From assembly GCA_034226945.1 (NCBI GenBank), contig CP120456.1:310001-374000 (forward strand): a stretch of DNA of 64,000 nucleotides, written 5' to 3'. The notes beneath the pieces were generated by a model. The model searched no databases. It was not told the origin of the DNA and was given only the letters and a program-made list of their open reading frames with translations. Below are positions 1 to 64,000 of this stretch, one piece after another; within the stretch, counting starts at the first letter, position 1; every line of letters starts with the position of its first letter. Source of the DNA: Picochlorum sp. SENEW3. Its lineage: Eukaryota. Made by a program: the position numbers and the translations under genes.

Positions 1-1489
1 TTCTGTGATGACTTCCATGACTTCGAGTGGCGCTGCATGTGGGTGTTTCTCCAAGTACGCTGCAGCAACTCCTGCAACAGAGGGTGCCGCCATAGACTGC
101 ATAACATGAATGTTGCTGTCAGTGAGATGCACAGTTCATCGTTATTAATGTGTTGCCAATGTATACACGTACTGTTCCGGTTGCAAGAGTATATGCGCTA
201 TCCGATAATCTATTACACCTCTTCTCCGAACCACATGCAGAGTAGACATCAACACCAGCAGCAAAAATGTCAACGCATGGGCCCAGGTTGCTCCAATAGT
301 AAATGACATCCTCCTGTGTTGCATTCGAGTCGAATTTGTTGGGGATATCAGATGCCGCAACAGTGATTACTTCTGGAACATTTGCTGGGGTTACATAACA
401 TGCATCTTGCTGTGTGTTTCCTGCACATGTCACATATATGTAGCAAACAGAATTTGTGGCAATCATGATTGCAAGCATAGACACAGTACCTGATGCCACG
501 ACGGTCGTGATTCCATAGTTTCTCACCAAAGCTCTGGTTGCTTCCTCTAAAATCCTAGATCCAGACGAAGGTCCTTCGATTCCCAAGCTGAGCACAACAA
601 CTGAAGGACCCTTTGCATGCTCTGCAACCCAGTCTAATGCAGCAACCGTGTCTGACACACTTCCATCTCCATTACAGTCCAAAATTCTAACAGCTACAAT
701 GTCCGCATCTTTTGCGACTCCAACACCCTTTCCAGCTGCAGTCGCAGCAACATGTGTCCCATGACCATCACAATCGTCAGCTGATTCATCATCATCAATA
801 AAGTCAAAGCCACTTCGAATCCTGCCTGAAAACTCTTGGTGGGTCATCCGCGCCCCAGAGTCTAATACATATATCGTCACTCCCTTGCCAGTCGATACAC
901 TGTTATCATATTTGTATTGACGATCAAGAGGTAACTCACGCTGGTCTACCCGATCCAGGTGCCATTGAAGGGTCAACTCCTGATGTTTCTTCTCACCCTT
1001 GTCAAATCCTTGCACGATCTCGGGATTATCTTCTTTGAAGTAGTACTGCTGTGACATACCTGCAAAGCTACTTACGCCATCCCCATACGTCGATGTATTA
1101 CCCAACCAATACGGATTCGATCGATGCTTGCCCTCCAGCTTTTGCACCTTGGCATCCTCTTCCTCGTATAAAATTGCCCGAGGCAAGCATCGCTGCACTT
1201 TTGCTAAATCCTGTGCATCTAATGATCCAGAAAATCCAGAAAATAATTTACTATACACCCGTTTGCACATGTGGGGCATGTGGCAGTCATCATCCATGCC
1301 CAATGTGGCAGCTTTGATCTTGAACCCAGAAGTGGTGTACGCACACATTGCCCTCACCCTCAGCAGTGACTGGACGTCCTTCAAAATGATCATTACATTC
1401 TTCTTGTCTCCATTCGTTGGCGATGCGACGCTGTGGCCAGCCCCCAGAAGGACCAGCAATGCTAGAAAGCAGCTACCAAGTATGCACAT
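1..1489 (-). CDS. Secreted subtilisin-like serine protease (S8, proteinase K type); 3' end runs off the window
   Basis: Signal peptide [22 protein letters not shown]. Catalytic motifs VLDSG, HGTHVA and GT|SMAAP, the last rebuilt across GT-AG intron 97-172. A second in-frame intron lies at 421-489. Confidence 0.9.
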
Positions 1490-1931
1490 GATGTCCCATG
1501 CAATAATCTCACAGCTACTCCTACTGAGAGCAGTACATTGACAGGTGTTCAACAAAAATGAGAGCAAATCGATATATGTGTGCGACAACGTATCGATTTT
1601 GGGAATGGAAAGGGCACGCGGCCATACATGCAGGAACGTGCCACCTGGGAATTGCACAAGTGTCCGAGGAGGACGCCATCCATGCCTGTCTCGGAAGGAT
1701 CCAAAATTCCTTACTTGATACATTAAAAAACCCTATTGATAAAAAGGCACATTAAAAAACAGACAAGATAGACACTTCTGATACGTTATGGATTCAATAC
1801 TTCAATATAGTAGCAAGATTTTATTACATAGGGAATCATACGCTCACAGCGATCATCATCATCTGCCCTCTGTTTGCTGCTGCTGAGTTTTTCCTGAATG
1901 ATTTGAAACTCAGCTCAAGTACAGAGAGAAA

Positions 1932-2899
1932 ATGCGAGCAGAAGCGTTTGTAACAGGTCCTAAAATTGAAATTAGAAAATTAGATGAGGCAACGTGCGAG
2001 TTTTACTTGACCGGGACGGATGTTAGCATCGCAAATGCCTTGAGGCGGGTGATTTTGGCAGAGGTGCGGCGCTGTGGGTCATGAAACGCTGGATCCTTAT
2101 GCACAAAGCTTACTGTTTTATCTATTTTTTACAGGTACCAACGATTGCCATAGAGCTTGTTGAGATTGAGACGAATACGACTGTGTTGAACGATGAGTTT
2201 CTTTCTCATAGACTCGGTTTGATTCCGCTGGTCAGCGTGGATGTGCATAACATGAAGACAATCTACGAAGCTGGAGAGGATGAAGAGGTTCAGGATGTCG
2301 TGATGTCACTGGATATTGTGTGTACAACGGAAGATACGTTGAATGTGACGAGTAATGATCTCATCCTGGACCCATCGTATCCTAGGGTAGCTCCTATTGG
2401 GTACCATGATAGAGATGCGCGGGGTATTTTGATTGTGAAGATGAGAAAGGGGCAAGAATTGAAGCTGAGGGCTATTGCAAGGAAGGGTATTGGGAAGGAT
2501 CATGCTAAATGGAATCCGGTTGCAACTGCTGTGTTTCAGCATTTGGCAGAGATTAAGATTGATAATGCAATGCTGTCGTCGTTGACGGATGAGCAGAGGG
2601 ATGCGTTGTGTGATGCAGATCCGAAGGGGACGTTCAAGCATAATAGAATAGCGCAGACGATAGAAGTGGAAGATCCAGAACTGTATCAGTTTGATGGGGA
2701 GGTACTTGAAAAAGCAAATGAATTAGGTGTTCCTGGGGCGATTGATATTATTCAACGGGAAGATGCATTTTTATTCAAGATTGAGAGTACTGGGGCTCGT
2801 CCTGTTGCTGATATTGTGACGAGTGCATTTGAAGTTTTGCAGCATAAATTAGTCACGTTGGAGAACGGTTTGGAACATTTATTGACTCAAAATGTGTAA
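1932..2899 (+). CDS. RPB3: RNA polymerase II subunit RPB3
   Basis: Exon 1 1932-2063 (SIANALRRVILAE), intron 2064-2134, exon 2 VPTIAIELVEI..DEFLSHRLGLIPL..GIGKDHAKWNP. Confidence 0.93.
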
Positions 2900-2919
2900 C
2901 AATGATGTGGAATACAAAA

Positions 2920-4587
2920 TTAAGCAGCGATTGGAAGTTTTCCTCCTCTAATCTCCCTGGTTGGTGATCTCATTGTGACAAACTCTTCAGCTGATGAGGG
3001 ATGGATACCCACGACAGTGTCCAACTGCGCTTTTGTCACTCCCATTTTCACAGCAACACCCATTCCTTGCATAATTTCTGCAGAATCTGGGCCCACCATG
3101 TGAACGCCAACAACCTTGTCAGATTCTTTGGCAACAATGAGCTTCATCAATGTCTTGCCCTCGGCACCACTGATTGTGTTTCTCATTGGCCTAAACGTGG
3201 AGGTGTACACATCAACATCATGGTATTTGGCGACAGCGGCCTCTTCTGTCAGTCCCACTGTTCCAATTTCTGGGTGAGAGAAGACAGCAGTCGCAATATT
3301 GGAGTGGTCTGGGGCCGTAGGCTTGTCCTCGAAGAGCGTCTTGAGCAATGCCATGGCCTCCATGAGTGCAACTGGGGTAAGTGCCATCCTTCCAGTGACA
3401 TCACCAACAGCCCAAATGGAGTCGCATGTGGTGCGTGAGTATTCATCCACTTTGATTGCTCCATTTTCCGCAAGTTCCACTCCAGCATTCTCCAACCCAA
3501 GGTTGGCCACATTAGGGCGCCGTCCAGTGGCCAACATGATTTGGTCTGCCTCCAACACCTCATCAGGGTGTTTGCCGACGGCACACCTGACCGTCAATTC
3601 AAGTTTACCATTAGGCTTTCGGACAATAGATTTTGGTTGCCTGAGCATATGCAGATTAATACCATTCAATTCGTACTGTTCAGCAACAAACTTTCTGACC
3701 TCGTGGTCAAATCCACGCAAAGGAGCTGGCTGACGGCAAACGACATGGGTATCAACGCCAAGCTTGGCAAAGATTCCAGCAAACTCCACTCCAATATACC
3801 CACCACCAATAATGATCATATTCTCTGGAACGCTTTGCATATCCAGGACATGATCACTCACAATTGCCAATTCACTCCCTTCAAAAGGTGGAACAAAAGC
3901 CCTGGCCCCAGTGGCAATGACAATATTCTTGGCCGTGAACCTCTTTCCATTCACCTCCACAGTGTGTGGATCCACAATAGTTCCTCTTCCCTCGTGGACA
4001 TCCACGTCTGCATTATCAAGAAGTCTCATATACACACCATTCAGGCGAAGGAGCTCAGCCTCCTTCTTCTCCATAAAATGCTTCCAGTTCAACGAAGGCT
4101 TGCCAGGAATCTCCCATCCAAATCCTTCAGCATCTTTAAACTGCTCAGCATAATCGCTGCAGTACACGAACAATTTCTTTGGCACACATCCTCTAAGCAC
4201 ACAGGTTCCTCCAGCTCCTCCAGTCTCATCTGATGCAATTGGATCATACGGCATCTCACAAATGGCAACCTTGGCACCGTAGCTTGATGCAGCCATTCGA
4301 GCAGCACGAACACCTCCACTTCCAGCACCAATGCAGAAGAGATCATAATCATAACCTGCCCCGTTTCCATTGCCAGCAGCATTCACGTTTGCGCTGCTTG
4401 GTCTCTGGGCAACCGCCATTGTTTTAAGCAGTCGTCCATTGAGCTGCTTGGAAATATATGCATGTTTATGCACATGAGATCGCAACGCATTGTTGGAGAC
4501 TGCGGACTTGAGAGAGGAAAGCAAGCCTGCAAACACAACATGAGATCTTTTGTCAGAAAGAGACCCAAACAACCCGATCAAACCCAT
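2920..4587 (-). CDS. GR: Glutathione reductase with N-terminal targeting extension
   Basis: GAGSGG FAD-binding motif, GGTCVLRGCVPKK redox disulfide, GGGYIGVE, C-terminal IHPSSAEEF. Confidence 0.93.
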   Translation of the reverse strand: MGLIGLFGSLSDKRSHVVFAGLLSSLKSAVSNNALRSHVHKHAYISKQLNGRLLKTMAVAQRPSSANVNAAGNGNGAGYDYDLFCIGAGSGGVRAARMAASSYGAKVAICEMPYDPIASDETGGAGGTCVLRGCVPKKLFVYCSDYAEQFKDAEGFGWEIPGKPSLNWKHFMEKKEAELLRLNGVYMRLLDNADVDVHEGRGTIVDPHTVEVNGKRFTAKNIVIATGARAFVPPFEGSELAIVSDHVLDMQSVPENMIIIGGGYIGVEFAGIFAKLGVDTHVVCRQPAPLRGFDHEVRKFVAEQYELNGINLHMLRQPKSIVRKPNGKLELTVRCAVGKHPDEVLEADQIMLATGRRPNVANLGLENAGVELAENGAIKVDEYSRTTCDSIWAVGDVTGRMALTPVALMEAMALLKTLFEDKPTAPDHSNIATAVFSHPEIGTVGLTEEAAVAKYHDVDVYTSTFRPMRNTISGAEGKTLMKLIVAKESDKVVGVHMVGPDSAEIMQGMGVAVKMGVTKAQLDTVVGIHPSSAEEFVTMRSPTREIRGGKLPIAA

Positions 4588-4908
4588 TAAGTATTCATGA
4601 TATGTGTACGTGAAGTAATAAAACCGCTTTCGATGGAGAATCATGCATCCGCACTTGACGGATCACTGGCCCTTACCTGGCACAGAGCGGCCCTGCTGAA
4701 CAACAGCCCTTGATGCTACCATGGACATTTCAACCCTTGTAATGGTATATTTGAAATACTACAACGTTTTGATTTATTATATCCCATGCATACTACACAC
4801 AGGCTTCTATACCTGTTTGGGTTTGCATGCTTGCATCAGATTGGGCCAGCTAGCTGCGCATTCTGAGATTGGAATCGGGGGCCCGAATGCATGTCCCTCT
4901 ACGTACTA

Positions 4909-6265
4909 CTATTGTATTGAAAATGTAGGAGGGGGCAAGGAAAAGGATGAATCAATCTGAGAGATGGCATCTATGCATTCGAGAATACCGTCGACTGTGA
5001 CAGTGTCGAGTGTCTTGACATGTCCACCTGGTAGGCATACCTGATACGTTGCATCATCTGTTGCCTGCTTCTTCTCAGGCACCAATTCCCTCCATTGAAT
5101 ATCAGAATCCACAGGTAGCCACATGCTATATTTCTTGCCGAACAGAGAGCTCCAAAATGACGACCTTGGCTGTTCACCATGGCTGGTGACAAACGTCAAC
5201 CCTAGCACCATGCTTTCATAACCGGCTCTGTCAAACTCTATACGCACAGGCTCCCCATCAATATCTCGACATTCAACACATCCTGAGATGGATTGGTGTT
5301 GTAATTTGACTCCGGACCAAATGCTTGTGGAAATATCCGTCATTGGTTTCCCAAAATATTGCCCAAGTTGGTCCTTGAGGGCAGCCCTGACAGCACCGTC
5401 GCCATCTTGAATAGTCACGCCCATCGACACAGACATTGATAGACCTTGTGCTGACTTTGAACTGCATGTAAGCTTTAGGGAGGATGGATCTTGTAGGGAT
5501 GAGACCATCTCAGCAACGGGTTGCTCTAGGATACATTCAACAGCTTGCCATCTCTACATGTGAGTGCACATAGATATCATCATGATTCAGATATCATATT
5601 CAATAGTATCGAATATGTAACGCACCAAGGTTGCCCACATTGGGGATTCTGGGAGCATATCCAACACATGCTCTGACTCTGCACCAAATAGTCTAGCATG
5701 CTGCTTCACCATATCTCTGGCAAAGCCCCGTAACCTCTCCATCGCCCTTGGATCAACATATTCTACTAATTGAAATAGGACTCGAAGCGACCGAAGGTCC
5801 TCCAATGCATCCGTTGGTCGCTCTCGAAGCCTCATCCTGACACCTGGCACCATGTTGTCAACCATCTGAGCCATGTGGCTATTGGAATCAAGAATATCGA
5901 GTACCTTTTTCGCTAATGCTGCAGATCTCATTCTCTCAAAAGCATGTAAATACACCAATGTCCCACATGCTTGCGCATTTTCTGCACCACACAAATCAAC
6001 CACACGACATGATGATGGTGCCATGGACCAGCATACACGAATGACAACTGCTGTATCACACACCTATATCAGCTTTCAAAGTCATAACACAGGAAGATCC
6101 TACGGATATTTCAATGTCCGCCGTTGATGACGCCATCACACAAGAACAGATGATTGAGCGATGCAGCCTTTTTTCTGCAAAGGAAAAAGGCCTTGGTTGC
6201 AATACTGCACCAGGCTGTCGACATGCCGTCAGTCTCACGCATCTAGTTGACATCACCACATCCAT
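4909..6265 (-). CDS. Hypothetical protein, probably organelle-targeted, 3 exons
   Basis: Three consecutive minus-strand ORFs join in frame through GT-AG introns 6064-6103 and 5554-5625. The N-terminus is S/R-rich. Confidence 0.6.
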
Positions 6266-6455
6266 TATATTGTATTGAAAATTCACCCAGCAGCAGCAGC
6301 AGCGGCACTAAAATGCGGTGAAGATCAAGCAGAGATTTAATTTTTAAACATGCACTCCATCGCTCGTGTCTTTCATATTGACGCTAGTACACCCTATTAT
6401 ATCAAGTTATTGCAAAAATAAAAATAAAAAACTATATATGCATGGGGCAATACAA

Positions 6456-7994
6456 TCATTTCTTCTTTGAATTCCTACGACCTCGTCGAACTTCTGGCAC
6501 CGGCATCAGGGTTCCACCCACAGCTTCATTCGCCTGGCCTCCTTGAGCCTGTTGAATGGTATCTCGCGCTTCAATAAACATCATTAAATCACGGACTTGT
6601 TCCTTCATGTCAGCAAGCTCAATCTGCAATGATTCTTCACGGGCCTGCGCTGCCTTGAGTTTCTCTGAAAATGCCTTTTGGTTGGACAAGAGCGTCTCAT
6701 TCAACTGTCTCAAAAACTCTTTTTCTTCACGGACGCTGGCAAGCTTTTCATCAAGCTGTTGATTCTTATGCCGTACTTGTCTTAATTTCGATTCTGCTAC
6801 TTGAGCAGCCGCATCGGCTGCTTCTGCTGACTTTTTCGAGCATGCCCATGCAGCCCTGGTACTCTCCAAAATTGCCTCAGTCTCCTTGTGATGGCTCTCA
6901 ACAATCTTTTCAAAATAGGCTCTTTGCGTTTCAAGCTGAGATACCATAATATGCGTGAATTCAGTCGTGATTGCATCGACTTTACTCTTCACAAGAGCAT
7001 CATCAGGTATTGACTCTGAGCGGTCTGCAACATGTTTACCCAAGCCATCCTCCTCCTTGCGCGGCTGCAACGAATTGCTCACCAATCGATGTACATATGC
7101 ATCCTGAGCATAATCCCAGATCCTCTGAGATTCCAACTCCAACGCATACCCATGCCCAGTCTCCTCAAAATGGTTGGCCGCATGTGAGCCCTTGTATCGC
7201 CCGCACCCAACATGACCACAAATGAGGCACATCCACAAATCCACCGACGTCGAGCACACGCTGCAGCTCGACGCATTCTCCGCGGGATGTTGACAATAAC
7301 GACACACCGGACACGAAGAGTCAACCCACTGCCTCAGACACTGATTATGAAACCTATGGTTACACACAGTGGTCACAATTCCACTCACATGCCCATCCAG
7401 CCGCTCCAAACACACTGGGCATGATGGCAACTCTGTCACACCCTGAGGCGCCACAGTCCTCTCTCCATCATCCGTCGCTTCAAAATATTGTACATCACGC
7501 ACGTACAAGACATGGCACATCAGCTCTGGCTCGAGCAGACAGAAAGGCTTGTCATTATACTCGTGATAAAATCCATCCGCAGAGCTCTGACTATCGAATC
7601 GCAACAGCACCAAATGCCTCGTCGAACTCTCCCCATCCTTCCGCACAAGCCGAATTTCATTCACACGTTCAAAATAACTGCCCAAAAACGCGCACAGCTC
7701 GGCAAAACCCATGTCCGGAGGGGTGGACATGATACACAACTGACAGCTCCGCCCAGGCACATCATCCCTTTCTTCTATATCCCTATACAGATGAACTGTT
7801 CCTGTTATATGTTCCACTCGTGGATTCCCAGCAGAAAAGTCCACCACATCGACGAATGACGACACGTCCGGATGACTTTTCGAGTCGACAGTGTCACCCA
7901 CGACCTCCTCACCGCTCCAATCTGAATCCTTTTTGTTTGAATAAACATGTTTCTGCACCCTCCTCTCCGAGGTGGCCACCTTGATGGAGTACAT
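6456..7994 (-). CDS. BRAP2: BRAP2/BRIZ-type E3 ligase (BRAP2 + RING-H2 + zf-UBP + coiled coil)
   Basis: ELPSCPVCLERLD..CNHRFHNQCL..CPVCRY RING; LWMCLICGHVGCGRY..HA..H zf-UBP. Confidence 0.9.
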   Translation of the reverse strand: MYSIKVATSERRVQKHVYSNKKDSDWSGEEVVGDTVDSKSHPDVSSFVDVVDFSAGNPRVEHITGTVHLYRDIEERDDVPGRSCQLCIMSTPPDMGFAELCAFLGSYFERVNEIRLVRKDGESSTRHLVLLRFDSQSSADGFYHEYNDKPFCLLEPELMCHVLYVRDVQYFEATDDGERTVAPQGVTELPSCPVCLERLDGHVSGIVTTVCNHRFHNQCLRQWVDSSCPVCRYCQHPAENASSCSVCSTSVDLWMCLICGHVGCGRYKGSHAANHFEETGHGYALELESQRIWDYAQDAYVHRLVSNSLQPRKEEDGLGKHVADRSESIPDDALVKSKVDAITTEFTHIMVSQLETQRAYFEKIVESHHKETEAILESTRAAWACSKKSAEAADAAAQVAESKLRQVRHKNQQLDEKLASVREEKEFLRQLNETLLSNQKAFSEKLKAAQAREESLQIELADMKEQVRDLMMFIEARDTIQQAQGGQANEAVGGTLMPVPEVRRGRRNSKKK

Positions 7995-8356
7995 TGTGTA
8001 GTCTCGTCGACCTACTCACGAGGACGAATTCGTTTCTCCTCCTCGCCCTCTTTTCCTTCCAGAACTCAAGTCTAACTGGTTTAATAAACTATAAAATACA
8101 AGTCTATGAGGTATGTGTGTATCCGTGGGTTTTGATGTGTTGTCAGGAGATTGGCCAAGTCTCCTTAATCAAATCATTACATAAAACAGAGTCTCATGAC
8201 TCGATTGAAATCTCACATTCAATTCACAGTGGCAATTATTACTGTATATGGATGAATCCATGCACATGGAGAGGCAGTATCATGCCTCAAACATAACACA
8301 GGAGTCGTCTGTTGTGAATTTGAACATTCAAATCATTTCAATCCGCTGAGTCATCC

Positions 8357-9829
8357 ATGATTCGTCTCCTTTCCATGAATCATGTGGATAAACGAATGCG
8401 TATATCATTGTTTCTTGTCATGGTACTACTGGTTGCCAGCGAGTCTGTTGGAGTAGAAGCAGCGAATGCCCGGGTGTTGCAACACAAGGCAACCAAGCCA
8501 AAGCCCAGTCTGGCTCAGCCAGACTACACTGTGTATCACACAAAGTAGGTACTTTTGTTATTAAGTATGTAGACATGCAACACGTTATAATAATAATAAT
8601 AACCTTGCTATGTATCGCTATGATGCAGGAAAGCATTCAAGGATGCTGTTCAGAGGCTTGTGGATTCTTGTGCAGCGTTGACCATGGACATGGTGTCATA
8701 TGCGGCAGACGATGATCCGTCCTATGTTGCGAACATGAGCGTTGTAACTTTCAATAATGCAGATAGATCTGCATCCAAATCACGTGGTGATGATGATGGT
8801 CGGCTCCATGTCTTGTTGGATTTTGGTGAGCATGGTCGGGAGCTGATTTCCTCAGAGGTGGGGCTGAGTTTTCTTGCATCGCTCTGCGATGAGGCATATA
8901 GACAATCGTTAGTTACCAAGTATACTTTAGATGATACGATACAGGACGTATTGAATGCCATGGTGATCCATGTGATTCCCATGGAGAATGAACATGGGAG
9001 AGACAAGGTGGAAGAGGGCAATCTGTGTGAGCGTAAGAATGGCAGGGGTGTGGACCCGAATAGAAATTGGCCTGTAGATTGGGGTAAGAAGGAGCCTGAT
9101 TATGACCCGTCGGAAGAATATCCGGGGCCGAGGCCTTTTAGCGAACCAGAAGCTGTCGCAGTCAGGGAGATTGTGGCAACCTACAATCCAGATGTCTTTA
9201 TTAATATTCATAGTGGGATGGAGGCATTGTTTGTTCCCTATGATCATAGAAAAGATATTCCGTACAGCGAGAGTGTGAACGCGACTCTTGATAGGCTGAA
9301 CGATCTGAACACAAAGTTCTGTAATGGGTCATGTTCTGTGGGGTCTGGTGGTGCCAATGTTGGATACTTGGCCCATGGGACTGCCACAGACTACATCCAC
9401 CAGGAAATGCATGTCCCCATTACAATGACGTGGGAAATCTACGGGGACTTCTCGGCAGCCTATGAGGATTGTTTTCGTTCGTTCAATCCAGTAGATAAAG
9501 CGCACGTAGGTACATTTGTGGATCGATGGGTAGCCAGCGTGCTCTATTTTCTCCAAACATTGCCGGACCATCCATCCACGCGCGAGCGCCTTCAGACTTC
9601 GCATGAGGGACCCATCATCTTTGATCGTAAAACGATAGAAGGAAGAGGCATGATAGTAGGAGGAGTACTCGGACAAGCAGGCATGCTCTGCTTGTTCCTC
9701 TTCTTCTTCTTCCTCCTAGTCTCCTTGTGTTGGAACAGAGCCAGGCGACGGATCCCACCCATCATGCGAGGCCTCCGTCGCCAATCGGATACACCTAAAA
9801 AGGGCGCAAACCCTTATTATGCGGTATAA
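8357..9829 (+). CDS. Zinc carboxypeptidase (M14), signal peptide and C-terminal TM
   Basis: GEHGRE, RKNGRGVDPNRNW, PFSEPE, NIHSG. Intron 8545-8628. The start may instead be 8396. Confidence 0.85.
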
Positions 9830-9905
9830 ATGTATATTTAGTAATGCAATAGCAACACAGAGGCAAGTATTATCTTCTTTAAAAAAATACAAGAGCAAGA
9901 CAAGA

Positions 9906-10802
9906 ATGCGACGAAAGAAGCAAAAGCATACGAGACGAGCGTTACGATTCTATAGAATAAACTTTGGATTCCATCCTCCATATAAAATACTTGTCGATGG
10001 GAATTTCATCAATGCTATTGTTCAGCTCAAGTACGTATCCAAATGCATGGAATGACACATGGTACCAATCTGTTTTGTTTTACACTGTAATCAATTGATA
10101 TGCAGACGAGGGGATATTGAATCACAATTACGTCATTTTTTGGGAGATGCATGTCGTGTATATACCACACGATGCTGTATTCACGAATTGAAAAGTATGG
10201 GTGCAGAGCTTGGAGGTACGTCTTGGCAATGCGTGTCATGAATTCATGCCATCATCACCATCTTTACTATTGTGTATATATAATCTGATGCAGAGGCGAG
10301 GAAAGCGTCGAAACAATTGCGTATACATCAGTGTGGGCATGATCAAGAGCCAGTCTCTGCCTCTGAATGCCTCATGTCTCAAGTGGATCAAAACAACCAG
10401 GAGCATTTCTTCATCGCGACGCAGGATAGAAATTTACAAAATCAAATAACACGACAGCCGGCTGGTGCCGTCTTGTTTGCGACTGTGAATGGGATACAGA
10501 TGGAAATGCCATCAGAAAAGCAAAAATCCCATGTAGTACAGCAAGTTCAGAAAAAGATGATGCCAGGTGACATTGAGAGACAGAGCAACATGGTGGCGTC
10601 TGAACATGATCAACGTTCTAGTAGTATGAGGTATAGAGGTGTTAAGAAGGCAAAGGGACCAAATCCCTTGTCTATGAAACCGAAAAAGGATAGACACAGT
10701 GGCCATCCACCTTTGGGCAATGAGAATACAGATACAGCGACAAAGAAGAAGAATAGTAGAGTCAGAAAAAGTCGAATACGACAGGAACAGACGACTGATT
10801 GA
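9906..10802 (+). CDS. UTP23: rRNA-processing PIN-domain protein UTP23
   Basis: MRRKKQKHTRRALRFY..FGFHPPYKILVDGNF, FFIATQD, KKAKGPNPLS. Introns 10031-10105 and 10216-10293. Confidence 0.9.
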
Positions 10803-11124
10803 CATTGCAATAGACGGCGTGCGCTCATGAAGGTTCATTCAGATCCCTTGACATGCATGTGCATGAAGTACCTACAAGATTGCCCTCGGACCGGCCAATC
10901 TCGTAAAAAGCAGTTGGTCGGTCCTGTGTGATGCGTGTCATTCTGTTTGCTTCATGAAAAGATATGGACTATCAATCAATAGTGGACTGTATGTAATACG
11001 AATAGTTTGTGTTTTTCAGCGTAGATGAGGATGTTGTTGACAACCATGGCAACATACCGTTGACCAACGCGTTCCTTCTTTTTTACTCTGTGACCATACA
11101 TAGATAGATAGAGGTATTGCTGCG

Positions 11125-12828
11125 ATGAGTGTTCATACAAAAAAGATACCCATGGTGGATTCGAATGGAGTACATGTACATGGGAGGAAGCATCGTGCTC
11201 CAGCACCTCCCTCCCGGCGAAGGACGGCGTCGTTGCTCGGGTGGTTGGTCGGTCTCTTGATACTTGTCGGTCTGCGCGGATTTTATTACGGAGTACACAG
11301 TCATTCTCAGTCTCATACTTCATATTACGTTGTGTATAACAATGCGTCTCGAATAGGCGGCGGTTTGGTGGCACTGGAGGAGGTGGAGGACGACGCAGAG
11401 GTGTCGCTAGAGGCGTGTGCGGTGAATATGGCGTTTCCTGGGGTGGCTCCATTTCCTCAGACTCCACGATCCGTGATATATAAACCAATTGTGGATGGGA
11501 TGAGTGCAGATGCGTGTGCAGAGGCATTGGGGATTGACAAGGTTGCCATGCTGTTTTTGTCAAAGGGTGCTATTCACCATCATCTGTTCTGGAGGCAATG
11601 GTTTGCGTCGGCTGCTGGAAAGATTCCTCGGGAGAAAGGGTGTAGCTCGGATGGCCGTGTCATAGAATATTCAGCGTGTCAGCACATGCTGAATCCAGAG
11701 TTTCATTTTGATGATCCTGCGCAATACCAGGTGCTCTTCTCCTTGTATGTCCATGCACCTCCTGGGATGGAGCGGCATATGGATTCATTCTTCAGGAAAT
11801 ATCTCATCCCGAGGCAAGTTCAGGTTGCGTGGGGTGAGCATTCCATGATTTATGCGACGAGGGAGCTTTTATGGTACAGTTTCAAGGATCCCAGGAATAC
11901 AAGGTTTGTCTTGCTCAGCGAGAGTGATTTGCCCCTGTATGGGCCATCAACATTCTATTATCAGTTGATGAAGGAGCAGAAATCTAGAATAGATACGACA
12001 AATCTTCACCCAGTGGACTCGTATCGATGGCACTTTAGGTTTTTATGCGGTGATCCTCCCATCAAAGAGAAGGACTGGAGGAAATCGTCCCAATGGTTTT
12101 CACTGATACGCAAGCACGTGGGTATTATTCTGAATGACACGGGCGTGTATCGTACATTTGAAAAGTATTGCACATCATTTTACGATGATGTGTCAAACTA
12201 TTACCGTGTGTGTTACAGCGATGAGCATTATATTCCAGTGTTGCTGGCTGTATCGCGCGTGGAGCATGAGACCCATCCCAACCCAAATGGCATCACAGAT
12301 GTTGACTGGTCCCACGGAGGGGAGCACCCATGGGCATACACGCCGTCTCAGATACAGAAGAAGTTGTTTTATGCCAAGCTTCGAGTGACGTATGATTGCA
12401 TTATGGGAGTTGGGTCGCAAAGACAATTTATTGAGTCTGTGGAGAGGACCTATTTTGCACACATGTTTGACTCTCGTGTGAATGCCTCTGCGTCATCATT
12501 CACGTTGAATACCTCGTGTACTGCCTTGGAGGAGGAGCAAGAGGAGGAGGAAGATGAGACAGCTGGCGACCAGATGATTGGTATATTACGAAGAACAATC
12601 AGGAAGACGAAGAAAAAGCGCTATGTGGATTTGGGTCCGTCGTGTGCTCTCACGGCCAGAAAATTCAAAGCAGATACCAAGCAGGCAGTCTTGGACTTGT
12701 TTCGAGATCCAAACAAACTCGGCATCATTGATGCCCGTGTGATACAGCCCTTCAAAGATTGGTATCAGAATTATGAAGAAAGACGATTTAAATCGTTCTT
12801 TTTCGGAAGCAATGAAATAAAAAGGTGA
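11125..12828 (+). CDS. Core-2/I-branching beta-1,6-GlcNAc transferase-like (GT14-like/DUF266) type II membrane protein
   Basis: N-terminal TM; KVAMLFL, FSLYVH, VAWGEHSM, RFVLLSESDLPLY, WRKSSQWFSL, CYSDEHYIP, ARKF. Confidence 0.88.
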   Translation: MSVHTKKIPMVDSNGVHVHGRKHRAPAPPSRRRTASLLGWLVGLLILVGLRGFYYGVHSHSQSHTSYYVVYNNASRIGGGLVALEEVEDDAEVSLEACAVNMAFPGVAPFPQTPRSVIYKPIVDGMSADACAEALGIDKVAMLFLSKGAIHHHLFWRQWFASAAGKIPREKGCSSDGRVIEYSACQHMLNPEFHFDDPAQYQVLFSLYVHAPPGMERHMDSFFRKYLIPRQVQVAWGEHSMIYATRELLWYSFKDPRNTRFVLLSESDLPLYGPSTFYYQLMKEQKSRIDTTNLHPVDSYRWHFRFLCGDPPIKEKDWRKSSQWFSLIRKHVGIILNDTGVYRTFEKYCTSFYDDVSNYYRVCYSDEHYIPVLLAVSRVEHETHPNPNGITDVDWSHGGEHPWAYTPSQIQKKLFYAKLRVTYDCIMGVGSQRQFIESVERTYFAHMFDSRVNASASSFTLNTSCTALEEEQEEEEDETAGDQMIGILRRTIRKTKKKRYVDLGPSCALTARKFKADTKQAVLDLFRDPNKLGIIDARVIQPFKDWYQNYEERRFKSFFFGSNEIKR

Positions 12829-12835
12829 ATCAGGC

Positions 12836-13696
12836 ATGAAAACGAATAACAAGACGTGCCTTGCGAGTATCGGCAAGACGTGCTTTCGAAAGGATGTGTA
12901 CGAGCCTGCCGAGGTAGATTTACCGTTATGAACTGTTAAACAACCCATGTAATAATGTATTCGGATATAATTGTCGCAGGATTCGTTTCTTTTGGCGGAT
13001 GTGATTCTTGCTGACATGGACAACTGGGCATGTGCTCCGAGAATGTACGTCCATGATGCATTTATGTATTGCTTTTGATGGATTAATTCTTATGATTATA
13101 CTATATTGCATGTACAGATGTGTGGAAATAGGCAGTGGATCTGGGTATGTGGTGTGCTCGGTGGCACAGAGTCTGTCCCAGCTATGTCAGTGTTTTGCAA
13201 CTGACATCAATGCGAGTGCGTGTGCTGCGACGCAAGAGACGATTCGAAATCATGATATGGATGGACGTGTTGATGTCGTGCATTGTGATGTGGCGTCGCC
13301 GTTGGAGGATAGGTTGAAGCATGGTGTGGATCTTGTTGTTTTCAATCCACCCTATGTTGTGACACCTGATGATGAGGTTGAGGGTGATGGGATATCGGCG
13401 GCATGGGCTGGTGGTTTACGTGGGAGACGAATTATTGATAAAGTGCTACCAAAGTTGTCGTTATTGTTGTCGCCGGGGGGAATAGTGTATATGATTGCTA
13501 TTCATGATAATGACCCTGCTGGTACGTGGCATTCTTCTTGTTGATGTGTGCTACATCTGTGACCCACGTGATGTGAAATTTCTTTGTAGATATGATTCAT
13601 GTCTTGTCTGATCTGGGGATCACGGCCAGCATCGTAGCAAAGCAGTCTGCTGATGAGGAGCTCTTGTATGTGATAAAGGGAACAAAAGAGTGTTGA
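12836..13696 (+). CDS. MTQ2: HemK-family eRF1 glutamine methyltransferase (MTQ2/N6AMT1)
   Basis: Exons 12836-12913, 12980-13044, 13118-13521 and 13590-13696 give VYEPAE|DSFLLAD, EIGSGSG, FNPPYV and AWAGG. Confidence 0.9.
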
Positions 13697-13789
13697 ATGA
13701 ATGTTTACAATGTGAATCAGAAAGAATAGAAAACACAAACAAATGTAAGGTAATAGTACTGTACAATGATTCGTTATTGATACGCATCC

Positions 13790-15604
13790 TTAGAGAAGAT
13801 TGTGGTTTGCTTCGTTGGTCGCTTGGAGCATTCTGTCGACAGATTCCTGCGTCAGGGGCTTGCCTGCACGCACACTCTTCAGAATATTGATCCTCCAGGG
13901 GACTCTCAAGTGCCTCAATGCATCAGTCTCAATCTGTCTGATTCTCTCTCGGCAGAGTTGGTGGATCACACCAACTTCCTTCAAGCCGAGCCCACTCATA
14001 ATATCCTCCTCCTCTTCCTGAGTGAGATCCTCACCAAGAATCAGTTCAGACGCGACTTCCTTTAAAGCAGAAGCACTCGCTGCAGAATGGAGACCATATC
14101 GAAGTCTCAGTACATTTCTTTCTCGCAAAGGCAGCGTACTGAGCATCAAACTCAGTGTTTGCTGCAAGAATTCAGCTCTCTCCACTTCGGCAACAGGGTT
14201 CATTCCTTCTTCCTGGTCAGTTGTCAGCAGATCTTCATCCACAAGCTCCGCTCCTAGGTTACCCACGTTTGCTGAGAAATTTCCAGACAGAACATCTCCA
14301 GTTAATTTGGGGTTCCTTGCTGCATGGAGCAATGCAACCAATCTGGGGAGGGGAACCCCCATGGCAGCAGCCAGTTCTCTGTGGGTTGGAGGACTGCTGC
14401 GTCCTGGTTGCGCCTCTAATTCAGATGAAACACGCTTTAGCTTTGACAAAAACTCGACAACATGGACAGGAAGGCGGATATCTCTTCCCTGGTCCGACAC
14501 AGCTCTCGATACTGCCTGTCGAATCCACCAATGTGCATATGTAGAAAACTTGAACCCTTTGGTGGCATCAAACTTGTCAATCGCTTTCCTCAAACCCAAA
14601 AGACCTTCTGGGATCAAATCACCAAGTTCAACACCTTTTCCGCAGTATCGTTTGGCAATTGAAATAACCATTCGGAGGTTAAACTCAATCATTAGGGCAC
14701 GGGCATCCTCAGCAAGCATCACTGCCCGAGCGGCATCATGTGCCGTCTCAAGTCCGGCCGCCTGTGCCACGTCGGTCAACGACGGTCTTTGCTTCTTTTC
14801 ACGAGCAAGATTCTTCGCCGCTTCTCGAACAGACTTACCACGAGCAATGATGGAAGCCAGATGCTGTTCCTGCTTTGCAGTCAGGACTGGTGTATTTCCC
14901 AACGATACAAGAAAGCTTGTCACAGCACCACTCGAACTCGGATTCGCTCCTTTTGCTCGCCTACGCCCCCTCTTTGATTTTCTATTTCCACTCAGCCACG
15001 ACCTCAAATGCATCAAGAATTCTGTATCCTTCTCAACACACTCCATATACTTTGTGCCTGGTGACTGACGATATTGAACAGGAACACTTGGGTCTTCTGA
15101 CAAGCCATGCTTCACGAGACTTTGATTACGCTTACTATTCACCTTCATAGTAGTTTCAGCATTGCTACTGCTGGCCAGGTTGACCAACTCATCATCATCA
15201 TCGTGTTCCTCTGACTTTTTCTTTCCATGCCTCTTCCCTCTTGAACGCCTCGTCGAATGCACCAGTGGCATCGCATCTTTAGAATTCTGCATTCTATCCT
15301 TCTTCTCCTCGACGAACACCTCCATGTCCTCCTCTTCTTCCTCCTCACAACCCACCGGAGCGCCAGAGTAGAATAAAAGGGCATTCCCATCTGCCTGGTG
15401 CTGCGCATCATCCAACACAGTACGCTCGTTTCTGCTTTCAATCGCCGCACACGTCACCATCGTTCTATTAGAATATCCACGCCGGTGCTGACTACATGAC
15501 AAGGCCTTTGACGGACGAACTACTCCTCCCTTTCCCTCACAACCACACACGCCCGACAAGGACTTCATCCTGACTCCCACAGAGCTACACCCTATTTGAG
15601 ACAT
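13790..15604 (-). CDS. RPOD: Nucleus-encoded plastid RNA polymerase sigma-70 factor
   Basis: NLRMVISIAKRY, KFDATKGFKFSTYAHWWIRQAV, RERNVLRLRYGL, RERIRQIE; transit-peptide-like N-terminus. Confidence 0.92.
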   Translation of the reverse strand: MSQIGCSSVGVRMKSLSGVCGCEGKGGVVRPSKALSCSQHRRGYSNRTMVTCAAIESRNERTVLDDAQHQADGNALLFYSGAPVGCEEEEEEDMEVFVEEKKDRMQNSKDAMPLVHSTRRSRGKRHGKKKSEEHDDDDELVNLASSSNAETTMKVNSKRNQSLVKHGLSEDPSVPVQYRQSPGTKYMECVEKDTEFLMHLRSWLSGNRKSKRGRRRAKGANPSSSGAVTSFLVSLGNTPVLTAKQEQHLASIIARGKSVREAAKNLAREKKQRPSLTDVAQAAGLETAHDAARAVMLAEDARALMIEFNLRMVISIAKRYCGKGVELGDLIPEGLLGLRKAIDKFDATKGFKFSTYAHWWIRQAVSRAVSDQGRDIRLPVHVVEFLSKLKRVSSELEAQPGRSSPPTHRELAAAMGVPLPRLVALLHAARNPKLTGDVLSGNFSANVGNLGAELVDEDLLTTDQEEGMNPVAEVERAEFLQQTLSLMLSTLPLRERNVLRLRYGLHSAASASALKEVASELILGEDLTQEEEEDIMSGLGLKEVGVIHQLCRERIRQIETDALRHLRVPWRINILKSVRAGKPLTQESVDRMLQATNEANHNLL

Positions 15605-16231
15605 TATTACGCTGTATTATATGTAATTCCAAAGCCTAAAACCAACGAGACACTGACGAAACCAAGAAAATAACTCCCGCTTTCCTGTCAGCCTTGGACG
15701 GATCCTTGGTCGCACAAAATAACCAAATATCTGGTCTACCTTGAAGACTAGAGATTTCTTGTGTTAAAACAGTGTCTATCAAACACTGAGACAGCTCGTT
15801 AATCCTTTCTCCGCGACGACTGAAGCGAGGTCCAGCGTGCGAATCCAAGTCACACAACGATAGCACGAGATAGTAGGGTACACTCTCTGTCACTACAAAT
15901 TCCAAAGGATATATAAATCTCTTTGAATAAACTATACTCAATTCCATGCGTGCTGAACCATTTGACAACCCACAGAATCTGCCTCATACGCAATCTGTCT
16001 TTATCCATCTATCCAGATTGTGTCCTATCAAGAACAGTGTTGTATGGGACGAAGACTCTCCATCGCCTGCACGCGGATTTTTAATATTTTAATCAAGAAA
16101 AAAGCCCACCGTCGTCGGTGGGTGACCATGGCATGCCATCCACATTGGTCCCATGGCCATTTCTACATGCATATATTGAAAAACATAATTCATTTAATAC
16201 TCATAACGTGTCCTACAAGGAGGTTGGACGA

Positions 16232-18307
16232 ATGGCCACTGCATCAATGGGCGGCAGCACGTGCTGCTACAACATGAGCGGTAAAACCACGTCTCAGAGG
16301 AACTGTGGCATTATGAAGCATGCGAGACACTCTTTGTTTTACAATGTACCAGCTTCATATCATAAAAGCAAGGGAGTAGCATCCTGTCGCCGTGCTCTCT
16401 CTTTTGTGTTGGCAGCCGCGGCCGAAGACGTTCACTCTGCGGCTGTGACTGGGGATGAGAATGACAATGGAATGGGAGTGTATGGGAGACAGTTGACTCA
16501 GGATGAGATATTGGCCAACTGGACTGATCGTTTCGGGGACGAGCCTCGCAAAGGGTCTGATGTGTTGGTGCAGTGTTTGGAGAGGGAGGGAGTTGATACC
16601 TTGTTTGCCTATCCTGGTGGAGCTTCGCTGGAGATTCATCAGGCGTTGACGAGGAGCGACAGTATTAGGAATATTCTTTGCAGACACGAGCAGGGTGAGA
16701 TTTTCGCGGCTGAAGGGTATGCAAAGGTGACTGGAAAGGTTGGTGTGTGTATTGCAACATCTGGGCCAGGTGCGACGAATTTGGTGACCGGGCTTGCTGA
16801 TGCGTTGTTGGATTCTGTGCCTCTTGTGGCTATTACTGGTCAGGTGCCACGTAAATTGATTGGTACTGATGGGTTCCAAGAGACGCCTATTGTGGAGGTT
16901 ACCAGGCAAATCACCAAGCACAACTATCTGGTGATGAATGTGGAGGATATCCCACGCATCATGAAGGAAGCGTTTTATTTGGCTCGTTCCGGTCGCCCGG
17001 GGCCTGTGCTTGTTGATATTCCAAAGGATGTACAGCAGACGTTGTGCCTGCCAAATTGGGATGACCCTGTGAATTTGAGGGGATACATTTCTCGTCTCCC
17101 GATGCCTGCAAAGGAAGATGAGTTGGAGGCTGTCGTCGAGGCTATTAAGGAATCGAAGAGACCAATGTTGTACGTTGGAGGAGGGTGTGTGGATGCATAT
17201 CCCGAGTTGGCAGAGTTTGTCAAGAAGACTGGGATTCCAGTGGCCCAGACATTGATGGGACTTGGAGCCTTCCCAGAACAAGATCCAATGGCATTGCAGA
17301 TGCTGGGAATGCACGGCACTGTGGCTGCAAACTATGCTATTCATGAGTCTGATTTGCTCTTGGCTATCGGTGTGCGTTTTGATGATCGTGTGACTGGAAA
17401 GCTGGAAGAATTTGCTGCTCGTGCTCGCATTGTTCACATCGATATTGACCCAGCAGAGATCAATAAGAACAAACATGCCAACATCGCCATCTGCTCTGAC
17501 AGTCGATCGGCTTTACGAGGAATGAATAATTTATTAGACGCGAGTCCTTTGAAGGATGATGCATTTGGGGAATGGTTTGCAGAAGTGGATGGCGTGAGAA
17601 AAGAGCATCCAGACAGCTATCCAACACGAGATGATGTCATCATGCCACAGCAGGCGATCGAGGTGTTGTATGAGGAAACAAATGGTGAAGCTATTGTTAG
17701 TACTGGAGTAGGACAGCATCAAATGTGGGCTGCTCAGTATTACAAGTTTGCAAAACCAAGAAACTGGGTCACCTCTGGAGGCCTTGGAAGCATGGGCTTT
17801 GGGCTGCCATCAGCTCTTGGAGCCGCAGCTGCCTTTGACGGTAAGGATGGCCGACCAAAGAAGACTGTCGTAGATATTGATGGAGATGGATCCTTCCTGA
17901 TGAACTGCCAAGAACTGGCAACTGCTGCTGTGGATGGATTGGAAACCAAATGTTTCATTTTGAACAATCAGCATCTGGGAATGGTCGTCCAGTGGGAGGA
18001 TAGATTCTACAAGGCAAACAGAGCACACACCTATTTGGGTAAGAAGGATGTCGAGTGGCACATCACGCAAGACCAGAAGGATATTTTCCCAGACTTTGTC
18101 ACCATGGCCAACTCCTTTGGAATCCCAGCCAAGCGAATCACCCACCCAGATGAACTTAGACCAGCGATTAGAGAGATGCTTGACACCCCAGGGCCATACC
18201 TCTTGGATATCATGGTTCCACACATTCAACATGTGTTGCCAATGATTCCAGGAGGTGGATCATTCAAAGACATCATTACCGATGGAGATGGAAATGACGT
18301 GTACTAA
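16232..18307 (+). CDS. ALS: Acetolactate synthase (AHAS) catalytic subunit, plastid
   Basis: [43 protein letters not shown] ThDP motif, [10 protein letters not shown]. Confidence 0.95.
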
Positions 18308-18328
18308 AACCTATTCATTCATTTTGCT

Positions 18329-18817
18329 TTACACTGTATCGTCATCAAAAGACCAATATGAATCTTTCGCAGACATGGAACCAATGCTTTTACAGTACTC
18401 TTCGTCCCCTTCAGGGCGCCTCTTCTCTGAATTACTTGCCAGCATGGACACTATGGAAAGTGCCACCTTGCTGGCTGTCAGCGCAGGTGACCAACCCCCA
18501 TCCCCATGGGCATACAGTATATCTAGACAAATATGGCCGTTCGAGTATATATGAGGATGTATGGGAATTCCCGATGCCCCACCCTGTCTCGTAAATACCA
18601 CTTCAGGAGGTTCCATGGGATATTCTTCTGAGAAGAGAAATTTCAAATGAAACACCTGCCCCGCATACAGCGGGCATCCCTCTGGACCCCTAATATACAC
18701 CAGCCATTCAAAGAGATTCTTAGTTCCTACTAATCCGAAACTCGCTCGCTCGCTACTGGGCGAACTCCAATCCTTTTTCAGTTCGCTCTGCAACCGTTTC
18801 GTTGCCAGCTGCAACAT
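18329..18817 (-). CDS. UBE2W: Ubiquitin-conjugating enzyme E2, UBE2W-like
   Basis: KRLQSEL, YPMEPPEV, HPHIYSNGHICLDIL, WSPALT, C-terminal W-x-F-D-D-D-x-V. Confidence 0.85.
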   Translation of the reverse strand: MLQLATKRLQSELKKDWSSPSSERASFGLVGTKNLFEWLVYIRGPEGCPLYAGQVFHLKFLFSEEYPMEPPEVVFTRQGGASGIPIHPHIYSNGHICLDILYAHGDGGWSPALTASKVALSIVSMLASNSEKRRPEGDEEYCKSIGSMSAKDSYWSFDDDTV

Positions 18818-19254
18818 GGCTCTTTCACTGTCTCATACTCATCATGAAAGTATGACGTTGTCACGGAATTCTATATAAGTTTTAGACTACATTGCACCGG
18901 AGGTCACATGATGAATTCAAGAGTATGTTCGTATTTAATACATAAAAATGCTAGCAAGCGCAAGCACTCCCTATCAACGCCCTTCTCCCATGGGCGATAC
19001 CAGAATTGATACCTTGCACTCTTTTGAATTCAAACGCAACAACAATTCATTCTTCCTTCTGGGTAGTTATTTTTCTGGATTTTTTAAATACCATTGCAAT
19101 TTCTTCGTATGTCACCAGGAGGCAGCACGATACTGTTGAGAGGAATAGTACTAACAGCAGGTTGGAAGTAGAAGAAGAGTGTTGTACTTGTATTCTACTG
19201 GGCAGTATACCCTACCCATGGCATGGGAATGAATACAGTGTCATTCTGATAGAG

Positions 19255-19698
19255 ATGTCGGCCTTGTGGGGAGAGATGGCAAAGCGGTTGCAGTGTCACA
19301 TATGCCATTCAGGCTTCCCCAACCTCCATCTGCTGGATCTGCACATGTCTGAAGTCCATGATGCCTTTTTTGATGCTCAGGTACAAAGAGGATTGCCAGT
19401 ATATCAATGCCTTGTAGAATACTGCGGCAAATCCTTCTGCAACATAGAAGAGAGAAGGCAGCACTTGATACATGATCACTTGTTCTCTCCAGACATGCAT
19501 CTCGAAGAGATGCACCTTTTGACACACAAGGCCAGACGCAAGGTATCTTCTGTATCCAGTTCCATGGATGTGGATGCATGCGAGGATGACTTGTCTCGCC
19601 TGAAGATTCGCTCAGTACCATTGCAGACAAGTAAACGACGAGAAAGGCTTGGGCCTGATGGTAGGAAGAAAACCCATCATCCTGATCATCACTCATGA
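19255..19698 (+). CDS. C2H2 zinc-finger protein, ZNF511-like
   Basis: CHICHSGFPNLHLLDLHMSEVHDAFF and YQCLVEYCGKSF..RRQHLIHDH. The 5' end is uncertain. Confidence 0.7.
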   Translation: MSALWGEMAKRLQCHICHSGFPNLHLLDLHMSEVHDAFFDAQVQRGLPVYQCLVEYCGKSFCNIEERRQHLIHDHLFSPDMHLEEMHLLTHKARRKVSSVSSSMDVDACEDDLSRLKIRSVPLQTSKRRERLGPDGRKKTHHPDHHS

Positions 19699-19859
19699 GT
19701 GATGGATGTTTTCAGAATGTGTCTTCTCACTCGAGCCATTCGTTAGTAGTATCATAACATATACATTTAATACAATCATTTCAATAATACCCATAGAGTT
19801 GTGTTTTGTGCTGAGGAGGAGGTCGAGAAGATCAAAAACAGAAAAAGGACGATACCACC

Positions 19860-20750
19860 ATGGCAATTCAACGAGCGTGCTCTCGAGTCCACACTCGTCT
19901 TCCTATTTCGACCTCTCAAAACCATCAAAGAGTCTCAAGAAAGATAGTGTGTGTTGATAGAACGAATCAAACGAATAGAGTCTCGGATGTGGTCAAGAGA
20001 CGTGTGGGTTTGAGCACAGTTGCTCTCATCGGGTCCTCCATCATCATGCCCATGGTTGCATTGGCTGAGAGTTCAATAGAGCCTGTGTATTTCGGTAATG
20101 GGTGCTTTTGGGGTAGACAGTACGATTTTGTAAAGGCGGAGAATGAGATGGGGAGGGATGGTAATGAGATTAGTGCTGTGGTAGGATATGCTGGTGGTCG
20201 AAAAGCATCCCCATCAAACAAGGTGTGCTACTATTACACACCCGAGGCTGATACCGTGTATGAAAAGCTTGGGCATGCTGAGGTTGTCAAGGTTGAGCTT
20301 CGTGGCGAATCGAAGGAGGACCAGTTCCGAAGGTATGCCAAGACATACTTTTCCCAGTTCAAAAGGCTTTCAGATGGGAGGATGCAGCGACAGGATCCAC
20401 AGGATATGGGTGCTGGGTACAGGAATGTGATTGGTATTCCTGGGGGCGTGCAATCAGATTTATTCACGATTCTCCAGGAGGAGAATGCGAACAAGATGGA
20501 TCTGAAACAAGGGCGTGGGAATGAATACACCTCATTTGGACGTGCATCAGAGGGGGATGAGCTCAACACCGTTTGGGTGATTGATTCCAACGAATTTCCA
20601 TTCTATCAGGCCGAAGTGTACCATCAGTTCCATAATGGGTTGGGGAAACGCTTCCCAACAGAGTATACAAAGGATTTGAAGGAGGCTGCCATGTCCAATA
20701 AACTCATCCAAGAGACTGGGTGCCCAGAATACTTCTTCTTGGGTTCATAA
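19860..20750 (+). CDS. Peptide methionine sulfoxide reductase A (MsrA)-like, plastid-targeted
   Basis: YFGNGCFWG, VGYAGG, GHAEVV, FYQAEVYHQF; transit-peptide-like N-terminus followed by a hydrophobic stretch. Confidence 0.75.
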   Translation: MAIQRACSRVHTRLPISTSQNHQRVSRKIVCVDRTNQTNRVSDVVKRRVGLSTVALIGSSIIMPMVALAESSIEPVYFGNGCFWGRQYDFVKAENEMGRDGNEISAVVGYAGGRKASPSNKVCYYYTPEADTVYEKLGHAEVVKVELRGESKEDQFRRYAKTYFSQFKRLSDGRMQRQDPQDMGAGYRNVIGIPGGVQSDLFTILQEENANKMDLKQGRGNEYTSFGRASEGDELNTVWVIDSNEFPFYQAEVYHQFHNGLGKRFPTEYTKDLKEAAMSNKLIQETGCPEYFFLGS

Positions 20751-20834
20751 TCATTATTATTATTATCAGCATCGTCGCCAGCGGTATGGTGTAATATTAA
20801 ATATAAGGTGTGTTAGTATTCGTACATAGCCGTG

Positions 20835-21823
20835 TTAGAATTGGAACTGCTGTTCTTTTGGATAGCCCAAGATGTCCAAGTGTTTCTTCATCACCTCCAT
20901 CATGGGCAAGGGCCCACATCGAAGAATCATAGTCTCCTTGGACGGTGCAGGCAAGTGCTCTCTGCATATATATACATCGCGATATACCGTTAGCCTACCC
21001 ATACACACCAATATGATGATGATCATATATATATCTATACGCACCGTATCATGTCTGCTGTGATGAATCCAGAACCTCCCTTCCATCCAGACCGCGGTGG
21101 CTTGTCCAACACATAGTACACCTTGAACGTCTTTGAAAATCTCTTTGCAAGATCATCCAATTCATCCCGTAATAAAATATCCTCTTCTGTCACGTTTGCA
21201 AATAATAATGAAAACTCAGCCGTATTGTTTGAATCTTTCAAGAATGCCATGGCCACCTGAAACATTGGGGTGATACCAGTCCCACCAGCAATCATGCCAA
21301 TCTTTGATGCCGAGCCATGCTGCTCCATCGAAAACAGCCCCTTGGGTCCCTTGAACTCCATAGTCTCCCCAACTTTTAAAGAATCCATCGCCTGGGACAT
21401 TTTCCCCTCCGGATAGACTTTAATCACAAAGTCAACATAGCCCCGAGCATTCCCATCAGACGTTGGGGTGTATGGTCTGATCACCTGCTTCCCATCAGGC
21501 AACGTTGTCCTGATTGAAATATGCTGACCCACTGGTAGTCCAAGCTTTTGATCCTGATGTGGCAGCACAAAGCGAAACCGGCGCGTATTGTGAGTCAACA
21601 CTTTCCTGTCCAGTAACTGTAACGGCTGCCACGTGTTCGGATTCAAAAATGGCCTTCTCATCCCATAAAGGATATCTTTGAGTGTCAAAAATCCAATAAG
21701 TACGACTAAGAATACCAAAAGAGCGTGTGGAAGGTATTCCACAATCTGTGTCAAACTCGGAGGCCCTTCAAGTTGCTGAGAATGCCCGCCGAAGAGAACA
21801 GACATCAAGAAAGAGGCGTCCAT
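20835..21823 (-). CDS. CBR: NADH-cytochrome b5 reductase
   Basis: N-terminal TM, GLPVGQH, RPYTP, IKVYPEGKMS, GMIAGGTGITPM, CGPLPM. Intron 20962-21044. Confidence 0.9.
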
Positions 21824-21986
21824 TATTGCTCAAATAGTACTAAAACAACTAAATATGTATTAATTGGTGTATAAAAGTCGCATCGAGTCATCTGTATATG
21901 TCATGGTCAATGCACGGTATTCGTCAGTTTGTAGGTGCGACCAACAACACAAGAATAAAAAGGGGGCACGTGTACACTCTGGACCA

Positions 21987-22863
21987 TCATGCCACAGGAT
22001 GATGATGCAATCCAAACGACATGGGATGACTGGTATCTCTGTCACTCGTGGACGATGAAACCCAATCAAACACAATGCTCTGCTTTGATGAGGACAGCGC
22101 ATCTGCATCCTTGGTACTGTTGTCAAGCAAGCCTTCCAGGCCATGGATGGCATGCCGAGCTTGCTGCAACGATGGCCATTCTGATGACACCGTCTTTGTA
22201 TACTGCACTAATGAATCCCGCACCGTCGATGACTTGGAGGGCGGGACATCATTGATGACTGTCTCACAGAGCAATACAATGCCCTGAAGGGACAGCTCCT
22301 GTCTGGCATGCAGTGCATCAAGCTTGCCTTGCATCTCATCGATATGCTCCCCCATAACCTTTTGATCCCGCATCATAGTATTCTGATTTTTCAAAACGTG
22401 TCGTAATTGTTCCTGTACCTGTTCCTTCACAAGCGTTAATTGACTCTGTAGTTTCTGAACAGCACCAGAGAGAATGGTGTTCAATTTGCGGACTGTCACA
22501 GGGATCACATGGTCTACCAAAGACTTTACATCAATGGATGTATACACATAGTACACTATCGTCGCTGCACCCAGCATGAGTGCTGCAGATTGAATGCCAT
22601 TCTGCTTTCCACCCACACCCTGTCTTTTAAAGTCTTGACTCAGTCGTTCCAACTGCATCGCATACAGATACATACACCGTTGAATCGCAGTATAATACAT
22701 CCTTAAATGCTATCTTACGTACAATATCACGGACATCGTCCAATTGGTGCGATTGGTAAGAACCACTGGGTTGTCTAAAAATGACCCGAGAGAATTCGTC
22801 GGGTTTCAAGTAGGCTGCCGTCCCCAAGGATCCAATCGCAAACCCCCACAATGGCTTTGACAT
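21987..22863 (-). CDS. DUF1664-like membrane/coiled-coil protein
   Basis: Exon 1 22735-22863, intron 22653-22734. Hydrophobic N-terminus, TM ..YYVY, heptad coiled coil, GIVLLCE. Confidence 0.6.
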
Positions 22864-22986
22864 ATTACTGGTTCTAAGATGATGAACATTAGAATTATGG
22901 TTGCCCTGGGCTGCCTCGGACAATGCTCCTTTGGATGAGGAACACACGAAAACACAAGAAACAAGAAAGGCGCCTTGCCATCATGG

Positions 22987-23430
22987 CTATACAGAACATG
23001 CTGTGTCATTGGTTGCAACACACGATGACCCATCTGGTTCTACGACATACACTATGATGCGTTGGAGGGCAGCAGCATTCTCCTTGAGTTCAGCAGATAG
23101 GGGTTGCTTTGAATCATGATGATTGCTAGCAGCAGCAGTGCTAGCGCTGCTGCTTTGAATATGTTGCGATAATGGTCTTCTATGAAAACATAAGATCCAA
23201 CGCACGCCTTCTTCTTCTTGTTGTTGTTCTGAAGAAGAAGAAGATCGTACGGCAGGCGAGACGTTGTAATTATAAAACCACATCATGTAGCTGGCAAAGA
23301 CTACCACAGCGCCTACTGGAATCATGATGCCTGCATGATGACGAGTCGTATCTACCAAGCTACTTTGAAAGGCGAGATACAGGCATCAGGATGTCGTACC
23401 TATAAATGCGTATAGATACGCCGTCTTCAT
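22987..23430 (-). CDS. Small single-pass membrane protein
   Basis: Exon 1 23400-23430 (MKTAYLYAFI) and GT-AG intron 23331-23399 give a continuous TM segment. C-terminal IVYVVEPDGSSCVA. Confidence 0.55.
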
Positions 23431-23941
23431 GGTTGTCAGTGTACTATGGCAGCAATGTCATTTTCCTATTACTTTTCAATGGTGTACCAGAACAACACCA
23501 TCAGTGTGGATGAGCAGGCCCCATGGCTCCTCGGATTGGGAGGGAGATGGATATATCTATTCATTCAAGAACATATATAATATCTCTTGTATACATAAAA
23601 AATACCATGTGTATAGCAGTCGTGGTGATGACGAGAGATGAGGAGTCGTCCTCATCATCAGTACGACCAGTCCTGGTCCTCAGGAGAGGACTGGTCAATC
23701 AGGGTCTACAATCTTTCTTACACTACGCTATGTATCATGAAATGCAATTCGCTAAAACGCTATACACAATACCATCGGTGTATCGTATTCATATCACATG
23801 TCTACCGATACATCGATGATAATGCAATGCAATTATTATGCAACGCCAAAAAACAAACAAAAGGTTTGAAAAATTGGTCAACCATGCCACGCAACAGCGT
23901 GGCAAAGGTGACCATTCATGCAATCTCTACGTCTCGTGTCG

Positions 23942-24514
23942 TCATACACGTCCAGGTCCTCTATCTCGAGAAAAAGACTGATCATCAAGATCTGCTTCGC
24001 GTCTACACTCTTGAACCAAGGCGTCCAAGCGGGAAGCAGTACTCCCATTCTCAACAGTATCGTCACTCTGCGCAGGCAAGCTACTACTTGTACTACTACT
24101 GCTACCCTGACTGTCATCAGTATGCACGTCTTCAATACGAATACATACATCCTCATCTTCCTCATGGTTCTGTATCTCAGCGCAGTCAATCGTATCCCCC
24201 GGAGAAATCACAAGCACGTGCTTGCACTTTTTCTTGCTCTCTTCGTACCGAGCCTCTGCCTCACGCTCAGCCTCCTCAGCCTGCCTCCTGGCTTGCTGTC
24301 GCCTTCTCCGCCTCGATAGATATAATATTATCGCAAATACTATAATAATGACTATTAAAACAATGACGAAAGCTATAATGGCCAGTTGACCGGGAATATT
24401 CGTACTATGATCGTCATTCTCTGGCCGGCTGAATTTCTGAGAACTTGAAATCGAACCAGACCACGGAGACAGTAGAAGGGCCCTACCACGCCGAATAGTA
24501 CTTTCAATATCCAT
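23942..24514 (-). CDS. Single-pass membrane protein (start uncertain, up to 24745)
   Basis: Strong TM LAIIAFVIVLIVIIIVFAIILYL followed by an RRRRR stop-transfer segment, a coiled coil and VLVISPGD. Confidence 0.65.
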   Translation of the reverse strand: MDIESTIRRGRALLLSPWSGSISSSQKFSRPENDDHSTNIPGQLAIIAFVIVLIVIIIVFAIILYLSRRRRRQQARRQAEEAEREAEARYEESKKKCKHVLVISPGDTIDCAEIQNHEEDEDVCIRIEDVHTDDSQGSSSSTSSSLPAQSDDTVENGSTASRLDALVQECRREADLDDQSFSRDRGPGRV

Positions 24515-25246
24515 TGGAATGTATGGGTCTGATGCAATGAGATTGTATACCGTTCTCCAGCCCAAGGATTGCCATGTCAGCGAGTCGGTCCAACCTTTCG
24601 AATCATCAAACCCCAAGGATTTTGTACTTCTGTCCCATGGGTTTTGTTTATTTTTATATTTGTTAGCATTCAATAGTGGTCTTCTGGGAAGTATGAGGGG
24701 CATGGTATTGGTTGTGTCCGGATCCACCCGATGATCATCCACCACATGAATGAGTGGGTCTCCGGAAGTGGGCTCGTCTACTACTACTGCAAGAACTACA
24801 CTGCCTGTGACGGTGGACAGGAGCTACGACCTGCTTTGTTGCCAATAGTACTGATGATCACAAGTCTATCACATAAAGACAGGCAACCTTTTGTAGAAAT
24901 TCTCTCTCTTTTTCTCTAGCTGCTCTTGTCATTTCAGTCAATGAGATCATTCTACTGCTTTCATTCGTGGGATAATCTTGTGGAAATCAGTGAGCTAGAA
25001 AACATGTCTTATTTAAATCAATATAAGCTTGGTTCATGGTACAAACGGCCCTACATATGGATGGCGTGGACCGATTGGATGCCTACATGCATTTGCATGG
25101 ATCAGATGTGGCCATTCAAACGTTGGCATGATCTTCACATGAGGCATGCGCCTCTCATAGATTAGATAATATTCTAATATACTAATTGTAATATTTTTAT
25201 TACGATTCGATTCATACACATATATAAAGAAAAGAAAAGAAGAAGT

Positions 25247-25723
25247 ATGGCGAGATTTTGTGGTTCGGTTGGTCCCACAGATCAACGGCCCTGTCCCTGT
25301 CTCGGGTGTGGCTCATATTATACGCGTCTAGGTTCGCACGTGGACAGATGCGAATTATGTCAGGAGAAAGGTCTTACCAAAGAAATTCATCTCCGGATGA
25401 TAAAGCAGTATGACTCGATGCATATTGTTTTCCAAGGGCACGTTGGTAGAGGGGGTAAGAGAGATGGAACCAGCTGGTATGTTGGATACTCAGATCCACG
25501 TCTTGTCAAGGAGCATGAAGAAAGCACCATCATCACAGTCGATAATCCCCTATATGATTCTAGATTCTACACAAGGTATCCTACCAACCCAGAGAGAATC
25601 ACAATTTTGCCATCAGGGCTGGAACAAGTAGAAAAAATTCGACAAGAAATCCTCCAAAAGCGGCATGAAAAAGAGGAATCTCAAGATTGTATTAAAAAGA
25701 GGGACAACGGGAGTCTTTTGTAG
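25247..25723 (+). CDS. Hypothetical protein with N-terminal C2HC-type zinc finger
   Basis: 158-aa ATG ORF after an AT/purine-rich leader; CLGCGSYYTRLGSHVDRC. Confidence 0.55.
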   Translation: MARFCGSVGPTDQRPCPCLGCGSYYTRLGSHVDRCELCQEKGLTKEIHLRMIKQYDSMHIVFQGHVGRGGKRDGTSWYVGYSDPRLVKEHEESTIITVDNPLYDSRFYTRYPTNPERITILPSGLEQVEKIRQEILQKRHEKEESQDCIKKRDNGSLL

Positions 25724-26085
25724 TATACTAGTGGAATGCAATGATGCAATGACAATGTGCTGCATGAAGGCCATTGTCATGAGTGAAGTATAGTACCTTG
25801 CACTCAAAAAAAACCGCATAAAATCGTTATATAAAATACAGAAGGATTCAAATGCTTCATAAAGCATCTGATCAGATGTGAGCGCATCTAAAGAAGGCCA
25901 TAGGAATCACATCGTCCGTATGCCTGGGCTCTGTCTTGCTTGCATGGTTTATACTGGCATATAGAGCTATTATGCAAATATCCTCTTGATAAGTTCAATA
26001 TATTTAGAAAATGTTAATGCAATACCACTAAATGTACGATATGAGCCTACCTAGTCGCAATATTCTATCGGTTTAGTCTAGAGAA

Positions 26086-29000
26086 ATGCATGTGCCTGAG
26101 AAGAAGAGAAAGCGAGAGACCCGAGAGGAGGATATTGTGATTGGAGTAGAACAGAATAAAAAGAATGTGATTGAAATGCAAGGGAAATCGTGCCTGCACG
26201 AGGTTGCGTGGCCACCAGGTGCGTTTCAGAATGACATGTCATTGCATGCGCGTATCTTCCACCTACATACATCACGAAAAAGTGCATGTCAACGTCTATA
26301 GCCATTACGTACATCACTATATACATTTAATGACAGGCAAAGAGCATGATGGTGCACCGACGTTGCCACCTGCGGAACGGAAGGACGTGGAGCCTGCTCG
26401 GCAGTATCCCTTTCAGATCGATCCCTTTCAGCAGATTGCCATCAACTGCATGGAGGCAGGCCATTCTGTATTGGTGGCTGCTCATACATCGGCAGGGAAG
26501 ACGGTGGTGGCCGAGTATGCGTTTGCGATGGCGTTGAGGGATGGAGCACGAGTTGTGTACACCTCTCCTCTCAAGGCCCTGTCCAATCAAAAGTACAGAG
26601 AGTTTCAAGAGAAGTTTGGCGATGTTGGTCTTATTACTGGCGATGTTGTAATTAATCCATCAGCTTCTTGTTTGGTCATGACCACGGAGATTTTGAGGTC
26701 CATGCTGTACAGAGGGAGTGAAGTCATTCGAGAGGTGTCCTTGGTTGTCTATGATGAGATTCATTATTTACGGGACAAGGAGCGTGGTGTTGTGTGGGAA
26801 GAGAGTATCATATTAGCTCCAAAATCCACTCGATTTGCGTTTTTATCCGCGACGCTTCCAAATGCGCGAGATTTCGCCGAATGGATTGCGACAACCCATG
26901 ACAGTCCCTGCCATGTGGTCTACACGGATTATAGGCCTACCCCGTTGCAGCATTTTCTCTATCCTGCAGGAGGAGAAGGGATATATTTGGTTGTGGATGA
27001 GAGGAATGCATTTCGGGAAGATTCATTCAGCAAAGCGATTGGGTCTTTGGAGGAAGACCCTGATGAGAAGAAAAAGAAGAAAAAGGTGAATGCCAATGGT
27101 GGAAAAGAGCAGAGTGACGTGAACAAACTGATCAATATGATTGTTGAGAAACGGCTCGACCCAGTCATTATATTTTCATTCTCCAAAAATGAATGTGAAT
27201 CTTTGGCGGATCAAGTCACGTCGTTGGATGTCAACTCATCCGAGGAAAAGGAAATGGTTCGTGCAATTTATGACGGTGCAGTGGATGTTTTGTCAGAGAA
27301 TGACCGCAAGCTTCCAGAAGTAGTCAGTATTATTAAACGTATTGAAAGAGGGATTGGGGTACATCATTCTGGAATGTTGCCCATACTGAAAGAGTTGACT
27401 GAGATTTTGTTCCAGGAAGGGTTGATAAAAGTGTTGTTTGCAACAGAAACATTTTCTACTGGACTCAACATGCCTGCCAAGACAGTGGTATTCACGCACG
27501 CTCGAAAATTCGATGGTGGATCGTTTCGATGGATTAGCTCTGGAGAGTACACTCAGATGAGTGGACGAGCTGGGAGAAGAGGTCTAGATGATAAAGGAAC
27601 AGTTATTCTCATGATTGATTCCAAAATGGATCCTGCAACCGCCAAGGACATGTTGCGAGGGACTCCAGATCCGTTGTATTCCGAATTCCATCTCACCTAC
27701 CCAATGCTCATCAATATGTTACGAGTAGAGGGGGCGAACGTTGAAGATTTGATTCAGCGGTCCTATCGTCAGTTTCAGTCGGAAAAGGCTATACCAATGC
27801 TTGAGCAAAAACGGGCCAGCATAGAATCCCGGATGAAAGACATTGTGATTGACGATGAACATCTGATACAGTCGTATGCAGGGCTTTTAGATCAATATCA
27901 TGTGTTGGAGAAAGGGAGGAGAGATATACTCATGCGGCCAAAGCTTGTGCTTCCATTCTTACAGCCAGGACGGCTCATTCTGATTGAGCATGGTGGCATG
28001 CAGGCAGAATCATCCCGTTCAGTCAATTATGATGCTCGACATGGAGCCTGGGCAGCAGTCATCAACTTTGAAGTTCTCGGTAAAAAAGAGGAGAAAGAGA
28101 AGCGACGAGTGATTATCGACGTGCTGGCAATGTGTGATGAGGCACGGGGGCCAAAAGACCCACGTATTCTTCCATCTCAGGAAGGTGCAAACGGCGTCGC
28201 CTTTGTTGTGACCATAGATTTAGACCAGGTTTTAGAACTCAGTACAATCCGGGTTCATTTGCCTGCCGACTTACGAACCAAAGAGACACGAGCGGTCGGC
28301 GCCAAGGTTCTCAAAGAAGTGGCCAAACGATTTGGGACCAAGGGGCCACCCCTCCTGGATGCAGAAAAGGACATCAAAGTGACGTCTGACGACTACTTTA
28401 CAACGGTCGCCCGTCTCGATAAAATAAAACGGATGATTGACTCTCACCCCGTATTAGAAGATGAACAAGGTACCCTCCTCCCTCGTCTACAAGCACTACG
28501 AGAAAAGGCAGATTTGAAACACACCATTCGCATGCTGGACAAGGATATTCAAAAGGCTGGAGGCCTGGTCCTCGAAGAAGATCTCAGATCCAGAACTCGC
28601 GTCCTTCAACGCCTCGGATACATTGATAAAGACCACGTCATTAGTACAAAAGCCAAAGCAGCAGCTGAAATATCGACAGGGGATGAACTCGTCCTGTGCG
28701 AACTCATCTTTAGTGGCGTATTCAGTGGCCTCAAGGTGGATCAAGTAGCAGCTCTTATTTCATGCTTCATCTGGAGAGAGAAATCCGAGGCCCGCGCAAA
28801 AGTACCACATGAAATGGAAGGACCATATGCATCGCTGCGCGATGCAGCACGTCGAATTGCCCGCGCAGAATCAGATTGCCACATGGGTGTCGATGTGGAC
28901 GAATACGTGGATTCCTTCAAACCAGACCTCATGGCTATTGTCATCGAATGGTGCCACGGGGCCACATTCGCCCACATAGCATCATTAGCTGGAGACAAAA

Positions 29001-29167
29001 CACACGGAGGATCACTCGTACGAGCCATCAGAAGACTCGAAGAACTGCTACGTCAAGTCTCGGCAGCCCTCAAGCTGATTGGTGATGTCCATCTCGCCGA
29101 GCAGTTTGACAAGGCCATTGAAAAGATTAAAAGAGACATTATTTTCGCTGCCTCGCTCTTCTTATAG
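26086..29167 (+). CDS. MTR4: Ski2-like DExH RNA helicase, MTR4/HEN2 family
   Basis: Exon 1 26086-26218, intron 26219-26336. AHTSAGKT, YTSPLKALSNQKY, DEIH, SAT, QMSGRAGRRG, C-terminal IKRDIIFAASLFL. MTR4 versus HEN2 is not resolved. Confidence 0.92.
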
Positions 29168-29276
29168 TAGCATTATTATTTATGTTATTTTCGTACTACC
29201 ACGAGGTATATTTGATCCGAGAGGATCTGGTATGTAAAAAGAATCCGAGAAGAAGAAGAAAGAAAGTTTATTTCAC

Positions 29277-29301
29277 GTTTGTAAGACCGTGTCTTACAAA
29301 C
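29277..29301. repeat. Perfect 11-bp inverted repeat with 3-nt loop
   Basis: GTTTGTAAGAC-cgt-GTCTTACAAAC. Confidence 0.85.
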
Positions 29302-29374
29302 CGTTACAGAGACATAGCAATCCGATGCGTGTATTTTTAATACACATAGTTAAATAATAATAATAATAATTGAC

Positions 29375-29926
29375 ATGGCAATGCTGCAAACCATGTCGTC
29401 ATTCGTCGGTGGGAGAGTAGTACTTCCCTACAGCACAAGGCCCCACCACCGTGCTGGTCATATTGTCCATGGCACCCACCCCAACCTGACGGAGTATTCC
29501 ACCATCACAGCAACAATAGAAACTCCATTGGGGCTCATGCTCGCTGAAGACAAGGAGCATGGTCAGATTATTATTGAATCCATCACAGAAGGAAGCAATG
29601 CAGATAAAACACAGCTCTTTGCGCCCAATGACATCTTGGTCAGCTGCTCTGCCATCATGATGAAGGCAGATATTGAAGAGACAAACAAAGATGGCATGTA
29701 CAATGAAAGAAGAAGAAAGCAAGGATGCTGTTCTACAGGGTGTCCTGACTGTCCATTTAATGCTAGGAATTGGGCACGAGTAGAATTTGACTGCAGAAAC
29801 AAGACATTTCAGACAGTCATATCAGCGTTGCAGTCAAATACAGCACCCTTTGCTCGTGCCCTCGCATCATCATCTGGCTCAGGAATGAAACGAACAATCA
29901 CCATTACTGTAGCACGACCTCTGTAG
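29375..29926 (+). CDS. Probably plastid-targeted PDZ-like protein with inserted Cys cluster
   Basis: TPLGLMLAE..IIIESITEGSNADK..PNDILVS resembles a PDZ fold; insert GCCSTGCPDCPF. Confidence 0.6.
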   Translation: MAMLQTMSSFVGGRVVLPYSTRPHHRAGHIVHGTHPNLTEYSTITATIETPLGLMLAEDKEHGQIIIESITEGSNADKTQLFAPNDILVSCSAIMMKADIEETNKDGMYNERRRKQGCCSTGCPDCPFNARNWARVEFDCRNKTFQTVISALQSNTAPFARALASSSGSGMKRTITITVARPL

Positions 29927-30102
29927 CATGCCATATTCTTATCATTTTGTATTTTCTGTATTTCTTCTTCTGCTGCTGCTGCTGCTTGGTATTCAGCGAG
30001 TTTACTAAATTTTTTTTTGGAACAGCATTGTAAACTAGTAATCACTATCAAGAGTATATATATGCATCCATCATCAATGGTTGATTCGAATTCAATCCCG
30101 CC

Positions 30103-30533
30103 CTATTTCGGTGGCCGTCTCATTCTGTTCCCATCCAAATATCTATCAGGGTCATCAATCACGAGGTATGCATCCTGTGGCTCATCTCTGCATGAATATA
30201 TAAAAATAGTACAGATCCCCATCATCATCATCATGATCTATATGTATTTGTATCTAGACCAATGCAGGTTGGTTGCATTCAGAAAAGAATCACAATCACC
30301 ATACCCAGGTTCTGAAGCCAGACACCGTCTGAAATTCCCCCACGTCGGGAAAATCTTATCTCGAAACTCCAATGTAAACAATGCCTGGGTTCATATTAAA
30401 AAGATAGTGTAAATAAACAAAGAGTCTCATCGATCGATAGATGGAAGAGCAAAAAACCCGCCCGCACCTGAATGAAATCTTCCAACCGCGCATTACATCT
30501 ATGCGGCCGTGGAACAGGCCTCTGATCATCCAT
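30103..30533 (-). CDS. Small 76-aa hypothetical protein, 3 exons (not in ORF track)
   Basis: Exons 30468-30533, 30305-30384 and 30103-30187 join in frame via CAG|GTGCGG..CCAG and GG|GTATGG..TGCAG introns. Confidence 0.55.
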
Positions 30534-30559
30534 GTAATCCAATTTAAATACTGTAAATA

Positions 30560-31252
30560 TTAAGATTTAATCATTCGATACGCGTGCGATCCGACGTTGT
30601 AATAATCCTTCAACAGATTTTCTTTTTCAAATCCCAATTTCTGATACAATCCTTTGGCAGCTCTATTCTCACATTCCACAAACAACATGATTGAATACGG
30701 TCGATTCGCAGCATCTTTCAATCGGGAAATATACTCTAATGTTTTTGACAACATAAAGGTACCTAGACGCAGTTTTCTGTACTCTTTCCTGACAAACATC
30801 TTGCTAACAGTCCCACAGAGTGACTGGCAGGACACAATACAGTACCCAATCACAGTTTCATCATCCACATAGATGGCAATCACATGTGTATTTGGTTTCG
30901 ATATCATTCTCATACACTGATCTCCCCATGAATGTGATTTAGGCCAGTGTTTCTTTTCCAGCAGGCAAATCTGATCCATCATCATGGCCTGAGTCTTCTT
31001 GGTGTCTTTTATACCATCAAGAGCAGTCACCATGACTGGTATTCGAGGTTCCAGCAACCCAGCACCATCATGATTGCAAGGCAAAGAAGAAGAAGAAGTA
31101 ATAGCTGCTGTGTCGCATTCTTTTGATGGAGCAGAAAATGCGTTGAGGGCAGAGGGTGTCAGTGGGTGGATGAGCGCAAGACAACAACAACGAGAGCTGT
31201 CTGTCTTCTTCGAAGAATTCTTCTCTAGGCATGTCTCAGTGTCGTCAAGCAT
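30560..31252 (-). CDS. GNAT N-acetyltransferase, RimI-like (true start may be internal, about 31033)
   Basis: VIGYCI, MFVRKEYRKLRLGTFML acetyl-CoA motif A, LFVECENRAAKGLYQKLGF, DYY..HAYRM. Confidence 0.82.
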   Translation of the reverse strand: MLDDTETCLEKNSSKKTDSSRCCCLALIHPLTPSALNAFSAPSKECDTAAITSSSSLPCNHDGAGLLEPRIPVMVTALDGIKDTKKTQAMMMDQICLLEKKHWPKSHSWGDQCMRMISKPNTHVIAIYVDDETVIGYCIVSCQSLCGTVSKMFVRKEYRKLRLGTFMLSKTLEYISRLKDAANRPYSIMLFVECENRAAKGLYQKLGFEKENLLKDYYNVGSHAYRMIKS

Positions 31253-31556
31253 GATGCGGCTATTCTGCTGCTACTATCGTTCGTCAAGCATGATAGGAAT
31301 CAGCAGATACTAATAATAATATCAGATATAGAAATACGAAGCGATCTGTGCGCACTCACATTGGCATCACAACCCAATTTGGGTCGTGTCTGTTTTTTAT
31401 TCAAACATAAGAACATAAGAAGAACTCTTGAGATGCATGTCACCAACCTGCACTACTACTACTAATGCCATTAATTAATTTTCCACACATGGGTAATAGT
31501 AAGATTCCCTGACAGAAACCAAAAGACAAGAAGAAAAAGAAGAAGAAAAACAAAAG

Positions 31557-32879
31557 ATGGGTGTCGAGAAGAACCATGACATGTCTTCCTCCCTTCGGGA
31601 TCTCTCTGTGGAAGAGTATGTACCACCTGCTTATATAGTTGAAGCTGAACGTCATGTATCTAATATAGAACGGTTGAATGCTGCTTGTGCTCGTGAGACG
31701 GAATTGGCCATGGATGGTCTGGTTGACGAATTAGAACGCATGGTGTCGGGCCTGTCATCGTCGGTTTCTGATACAGACGCTGTAGAAGCGAAGCAAAAGG
31801 TGGAAGGGATGGTGAAGGATACGGTGTCAAGGGTGTCAAAGGTGACGAAAGCGCTGCACAGTGGAGTGGCAAAGTATGGCAAGCATGTGGATGGGGACGC
31901 GAGAAGTGTGGATTTGGCAGTGGTTCAAAAGATATTTGGAGTTACCGTTGCTCCGGATGGGACTGGATGTTTGCCTCGCGAGGTGATGAAGGAATTGATT
32001 GTGGAGCATTTCTATGTGACGAGGGATTTTGAATGTGGGGATTGTTTGGCAGAGGAGGCTGGTGTGCCGAATGCTGAGGAGATTAAACAACCATATCTAG
32101 AGCTTCTTAGGATTGAGAACGAGTTGAAGAGGCATTCTTTGGAGGATGCGTTGGCGTGGGTGGCTGTGCATGAGCAACAGCTTCAAGGTGGTGTTGGCAG
32201 ACGTAATCGATTGGGCTTCTTGTTGCATCGATTGTCGTTTTTAGATGTGTTAGAAAGAGAAGGGCGATTAAAAGCAATAGAATATGGTAAAAGGCACTTG
32301 CGGGAGTTTTATTTCGGGCATGCAACGGGTTTGTGTGCATTGATGGGTGGCATGTTGTTTTATGGAGGAGAGAGTTCAAGCATGGATATCGATGGTCAGC
32401 GCGCCGAGTCGCACATGATCAAGAAACGTTATAAACCTGTATACGGTGATCAGAGGGAGACGATGTGGGAGGAGGCGGTGGAGGAATTTCGAAAGCAGTA
32501 TTCTCGTGTGATGGGCAAGCCTCTGGAGAGTCCGTTACTGGTGAGTGTTGCAGCTGGTTCAGCCGTGCTTCCAACGCTTCTCAAGTATGCCAAAGTTGCT
32601 GAGAAGACAAAATCCGCAGGAACATTTGCACAAACGTCGCATGAGCTTCCTGTTGAATTGCCGCTGCCAGATGAATTCTATTTCCATTCCACCTTTGCAT
32701 GTCCAGTGTCCAAGGAAAGCAACACGCCATCAGACCCTCCTCAGATGTTGCCGTGTGGACACTGTTTGAATAAAAGCAGTATATATAGGATTGCAAAGTC
32801 TGCTACCAGACGATTCAAATGTCCATATTGTCCGCAGGAAACAGTCATGACAGAATGCAAAGATTTACATCTCTTCTGA
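31557..32879 (+). CDS. RMND5: CTLH/GID complex RING subunit RMND5/GID2
   Basis: LisH/CTLH/CRA region and C-terminal ELPVELPL..FHSTFACPVSKE..PPQMLPCGHCL..FKCPYCP. Confidence 0.88.
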   Translation: MGVEKNHDMSSSLRDLSVEEYVPPAYIVEAERHVSNIERLNAACARETELAMDGLVDELERMVSGLSSSVSDTDAVEAKQKVEGMVKDTVSRVSKVTKALHSGVAKYGKHVDGDARSVDLAVVQKIFGVTVAPDGTGCLPREVMKELIVEHFYVTRDFECGDCLAEEAGVPNAEEIKQPYLELLRIENELKRHSLEDALAWVAVHEQQLQGGVGRRNRLGFLLHRLSFLDVLEREGRLKAIEYGKRHLREFYFGHATGLCALMGGMLFYGGESSSMDIDGQRAESHMIKKRYKPVYGDQRETMWEEAVEEFRKQYSRVMGKPLESPLLVSVAAGSAVLPTLLKYAKVAEKTKSAGTFAQTSHELPVELPLPDEFYFHSTFACPVSKESNTPSDPPQMLPCGHCLNKSSIYRIAKSATRRFKCPYCPQETVMTECKDLHLF

Positions 32880-33033
32880 TGCATTGATGATGGGCTCGAT
32901 AGATAGATTTTCATGCTCATGTCCATGTATATCATCATCATCATACAATGAATATTATTATTATTGTTGTTGTTCTTGTTATTATCAGTCATGGTAGTCG
33001 TGGTATTATTCTATGAAACTCTTTTCAACTATC

Positions 33034-33519
33034 CTACAGCTTTGACCCAAACAAGACATGCCCCAAATCCACATCATTCTTGGACATGTATTTCACATGC
33101 GTCCCATGGGATACCACGCCCTTGGATACAGGGTCAATAATATCGACTATAATCGTGGCCAGCGATTGACCTTTACTGACAACTCGCGCATGCACCTCAT
33201 ACAAAGAGTCTGCCTGTCCAGCCTGCAGGTAGCTCACATTGATGCCAACACTTTTCCCTGGCCTTCCATCCATGCTCATCAACGCAGCTGTTCCAATAAT
33301 ATCTACCAAAGATGCTATACAACCTCCATGTAATATACCAAACCTATTCTGTACAGCTGGGGTGACACGAATGGAGCATGTCAGCACACCTGGCTTGACA
33401 CAAGCCACCTGGTCCATCTCACAGTCCTGCAGGACTCCCGCATCAAAATATTGCCTATCTCCTTCTTCAGAACTCTTTAAAAGCTCTAGAAATCGAATAG
33501 CTGCCTGTGGAGATCCCAT
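33034..33519 (-). CDS. Acyl-CoA thioesterase 13 / PaaI hotdog-fold protein
   Basis: NRFGILHGGCIASLVD, GKSVGINVSYL, GTHVKY. An alternative upstream ATG lies at 33606. Confidence 0.85.
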   Translation of the reverse strand: MGSPQAAIRFLELLKSSEEGDRQYFDAGVLQDCEMDQVACVKPGVLTCSIRVTPAVQNRFGILHGGCIASLVDIIGTAALMSMDGRPGKSVGINVSYLQAGQADSLYEVHARVVSKGQSLATIIVDIIDPVSKGVVSHGTHVKYMSKNDVDLGHVLFGSKL

Positions 33520-33758
33520 GATAGTTTTAAGGTTTTCGGTTTGGAATGCATCGTAATAAAGACACCCGGATATTGTTCTTCCCTGTACATCTTCAACCAC
33601 AGCCATGCACAACCACGTAGATAATTTCGTATTCAGATTACAGCACTCAATATTGCAAAATACTTTTATTTTTTCAAGTGGTTAGTAGAATAGTTTCATG
33701 AAACGGGCACCAGTTGAGAAGAACTGAGTCTGTGTACAGAGAGAGTAGTGCCTTCCAC

Positions 33759-34254
33759 ATGTCCTTGAAACTCGGCATACGTCCACGACATGTTGTTCAA
33801 AGGATATCAATGAACCCTGTTTCCATTGATAAACTACATAAATATCGGATTCGGTGCGTCTAATCAAATATTGGCAGGATTTGCTGGCTTTCTGTCATTG
33901 TGTCGAGAAGCAGAATTTCACAACCCGCGATGATGACGCAGGACACATTTACCAATGTCACTATTAGTTAGAATGAAGGATATTCCACCAGAGGGGTACA
34001 CGCTTAGTGAAAAAGATAGAACGTGCAATGTAGAGGAGCAGTTCTGCAGGACTCCACTGCATGTCTGGGAAATAAAATGCCCTGAATGCCATGCGACTGG
34101 TAACCTTCCTGTTGTGCGGAAACGAAAGACACGTATACTATGTGTGTGTCCCACGTGCTCTGGTCTTGGGTTTGTGCGGTATGTGTCGTCTGAGATCACA
34201 GAGGAGGATGCAGAAGGGTATTCTTTGCTTCGAGATGAGGCTATGGATCAATGA
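33759..34254 (+). CDS. DnaJ-like zinc-finger protein, probably plastid
   Basis: CPECHATG and CPTCSGLGFV repeats. Exon 1 33759-33853 and intron 33854-33941 are inferred. Confidence 0.7.
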
Positions 34255-34349
34255 ATTAACGAATCAACGAACGCATGGTATTGCTACAAATGAATTGTAA
34301 TTATATATATGGTCTTGTACACGTTGGAAAAAAATGGGGTCCATGTTTG

Positions 34350-35588
34350 TTATGATTTCTTCAGGCCAGTGGAACAGATGCATTCTTTGAAGGCGCCCAA
34401 GGTCGAGTATGAGCGAGTCATGTTTAAAAATTTGCCCTTCCCAGGACTCCATAGCATGGATATCTCCAGTCCGGTATCTTCAGATGCTGCTGGCACGGAG
34501 ACCTGCAGGACAACTCTGTGAGGCAACCAGAGGGTACCTCCATCCAAGGCACACGCGGGGCCTTCAAACATATTTCCTGGCTGGTATACCTTTTGGAATT
34601 CCTGAGATGAGTAGATGGGCATGGTCACAAGATGGCCAGTCTTCATGTCGACATCTTCCACCCTGCTCACATGTACCTCAAACACATTCCAAAAACCTTG
34701 CATTTCATCCTGGGGAATTCTGGTCTCACCAGAGTCCTTTTTTGACTTTTCATCGCTTTCGGATTGACTCGAGCTGGTGTATTGACCTGGGACACCTTCC
34801 CACGTTTCTCTATTCACAGCCACACGGAGTAATGAAATGTCCAGTTCTGGGTCCAGACCACCATTCTCTGGCTCAATCAATTCTGCTGCAAAACTGACAC
34901 TGATTCTTACGCGCTCTTCACCATTCCATTGAAGACAATTTTCAATCACATGAACTTTTTCTGTTGGCGTGTATCCTTCCTCCTCATCGTCGTCCTGGAG
35001 AAAGTGGTCCTCACACAATGCCAAAGGACCTCTGCTATATGATCCTCCATCAAAAATGAACAATCCATCCTGATCCTGCTCAATCGTATCCACCTCCCAC
35101 TCATTCGAATCATCTCTCATCCTGCTAAACTCTAATTTCCCAGCATCGCGCATTTGCTCCTCCAACACTGTCTTTTGTGTGGCACGGGCCTCATGCCGAA
35201 CAATACAGTCTACACCCTCGTCACTCAGTTTCCTCTCCTCCACACAGCACTGAGATAAATAGTACACCTTATTCTTCCCATCCATCGCAATAGGCTCTGG
35301 CTCTCCTGAAAAAGGCGCATACACGGCCCTATGACCCAACCATAGTCCTCCCACTGACCCAGCAAACGACGACCAAAATGGCGTTGGAACAGTCTCCACT
35401 TTTGTCAGTATCTCAGCAGTCTCAATCACCATGGGGCATGTTAAATATCCATCGCTCTTTGTCTGAGATTGACATCTGTGGTGCAGTCGTCTTCCTAACG
35501 CAGGACATGCCCCTCGCAAGGCTCCATGCCCTGGAAGTTCAAACCCAGTTTGAAATCGACGCATCGATCCTGGGTTACTGAATCCCAT
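34350..35588 (-). CDS. Conserved-looking plastid hypothetical protein (DUF3598-like)
   Basis: 412-aa ORF with transit-peptide-like N-terminus; WSSFAGSVGGLWLG..FSGEP, FDGGSYSRGP, GTLWLP. Confidence 0.55.
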   Translation of the reverse strand: MGFSNPGSMRRFQTGFELPGHGALRGACPALGRRLHHRCQSQTKSDGYLTCPMVIETAEILTKVETVPTPFWSSFAGSVGGLWLGHRAVYAPFSGEPEPIAMDGKNKVYYLSQCCVEERKLSDEGVDCIVRHEARATQKTVLEEQMRDAGKLEFSRMRDDSNEWEVDTIEQDQDGLFIFDGGSYSRGPLALCEDHFLQDDDEEEGYTPTEKVHVIENCLQWNGEERVRISVSFAAELIEPENGGLDPELDISLLRVAVNRETWEGVPGQYTSSSQSESDEKSKKDSGETRIPQDEMQGFWNVFEVHVSRVEDVDMKTGHLVTMPIYSSQEFQKVYQPGNMFEGPACALDGGTLWLPHRVVLQVSVPAASEDTGLEISMLWSPGKGKFLNMTRSYSTLGAFKECICSTGLKKS

Positions 35589-35920
35589 AATAATTATTAC
35601 TATGTATTGGGGCCATGGACCGATTCGTTTTGAATAGGGACCATGACCCGCAATGGGACATGGAAGCCTGCCTCCATCAGAAAGTGGTGGTAGTAGTAGT
35701 ACTAGCCCAGTAGTAGGAAGAGAGCAGTCATATATATGAGGTGTGTGATGCTGCCACGGTTCTCTTTAGATTACGACCAATGATGTCTCTCATCATGGTA
35801 TCTCGCTCCTAACACGAATGCATCAACTCATGTGATATCACATCAGAGGCATCGATGCCAGCTCCTTGTTTACATTTTCATGGTGGCTATATTACAATTA
35901 CATGTGGTAATAGTAAATAA

Positions 35921-36488
35921 TTACTTCTTTCCAGGATTCTTCTTCAACTTGACACCCAACACTCGCGACAATTTTGACAAAATCTGTGGATTTGGAATTG
36001 CCTTTCCACTCTCATATTCATTAATAACCTGGGGCTTTTCATTAATAGCCTGTGCCACCTGTGCCTGCGTCATCTTCTTCGCCAGACGAGCCTGCTGAAT
36101 CTGTTTCTTCAGCTCTGAACTCACTGTCTCATGCTGAAACACTTCCGTCTCATTCTCCAGCTTTTGCAGATTCTTTGTCGGGCCATGGGCCGCATTCTTA
36201 TTGGCTCCTGCATTCATCTTGCGAGAGGTTTCTACGCCAGCTCCTGCATCACACACCAATATATACAAGTAATGAGTCTATGGAGTACTCGTGCCGTCAA
36301 CATGCGCGTCGTGCTGTGTGTTGGTTCGCGAAAGAACGGGGGAACGCGTGATCACCATCAGAAATCAGCGTGGTATACATACCTGATCGTATAGCTGCAT
36401 TAACAGCTGCTGAAGACGTCTTTTGCGACGTCGTTTGTGGCTTTTTGCGAAGGACCACTTGATCCCAATCCTGACCTGCCAAATTCAT
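35921..36488 (-). CDS. MBF1: Multiprotein bridging factor 1
   Basis: QDWDQVVLRKK; intron 36244-36382; IQQARLAKKMTQAQVAQAINEKPQVINEYESGKAIPN HTH. Confidence 0.95.
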
Positions 36489-36820
36489 CCTTGACTATGT
36501 TTTTACCAGACGCGACGAGGAAAAGATACTGTTGGTTGTAGGTATTATTATTAACTCGTAATACAATAGAATACTATGTAATGACAAATATACAGGACTG
36601 GACCCGGGAATGAGACGTTTATCCCTCTGGTCAAGACATGAGAGCGCCCTGGTGCCCACGGCATCATGATGACCATATGAATCATCAGTTGCACATTGTT
36701 GTATTTTATATACTTTGAACCTCCAGACCTTTTTTTGGGTGTCAAAACCCTTTGACGACACGTCCTACGGAGAAAAAAAACCTCCCTCTGGAAAAAAAAA
36801 ACAAACCAAGGTAATACACT

Positions 36821-38068
36821 ATGAATGTCCGTGTTGATGTTTCGGTTCCTCCAAGTGGATCTCGCCTTGGACACGAACAGAAAAAAATTAGACTAGACCT
36901 ACATGTGGCGCCTGATAGCAGAACGACCAAAGAAGTCACAGTGTCCTCTCTGTGTCAGAGTTTGGAAGAGGCTCTTCCAGATATCCATGCCTATCGATGT
37001 AGATTGATTCACTCGGGACGATTGATACCGTTATGGTCGGGTCAGCAGAATGATAGTACAAAGTTGAAAGATTATGGTATACACAATGGCTCTGTGTTGA
37101 AATTAATGCTGAGTCCAAAGTCTGCCATTGATGTGGTCAACTCGATGAAGGAGTTGCCTCGCATGCCAGATGTGGAGTATGAAAAGGAGAGAGAGAGGAG
37201 AAGGCGAGCAGATCATCCAACGTCGACACAGATATCTCAATTTGTGGGTAGTATTGAGCCATGGGACTGTCCCAAGAATGCCTATCCAGATCAAAATGAA
37301 GCAAGAAAGTTGCTCAGAGCTGTTGCCAATGATGCTGCCATTGTTCACATCATGTCCAAGCATCGCTGGAGGATTGGCATCCTCTCAGAAATGCCTCCCA
37401 TGGGGCGTGTCGGAATCTCCCCCGTGTGTCTTCTAGGGTGTAATATAAACCAAGGTCAGGAGATTACCCTGAGACTTCGGACGGATGATATGAAGGGTTT
37501 CCGCAAGTTTGACATGATTCGCAAAACCATGATCCATGAGCTTGCTCACATGGTGTACTCGGAGCATGATGATGATTTCAAAAAGCTCAACAGCAGACTG
37601 AATAGAGAGGCGCAAGAAATATTGTCAAGAAAGGGGCATACTCTCACAGGTGTAGAGGTGTATTCACCCCAGAAAGACGACAGCACGCCAGGCCCACATC
37701 GCTTTGCCAAGGACGACTGGGCCAGGCGGTATGATGGTGATGCCACGGCAGCAGCAAGACACGCTGCTCTGCATAGACACGGCGCAGCCCGGTTTTCAAA
37801 AGGCGACAAGGTTCGATATTTCAACAAGCGAAACAACACATGGCAAGATGCAAAAATCCTAGCCATAGATTACTCTGTCCAACCTCCATCCTATGGCATT
37901 GAAATCTATGAGCATGGGGAGGTCCATCAACGAGAAACGGAAGAATCCCGCCTCGACACAGTACCTATGGGAGGAGGCGAGGCTCAAGAGGACTCAATTC
38001 GAGGCTTGGGGCATCAAGATGCCACCACTCGAGCTCTTGAACACCAAGTGTCAGGAACGCTGGAATAG
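36821..38068 (+). CDS. Ubiquitin-like + WLM (Wss1-like) metalloprotease with C-terminal SH3/Tudor-like barrel
   Basis: RLIHSGR..LKDYGIHNGSVLKLM (UBL); LLGCNINQGQEITLRLRTDD..TMIHELAH..HDDDF (WLM). Confidence 0.82.
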   Translation: MNVRVDVSVPPSGSRLGHEQKKIRLDLHVAPDSRTTKEVTVSSLCQSLEEALPDIHAYRCRLIHSGRLIPLWSGQQNDSTKLKDYGIHNGSVLKLMLSPKSAIDVVNSMKELPRMPDVEYEKERERRRRADHPTSTQISQFVGSIEPWDCPKNAYPDQNEARKLLRAVANDAAIVHIMSKHRWRIGILSEMPPMGRVGISPVCLLGCNINQGQEITLRLRTDDMKGFRKFDMIRKTMIHELAHMVYSEHDDDFKKLNSRLNREAQEILSRKGHTLTGVEVYSPQKDDSTPGPHRFAKDDWARRYDGDATAAARHAALHRHGAARFSKGDKVRYFNKRNNTWQDAKILAIDYSVQPPSYGIEIYEHGEVHQRETEESRLDTVPMGGGEAQEDSIRGLGHQDATTRALEHQVSGTLE

Positions 38069-38259
38069 CATCCGGTCAAGTCATCTCTTCGATGGGACCA
38101 TACATGCCTTGCATAAAAGATGGAGCAAGATTTCCTATCGGTCGTGATCATCATCATCCGCTCTTCATGAGGGATTCAGATCATACTCCTCCCGCAACCT
38201 TTCATCCCCAAACTACTTTATAATTGATATTTTGTCATCAGATTCCGCTGGGCTGTACC

Positions 38260-39098
38260 ATGAACGCGCTCACGTGTAACACCAAACCAAGTGTCACAGG
38301 AAGACTCGCCTCATCCAGAGCGCGTACAGTCTGCAAGGCTCAGCCTAAACAATACATCCTTTCAGATGTTATTGATGGAGTGAAACAGGCTGCGTTGATC
38401 GCCACTGCTGCCGGGGCACTGTCATTGGTACGTTCATGTCATGATTCTTTCAGACTGTCCTCATACCATACCATGTCTCATATATGCATGTATAGGCACA
38501 AACCGATGCTGTCTTCGCAGTCGCAAAGCAGAACACAGCCTACGAAGAGCAGCTCTTGTCAGCGATCAAGTCTCGTACAGGAAAGGACGACGTCCTTCCA
38601 TCTTTGACAGCAAGTCCAAAGGTTGAGGCTCCAAAGGAGACCAAGAAGGTAGAGACACCGGCTCCAGTCCCACAAAAGCCTGTTGCGGAGACCCCACGGC
38701 CATCTATTGATGGAAAGGAGGCACCAACAAATGCTCCAATTATCAAGGGTTTTGATGCTGCTCCAGCAGCCCCTGCTCCACAGAAAGCATCCGCTCCAGC
38801 AGCAAAGGCTGTCGAGTCTGAAGGTTCAGGTATGTTTTATGTTTTTGATGCATCAGATGCATTGAGGCATGCCATCACATGTGAATTCTCTGCAGATAAT
38901 AAGAATGCAATTGTTCTTGGAGGCATTGTTCTGGTTGCCGTGGCTGGCGTGGCTGCCGCTGGTGGAGGAAACAGTGAGGAGGGGTCTTCTCCAGCAGCAG
39001 CACCGGCTCCTGGGGGAAGCAGCTCTGACGTGCCACCAAATGTGGCTGAAGCCAGGGCATGGATTGCTGCATGGAAAAAGAAGCATGGAAAAGCCTGA
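38260..39098 (+). CDS. Putative thylakoid single-pass membrane protein, Pro/Ala-rich
   Basis: Bipartite transit/lumenal-type signal ending AVFA; introns 38428-38495 and 38830-38895; TM AIVLGGIVLVAVAGVAAA; terminal VAEARAWIAAWK. Confidence 0.7.
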
Positions 39099-39469
39099 GC
39101 AAAATGAAGTAGAAGACGATGATGACTCTGATTATTGCAATGTAATAATAGAATGTTTTTTCTATAGACCGTAGAATAACACAATGCATGGCAATCGTAC
39201 ATGCAACAGGTGGTTTTGGTGCAGTGAATCTGATGACCAAGTGGTCCTGATCTGAGAACCTCAGATGAGCGATATTCGCACATGTACGGTGTCGGCAGAT
39301 TTCGATCGCATAGTCATTTAATGTTGATCTATTTTTTCTCATTTTGTGTAAGAGGGAGTGAACAATCAAGTAATCGCGTTCTTCGGGTCTTTGAACGGGA
39401 CAGGACATTTTTTCTTTATTGTCCATGAGATTGCCTTGCAAGGCAATTGATTGATTGGTTTCGCGCTCA

Positions 39470-41215
39470 ATGAAAATGATGAAAAATGCGCTTAGAAGCA
39501 CTGTTGGAGGGAGGAATGCGGAAATGATGCTTGGTAGAAGAATCTCTACTCGTGGAAGTGGGCAACAGCGGTATAGAGTGCAGGCATTCAACCCGATTCT
39601 TGGTGGTAACCTGCTGAGTATGGCTGATGTGTCGACGAAGATTGGTGATGCTGCTCCATCAGAGGTGTTGGATGCTGGATTGGATATAGGCACTGGGGTG
39701 CCTGATCCCTCTCCAGTGGTGGATGTGCAGAGTCAATTTGCATCGGTAGGTATTACAGAGGCACTGTCAAATATGAATTTGGAGGGTGTGCTGTCGGACG
39801 TTGTGGATCTGGTTCCTTTTGAACCGCTTCAGGGATTTGTGTCCATGGTTGGTCATGATCTTATTGGTCTTGTGACGCTGCACCCATCTGTGTTGGGAGT
39901 GCTACGACTAGTGGGGTTGTATTATTTTGTCTTTGCCCGCCCAAGTCCATTGGCAGCGATTCTTGATTTTTACATTTTTGGACCTGTGAGTAAACTCTTG
40001 GGAGGCAGGTTTTCTGAGAATGATTTTACTCTCAGAGATAGGCTGGGCAATGGCAATTATGGTCAAGGTAGGAATGATTTTTTTTTCTTGGCTCGTCTTG
40101 TGTGTTATTATTGCAAAATACATCATTGCATTAACATTGTATCTACACATGTGTATGCAGTGTATGAGGGTCTGAGAATGGCAAAGAGTGGGGTTCCTGA
40201 TTTGAAGACTCCAGAGTTGACTCCAGAACAGAAATCTCGTAGAGTTGTGCTTAAAAAGACGAATTTAGATGCAGCAGGAATTCGAAGTAATTTCCTGAGT
40301 TCTGGAACAATGGCTCGGGGAGCTGCAGAGACTGGTGCTGTTGAAGATTACATGTGTAGAAGGATTTCTGTCCACCCCATTGTCAAACGATATTGTGCAG
40401 AATATCTTGGAAATTTCATTGCGGAAACATATCAGGGGAATTTTACGGCAGGCTCGCAGTGGTTGATTTGGAGATTTGAATCTGATTCCACCCTTGGGGA
40501 TGCATGTGCCGGGCTCTTGGGCCCTTTTCCTGAATGCCTTGGCCCAATTATATTGGGTGAAAGAAAATCAGATTCTCTCGGAGAGAGTGACCCCGTGAAG
40601 CGCGATGCACTCATCATCAAAGGCGTCATGTATAAGATATTTAAGGCGATGGACAAGATGCACTCCCTTGGCATTGTGCATAGGGATGTCAAACCTGAAA
40701 ATATTCTCATTACAGGGAAAGGGGACCTTAAGATTATCGATTTTGGAGCGGCATGCGATCTCTCTACAGGAATAAATTTCAACCCACTCTATGGAATGCT
40801 TGATCCACGATATGCAGCCCCGGAAGAAGTAGTCATGCCAAAGACATTCCCAAGACCACCTCTTCCTTTCTTGGCATCCCTGTTGGCTCCCCTCGCATGG
40901 ACATATGGTAGACCGGATTTGTTTGATACGTATAGCGCAGGAGTAACTATGGTGCAGATGGCTGTGCCGCAGCTCAGAACCAAACAGGGACAGAGCGGAT
41001 TTAATAAAGCGCTGGCTGCATGTGACTATGACTTGGCCCGCTGGAGAGCCGTGTCTCCATCCGCACAGCGATGTGATTTTGAAATATTAGACCGACAAGG
41101 AGGAGCTGGTTGGGACTTATGCTGCAGCCTTGTGAAAGAGAGGAATAGTCTGAACAGAGGACGGCTGTCTGCGTCCCAGGCACTTAGACATAAGTACTTT
41201 TTGCCTGAATTTTAA
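39470..41215 (+). CDS. STN8: Thylakoid Ser/Thr kinase, STN8/STL1-like
   Basis: ARPSPL..LDFYIFGP, LGNGNYGQ|VY across in-frame intron 40068-40160, QWLIWRFE, HRDVKPEN, IDFGAACDL, PDLFDTYSAG, RGRLSASQALRHKYF. Confidence 0.85.
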   Translation: MKMMKNALRSTVGGRNAEMMLGRRISTRGSGQQRYRVQAFNPILGGNLLSMADVSTKIGDAAPSEVLDAGLDIGTGVPDPSPVVDVQSQFASVGITEALSNMNLEGVLSDVVDLVPFEPLQGFVSMVGHDLIGLVTLHPSVLGVLRLVGLYYFVFARPSPLAAILDFYIFGPVSKLLGGRFSENDFTLRDRLGNGNYGQGRNDFFFLARLVCYYCKIHHCINIVSTHVYAVYEGLRMAKSGVPDLKTPELTPEQKSRRVVLKKTNLDAAGIRSNFLSSGTMARGAAETGAVEDYMCRRISVHPIVKRYCAEYLGNFIAETYQGNFTAGSQWLIWRFESDSTLGDACAGLLGPFPECLGPIILGERKSDSLGESDPVKRDALIIKGVMYKIFKAMDKMHSLGIVHRDVKPENILITGKGDLKIIDFGAACDLSTGINFNPLYGMLDPRYAAPEEVVMPKTFPRPPLPFLASLLAPLAWTYGRPDLFDTYSAGVTMVQMAVPQLRTKQGQSGFNKALAACDYDLARWRAVSPSAQRCDFEILDRQGGAGWDLCCSLVKERNSLNRGRLSASQALRHKYFLPEF

Positions 41216-41482
41216 CCACACATGTTCATTCATAGTTTCATACATTCTACGGTATTGTAACAAGGTATCGTCCTTTTTTTCATGTATGTATTGCTGTACG
41301 TCCCTGAAGGAAGAAGACAAATTGGCGTTATCAATCCCATACGCATATCTGACTCGAGCATGACTTTGTTCATCATGCGAGACTCTATGAATCAACTCGC
41401 ATGCGACCAAGTACACTGCTTTCCATTCTATTATATTTGATTGTATTTAATTAGACCTGCATTGTACCTATATTACTCACAT

Positions 41483-41923
41483 ATGGCTTCCTTCCTCTCT
41501 CTCGCTGTTGTAGTGGTTCTCACGCTCGCGCTGCAGACTGCCCGAGTTCTCGCACAAAGCGGGTATGTCGTCCGTGGAAATGCTCGAGTTATCAATGGAA
41601 ACACTGTAGTCGTTGGTGGAACCGAGATCACTTTGTCAGGAGTGGAACTTGTGGACGACTTTTCGTCGCAGGCAAGCAAGGCCCTCAAGAGGAGAATCAG
41701 CAAGAGCAAAAAGTCTGTTGGATGCATGGTCGACGGAAACTGGTCTGGTAAAAATTGGGCCTACTGCGGGGATCCAAACAAGAAGTCATCTCGTGACATT
41801 AAAAAGACTTTGAATGCCTGGATGGTTCGTTCCGGAAATGCCAAATCTGACAAGAGCTGGGGTCTGTTTGACGCTGAAGAGAGGCGGGCCAAGCGCAAGG
41901 GCAAAGGACTGTGGAAGAACTAA
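41483..41923 (+). CDS. Secreted SNase/thermonuclease-fold protein with degenerate active site
   Basis: Signal peptide; ARVINGNTVVVGGTEITLSGVE, LNAWMVRSGNA, EERRAKRKGKGLWK. Confidence 0.7.
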   Translation: MASFLSLAVVVVLTLALQTARVLAQSGYVVRGNARVINGNTVVVGGTEITLSGVELVDDFSSQASKALKRRISKSKKSVGCMVDGNWSGKNWAYCGDPNKKSSRDIKKTLNAWMVRSGNAKSDKSWGLFDAEERRAKRKGKGLWKN

Positions 41924-42178
41924 TCATTTACAAGCATTCTTTTGTTGCATATAGATCATGTAAAGTTGTTTTTTGTATCAGACATGGTACCAAGTATCAA
42001 GAATGTTACCCCATGAGGGGTCCTATGTTGAAACTGCTCTCACCCCCGAACGCTGCACATGTACAGTGGCAACACGGGATGGCGTTGGAAGAGCCGAGAT
42101 TGGCATATGTGTATTGGCAGATACTTTACAGCAGCGCATAATTTCTTGTCATGTTCTTTTCATTTATGTCTGTTGAAA

Positions 42179-44765
42179 ATGATCGAAATACGCTACTTTT
42201 GTAGCATATCATGGGTTGTGCTGCTCTTCCTGAGCACGTATTCGTATCAGGTTCTGGGTGTGCCAGTCCATAAAATCACGACATCTGGGCCCTCGTGTAG
42301 TGTTCCAAGCCCACCAGCGACTCTGACTGATATAGAATGTGCACCTAATACAACTGCAACGCTAGCAGATGCGAGAGCTCTCGCCTGGAAGTATGCCCCG
42401 GTTTTGAAGTTCCACCCTTTGGAACCGTATCATTTACAGGTGCGTTTACGATGGCATTCATGAGGATAATATAGTTTTGAGGATCCATTGATATTGAATG
42501 CAGGATATGGATGTATGGTACAATGCATCGACCATATTTTTGACGGATTTCAAACCGTACCCAAACTCGACCTACAACTATATCCTGGCGAATATGACCA
42601 ATGAAGCATTGTTGGGCCCGAAGACGTTTGCATCGATCCTGAATTCGACAAAATTGACTCAAGAGGAGCGAGATGCGATTCTTGTAGGGGCGCCTTTCGA
42701 TGCAGATGGAAGAAGCACTGGGAAAATCTTTTACACAGTGACCGACTACTCCGATTCTCTCTGGTTGTACAACTTCAATCTATTCTACTCATGGAATGGG
42801 TGCTCAAATCAGGCAGTGGCTCTAAGCTTTAATGGAACCGAAGATGTGCAGCAATATCTCATGTGTCCCACAGGAGTGCATGAAGGTGACTTGGAAAGGA
42901 TGTCCATGCTTGTGTGCAAAAGCGATCAGAAAATCAAGCAAATTGCCTACTCACAGCATGCATGGACAGAGGTTCGCGACTGTCAGCAGGATGGGCAATG
43001 TTTATTTGATGAGAAAACTGGGAATCCAATATCATATGTTGCATTAGAGGGACATGGAAATTATCCAGAGAACAGTCAATTCCATGTCTACTACTACCAA
43101 GGAAGTTCCATTCAAGGACGGGGTGGATTTGATAATATTGGCGGTATATATATTGGGGATAGAACAGGAGATGACGTGAACAAGACATTTATTCCCACGC
43201 AGAATAATATAGTGTATATTCCTCCGAGTTGGGCAATCATGGAAGGATATGATGGTGTGGTCTATGATGAGTGGGAATGGGCAGTGTATCCAGGTAATTG
43301 GGGTGCACCTCTACGAAGCGCACCACTCACGATCTTCTGCTTCAACAATAATGCAACACAGTATGTAGAGTGCAACAATAACTCAACAACTATTGAGGCT
43401 ATCAAAACTATTGCTGATGTGCTGGGACTTTCCAACACTATTGATGGCCAAGAAGGCATTGGCAGCTTTGCTATTCAGACCGTCTCAAATACTTCAAGAG
43501 TTGGATACCCTGATATAACTGGGCCTCTATTTAGAGCATTTACATACCAATTTGTGGGTTCAGCATCTGCTCCAATCTTGTCGGATAATATTACAGAGTT
43601 AGTTTGCCCAAATGACCAGGTCACTCTTGGCACAATCCCACAGGATGCCCAGTTGAATGCCAGTGTTGACACGCTCATTTCCTATTTAGTTGGTATTACG
43701 ATCGGGACATTTGTGTTCTCAATTGTACTAATCATTTTGTTGGCGTTGCCTCTTATTTTAGACAAGACATCAGGGCTGCGACAGCTCGCTACCACGCAGG
43801 CCAACAAATTGATCTTCTCATCTGGCGATTGTAGTGACAAATCAGGTCGGGATCCCAAGCCTGATGGCACCATGACACAAGCAAAGGATGAATTAGCAAA
43901 TAATTCATTGTCTGGAGCAGCATCCACAGTTTCCTCAAAAAGCTCGCTGTACATCACTGTCAACCCTGTTCTATCACCAAATCAACTCAGGAGACTGGTT
44001 GTATGGGGATTTTTCGCAACAGCTCTCTTCATTGGAGGCATCGTCGTCTTATCCATTGGATTAAGCGCCATGTTCAACAACTCAGTGCTGACGGTGGCAG
44101 CGGATACTTTGCGACAGAGTTCCCTCGTGACGACGTTAAACTGGCTGACGACAGGTGTTCTGATCTTTGTCTTGGTCTGCGATGTGGTAATGTTTACCCT
44201 CATCTTTCTCTTCAATGAAAAAGTGATTCAATTTGGAAAAGTACGTATTCCAAATCCAATAGGAGGTGTCACGTGGATCATGAGTAAAGGATATACGATT
44301 TTATCTTTCATGATTGGTGTCATTGCCCTCATCATTGCCCTTTCTGCAGTGTTATTTGGCTTGGGGCTTTTCATTTCCATCATTCAATTGACAGCCAGGA
44401 TTGCCTGCAATACCCTGTTCAATACAAGTATTTTGGGACAAAGTCTTTCATCGGTATGCATCGAAATTGATGCCATCAATCTCAAGGTTTGTGGATGGGA
44501 AGCCCTTGAGACATGTGCCAGTGTGACAACCATGACTGTCCGTCTCATCATGGTCGGCGCCATGCTCATTCTTTGGTGCCATCTGGTATGGATGATCATC
44601 TTACTGGATTCCTTGGAAACATTCAGATCCCACCAAATCCGATTATCAAAGTGGAAGAAGGATGCATGTATCGGTGGCGATAGTGATGAATCAATTGATG
44701 ATCAACAACCTGATCAGAGCAGCAATCATTCACTCCCAACTCAAGACAATGCCATGGAACCATGA
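42179..44765 (+). CDS. Vps62-related domain protein with multi-pass TM C-terminus
   Basis: Signal peptide; KYAPVLKFHPLEPY, LFYSWNG, HEGDLE, YSQH, SYVALEGHGNY, YPGNWG; about five hydrophobic segments. Intron 42440-42503. Confidence 0.68.
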
Positions 44766-45036
44766 CGATCTCACTTTATGTTGTCCATATAGAAAACTAT
44801 TCTAGATAGATATTCTCATCCTGTAATCAATCAATCCACTGATTCCGAAAGTAGAAGGAGCCCGTGGCATCCTTGTCCACAGCAGCTAGCTGTATGCACA
44901 TTTCAGAATTTTAGACTCTTGGAATTAAAAAATTTTCCTCCATCTTGTACTCATGACGACTCTATTCTCGTGCCATTCATAAAGCATATCATCCTTCTGA
45001 TATGTATTGTCTTTCAAGGAGACAAAAGGAAGGATT

Positions 45037-46887
45037 ATGACGACGGAGGATGACTTTGTCGCACTGTACAGTGCACCTGAGGGAGGCTCTGATAAAAAAG
45101 CGTCAAAGCCCGTCGGTGCGACAATACAGTTGAAAGACACTGAAGATGATGAAGATCTATTTCGACAATTATATGGGGATTCGCTCCCAGAGGAGCAGGA
45201 GGAGGAGGAGGCTGAAAAGATTTCAGAAGAAACGAATGACGTGAAAACGAATATTGTTCTGCACCGTACGTTGGGAATTCTCAATATATGACTTTGATAA
45301 ATAAAAATTCTGATGATATATGCTGTATGCAGCTCCGCAAATTCCAGATATTCTGACCATGGCTGAAGAGGAGGAAGAAGAGAGGAAGGAGGAGGCACAC
45401 GACACGGTTCCTACCAGCAAAGATGAGGATGAAGGCGATTCAGAAGAGTCTTCTTCGGATGAAGATGATCTCATGATCAACTTGGATGAAAATGCGACGG
45501 ATTATGAGCCGAGTCAGTCCAAGTTTCAAAAGTCATTTCAGCCACCAGGGTTGGGTGGGGTGTCTCAAGATGCAGGTTCGTCCATCCCCGGTCTCGGTGG
45601 AGCTACTGCCCGAGTCGCTATTGGAGGAATTCCACGAAGTGCTATACCAGGTTTGGCAGTGTCGTTTGCGGCTGCTGCGCAGCACCAAGCAGCACCTCGA
45701 GATCCCCGCAAAGGCGATCAGCAAAGTGTCCAGCCCATGTCCTTTCGGATGGAGGATGCAGTATTTCCGTCTGAGTGGAAGCCTGGGTTACCCCTAAAGC
45801 TACCTGGTCAGACACGAGTGAGTCCTGAGGAGTACAAGGAGTTTTTGTCTCTCGGGCATGGTGAGATTTTCAGTATTGATTTGGATTCTGTTATTGATGC
45901 TCCATGGAGGATTCCTGGAACTGATCCTAGCGACTTTTTCAACTATGGAATGACCGTAAATGACTGGAAAGCGTATCAGGATCGTGTGAAGCGTTTTAGA
46001 CTGGAATTTACGATGAAGGGACAGATTCAAACGTTTGATCAGTCTCAGGCCGCAGATGCCTGGCAGCTGGGATTGCTTCCCATGGAGGAGGATGATGGTA
46101 AAGATAAATCGCTGCAAGCGTCAATGCTGGATGCTAGGGATGAAAGTTATGAGGCTTTTGTGACGAGCGAACGTCCAGAGGTATGTTTGCGTTTTTGATC
46201 TTGGTGATACCAGGAATGCTAATGATTTGCTTGTTCATTATCTTTGACTTTTATCTATTGCTATTGTAGAGAGTGTGCTGGCAGAGGTTTGGGTCTCCTT
46301 GGGATCATACGATAGTGCTGACTGGTCATGAATTGGACTTTGGTGATGGCCCCAACAAGCCAGGAGGATTCAATCCGAGCATGGCAAAACCCAAGCCAGG
46401 TGGTATGAGGCCACACTTTTCTGGCCCTCGACCAGGATTTCAGCAGCCTCCTCCACCAGGGAGAGGTGGTCCTCCACCTCCTCCTGGAATGGGCATGAGA
46501 CCTCCGCCGCCACAGTTTATGGGAATGCAGCAACGCCAAACCCCCAAGTTGGGGCTTGGAATGGATTCTGATGAATCGAGAGGAGGGGGGCGCGGTAGGG
46601 GCCGTGGACGAGGTAGAAGGGGTGGTAGAGGCGGAAGTGAATATAATCATAATGGACATGAAGGTAGTAGAGATGACAGATATGCACGGAGTGTGTCTCC
46701 TCAGCGACATAGCTCTGGTCACGGCTCAAGAGATAGGTATAGTGAACGGGACTATAGAAGGGACGATAGAAGAAGAGATGATCGAAGAGATTACAGGCGC
46801 AGAAGAGATCGTGAGGATCGGGATCGAAGGGATTATGATAGAAGACATCGAAGTAGGTCTCCTCCGCGGGAGAGGAGACGACGCTGA
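45037..46887 (+). CDS. FIP1: Pre-mRNA 3'-end processing factor FIP1
   Basis: Fip1 motif IDLD..PWRIPGTDPSDFFNYGMTVNDWKAY, acidic N-terminus, RD/RS-rich C-terminus. Introns 45266-45332 and 46181-46269. Confidence 0.88.
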
Positions 46888-47034
46888 TAGGTATTGTGCA
46901 TGACTCTTTGCTGTAGCTACAGGCTATGTCCCAGCATTGTGCTGGTTTATATAGGTTGAGGAAAATGTCAGCTTTCTACTTACATAGTCACATCGATTCT
47001 TGTGTTGCTCGTACCTATTCAATTAGAAAAATCT

Positions 47035-48645
47035 TTAAAGGTTGTGCTGATCTTGATATTTTTCACGGCGGCGAGCATATTCTGCTAGTATTGCTTGTAA
47101 TCTTTCTAGCCGTTCCTGTTTTGTCTCTTCCTCTGATTCGTGTTCTGCTTTCCCTACTTGTCCTTCCACTTCTGTTCTTGTCCCATCTAGATGTCTCTTC
47201 TCTTCTTCTCCTGCCACATCCTGTTTCGTGTCTTCACTCACTACTGCTTGCTCCTTTTCATCTTCTTTACTCTGCAATTCTACTTTCCCTTGATTCTGTG
47301 CCACTTCCTGTAAGTGTTGAATGTCTTCCAGAGCTTTGTTTGATATCTTGTCGAGTTGAAGGTCAAGGATGCTGGCGAGAGGAGTGTCATCGTTGGTGGG
47401 AGTATTCTTTTCGAGTGGTACAACTTTGTAAGATGCTACCTCTGGCTGTTTGATTGTCTCTGGCTGTTTGATTGGCCCTGGCTGCTTGATTGGCTCTGGC
47501 TGTTTGATTGGCCCTGGCTGCTTGATTGGCTCTGGCTGTTTGATTGGCTGTGGCTGTTTGATTGGCCCTGGCTGTTTGGGAGGCTTTTCTGGGACTTTGA
47601 TCCGATGGTACCCAAACGCCTTCTCGAAATCATCAATCATATTTTCATTCACAGCATGAATCACATTTTCTTCATGCTCTGAGAAAGATCTCTTGAAATA
47701 CGTGATACCATCAACAAGCTTGGATAGCTGAAATCCACTCTCTCCACGAGCCACATGGCCACTGTAATCACTTTTTGTCCGCACCACGCCTTCTTTCAGA
47801 GGCCATCCGGTCATTGTCGCTATCCTCCATACATAATGCTCTTGGTGTATCGGCAGCACATTATCCTCACTGTGGACCATCATGATGCAGTCCGTGAGCT
47901 CTGCTGCTTTCTCAAGATAGTTGCAGTATTTCTCCTTCCGCATCACCATGAGATTCTCGAAATGATATTGCCCAACATGGTCTCCTTTGTGCCACTCAGT
48001 CCCAACAAAAGCAGCTGGATTGCCTCTGTTCTTCTCCTGAGGCCCACAATTATAACACTCCTTCAACATACTCCGTGTATAGTCATATGGATTTTTAATG
48101 GAAATAATTGATAATCCCTTCTCATACGTCCCATTTTTCTGTATCTCATGCTTATGTTTATTGATACCATAATCAATATTCGCTGTATCTTTCGCCAGAC
48201 CTGTTTTGTTGAACACCAACTCGAAATTCCTGACTACCAAATGTGCTGCGAGGTTGGTAGCACTGTGGCGTTCACCCAACACGTGTATCCTCGGTGAAAT
48301 ACCCATCTGTGTCTGATTCGTCACCTTGTTCAGAATAGGATACACCTTATTGCGACACGTTGTGAACACTTCTTCTGGAATGTTGAGATTGCAAGCAGCA
48401 TTTATAGCACTCAGGTCAAACATTGGTTGAAACACAAACTCCTCAGTTATCCTTGCCCCTTCTTTGACGCGAGATTCATGAAGGGGACTCAAAATTACGT
48501 ATTCATTTCGCTTAGGCAACGCCAATAAGATACAAATCAAAGTCAGAAGCAACAGCAAGCTCAGAGTCAACGTCCGAGCAATGCCGTTCCAAACACGCGT
48601 GCTCATTTCCCCACGTCTGGCTTTCATGAAGGGCATTACTTGCAT
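47035..48645 (-). CDS. Type II membrane protein with sulfotransferase-like domain and Pro-rich repeat linker
   Basis: N-terminal TM; IHVLGERHSATN (5'-PSB-like) and SIKNPYDYTRSM (3'-PB-like); intronless. Confidence 0.6.
   Translation of the reverse strand: MQVMPFMKARRGEMSTRVWNGIARTLTLSLLLLLTLICILLALPKRNEYVILSPLHESRVKEGARITEEFVFQPMFDLSAINAACNLNIPEEVFTTCRNKVYPILNKVTNQTQMGISPRIHVLGERHSATNLAAHLVVRNFELVFNKTGLAKDTANIDYGINKHKHEIQKNGTYEKGLSIISIKNPYDYTRSMLKECYNCGPQEKNRGNPAAFVGTEWHKGDHVGQYHFENLMVMRKEKYCNYLEKAAELTDCIMMVHSEDNVLPIHQEHYVWRIATMTGWPLKEGVVRTKSDYSGHVARGESGFQLSKLVDGITYFKRSFSEHEENVIHAVNENMIDDFEKAFGYHRIKVPEKPPKQPGPIKQPQPIKQPEPIKQPGPIKQPEPIKQPGPIKQPETIKQPEVASYKVVPLEKNTPTNDDTPLASILDLQLDKISNKALEDIQHLQEVAQNQGKVELQSKEDEKEQAVVSEDTKQDVAGEEEKRHLDGTRTEVEGQVGKAEHESEEETKQERLERLQAILAEYARRREKYQDQHNL
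47441..47577. repeat. 18-bp coding tandem repeat, about 7.5 copies, encoding KQP(G/E/Q)PI
   Basis: Units such as TGGCTGTTTGATTGGCCC / TGGCTGCTTGATTGGCTC. Confidence 0.92.
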
Positions 48646-48811
48646 TAAATGATCTCACATTATATGCATCTGCACGAGTCGCCCGTGATGGGTGAACTAT
48701 ATGCTCGTTGAGGATGAAATTTCCTACGTTGACTCGATCTGGCGGTGCCCTGCGCGGGAGAATGGCTGCCCGCTTAAAAAGCCTTATTGACCGGATGGCT
48801 TAGGGAAGATC

Positions 48812-48827
48812 CAGATCCATGGATCTG
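48812..48827. promoter_or_regulatory. Perfect 16-bp palindrome in a divergent intergenic region (candidate cis-element)
   Basis: CAGATCCATGGATCTG, preceded by an extra AGATCC. The function is inferred only. Confidence 0.35.
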
Positions 48828-49295
48828 TGGTGTGTCACATTGAAGCCATACTAGCAGTCATGGGCCACCCAGAACACATCATCATCGATACATCTATGTA
48901 GTAATAACCTTCATAGATGGTGACAATGATGGGTGCATCCCAACGCATTGGTATGAAGAAGAATGGCCTCCCATGGCACTGGGGTCAACAGTGGACACCT
49001 GATGGGTGGACTGGCATGACAGATCCCATAACGCATTGGCGAATACACTGTCATGAATACCATCATTAGTACAGTATGTAGATGAGAGAATAGAATCCAG
49101 CGAGTATATGCTGTGCAGTGTTTGTCTTTCTTTTACCATCATTGGGATGGGATTTGAATCAAGAGATATTCTGTGCTGACGTGGCTTGCCAGGCCACAAT
49201 CGATTCCGGAACCTACATAGACAATGCTGGGCAAATAGCTCGGTATTATGAATACCAAGTTTAATCTGATATAAAATAACACGCAATATATACAA

Positions 49296-50645
49296 ATGAT
49301 TCAGCAAAATACGAGAGACTCAAGACGTAGGTTGCTTATTCTTGGAGCAGCTGGTAGAGACTTTCACAACTTCAACGTCTTGTATCGGGATGGCCCATCG
49401 GACGTGGATGTGGTGGGGTTCACGGCGACGCAAATACCTAATATAGATAGTAGAAGGTATCCATCCTCATTGGCGGGGAAGTTGTACCCAGAAGGCCTGC
49501 CCATTTGGAAGGAAGATGATCTGGAGGAGGTGATTCAGCATCAGAGAGTTGATCAGTGTATGCTGGCATATTCTGATCTTGAATATTCCAAAGTGATGGA
49601 AATTTCTAGCAGATGCTTGTCTTCCGGAGCAGAGTTTGTACTGATGCCTCCGCAGAAGACCATGGTTGAATCATGCAAGCCTTTGATTGCTGTTTGTGCA
49701 AGCCGTACAGGATGCGGTAAGAGCCAGGTGTCGCGATATATTATCAACGCGTTGGAGAAGCAAGGAAAAAAGTGTGTTTTGATTCGTCATCCAATGCCGT
49801 ATGGGGACTTGGCGGCACAGGCGGTTCAAAGGTTTGGCACTCTTGAGGATTTGGAGAGGCACCATGTGACAATTGAAGAGAGGGAAGAGTATGAGCAGCA
49901 TATTGTGAAAGGAACAGTCGTGTATGCTGGGGTTGACTATGAGGCGATACTTCGGCAAGCTGAACAAGAAGCTGATGTCGTCATTTTTGATGGAGGGAAT
50001 AATGATACCCCGTTTTATAAACCAGACCTATGGATTTGTGTGTGTGATCCACATAGAGCTGGACATGAGTTACAATATTATCCTGGGGATTTGAACTTGA
50101 GGTGTGCTGACGTGGTTGTCATCAACAAAGCGAATACAGCACCTAGCGGATCGATAGATGTGATCAAAGCAAATATTGAAAAAGTGAATCCTACAGCTCG
50201 GTGCTACATCACATCCAGTGTTGTGTCTGTTGATGATCCTGACATCATCCGCGGAAAACACGTTGTCGTTGTCGAGGATGGCCCCACATTAACACATGGA
50301 GGTATGAAGTATGGAGCTGGGAAAGTGGCAGCAGATGCTTACCACGCTGAGATCGTGGATCCAAGGCCATATCTTGTTCGCAGTCTTACAAAGACTCTGG
50401 AAAAGTACAGTCATATTGAGCAGGTCATTCCAGCAATGGGATATTTCCCTGATCAAATTAAGGATCTTGAGGAATCAATCAACGCGGTTCCTTGCGAAGC
50501 CGTCATCATAGGGACTCCCATGGATTTGCAAAAGGTTGTACATATCACAAAACCATGCGTTACCGTCACCTATGCTGTTGAAGACACAGAGGAACCTTTC
50601 CTCAAGGAAGAGGTTATGAGTTTTATTTCAAAGCATGTCAAGTAG
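49296..50645 (+). CDS. COG2403 P-loop enzyme (cyclic 2,3-DPG synthetase-like family), arginine synthetase ArcE-like
   Basis: LILGAAGRDFHNFN, FTATQIP..RRYP..LAGKLYPEGLPI, ASRTGCGKS P-loop, IRHPMPYGDL, TIEEREEYE, DGGNNDTPFY, VEDGPTLTHG, PAMGY; intronless. Confidence 0.82.
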   Translation: MIQQNTRDSRRRLLILGAAGRDFHNFNVLYRDGPSDVDVVGFTATQIPNIDSRRYPSSLAGKLYPEGLPIWKEDDLEEVIQHQRVDQCMLAYSDLEYSKVMEISSRCLSSGAEFVLMPPQKTMVESCKPLIAVCASRTGCGKSQVSRYIINALEKQGKKCVLIRHPMPYGDLAAQAVQRFGTLEDLERHHVTIEEREEYEQHIVKGTVVYAGVDYEAILRQAEQEADVVIFDGGNNDTPFYKPDLWICVCDPHRAGHELQYYPGDLNLRCADVVVINKANTAPSGSIDVIKANIEKVNPTARCYITSSVVSVDDPDIIRGKHVVVVEDGPTLTHGGMKYGAGKVAADAYHAEIVDPRPYLVRSLTKTLEKYSHIEQVIPAMGYFPDQIKDLEESINAVPCEAVIIGTPMDLQKVVHITKPCVTVTYAVEDTEEPFLKEEVMSFISKHVK

Positions 50646-50696
50646 AGATCTTTAGTTATGTAATTAAAGTCTTGTTCTTTTTCGTGTGGATTTTGA

Positions 50697-52196
50697 TTAT
50701 GCATCACAGAAGAATGAAGAGGTGCTGCCTCCAAGGATGTATGTGTCCACAAAACTGTACAAGGATCCTGCCACCAAATACCCAGTGAGGATAATTCCAA
50801 ACACAGATATGACGTGTAAAAAACGATTGCCAACCCAGTCTTTCAACTGTTCTTTTCCAATCTTGTACAGTTTCAACCCATAGTACCAGCACAGTGTTGG
50901 CAGGCAGGTCTGGCTGCCACTGACTGTGAATGCCACTACTATACTCGTCAATACTTCAAAGTCTGGGATGCAAAGTGTGACAATAAGCGCTAGAATTGAA
51001 CTTGGCAGGGTAAAAACGAAATGGATAAGATATTTGTACAACTTTGATGCTTTCTCTTTGGCAGGAATTGTCTCACGGCACCATGGAGAGACAGTGAAGA
51101 GAAGGTTTCGTTGGAAATCGTTCACCACAAGAGCCCCAGCGATATAGTCAATTATGGATGCCAAAAACACGAAAATATTGATTGCTATGGCCAGCCCTTC
51201 CCTTGGAAACATGAGCGTTACAGGACTGGTAACTGGATATCCCAGCATGAGAGCACCAGTGAGTCCTGCCACAGCATACAAAGTACCAAAACCGATCAGG
51301 GCCCCCCATGTCGCATTTCGTGTCTGCAATGGATTTTTCATTTCCCAAGTCAGTTCGGTCTGAATAAAGATGGGTGCTATTCCCCAAATTATTGAGCTGA
51401 GACCCATTGAAAAGTCATACCAGTCATTATACCCTGATGGTGCTAAAAAAGGTTTGGCACTTCCAACATACGATGGAGAGGATTTAATATCCCCACTGTA
51501 TATTGCATATGCCCAAGGTAGCAATACAAGTGTTTTGATAGAAACCAACAATGATCCGCCATAGGCAAGTGTCGCATTGTGTTTCCATACTTTGACAACT
51601 TGCAAAACAAGAACCATGAGTGCAAACATAAGCAAGGTCCAATACCCCAAACAGTTCCATGGAAAGTTGGCTACATATTGTATTGATGTAGCCATTAAAT
51701 TCAGCATAACCATCAGCAGAGCGTACAAGTTTGCGAGTTGAAAGCTCCGAAGCAAATATCGTCCAAGTTTTCCACCTAGCCTTTCTCCAACATCACCCAA
51801 GGTCGTGCAAGGCTCTGTGTATTCTGTCCCGTTTGCATCTGTAGTCCTAAGTTGGACATCAGCGATCAACTTCACAATGATCATACAGATGATGATGTAA
51901 AATATCAGCATCAGCAGTGCAAATATGTACCCCATTGTTGCAAATGCAAATGGCATGCCAACAACTGCTCCTGAAGTCTGGAATGTCAGTTGCATCATCA
52001 GCGTGTCCCAAAAACCCAAGTTCAATCTTGATTTTGGCTCATATGAATGTATTCTGCGGTACCGACGAGTGGCATGCTCCTCGCCATCTCGTATCCCTTT
52101 CAACTGGTTGCGCCCATTTTGAATCTCCGTCGTCCGCCCATCTGGCACTATGACCCCATCTTCAAGTTGTTCTGGCTGCATTTCTTGCTGATACAC
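50697..52196 (-). CDS. Amino acid/auxin permease (AAAP, Aa_trans) family transporter
   Basis: About 11 TM segments; TSGAVVGMPFAFATMGY, TLGDVGERLGG, ELTWEMKNP. Confidence 0.8.
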   Translation of the reverse strand: MYQQEMQPEQLEDGVIVPDGRTTEIQNGRNQLKGIRDGEEHATRRYRRIHSYEPKSRLNLGFWDTLMMQLTFQTSGAVVGMPFAFATMGYIFALLMLIFYIIICMIIVKLIADVQLRTTDANGTEYTEPCTTLGDVGERLGGKLGRYLLRSFQLANLYALLMVMLNLMATSIQYVANFPWNCLGYWTLLMFALMVLVLQVVKVWKHNATLAYGGSLLVSIKTLVLLPWAYAIYSGDIKSSPSYVGSAKPFLAPSGYNDWYDFSMGLSSIIWGIAPIFIQTELTWEMKNPLQTRNATWGALIGFGTLYAVAGLTGALMLGYPVTSPVTLMFPREGLAIAINIFVFLASIIDYIAGALVVNDFQRNLLFTVSPWCRETIPAKEKASKLYKYLIHFVFTLPSSILALIVTLCIPDFEVLTSIVVAFTVSGSQTCLPTLCWYYGLKLYKIGKEQLKDWVGNRFLHVISVFGIILTGYLVAGSLYSFVDTYILGGSTSSFFCDA

Positions 52197-52421
52197 CAGA
52201 AACTATCGAGCAATCATGTCAGCAACCCGCTGTGTTCAACTGCAGGAACAAGACCCCACACGCTTTTTACGCAGAGCTCCCAACCGAGACTGGGTACAAA
52301 CACAGCTAGATAAAGTACCCTGATTTACAGAAGTAAACTGTGAATCCTTTGCATGCAACGTGCCCAGAAAGTTGTAGACTTTGTGCCTATGTTGAAGGTA
52401 GAGGCTGGTTTGGAGTACAAG

Positions 52422-52443
52422 GCGTAATTACGCTACGCGTAGC
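52422..52443. promoter_or_regulatory. Two overlapping perfect 12-bp palindromes in a divergent promoter
   Basis: GCGTAATTACGC (52422-52433) and GCTACGCGTAGC (52432-52443); TTACGCTAC recurs at 52461. The function is inferred only. Confidence 0.35.
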
Positions 52444-52635
52444 ATACCCCCGATGCAAGTTTACGCTACTACCAGCCAAAGAATTCGTATCGGCGACGTA
52501 GCCTAGTGTACTTGCTACAGAAATCAAACCCATCCATTGCATATGACACCCTCGTAAAATATCAATTGAAATACAAGATAATAATCTAACACAGTACCCT
52601 TGAGCAATATTCCTAGGTTACATCTCGTGGATCAC

Positions 52636-53839
52636 ATGTCGACGAAAGGACACGGGCGCCTCACGGTACCTTTAGGCGCGCTGCTTCTCGTGCAGCATAT
52701 CAGCATTATGGTGCAAGCTATGAGCATTTTGGATGGAAGCTGGTTGGAAAGTTCTACTCCTACTCTTTTATTGCAAGGATCTGGGCAAAGCGACCTGTGC
52801 AAGTGCTCCAGCGATCCAATCTTGAAGGACCCTTCATGTGAGAAACCTTTTTTGAATGTTAATTGATTCACCGGGAGATATTATCTATCACTTTTGAATG
52901 ATGTATGCAGGTACTTTATGTTATTGTCCAGATTCAGGCGATCTTTCAGACAATGCTACGTTTCCAGAACTGGTGCCGGATAATGCATTGAACAGAACAT
53001 GCGGGGCATCAGGGGCAAAGTTGACCGAGTTAAGGCTGTTCAACAACAGTGCTGACGAGGCGTTCGGGCCATCTCTCACGTGTCGATGCGGACCTGATCC
53101 ATTTTTGGAACAGAATCCAAGCTGGATCATGTGCAAATGCCCCAAAATTTCGTTCTGTACATTCTCGCTCCTATCAGACACACCGTGCCCTGATGATTCC
53201 AGCCCACCAGCACCTCCAAAGGAGAAAAAGATACCTGATTCAACGGTCTATACGCATTTTAAGAACAATGATACATCTCCTCCGCTGGGATCATGGCCAT
53301 GGTGCGAAGGAGAGTATGCCTTATGCTCGATGGCCAACTGCACCACGGATTTTGTTGGAAAAGACACATCAGACCTTGGGCCTCAACTTGCAGAATGTGG
53401 ATGCATCACCGCGACGTCGGCCAATGGCCTTACCAAAACCAATCTTGTTGATCCCACGTATATTTTAAGCGATCCATTCTATCAGGGGTATCAGAATGAT
53501 TGCTCGAAAAACGTGTCAGCGTGTGCAGGTCCAAATGCCTCCCAGGTGTGCAAAGCAATTGTCACAAACACCATCTACAGGGGAGAATACGATCTGACAT
53601 CCACCTACAACCTTTCCCCCCAGCTCGGTGGATTCCAGGTACAGTGCAACGGGCCAGGGCGATATGCACAATGCATGACAGCCGCATGTTACAAATCTGA
53701 GGCGTTCGATGGTTCTCCAGTAACCTGCTACTGCCCTGTCTACGAAACACAGGGTGAATACGCTGTGGGAGGAGCATGGGGCTCGGACATACCATGCACA
53801 CAACCAGAGCCATATCTTCTTTCTGGAGTTTCCGTATAG
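52636..53839 (+). CDS. Secreted cysteine-rich protein
   Basis: Signal peptide; intron 52838-52910; more than 20 Cys, with internal repeats CEGEYALCSMANC and YAQCMTAAC. Confidence 0.72.
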
Positions 53840-54363
53840 TTTCACACAAGCCTTTTGATATGTTTAAAATATGCCACTCCATCTATTTAGTGCAGCACAG
53901 CAAATAGTAAAATCAAAATCAAACAAAAAGAAGGGCACCAATGTATCAAGAGCCAAGGCTCGTTTACCATACAGACCATCATACTACCATGAATCCTGTA
54001 AAACTCATTATGACCGAGAATGTGCTCATGGACATCAATCTGGCTCAATCAAAGTCACACGTGGCAGAAGTATGCTCAAGATTGATGTATTCCAGCAAGC
54101 TTTGAAAAGCAATACATTCTTCTATCAAGTAAGAAACGAGATCCATCGTGCTTCAGATCATTTCTTGAGCAAACCCGAAAGCGCTGAACAGTGTACCACA
54201 CTTTTGAGCATTGCTGAAAAAAAAAATCTGGATTTGATCACTGATCACAATGTTGATAGGGAAAGAATCTCTTAGACCGATATCCCGCACAAATACATAA
54301 AAATCTTTTTCTACATCTACAATAGTTGAGAATGAGACAATAGATAATCATTTTGAAGCAGAT

Positions 54364-55446
54364 ATGAGCAGAATGAGTAGGACGCGAGTTTCAGGAGACA
54401 TGTCGTGTTCACATGTGACATCACCCCAAAGGCTGCAGAGTTTCCGTAAATATCAATCTGGTACGCCCATATCATGCATTTTGGATCCAAAATATATCCA
54501 TGTCACGGGATGATGCTGATGATTGTATCTCCGTGTAGGGTGGTGTGGTCCCAACAACAAGAACAGAAGCGTTGGCACCTTTCGTTTAAAAGCACATGGC
54601 TCTGCCAGCGCACCCGATGTAATTCTTACGAGAGAGAAAGGGAAGAATGACATAGTTAGAGATTTGCTTGAAGTGAGAGGAATACAATGTATGGAGGTGC
54701 CAATGGTGGAGACTGAGAAAGGCCCTGATGCTGAGCTGTTGCCACTTGCGTTACAGAATGAGAGATTTGATTGGGTTTGTATCACATCTCCAGAAGCAGC
54801 CACGGTGTTTATTGAAGGTTGGAAGGAAGCTGGTAAGCCGGATGTTAGGATTGCTGTCGTGGGGAAGGGTACAGGAAAGGTGTTGGAAGATACATGTGAA
54901 GAGGCTCTTCAGCCCCAGTTTGTGCCCTCAGTTGTACGTTTCTTTGACAGTATGGATCCGATACATCAAATTTGATTTATAATAACGATTCATTTCCATA
55001 ATATATATACTGTTATGCAGGCAAATGCGGAACATTTTGGTCCGGAACTTCCTACCTTGGCAGGTGGCAATGGTGTGATATTGTATCCCTCTAGTGCAAA
55101 AGCAAGCACCATTCTTCAGGATGGGCTGGAAGCGAGAGGGTTCAAGGTGATTAGAATGAATACATATAACACGGCAACAGTGAAGCATGTCGAGGATTCA
55201 ACACTGCTCCGCGCAAGGAGCGCTCGGGTGGTGGCAGTTGCATCTCCATCTGCCTTGAAAGCTTGGGTCCATCATGTTGGACACGATGCCACACGTGCCA
55301 TGACTATTGCTGCCATTGGATCAACGTCTGCTCGAGCAGCAGAAAAGCTGGGATTAGAGCGTGTATTGTTTCCCAAAGAACCAGGTATTGAAACTTTTGT
55401 GGAAACTATAGAGATGGCATTGCAGAACACATCAAAAGAAGAATGA
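54364..55446 (+). CDS. HEMD: Uroporphyrinogen-III synthase, plastid
   Basis: VILTREKGKN, FDWVCITSPEAA, IAVVGKGT, LYPSSAKA, RMNTYNT, VASPSA, AAIGSTSA. Introns 54461-54538 and 54934-55020. Confidence 0.9.
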
Positions 55447-55460
55447 ATACGAATTAAATG

Positions 55461-57034
55461 TTACAATGCATTTTTTCCACCGAGAGACTTTTTTGACCTG
55501 TTCTTCCTCGATTTTCTCCGTAAGCGTCTCTGTTTAAGTTTCTTCTTTCGTGCTAACGCGACATCGTGTGCCAAGACAACCTTTGGGCAAGAGTCTGCAA
55601 ATGATGTGATTGGAACAAATTCTTGTAGGGAAATGTCTCTTCTGACTTTTATATAAAGATTGAGCAAGTTCTCCCATTGGCCTGATTCTTTTGTTTTCTT
55701 GAATGTGGAAGATTTCTCGTGAGGAGAGTGAATGACAAATGCATAGTCATGGACCTGGAGTTTGATTCCTAGTTGATCTGCAATATGCGTCAAATGGACA
55801 ATCTTGTCCCTACCATACCCTCTGAATCTTTCGTCATACCAAGGAACATACTTTCTATGTACCAGGATGTAGGGTTCAAACCCTTTTTCATATTTGACAG
55901 AGTATGGGGATGATGCATTCAGCCACCTGTCAAATTGAGTCGGCCCATGCCCAGCTGGGTATTGCTCAACCTGGAATCCCTCAACTTGACCAGCACTCCA
56001 TGCAGACAAAAGTTCTTCTTTGCCATTGAGGGCTGCTTTTTTGGCAATATTTTTACCATCAAGTCCTCTATTGGATGTCTCAAAAGCTGGCAGCACAAAT
56101 GCCACTTTTTTGTCCAGAGTATCAATCATGTCTTTGAACACAGATGGCTTTTTCTGATATGACAGTGATAATGTTTTGGATGGCATGAAGTCTGCATCGA
56201 GAAGCATCACTGATTCTGTTTCAACCATCTTCAATGCCCTATTTCTGACTGCGTTGAATGGATAGAGGCCAATGTTTGGGTCATTCCAATCTGTGAATTT
56301 TTCTAATACTAATTCCAAGTCTAAAGAGCAAGACGCATCTCTTTCAAGCTTGTGGTAGAAGTCATCCACAAATATAACAATATCCTGCAATTTACTCCCA
56401 TTTAGAGCTCTCACTTCATCACTTATTACTCCGAATCCTTTCATGTAAGGAACATATACCGCTGCAGTAATTTTGTCAGTCCAAACTCTACATTGAGATC
56501 TCAGCATGGACAGCCTCTCAAGCGACAGCTGGGTAACAATGGAAATACTTGAATGTGCTGGCTGTCTGCCCTTCCAAGTATGCACAGTTTTTAACAATGG
56601 AAGCTGTACACTCGGATCTGATTGACACGCCTGATATATTTTAGAGTCTTTCACAGCTGTTGCACTCCGTCGATAATCCCTTGCAGTCTCTCGAGCCTCC
56701 ACAGAGACATGCATATCATGGCCATAAAACTTGACTGTTGTGTATACAAAACAAGCCACCATCTGCACACATGTACCCATACAGAATCACTAGAGATACC
56801 AGGGATGTTTGTTACGAAGAGAAAGTCAAATCTCGTACCAGTAATGTGAAACCGATAATAGAAACATTGAGGATCCGCCGCTTCAACCGAGGGGACCTGG
56901 GTGTCCTGGGCGTACCCAACGGGGACCCTCCATCAATCGCTTTCAGTAAGGGGATTCTCTGCACAGATTCATTAATTGATTGAAGTATATTATATTATTA
57001 ATGATTATATCAGGCGATCTGAGCGTACATTCAT
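55461..57034 (-). CDS. LARGE/B4GAT1-like glycosyltransferase (GT49), type II membrane
   Basis: SIVTQLSLERL, YPFNAVRN, LLDADFMPS, AFVLPAFE, FEPYIL, YDERFRGYGRDK. Inferred exons 57029-57034, 56839-56958 and 55461-56762. Confidence 0.85.
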
Positions 57035-57370
57035 TGCTAGCAGTTTGCAGTCGTTGGGATCTCGTTCGAGATCTCTTCTACCTAAGGTTTTCTGAGTTGG
57101 TCACGAAACGATGTTTTATTGGGAACCCATTAATATCTTTAATACGGTAAATATAAAATAATACCTACATTGGCAATATACTGGGCAGATATCAATGGGG
57201 GATCATCCTGGCGGTGGAGCTCGAGGGCGCCTTGCGCCCGATTTTCATGGTGGCAGGGTATATGATGTCCAATGGATGGATATCCGCCATGGACATTCAA
57301 GAATTCAGCCCAATATGTCATCCTCAGTTTACATATTGATTTCAAGTTTATTTCCCGGGCAATATGCCCG

Positions 57371-59617
57371 TCACTCGTCCAGCACGTTTAATGATTTCAG
57401 TTGAGCTATCCTTCCTGGCGCCAACTGACCTTGCTGGATCATACCTTTACAGTCCTCGATCCAGTTGTGCAGGCCGCTGAAGGTTTCATTCTCAGGAGTC
57501 ACACCTGGGTGTCCCACTTCTTGTGTGTGTGCCAAGACTTGCGATAATCTGGAGTTCCATTCCAGCTCCTCTTTCAATGACTTCTGTACCTCGAGAGAGA
57601 TGCCTAGAGACTGGAGTTTGGCCCTTCTCTTCTCACTTAGGAGACGAAGATAGGTAAGACCTCTCTGTTGCACGAGCCAGTCGCGCAATTCTATTGAGCA
57701 ATTATCTTCGGAGCCAGACTCGACGACGTGATCTCTCAGGCTTGTCCACTTTTTCAACCAGTCTGCATCATCAGCAGACACAACTTTCTCAGAGAGGACC
57801 CAGGTAAGACCCAAGAATGTCATGTATCGAAGCTGTCCGGGAGACAATCGCCCATCCAAGAATAGAGCTCTTTGTGTTTCAGCCCAATGTATGACTTTTA
57901 TTCTCATGTGAGAGACATCTCCATACTCGAGTCCGGGCAGTTGTATATGTGTTCCTTGAAGGGCCTCTGCAGCCATGTGGGCCCTCCTCCTCCAGTCATC
58001 CGCCTTGTATGTATCCATATCAATACCTGTCAGTTGAAGCATTTTCACCCTTTCAGGATCTAATTTAGTCTTTCTCCATAACCACCGTTGCCTCGACAAC
58101 CAAAAATCAAGTCCGGGATGTTCAGAAAATGGTGAAGAGGCTGCTGCCTGACGCCTCGATGACACCGTGTTCACTACCTGTTTTCGTGCGATACTCGCAC
58201 GACTGGACTCACGTGCATCACCATCAGAAACGTTAGTAGATCTCTGAGATGAGAAAGGATTCCCTCTGCCATCAGGAGGCCTCCTCATATCCAATCTCCG
58301 TTTCTCAATCACATACACAAGTCTCCCAAGCCACGACAACCATCTCTCTTCCTCCTCGGATTCACTAGCATCTCTCCAGCCTGAATAAACAGCTTCAAAT
58401 CTCTGAACGGCCTCCGCAGGCAACAACTGTCGTCGATAGAACTCACGCTGCAGGGAGATCCACAGGGCAAGCTCACGAGCTGTAATCCCTCCTTTCTTCC
58501 CCCAATGGATCAAATCCCACGAAAACGTCTCTCCCGACTCCCCATGCCACAGCACCCAATCGACCAGCATATCAAATCTAGTCTCCCATTCTTCTGTAAC
58601 TTGAGCCAAATCACCAAACTCAAATCCCATTCGTTCCAAAATTGTAAGTCTCTCTGCAGAAAGTTGACCCGCTGCCCTCGTCACCCTCTGCCTTTTCACC
58701 CACATACCCAACTCTTGATTCTCTGGGTACACCTCGGGCACATTACAATGCCCATGTTTCAACAGAAATGCAGCAAGCTCGACAGCGCGCCTATCCCATC
58801 TATCATTATTACTTGGCTTGCACAGCATCAGCTCTGGCGTTCTCATGAAAACAGCTGCAACCCCGTCATGCCCGAGAGGAACACCACACTTTTCAACCAA
58901 ATATTTTGCCACGATCTTCACATTCCTGGTAAGCCTGGACTGCCGGCGGCGATCAATCAATGGCCTTCCACCTGGAGTCATCCTCCATGCAACAGCTGAA
59001 TTCACCAACCGCTCAATCTGAGACTCTGGCACCCCTATATTCATCAAGTACGTATTCAACACCGAGTCTCCTCCAGCAACACTCATCTCAACCGTCTTTG
59101 TCCTCTTTGCAGATGCAGATGGCTTTACAGGCCTCTTCTCCACAGTCAAGTGAGGAATAATTTCCTCACCCCACCCATACCCTCGCCGCGATAATTTAAA
59201 AATTAATTCTGTCGGACTATCTTCCACCCCTTCCACATGACCGGCATCCCCCTCATCAGCTGATGACAGTACAACCTCCTCCTGCTTCACCTTCCGAGGC
59301 CTTCCCCTTCTACGAGCAGCCTTCTTCTTGGGCACAGCAACACCCTCATCTTCTACGACAACATCATCACACGCATCTTTTTCCTTCCCGCCATTGCTCG
59401 CCTCTTGAGTCTCAACCACAACCACATTCACATTCACAGCAGCAGGCTCATTGTCACTCCCCTTGGCCCCAGGAATCCATCCAACACCCTTCCGTCGACG
59501 ACCAGAAACTATTCTTTTCACAAACGTATCATAGCTCACGTCCGTCCGATGCGCAGCACGACGCCCATGGACTCGACAGGGCAGTGACACGCTCAAATGG
59601 CACCCGAAAGCCGCCAT
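57371..59617 (-). CDS. Probably plastid-targeted protein with six helicase-associated (HA) repeats
   Basis: Canonical HA repeat WDRR..LAAFLLKHGHCNVP..LGMWVKRQR..LSAERLTILERMGF plus five degenerate copies; RRGRPRK AT-hook. Confidence 0.78.
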   Translation of the reverse strand: MAAFGCHLSVSLPCRVHGRRAAHRTDVSYDTFVKRIVSGRRRKGVGWIPGAKGSDNEPAAVNVNVVVVETQEASNGGKEKDACDDVVVEDEGVAVPKKKAARRRGRPRKVKQEEVVLSSADEGDAGHVEGVEDSPTELIFKLSRRGYGWGEEIIPHLTVEKRPVKPSASAKRTKTVEMSVAGGDSVLNTYLMNIGVPESQIERLVNSAVAWRMTPGGRPLIDRRRQSRLTRNVKIVAKYLVEKCGVPLGHDGVAAVFMRTPELMLCKPSNNDRWDRRAVELAAFLLKHGHCNVPEVYPENQELGMWVKRQRVTRAAGQLSAERLTILERMGFEFGDLAQVTEEWETRFDMLVDWVLWHGESGETFSWDLIHWGKKGGITARELALWISLQREFYRRQLLPAEAVQRFEAVYSGWRDASESEEEERWLSWLGRLVYVIEKRRLDMRRPPDGRGNPFSSQRSTNVSDGDARESSRASIARKQVVNTVSSRRQAAASSPFSEHPGLDFWLSRQRWLWRKTKLDPERVKMLQLTGIDMDTYKADDWRRRAHMAAEALQGTHIQLPGLEYGDVSHMRIKVIHWAETQRALFLDGRLSPGQLRYMTFLGLTWVLSEKVVSADDADWLKKWTSLRDHVVESGSEDNCSIELRDWLVQQRGLTYLRLLSEKRRAKLQSLGISLEVQKSLKEELEWNSRLSQVLAHTQEVGHPGVTPENETFSGLHNWIEDCKGMIQQGQLAPGRIAQLKSLNVLDE

Positions 59618-60379
59618 GACACCACCAACCGCCCTATCAATTTATAAAATCGACTACAATGAATACTTTGCCTGCAAAATTGGCCCCAAGATGCCCATCA
59701 AATCTCGTCCTTCTCCAAGATAATACAAGCTTCAAATTGTGTGAAAATATCCGGCGTATACACAACATGCATGTGGCGTGAGACGATATAGACTATAGAC
59801 TCTAATTCATATAATTCGAATCTCCTCGCTCTTCACGGTCCCTTGAGACATACCCAGCCATGCAAGATGTCTTTCGTATTGAAGAACTTTTTTTATCCAT
59901 CTATACACGGAAGATGCTGTATATTTCAACAATGTCCATTCCGCCTATCAAATATTTGATTGACCGATGATGATCACAATCCGAATCCGACTCGACTCAA
60001 ATCTGATTCTTCCATTTCACATCATGCAACCCTGATCAAGGCATCACAAATTCCCATCATGTTTCATTGATACTCATATGGTAGTACTAGATAGTCATTC
60101 TTTCCATCAGAATCCATCGAATCGCTCCATACAGTTTGTGCCAGCAGCACGCAGTTGAACCAGGTCAACATTTTCCATTTGTTACATTACATGATCCACG
60201 TGAGCTATTTCATTTCCAACAATTTGGCATAAACGAATCTTTGACGACGACGTGCCGTTGGAATGAACAGATCAAGCCGGGTAGAGAGCTCCCGCCACGT
60301 ATGCGTCGGTGGTGACGAGGTGGGTTGTATGCCTTGATATGACAGGGTGTTGCGTGATTTTTGAACAAAATGAAGCACT

Positions 60380-61255
60380 ATGGCTGTCTGTGTGAATGAA
60401 AACGTCCTATGTTTGGAACACGAGTGGCCGTTGAGCCCGACCCTCGTGGCACGCTCCTGCGGGCCTAGGAAGTTGCCGCGTGGCATGATCCAATACGGGT
60501 TTGGCACGTGCCATGAAGCTTCATGGGGTTGTGCATGGAAGGAGTGCCATCTGGCATATAGGGGTATCTCACTTCCGACACATGTATTATGTCAATATAT
60601 TGTATATAATGAAATATACGTACATATGATGCAGATTCACGAGACTATCGAGCAAAACAATACCATCTGTGTGGAGAATCAGTATGCTGATTTGATGGTG
60701 GACTTTGGGCCAGCGACGCCACCGCAAGATGTGGTTGATGGTGATGATGGATGCCCAAAAGGTTATACACACAGTTCTAAGCAGCGTAAGCGTCAAAGAG
60801 TACAAAAATCCGCGGAGGAACTCGGGTTGCCTGAGTGCGTAGTAGCACCCGGGTCACTGGATAGGGAGAGCAAGTTGGGCGCCTTTGCTGCTGTCAATGT
60901 TATCATGCTGAATCTGTGGAAGTGTCAGCCGAATGTGAGAATCGCCCCAGGGGTCAGTGAAGGTACTATCATTCTGATTGATGCGGCCGTGTCTCGGACA
61001 CCAGAGGTCCTTGGGCGCATCACCTCTGACAAGGGAGGGCTCTTGGCCTTTGTCTGTGCAGCGTTTTGGGCATTGGCCAAATTCTCAGGGGTGAGAGATT
61101 TGACACCTTCACTCAGTCTGATGGCGGTAGCATGTAACGTGGAAAAAGAGCATTTACTGGAGATGGAGACAGTACTCCTTGATGCTCTTGAGTGGGATCT
61201 ATGTGGCGCATTACGCCGAGGAAATGCTCCTATTTGGAGCATCCCAAGTATTTAA
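60380..61255 (+). CDS. Divergent cyclin-fold protein (5' structure uncertain; likely intron ending at 60634)
   Basis: AFVCAAFWALAKF..LLEMETVLLDALEWDL resembles the end of the cyclin box. Confidence 0.55.
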   Translation: MAVCVNENVLCLEHEWPLSPTLVARSCGPRKLPRGMIQYGFGTCHEASWGCAWKECHLAYRGISLPTHVLCQYIVYNEIYVHMMQIHETIEQNNTICVENQYADLMVDFGPATPPQDVVDGDDGCPKGYTHSSKQRKRQRVQKSAEELGLPECVVAPGSLDRESKLGAFAAVNVIMLNLWKCQPNVRIAPGVSEGTIILIDAAVSRTPEVLGRITSDKGGLLAFVCAAFWALAKFSGVRDLTPSLSLMAVACNVEKEHLLEMETVLLDALEWDLCGALRRGNAPIWSIPSI

Positions 61256-61613
61256 GATTATAAAATGGCTTTTCAATACGCGATGCCATACATGACACAC
61301 GTGGAGTCGTGCTTTCGTAGTTTGTTCACAAGTATCAGTACACAACAGGTTTCTATGCACATTTGCATACCTATTGCAGTTTGGAAGTTTTTGCATTTCT
61401 GTCGATTTATATTCATAGGAAGTAGCGTCGATAGATTGACCCCATCATATTATCCATCGGAGCATTTGCCACCATATATTTGGAGATCAATGCATGATGA
61501 TTTTGCCATGTGGCCATTGCCCACATGAACGAATTTCCCCCTTTTTTATATCAAGCGCTGTATGATGCGTGTTTTAAAGTGATACATTACAGTGCTTTCC
61601 AATAAATATACAT

Positions 61614-62093
61614 CTATTTCAGAGCCATGCCCATGCTAAAAATCCGATCCTCCTCTTTGACGGGCACATTCTTGTTCTTGGCCTGACCAATACCTCCCAG
61701 AAACCCTTCATACCCTCGAATCGCATTCCCAAACGCCGTTGACTGTTCCAAATACTTTGTTTCAAGATCCAATATTTGCTGCTCCACCTTGTGCAACTCT
61801 CCTGCAACCTGAAGCCTCTTCCTCTCCAGTTCACTGGTTGTGGGGTCATACATGACCTTTCGTTTCTGCGCGTTTATCCGGGGAGATGCCCCTCGAGGAG
61901 TCACAGCAGACTGAGTCCCATCTCTCCTATTCCCACGAGGCGTATTGATTTTCCCCCTCTGCCTCGTCACAGAGGATGGTGTCGTATTCCCTTGACGGGG
62001 ACCGCCATCGAGACTGGTCGATCGCGTCTCCACTCTCCCAGTCCGGATCGGTTTCAAACTCTCTTGTTTTGCCTTTGAAGCTTTCTTTGGCAT
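61614..62093 (-). CDS. EAF6: NuA4 histone acetyltransferase subunit EAF6
   Basis: LHKVEQQILDLETKYLE..FGNAIRGYEGFL..EEDRIFS. Confidence 0.87.
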   Translation of the reverse strand: MPKKASKAKQESLKPIRTGRVETRSTSLDGGPRQGNTTPSSVTRQRGKINTPRGNRRDGTQSAVTPRGASPRINAQKRKVMYDPTTSELERKRLQVAGELHKVEQQILDLETKYLEQSTAFGNAIRGYEGFLGGIGQAKNKNVPVKEEDRIFSMGMALK

Positions 62094-62518
62094 ATTTGTC
62101 TCCCAGGATCAGACGCCTTTGAACAGGAAATGATATATACCCGGAGTGATTGCGTGCCGAGCACTCTGAACGAGGCCCTACCTACCGATATGGCCTTATA
62201 TACAGTCACACACGCATACAGTATAGTAGAAGGATGTACCTGGTTGCTTGGACGGCCACAGTAGATTGATTTGTTCTGTTTGAATGAATATTTCAGACAG
62301 ATGACTTGTCTCATCTTTGGTTTTTAAATCTCCTTGTACGGAATTTAAAAGGTTTTTACATTGAAACAATAAAAACGGACGTGCGGCTGCCGATGATGGA
62401 TCCGATATCAACGATCAGCATCAGTAATTGCCGTGTACGACCTCTTCATTGTCCACATGGTATTTTAATATATAGTTTCTTTGAGTATCAAGCCATAGAG
62501 CGTGCTATCTGCAGCAGT

Positions 62519-62976
62519 ATGGCGAGTGAATTTCTAGGAAGACCATTCCAGGGGCCACCCAGTGTTCCCCATGCATCTGAAGAGTTCTTTAAAGTCTATT
62601 TTCTGGGAGCACATGTACGTTTTATTGATTGAGCAATTTATATTGGTCGACGTGGAAGGCATCCGCAGAGGGAATGATGAGTTTTTGTTGACACGTTGTG
62701 TATGGTTGTGTGTAGTTGGCTATTGCCATTTCATCCTTCCCTGGCCGTGTATTAGGTACTGAAGCTCGTCCTAGAAAGTTTAACAGAGAGTATGTGATCA
62801 ATGTGACGAATGAGCATGCTAAAAGAAGGGAAGCTGCCAGTGGAAAGGTTCCACGGCAATGGTTCAAGGGGCGTCCAAGATTGACGGACCAGTCTTGGGA
62901 GAAGATGTGGAATGCGCACTTGCATTGGAAGAGATGGACGCAGGAGAGAATGGGCCCATACAACAGCCCGATATAA
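62519..62976 (+). CDS. Small hypothetical protein (about 118 aa), 2 exons
   Basis: Exon 62519-62614, intron 62615-62715 (GTACGT..TGTAG), in frame with ORF 62716-62976; TGTAA at 63026. Confidence 0.6.
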
Positions 62977-63057
62977 GAATAAAGCATAGCAGTGATAGTA
63001 GTATTAGTAGTAACAAACATAAGAATGTAATAAGAAGATAAAAGCAATAGACCATTT

Positions 63058-64000
63058 TCAAGCTTTTGCATACTTGCGTTTGGAAGGAGCAACCTTGACT
63101 CGAGATGTTCCAAAGGGTCCCTGTACGTACTGGCCATTCAGATGGGCCATGGCATGCCGAGCCTCCCTTGGGTGGACAAAGGTGACAAATGCATACCCGT
63201 AGGACTCGGAATTGGAGTCTTTTATTTTCTGTACGTCAAACACTGTTCCATATTTTGCACATATCCATCGCAAAGAATTCTCGTCGATACCGTATGGAAG
63301 ATTTCCAATATATACTGTTGTGTCAGAGGGGTGATGCAAGGGGGGATGGGGCACCTCAGAGTCTCCATTCGGCAGTCTCATCTTGGATGATGATGACGAC
63401 GAGGATGAGACCATATCATGCATATATCCAGGCATATTCCTACTACTTGATCCTTTAGAGAGCTGCTGTGAGGGATATTCCATCAGCATTTGAGAATACG
63501 CAGGTCCATGGAAATACCCTGGGCTGTGACTGGGAGAAAAAACAGGTGGTGATGTAGCAAATGGACTCCCTATTGCTGGCATAAACATCATTGGTTGGGA
63601 TGTATTCTCATATGATGGGGATGGTGCGTGCTGGGTGGTGTTATCCGGTTTACTCTTGACATGCTCTAGAGACAACCGGATGGGTGTGTTGCAATCCTCT
63701 GCGTCCTCAGACACACCTTCGCCGGCACTACCCCCTGAATCCTCCAGCCCCAGCACTTCTGCTACATTCCATGATAAAACACCACTCGGCGTGCAGATGT
63801 AGATGAGTCCATCATCATGCCACATCACATCAGCATGCGTAACCTTTTCATTCTCCAGTACCTGAATGCTTAAAATAGGTGCACGGACGCCACCTTTCCA
63901 AAACGGGTGTATACCATGAAATGATAATAGACCATCAGACCCGAGCATAGCAAGCATATCAGACGTTGCATGAAAACACTGATCCAAGATCTCTGGGCTC
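63058..64000 (-). CDS. RRM protein with upstream WD40-like region; 5' end outside the window
   Basis: RNP2 TVYIGNLP, RNP1 YGYAFVTF; S/P-rich linker; beta-strand-rich N-terminal part. Confidence 0.72.
   Translation of the reverse strand, partial: SPEILDQCFHATSDMLAMLGSDGLLSFHGIHPFWKGGVRAPILSIQVLENEKVTHADVMWHDDGLIYICTPSGVLSWNVAEVLGLEDSGGSAGEGVSEDAEDCNTPIRLSLEHVKSKPDNTTQHAPSPSYENTSQPMMFMPAIGSPFATSPPVFSPSHSPGYFHGPAYSQMLMEYPSQQLSKGSSSRNMPGYMHDMVSSSSSSSSKMRLPNGDSEVPHPPLHHPSDTTVYIGNLPYGIDENSLRWICAKYGTVFDVQKIKDSNSESYGYAFVTFVHPREARHAMAHLNGQYVQGPFGTSRVKVAPSKRKYAKA

Follow-up and report, generated by a model that had tools for sequence, protein, structure and literature searches.

How are two unrelated genes expressed when one begins 7 nt after the other ends on the same strand? 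The question is raised by a GT14-like gene and MTQ2 in the window, i.e., the whole 64,000-nt stretch of Picochlorum sp. SENEW3 DNA analyzed here, to which all positions refer. The TGA of the upstream gene (ORF1) ends at 12828 and the ATG of MTQ2 (ORF2) lies at 12836, in frame +1 relative to ORF1, leaving a spacer of 7 nt (12829..12835, plus strand). A first-pass annotation had noted this distance, which holds, and had proposed either a bicistronic mRNA or interlocked transcription units. We consider it probable that the genes are interlocked monocistronic units, with the poly(A) signal of GT14 lying in MTQ2 intron 1 and the start of MTQ2 transcription within the GT14 tail.

The upstream gene (11125..12828, plus strand; 1704 nt) is an intronless CDS of 567 aa. 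A GT14 Branch domain (PF02485) covers residues 202-415 (E=1.2e-39; 136.8 bits, against a gathering score of 23.4), and by its sequence ORF1 is a member of the GT14/GT14-like family and a predicted glycosyltransferase. PF02485 is the sole domain in all 30 GT14 homologs listed at E<=1e-40, one of which bears the name 'probable glycosyltransferase BC10'.

The MTQ2 protein (217 aa) is encoded in four exons on the plus strand (12836..12913, 12980..13044, 13118..13521 and, including the stop, 13590..13696), a model that a self-trained gene finder reproduced unaided. RNA assembly contigs of run X3, a single run from a close strain (~97% identical, with 143 differences beyond those listed), contain the joints on both sides of exon 3 (13044>13118 and 13520>13589, the latter cut at +1). 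The spliced product holds the motifs VYEPAED (VYEPAE in exon 1) and GxGxG and NPPY (exon 3). Exon 3 alone matches TIGR00537 with E=4.6e-21, under the whole-protein cut-off; the intronless ortholog L027 lies above that cut-off and matches N6AMT1 with full-length similarity (E=7e-41), and through it the exon 1 motif aligns to N6AMT1. ORF2 is accordingly assigned, on sequence similarity, to the MTQ2/N6AMT1/HemK2 family. Its start is fixed: no other Met precedes VYEPAE, an in-frame TAA (12818-12820) bars any upstream extension, and the next in-frame ATG (13017) drops the motif. The first-pass annotation had already argued from the motif in exon 1 that the start cannot move downstream. A TGTAA 47 nt past the MTQ2 stop (13744..13748, plus strand) is the likely MTQ2 poly(A) signal. 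Beyond it lies a convergent gene for a sigma-70-type factor (13790..15604, minus strand; Pfam sigma-70 regions 2, 3 and 4), whose own TGTAA near 13705-13709 implies that the two 3'UTRs overlap.

A 72-nt GT-AG stretch across the GT14 stop (12762-12833) might suggest a GT14-MTQ2 fusion, made by splicing or frameshifting, or an annotation artefact, but either is hardly credible. The donor of this stretch falls in the 1st percentile and its acceptor scores below those of all 280 short introns, the spliced form would miss the MTQ2 frame, and no such joint occurs in X3. A methyltransferase domain was found in none of the 30 GT14 homologs listed (344-831 aa, in a search range of 311-993 aa).

The gap was set against a census of predicted genes in 864 kb, for which 442 of 504 were kept, leaving out those <240 nt or with a score <=12; the gene finder used is unable to predict overlapping CDSs and can over-extend starts. 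Four of 158 tandem pairs are <=10 nt apart and 12 are <=40 nt apart, with a median gap of 282 nt; another count gave 13 of 194 pairs at <=40 nt (~7%), most with long upstream ORFs. The 7-nt gap is therefore rare (lowest 3% of tandem gaps) yet one of a class. The first-pass annotation had further held that no room is left for a 3'UTR plus promoter. The tightness is real, but it is commonplace here for a 3'UTR to have no space of its own: among convergent pairs, 14 of 140 lie <=10 nt from each other. Room for a promoter is another matter: no divergent pair among 137 is <=100 nt apart, from which it follows that promoters here are normally given non-coding room, a point against an MTQ2 start within the GT14 CDS.

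One solution to such crowding is a single mRNA for both proteins, with ORF2 reached exclusively by leaky scanning, as in Chlamydomonas, Chromochloris and Auxenochlorella. The short spacer, the weak context of the first GT14 ATG (11125, 7th percentile) and the gene order, conserved at the orthologous loci, fit this model. Nevertheless, it is largely refuted and very unlikely to apply. ORF1 is far longer than the published medians of 291-357 nt, and 46 ATGs precede ORF2, 14 of them with a context no worse than the lower quartile for predicted starts. Taken over all ATGs, observed/expected is 1.41, at the 50th percentile of 442 genes (genome median 1.40), which indicates no depletion. A weak ORF1 start and a strong ORF2 start would be expected, but an in-frame ATG at 11152 has a better context (55th percentile) and that of the MTQ2 ATG is weak (19th percentile of predicted starts). 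In the accessible part of PMC11892635, restoring one AUG sharply lowered ORF2 output, and keyword searches of the supplements of PMC7896298 and PMC11892635 did not find the pair, returning no MTQ2 or GT14 entry and, as sole HemK match, a PrmC-type protein. As described below, the main X3 path also leaves MTQ2 intron 1 unspliced. The term bicistronic, taken in the sense of leaky scanning, is thus not supported.

MTQ2 intron 1 (12914..12979, plus strand; GT-AG, 66 nt) has a weak donor: among 344 donors, only 8 have a score this low, whereas the donors of introns 2 and 3 are at ranks 191 and 340. When the intron is retained, an in-frame stop (12929-12931) ends the MTQ2 reading after 31 aa. As the first-pass annotation observed, the first TGTAA past the GT14 stop lies inside this intron (12948..12952, plus strand). 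It is the sole exact copy between 12788 and 13743, at +120 from the GT14 stop, and is likely the GT14 poly(A) signal. The intron 1 donor is the weakest among the 18 short introns that hold a TGTAA. In the genome at large, no other 5-mer is as strongly enriched as TGTAA in the 100 nt that follow stops (present there in 170 of 442 genes, vs 67 in the upstream control), in agreement with the role of main poly(A) signal ascribed to it earlier. The position is in the tail of the distribution: by +100 a first TGTAA has already appeared in 200 of 442 genes, and the bin from +100 to +124 adds 8.

The same pentamer could be read otherwise. Starting 32 nt ahead of the 3' splice site, it overlaps the zone in which branch-type motifs peak (-30 to -21), and intron 1 is without a CTRAY motif; shuffling gives a TGTAA in intron 1 with a chance of 0.117. 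In a plain overlap, GT14 RNA would end at a variant signal, either close to the GT14 stop or deeper in MTQ2, MTQ2 would have its own start, and the intronic TGTAA would be a branch point or chance. The 242 of 442 genes without TGTAA by +100 imply that other signals work, and one-mismatch variants occur at 12813, 12837, 12897 and 12934, as does an AATAAA at 12816, near the GT14 stop. We regard this reading as improbable, because short introns as a whole contain TGTAA less often than expected (18 observed vs 28.7 expected, n=280) whereas first introns near an upstream stop are enriched for it, and because intron 1 alone is unspliced in X3.

The enrichment is seen in first introns <=300 nt from an upstream same-strand stop, 8 of 26 of which contain TGTAA, compared with 7 of 122 at divergent genes (p=0.0009) and 3 of 53 at distant tandem genes. 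It persists minus the present locus (7/25, p=0.003), AT content is equal and the reverse complement is not in excess. This comparison was made post hoc and at several thresholds. Of the eight positives, only three have independent support for exon 1 (p=0.17 for these alone), and one looks spurious. A 170-kb hold-out gave 0/1 close and 0/33 other introns, its single close case being uninformative. For pairs <=40 nt apart, TGTAA within -30..+130 of the upstream stop (7/12) is as common as in ordinary tandem pairs (61/122) and exceeds that around other starts (41/366, p=1e-4). Weak first donors were not seen as a shared trait of tight pairs, in which most donors are strong.

The X3 contigs place this intron apart from its neighbors: five of six predicted introns in 8400-14400 are spliced, MTQ2 intron 1 being the exception. 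A contig that skips introns 2 and 3 covers intron 1 without a joint, and the path that bridges the GT14 tail and MTQ2 keeps intron 1 and so breaks ORF2, in contigs that lose rare forms and with the piece 12767-13044 deduced from contig tables and sequence rather than itself listed. As the contig runs through intron 1 into exon 2, some RNA passes the TGTAA uncleaved. Bridging by itself is not specific, since the 322-nt spacer between UTP23 and GT14 is likewise crossed by an X3 contig; another feature of the assembly is a contig that spans both MTQ2 and the convergent sigma gene. Contig depth (516-1062 on GT14, against 169 on the contig joining MTQ2 and the sigma gene) would fit more GT14 than MTQ2 RNA, but was set aside as a measure of expression because depths cannot rank genes. 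A break in the X3 path near 12767-12796 may be a minor branch of any kind. In X9, GT14 is covered in pieces to 12858 and MTQ2 exons 2-4 are uncovered, a hole that proves nothing; X19 and X1 have no joints and behave like DNA.

Taken in the order of transcription, the interlocked arrangement would work as follows. RNA from the GT14 promoter would pass the GT14 stop, with MTQ2 exon 1 (probably also GT14 3'UTR) and intron 1 serving as 3'UTR. On this RNA intron 1 would stay unspliced because its weak donor lies 1.8 kb from the cap, and the UGUAA within it would direct cleavage and polyadenylation. RNA that reads on keeps the stop in the retained intron and so could not make MTQ2. The source of MTQ2 protein would be a shorter transcript that begins some tens of nucleotides before the MTQ2 ATG, inside the GT14 tail, and on which the same donor would be cap-proximal, so that intron 1 would be spliced and the UGUAA removed with it. 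Of this, the gene structures, the weak donor, the position of the signal, the unspliced intron 1 in one RNA assembly and the failure of the leaky-scanning criteria are shown; where cleavage occurs, where MTQ2 transcription begins within GT14 and what cap distance contributes are inferred. A role for cap distance is consistent with yeast, in which transcripts lengthened at the 5' end fail to have the introns of downstream genes spliced, according to the accessible part of Barr 2025 (PMC12358841); counting against the model, donors in Chlamydomonas are no weaker for introns that carry poly(A) sites, as far as the available text of PMC4025486 goes. The proposal of interlocked units with an intronic GT14 signal gains support from the ranking of TGTAA, the weak donor, the retention in X3 and the recurrence at close pairs.

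A candidate region for the separate MTQ2 start is 12760..12830 (plus strand, limits approximate), in the last GT14 codons, as ATG depletion before starts in this genome extends only ~50 nt. A promoter motif search for MTQ2 gave nothing usable; TGANTCA, TTTAAA and TATA-like words were without clear position. Extra DNA constraint, which might betray a promoter concealed in the end of GT14, was not significant: conservation of the junction in L029 did not exceed the neutral rate (7/26 vs 49/137 synonymous changes, p=0.5). The C-terminal FKSxFFG-like motif of GT14 is kept at the protein level.

GT14 is followed by MTQ2 in all four orthologous loci (L026-L029, >=55% identity), and MTQ2 occurs in none of 30 other loci fetched. 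The spacers measure 57 nt in L026, 118 nt in L027 and 160 nt in L028 and contain 2, 2 and 3 ATGs, as would fit a separate start of MTQ2 in the ancestor. Intron 1 is present without TGTAA in L026 and missing from L027 and L028; L029 keeps the TGTAA and the identical 7-nt spacer, which is 10 nt in the X3 strain.

These spacers bear on a second form of bicistron, in which one promoter would serve both genes: most RNA would be cleaved in intron 1 and encode GT14 only, while a minority would be spliced, read to 13744 and yield a little MTQ2 by reinitiation 7 nt on. The switch between splicing and polyadenylation envisaged in the first-pass annotation comes down to this, since a translated bicistronic mRNA needs reinitiation past a 567-codon ORF. 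In Chlamydomonas, spacers of 6-10 nt after ORFs of up to 654 codons allowed usable translation of a downstream marker in the accessible part of PMC5144980. Further points in favor are the spacer, which in the window, in L029 and in X3 stays within 7-10 nt, an X3 contig that joins the GT14 tail to spliced MTQ2 exons 2-4, the single match of MTQ2 in the genome, and the scarcity of tandem gaps of 41-75 nt (3 of 158, vs 12 at <=40 nt), possibly marking a separate class. However, this trough is post hoc and predicted starts may be over-extended, and the dominant X3 path retains intron 1 and its stop after 31 aa. A cap-distant weak donor would be expected to splice poorly, to judge from the accessible part of PMC12358841, and that of PMC11892635 prefers leaky scanning to reinitiation for native loci. 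Reinitiation would also meet a rival ATG of average context 24 nt upstream of that of MTQ2, belonging to a Met-Lys-stop mini ORF in the MTQ2 frame over the GT14 tail (12812..12820, plus strand; 50th percentile of predicted starts; also in L029), and the three orthologous loci with longer spacers and intervening ATGs argue against it. We consider this form of bicistron rather unlikely, and find it more likely that the transcription start used, rather than a bicistronic switch, decides the splicing of intron 1.

A wider version, slightly more doubtful still, is that roughly 100-200 tight pairs with long upstream ORFs form a native class whose second ORF is translated by reinitiation, and that here the choice between splicing and polyadenylation at the branch point/UGUAA sets MTQ2 supply. 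MTQ2 methylates the release factor eRF1, and poor termination at the GT14 stop might on that account raise reinitiation and feed back on MTQ2, a speculation to which we give very little weight.

If the interlocked reading is true, a compact green-algal genome saves space by letting the first intron of one gene house the poly(A) signal of the gene before it, and the same sequence is read as 3'UTR or intron according to the transcription start. Tight spacing and bridging contigs alone are then no proof of a bicistron. The tight pairs offer a test set for native reinitiation in green algae versus promoters hidden in coding DNA, and the answer matters for transgene placement and terminator choice in such algae.

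Several known systems resemble this locus in part. The polycistronic loci of green algae (Gallaher 2021, PMC7896298; Duenas 2025, PMC11892635) share with it unrelated colinear ORFs, a very short spacer (medians of 40 and 183 nt) and conserved colinearity, but their ORF1 is short, AUG-poor and without its own UGUAA, whereas here it is 1.7 kb long, AUG-normal and followed by UGUAA 120 nt downstream. Synthetic Chlamydomonas bicistrons (Onishi and Pringle, 2016; PMC5144980) are alike in spacer length (6-10 nt linkers) and long ORF1; as described in the accessible text, they are engineered, under selection and of low output, with one marker only and an ORF2 without intron or poly(A) signal. Intronic alternative polyadenylation in Chlamydomonas (PMC4025486, available part) likewise pits an intronic UGUAA against splicing, but normally truncates the host gene's own mRNA, whereas here the mRNA of the neighboring gene would end. 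In yeast read-through (Barr 2025, PMC12358841, accessible sections), transcripts begun at an upstream promoter retain the intron of the gene that follows, which is ascribed to cap distance; this occurs mostly after induced termination defects, whereas here the intron would hold the upstream gene's normal poly(A) signal. In our literature search, with most subscription papers outside its coverage, such an arrangement in such an alga was not described. Overlapping transcripts are also a feature of microsporidian and nucleomorph genomes, where, with shrinking spacers, transcription begins within the gene upstream and terminates within the one downstream. Those are genomes of parasites and endosymbionts, whereas the present overlap is found in an apparently free-living green alga and has spliceosomal introns within it.

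On re-reading of the sequence, the coordinates in the first-pass annotation proved right: the GT14-like ORF (ORF1, 11125-12828, + strand) ends at 12828 and the ATG of MTQ2 (ORF2, + strand) lies at 12836, separated by a 7-nt spacer. ORF1 encodes 567 aa without an intron and belongs to the PF02485 glycosyltransferases; it has four paralogous matches elsewhere in the genome examined (13.85 Mb, 14 contigs), and of its six homologs with an organism name five come from what we take to be trebouxiophyte green algae and the sixth from a land plant. The genome resembles that of Picochlorum. Four exons encode the 217-aa MTQ2, for which the genome gives one match; the intronless MTQ2 ortholog from the metagenome locus L027 matches human N6AMT1 (E=7e-41) and exceeds the cut-off of the HemK2/MTQ2 model. 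The MTQ2 start, correctly judged unable to move downstream, is fixed: exon 1 contains VYEPAE, initiation at the following in-frame ATG (13017) would lose this motif, and a TAA at 12818 bars extension. The MTQ2 ATG is in frame +1 relative to ORF1, and a GT14-MTQ2 fusion is the reading that we find hardest to credit. An antisense ORF of 143 aa (12586-13017, - strand) that crosses the junction is probably a shadow frame.

Gap statistics were obtained with a purpose-written two-strand gene finder, self-trained on 864 kb of the genome, which recovered the MTQ2 model unaided and agreed with spliced joints in RNA contigs at five of six introns in 8400-14400; 442 of 504 predictions were kept after removal of short or low-scoring ones. 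Across the 864 kb, tandem gaps (n=158) have a median of 282 nt, with four of <=10 nt and 12 of <=40 nt, convergent gaps (n=140) have a median of 75 nt, with 14 of <=10 nt, and none of the 137 divergent gaps is <=100 nt. The 7-nt gap is therefore rare yet one of a class, and 3'UTR overlap is commonplace in this genome. It is also likely at 18307-18329, where convergent ORFs of 724 and 162 aa end 21 nt apart. Among the 11 further tight pairs (same-strand neighbors <=40 nt apart), six have unrelated Pfam families on the two sides, including PAP2_C/MAPEG (L015:2278-3583, spacer 7 nt), ARID/UBA-PUB (L088:352-2264, 18 nt), glutaredoxin/JmjC (L061-L062, 24 nt), metallophosphoesterase/TRIP4 (L087:2434-4090, 25 nt) and Obg/Era-like GTPases (L115:2443-5678, 36 nt); another, PsbR, probably has a wrong start. 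A hold-out of 170 kb contained one tight pair in 36, and extrapolation from 7-12 pairs gives ~110-190 genome-wide. TGTAA, assumed at the outset to be the main poly(A) signal, is indeed the top 5-mer after stops (170 vs 67 of 442 genes). Within -30..+130 of the upstream stop it occurs in 7/12 tight pairs, 61/122 ordinary tandem pairs, against 41/366 around other starts; tight pairs as a class retain poly(A) signals.

The junction had been described as bicistronic or interlocked. A bicistron translated by leaky scanning is very improbable and was rejected: ORF1 is long (1704 nt), its 46 ATGs ahead of MTQ2 are undepleted (observed/expected 1.41; genome median 1.40) and the MTQ2 start context is low, at the 19th percentile. 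The interlocked alternative, with the GT14 poly(A) signal inside MTQ2 intron 1, is the one we favor, and we consider it reasonably probable. Elsewhere, an mL59-like ORF (119 aa) lies 8 nt 5' of a 2OG-Fe(II) oxygenase ORF (L006:7349-8652, - strand) and has five ATGs (observed/expected 0.57); among the tight pairs this one best resembles a leaky-scanning bicistron, and a keyword search of the PMC11892635 supplement did not return it.

MTQ2 intron 1 (12914-12979, 66 nt) has a donor among the 8 weakest of 344. Its TGTAA (12948-12952) lies on the margin of the branch-point peak, starting 32 nt 5' of the 3' splice site, and has a chance of 0.117 by shuffling, so that by itself it proves little. First introns <=300 nt from an upstream same-strand stop contain TGTAA in 8/26 cases (3.7 expected from shuffling), compared with 7/122 divergent first introns (15.1 expected; equal AT content), 3/53 distant tandem first introns and 2/117 later introns, a pattern that was spotted post hoc and tested with several thresholds. 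At gaps <=50 nt only, the count is 1/7 (not significant), and the sole close first intron in the hold-out lacks TGTAA. The predicted exon 1 is backed in MTQ2, UTP23 and a RINGv gene, and that of a PsaG/K gene looks false; removal of two doubtful cases leaves 6/24 (p=0.008), additional removal of the GT14-MTQ2 locus 5/23 (p=0.024), and the three supported cases alone give 3/21 (p=0.17). Taken together, there is moderate support for enrichment of TGTAA in first introns near an upstream stop. Plain overlap, in which intron 1 plays no part, is rather improbable. In the carboxypeptidase-UTP23 pair (9829-10105), the first TGTAA after the carboxypeptidase stop (10086) likewise lies inside the first intron of UTP23; this intron has a strong donor, and the RNA run X3 shows it spliced.

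RNA evidence consisted of assembled contigs from four runs, of which X3 and X9 contain spliced joints and X19 and X1 none. In X3, from a strain ~97% identical to the window, a 2520-nt contig, tracked by its depth value, has MTQ2 introns 2 and 3 spliced out, carries variants at 12833, 12835 and 12926, and covers the whole bin at 12822-13022, in which intron 1 shows no joint; from its length it should end at ~12767, within the GT14 CDS. The main X3 path thus keeps intron 1 as it spans the junction, and it continues beyond the TGTAA into exon 2; it is a contig, which does not prove a single transcript, drops rare forms and does not display the strain's donor sequence. The retained form ends after 31 aa. 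This path speaks against a translatable bicistronic mRNA as the dominant form; it fits a GT14 3'UTR running over MTQ2 exon 1 and intron 1. The same strain has three extra bases in 12806-12842, with which the MTQ2 start region comes to look like a repeat copy of the 12 nt that surround the upstream ATG at 12812. Upstream, the TGTAA of UTP23 (10992) lies 133 nt 5' of the first ATG of GT14. The spacer between the two genes (10802-11125) is bridged by one X3 contig, and their transcripts may therefore adjoin or overlap.

The main rival, translation of MTQ2 by reinitiation on spliced read-through RNA, is unlikely in our estimation. Published work bears on it: in Chlamydomonas a 6-10 nt spacer behind a long ORF can be functional (PMC5144980), poor stop recognition is reported to trigger 80S reinitiation in yeast (PMC11952965), and eRF1 is methylated by Mtq2 (PMC7708063). 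In the interlocked arrangement, RNA from the GT14 promoter would reach the weak intron 1 donor 1.8 kb from the cap. According to sections of PMC12358841, long 5' extensions in yeast prevent splicing of the downstream gene's intron, a block ascribed to lost help from the cap-binding complex. Retention of intron 1 on GT14 RNA would leave UGUAA free, and GT14 mRNA could be polyadenylated there. MTQ2 would require intron 1 removal, presumably easiest from a cap just 5' of exon 1; because depletion of ATGs ahead of starts in this genome extends only ~50 nt, a transcription start within the last GT14 codons may suffice. UGUAA overlaps the branch zone, so that any one RNA would be either spliced or cleaved there, not both.

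MTQ2 follows GT14 in all four loci with >=55% identity among the 34 returned by the metagenome scan, and both orthologous loci with adequate flank keep carboxypeptidase-UTP23-GT14-MTQ2 plus a convergent sigma gene. L029 has an identical 7-nt spacer and the same weak donor and TGTAA, with junction conservation not above the neutral rate. The spacer is 57 nt in L026 (intron 1 present, without TGTAA), 118 nt in L027 (MTQ2 intronless) and 160 nt in L028 (MTQ2 intronless, TGTAA inside the spacer); these longer spacers contain 2-3 other ATGs. The carboxypeptidase-UTP23 spacer is 17 nt in L026, a tight pair there, vs 76 nt in the window. Gene order is old. Tightness is recent and moves from one pair to another, which is what spacer erosion, rather than a fixed translational device, would produce. 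L027 and L028 have 63% GC and lack the introns that MTQ2 has in the window; in L027 the 5' part of UTP23 likewise lacks the UTP23 introns present in the window. An in-frame TAG in the L029 GT14 ortholog (L029:242-244), directly after the catalytic domain, is probably an assembly error or rare allele, because the ORF1 homolog P0002 is full length (566 aa) with the same ending as the window GT14.

Compact genomes are known to have tight and overlapping genes. A neighbor's poly(A) signal in a weakly spliced first intron was not found in open-licence papers and preprints, and is perhaps a genome-wide habit here. Parts of PMC4025486 consider intronic poly(A) sites within a single gene, and the parts of PMC12633428 and PMC11092101 covered contain nothing on such a neighbor-gene arrangement. 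A keyword search of the PMC11892635 and PMC7896298 supplements returned no MTQ2 or GT14 entry. As characterized in portions of PMC11892635, bicistrons combine a short, AUG-poor ORF1 (medians 291-357 nt) with AUG depletion upstream of ORF2 and a stronger ORF2 context, whereas GT14-MTQ2 has a far longer, AUG-normal ORF1. Similarly, UGUAA is missing from the upstream genes of green-algal polycistronic loci in the relevant sections of PMC7896298, in contrast to the tight pairs described here, of which 7/12 carry TGTAA near the upstream stop.

Follow-up and report, generated by a model that had tools for sequence, protein, structure and literature searches.

ArcE, an arginine synthetase first reported from a hyperthermophilic archaeon, has been known only since 2024, and we know of no eukaryotic ArcE that has been characterised. 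The enzyme, TK2200 of Thermococcus kodakarensis, catalyzes the reaction Arg + ADP + Pi <-> citrulline + NH3 + ATP (PMC11032458) and belongs to the ArcE–ArcB–ArcC pathway of this organism (PMC11032458; PMC13260591). The cyclic 2,3-diphosphoglycerate (cDPG) synthetases, with the enzyme of Methanothermus fervidus as the structurally solved representative (PDB 8ork, 8oru, 9sxb; PMC10690619), constitute a distant paralogous family that served as the outgroup of ArcE in Michimori et al. (PMC11032458). In eukaryotes, arginine can be degraded by arginine deiminase (ADI), ornithine carbamoyltransferase (OTC) and carbamate kinase (CK), a pathway reported to be complete in Chlorella variabilis and Coccomyxa subellipsoidea (PMC5052871). 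In sum, this pathway likewise turns arginine into ornithine, CO2 and NH3 with formation of ATP, and it employs the same downstream enzymes. Its first enzyme, ADI, is however a hydrolase of unrelated fold and stores no energy at that step, whereas with ArcE a second ATP per arginine would be gained. The existence of ArcE homologues "in a few eukaryotes" was already stated by Michimori et al. (2024); the supplement text of that paper does not contain the terms Chlorella, Picochlorum, Coccomyxa, "alga" or "eukaryot", and eukaryote names appear in its figures only (PMC11032458). Finding such a gene in an alga is therefore less of a surprise than the preliminary description of this locus had assumed.

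The ArcE-like gene described here is located in a contiguous stretch of 64,000 nucleotides from Picochlorum sp. SENEW3 (the window). Judged from its sequence, the encoded protein belongs over its full length to the family that now includes ArcE. We consider it probable, at about two chances in three, that it is a cytosolic ArcE-family arginine synthetase, which mostly degrades arginine with formation of ATP and was acquired anciently and kept vertically; what we infer here for the algal protein is which reaction it catalyzes, in which direction, that it does so in the cytosol, and with which partners. The algal protein shares with the T. kodakarensis system the family, the signature motifs and a predicted likeness to LpxK (PDB 4EHY), and its nearest prokaryotic relatives are encoded in arcE–arcC/arcB groups. 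In contrast, the algal gene is a stand-alone eukaryotic nuclear gene outside any operon, and its host is a green alga, presumably mesophilic, instead of a hyperthermophile.

The gene is a single ORF (Table 1), preceded by an in-frame stop seven codons 5' of its ATG. Its intronless nature, as first described, is borne out by the end-to-end alignment of the ORF with its homologues and by contigs from four runs, in which no splice joint falls inside the ORF. All six family motifs quoted at that time are present in the 449-aa product. The proposed lack of a targeting peptide also holds, as the conserved domain begins at approximately residue 12 and does so likewise in the 10 other eukaryotic homologues displayed. 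This common start argues for a cytosolic protein, which in the absence of an N-terminal extension would be the simplest reading, as had been suggested. The top protein match comes from Picochlorum sp. BPE23, where a 98%-identical "hypothetical protein" is encoded on a 1.24-Mb contig. The other large ORFs in the window include those for MTR4, BRAP2, Fip1, a CTLH/RING protein, acetolactate synthase and a plastid-type sigma factor, and are plainly eukaryotic. The GC content of the window is even (42–49%), the GC3 of the ArcE-like ORF (0.444) is similar to that of its neighbours, and its codon usage is host-like (r = 0.84 against 11 pooled neighbouring ORFs). Taken together, the host-like composition, the eukaryotic neighbours and the BPE23 match identify a resident gene of the green-algal nuclear genome and not a contamination, in agreement with the initial assignment. 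The gene is under strong purifying selection, with a dN/dS of 0.095 over 385 codons in comparison with L081, a second Picochlorum-like copy (an 88%-identical relative) that shows 85.6% nucleotide identity to the window gene. A functional link with the adjacent Aa_trans transporter gene was considered and rejected: in L081 the downstream gene is HemD, and no transporter is found there by tblastn. CK and OTC are absent among the 24 large window ORFs that were scanned.

Table 1. Features of the ArcE-like gene and its product, with positions in the window
Feature	Position	Strand	Remarks
ArcE-like (arginine synthetase family) gene	49296..50645	+	single exon; ATG start; 449 codons + TAG stop
N-terminal Rossmann-like domain	49323..49655	+	~residues 10-120; includes GAAGRDFHNFN
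GAAGRDFHNFN	49344..49376	+	residues 17-27
Walker A / P-loop RTGCGKS	49704..49724	+	residues 137-143
Family signature RHPMPYG	49785..49805	+	residues 164-170; invariant in homologue alignment A1
Family signature EEREEYE	49875..49895	+	residues 194-200
Walker B-like DGGNND	49989..50006	+	residues 232-237; invariant in alignment A1, nearly so in A2
INKANT	50121..50138	+	N277 and K278 invariant in alignment A1
EDGPTLTHGGM segment	50274..50306	+	residues 327-337; conserved; contains EDGPT (residues 327-331)
TGTAA	50659..50663	+	14 nt 3' of the stop codon; possible polyadenylation signal

The protein belongs to a large family, which we take to be COG2403. In the homology search all 8000 scored candidates matched at E <= 0.001, with a query coverage of 91–100% among the matches listed (at least 94% in all but one). 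Counted as representatives, 3350 match at E <= 0.001 and 494 at E <= 1e-30. The relatives are full-length and number in the thousands; most are named "predicted GTPase" (JGI) and some "cyclic 2,3-diphosphoglycerate synthase". Full-length matches with 56–60% identity include "predicted GTPase" proteins of bacteria and archaea, and a search of the ESM Atlas returned "putative GTPase" clusters only. No Pfam or NCBIfam model scores above its cut-off, the sub-threshold matches being to cobW, HypB, DEAD and thymidylate kinase. The public annotation of the family, including "hypothetical protein" for the closest match, is either uninformative or wrong. Three indirect lines of evidence tie the algal protein to ArcE, namely its identities to crenarchaeal homologues, the gene context of its prokaryotic relatives and the retention of conserved columns. 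As for the first, the full-length identity is 46% to the homologue of Hyperthermus butylicus, 46% to that of Ignisphaera aggregans and 44% to that of Pyrodictium occultum. These proteins were reached by a search from a Thermoproteota MAG protein, which matched Desulfurococcales and Ignisphaera but no Thermococcus. Hyperthermus and Pyrodictium are among the genera named as arcE holders (PMC11032458). The orthology to TK2200 is putative and is traced indirectly, by way of these named intermediates and the genus list of that paper.

The conserved columns constitute a second line. Across 78 other family members, 69 columns show a conservation of 90% or more, and at 66 of these the algal protein retains the consensus residue, Walker A and Walker B included; it departs from the consensus only by V130L, W231F and G362R. 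The RHPMPYG signature was one of two peptide patterns used on genome contigs, by which 598 relatives were retrieved. Within the EDGPTLTHGGM segment, residues D328, G329, P330, T331, T333, H334, G335 and M337 are invariant in alignment A1. INKANT lies within the stretch covered by the weak cobW/HypB Pfam match (residues 240–302) and presumably represents an NKxD-like nucleotide-base motif of SIMIBI/G3E-type P-loop proteins. Downstream of the ORF, we regard the TGTAA pentamer as a possible polyadenylation signal of the green-algal type. The AlphaFold2 model, computed with 79 sequences (pLDDT 95.3, pTM 0.93), predicts a P-loop NTPase fold that resembles LpxK and carries an added N-terminal domain; a likeness to the same LpxK structure has been reported for the model of TK2200 (PMC11032458). 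The protein would thus be an ATP-dependent P-loop enzyme in which an N-terminal Rossmann-like domain is joined to a nucleotide-binding core resembling that of LpxK and HypB. The sole solved relative recovered by sequence is cDPG synthetase (phmmer; E 1e-8), and the match is confined to residues 222–361.

The third line comes from the 80 closest prokaryotic loci, which are 53–58% identical to the window protein and include no Thermococcales. Flanking ORFs of at least 150 aa (633 in total) were clustered, and representatives of the 18 recurrent clusters were scanned with Pfam. CK was found in 15 and OTC in 11 of the 80 loci, with either one in 19. At the 16 of these 19 loci for which the clustering had kept the arcE ORF, CK or OTC is encoded on the same strand as arcE in every case. 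In addition, a CK gene passed over by the overlap filter lies directly 3' of arcE in L001 and L012, and with L001 added CK and/or OTC stand beside arcE in at least 20 of the 80 loci, a lower bound owing to the short flanks at many of them. Arginyl-tRNA synthetase occurs near arcE in four loci (immediately upstream in three), a class-III aminotransferase in five and an amino-acid permease in three of the 80. Among five whole genomes behind these loci, four contain a strong CK match. The presence of OTC, CK and arginyl-tRNA synthetase beside the relatives points to arginine and citrulline as the substrates.

The names under which the relatives are deposited suggest two other functions. Several close homologues are called cDPG synthases by NCBI, but the algal protein scores 570–680 bits against proteins from ArcE contexts compared to 38 bits against cDPG synthetase, to which structural alignments yield only 14–16% identity. 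The two families differ furthermore in substrate and phyletic range, as cDPG is reported from hyperthermophilic methanogens only (PMC10690619), whereas the host of the present gene is a green alga. That the protein makes cDPG is accordingly of almost negligible probability, and its preliminary assignment to the ArcE type rather than to the cDPG synthetases is upheld by this low identity and by the arginine-pathway context of the relatives. The name "predicted GTPase" would imply a G3E/SIMIBI-type metallochaperone resembling CobW, HypB or UreG. The weak hits of the cobW and HypB models in Pfam and NCBIfam are in line with such a role, yet they remain below their cut-offs (17.9 against 20.7 bits for cobW, PF02492; 15.4 against 121.2 bits for hypB, TIGR00073) and span only part of the core. 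The window protein is also set apart by an additional N-terminal domain and by motifs specific to its family, and the characterised member of the family is a metabolic enzyme (PMC11032458). We thus regard a metallochaperone function as very improbable.

More serious alternatives leave the protein in the ArcE family and change its substrate or its direction. The enzyme might apply the same ATP-coupled chemistry to another guanidino/ureido pair, such as agmatine/N-carbamoylputrescine, homoarginine/homocitrulline or canavanine. The algal clade is just 44–46% identical to the crenarchaeal homologues, and in Chlorella and Coccomyxa arginine is already served by ADI (PMC5052871). Against this, the closest prokaryotic relatives adjoin OTC, CK and arginyl-tRNA synthetase, and nearly all highly conserved family columns are kept (66/69, see above), which makes a different substrate unlikely. 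By homology, the algal ArcE would interconvert arginine, ADP and Pi with citrulline, NH3 and ATP, and by analogy with cDPG synthetase and LpxK a phosphoryl group may be passed to or from citrulline's ureido oxygen. The reaction can run both ways, and citrulline-fed T. kodakarensis can make arginine by means of ArcE; an anabolic role has likewise been proposed for a few bacteria without ASS/ASL (PMC11032458). Under abundant ammonium, the algal enzyme might in this manner convert citrulline, ATP and free ammonia into arginine, as a one-step form of nitrogen storage. However, the equilibrium of ArcE favours citrulline and ATP, the Ks for ammonium of the characterised enzyme is approximately 110 mM, and where ArcE co-occurs with ASS/ASL it is argued to serve arginine breakdown (PMC11032458). 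In addition, genes of the aspartate–argininosuccinate shunt are reported from most Trebouxiophyceae species, and the Trebouxiophyceae examined in the same source lack arginase and urease, with the exception of Chlorella ohadii (PMC12366059). From the equilibrium, the poor binding of ammonium, and the presence of shunt genes together with the missing arginase and urease we infer the catabolic direction, and consider a mainly anabolic enzyme somewhat less probable still than one with another substrate. The preferred reading is therefore an arginine synthetase that in the alga would most likely run from arginine to citrulline with gain of ATP: ArcE would set free the first guanidino nitrogen from arginine that is stored or imported, and the citrulline would be passed to OTC and then, if present, to CK.

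Homologues in green algae are found in several Picochlorum species, Nannochloris desiccata, Micractinium, Chlorella variabilis, Parachlorella kessleri, Botryococcus braunii and two Coccomyxa species, the Picochlorum soloecismus protein (cluster of P0005) being 71% identical. Outside the green lineage, eukaryotic homologues occur in the fungus Hyaloraphidium curvatum, in Cantina marsupialis and in "Trimastix_PCT". An initial FastTree phylogeny comprised 231 rows (the window protein, 120 matches, 42 representatives of 400–480 aa drawn from 150, and 68 locus ORFs). A quick IQ-TREE run covered 101 rows, consisting of the 87-row clade around the window protein and 14 randomly drawn named outgroup loci, and a careful IQ-TREE run covered the 70 rows left after removal of 31 near-duplicate or outgroup rows. 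In the careful tree, a Chlorellales-type clade of 17 rows, with Hyaloraphidium inside, is recovered with UFboot/SH-aLRT values of 98/96. Together with Coccomyxa and Botryococcus it forms a clade of 23 rows (99/88), and all named eukaryotes except Trimastix form one of 34 rows (100/95). The next grouping, in which the Methanotrichaceae and Trimastix groups are added (47 rows), is without support (31/4), while the subsequent addition of a Myxococcales/"Deltaproteobacteria" group (53 rows) is supported by 99/94. One member of the 34-row clade, P0022 (= L082, 97% identity), stems from a 72.7-kb contig that carries SMC, RMND1/DUF155 and a weak Spc7 match and looks eukaryotic.

The IQ-TREE trees agree with the prokaryotic ultimate origin that had been suggested for the gene. 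A recent transfer into the alga is, in contrast, contradicted by the spread over the Trebouxiophyceae, by a tree that broadly follows host relationships and by the host-like codon use. Given the Trebouxiophyceae-wide presence, the tree and the dN/dS value, the gene is old in this class, and only an ancient prokaryote-to-eukaryote transfer is supported. Most probably, a prokaryotic gene was acquired long ago and has since been inherited vertically within the Trebouxiophyceae.

The distribution of the partner enzymes can be compared with that of the gene. Among green plants, CK is reported only from Chlorella variabilis and Coccomyxa subellipsoidea; their CK branches apart from the remaining eukaryotic ones, and the closest branch to their OTC, its sister, is that of Chlorobi (PMC5052871). 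The same source reports OTC and CK without ADI for Trimastix marina and for Paratrimastix pyriformis. An ArcE homologue is present in Chlorella variabilis itself, in two Coccomyxa species other than C. subellipsoidea and in "Trimastix_PCT". The latter sequence derives from a transcriptome and could be bacterial. This co-distribution of ArcE, CK and OTC suggests that an arginine synthetase pathway operates in these eukaryotes, instead of or besides the ADI pathway. Against this reading, Chlorella and Coccomyxa also possess a classical ADI (PMC5052871), which runs counter to the ArcA/ArcE complementarity known from prokaryotes and makes it questionable whether these algae need ArcE. For the OTCs of two Chlorella species, no measurable citrulline-to-ornithine activity has been reported (PMC5052871). 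In a test for co-transfer of CK, no named eukaryote was found among the best 120 matches to the Methanothrix CK that adjoins arcE in L001, a result that speaks neither for nor against a CK in Picochlorum itself. We tentatively propose, as a possibility that we hold to be rather doubtful, that trebouxiophytes including Picochlorum run a full cytosolic pathway of ArcE, OTC and CK with a yield of two ATP per arginine, and that the eukaryotic genes go back to a single old transfer from a prokaryote, after which they spread from one eukaryote to another, the fungus Hyaloraphidium among others receiving its copy from a chlorellalean alga. If true, this would explain why CK is confined to Chlorella and Coccomyxa among green plants, and why Trimastix and Paratrimastix have OTC and CK without ADI.

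Evidence for transcription of the gene is weak. A 241-nt contig from a random-primed RNA-Seq metatranscriptome, a kind of library that can contain DNA, matches positions 49848–50088 with three differences, and run X7 gave no more than a 33-nt match in the ORF. The RNA status of the runs tagged "RNA?" is a guess, and X1 is probably DNA. In run X3, whose library kind is uncertain, the contigs begin at 49245 and none is located upstream, which is a hint only.

No publication on ArcE in an alga or any other eukaryote came to light, those from 2024 onward being judged by their titles and the openings of their abstracts, and none that links Picochlorum with CK. In many algae, arginine is the principal nitrogen-rich amino acid used for storage. 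The roles first suggested for the gene, in nitrogen storage or in ATP supply in the dark or under anoxia, are hypothetical. As arginase and urease are missing from the surveyed Trebouxiophyceae, with one exception (PMC12366059), an ATP-conserving step from arginine to citrulline would alter models of their metabolism, changing the modelled nitrogen remobilisation and the dark or anoxic energy supply of Chlorella-type production strains and bloom-forming Picochlorum. That ArcE coincides with an otherwise unexplained CK in Chlorella and Coccomyxa, and in Trimastix with the "missing ADI", yields predictions that are concrete and cheap, and a mesophilic, easily expressed algal version of the enzyme would allow a direct test of the generality of the reaction.

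The ArcE gene of the window, which belongs to the arginine synthetase family, is followed by a convergent gene for an amino-acid transporter, with a spacer of 51 bp between the ArcE stop codon and this neighbor. As a TGTAA lies within this spacer, the 3' ends of both genes must, judging from the sequence, nearly abut or overlap. The gene pairing itself is not conserved, since in the 88%-identical relative on L081, a Picochlorum-like metagenome contig, the gene downstream of ArcE encodes HemD and not the transporter. This HemD is divided over two reading frames, which is probably the result of a short intron. The window also contains an ORF of which the 18-bp repeat unit encodes PIKQP[EG]-type hexapeptides, and a Pfam scan of this ORF matched no family.

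Coordinates of features in the window and at loci with ArcE relatives
Feature	Sequence	Position	Strand	Remark
ORF, 536 aa	window	47035-48645	-	hydrophobic N-terminal segment
Tandem repeat, 7.7 copies of an 18-bp unit	window	47440-47578		within the 536-aa ORF
TGTAA	window	50659-50663	+	14 nt past the ArcE stop codon
Aa_trans (PF01490) amino-acid transporter, 499 aa	window	50697-52196	-	convergent with the ArcE gene; Pfam scan
Uroporphyrinogen-III synthase (HemD)	L081	1624-2527	+	two adjacent ORFs, different frames
P0022, metagenome ArcE homologue	L082	7917-9329		72.7-kb contig
Arginyl-tRNA synthetase, Chloroflexota	L060, L072, L079		same as arcE	immediately upstream of arcE
Arginyl-tRNA synthetase, Bathyarchaeota	L064		opposite to arcE	downstream of arcE

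In prokaryotes, an arginyl-tRNA synthetase gene is found close to arcE in 4 of the 80 loci (L060, L064, L072 and L079). Many ArcE-type proteins, among them P0052, P0074, P0092, P0094, P0425 and P0433, carry the NCBI label 'cyclic 2,3-diphosphoglycerate synthase', with Myxococcales and Polyangia among their sources, and this naming looks like a systematic mis-annotation.

The homologue of the fungus Hyaloraphidium curvatum is nested in a chlorellalean algal clade of 17 rows, supported at 98/96 (UFboot/SH-aLRT) in the careful 70-row tree. Its closest relative differs between the quick trees, being P0022, encoded on a contig that looks eukaryotic, in the 101-row tree (SH-aLRT 94), but P0008, another ArcE homologue, instead of P0022 in the later 70-row tree. 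The placement of the fungal sequence is therefore solid only as far as its position within the algal clade. The fungal gene may stem from an alga-to-fungus transfer.

Furthermore, the protein collection search yielded an ArcE homologue, P0040, from a Trimastix transcriptome ('Trimastix_PCT', EukProt), strain PCT presumably being T. marina. Ornithine carbamoyltransferase and carbamate kinase have been described for Trimastix and Paratrimastix, while arginine deiminase is reported as lost (PMC5052871). P0040 could be the missing first enzyme of Trimastix.
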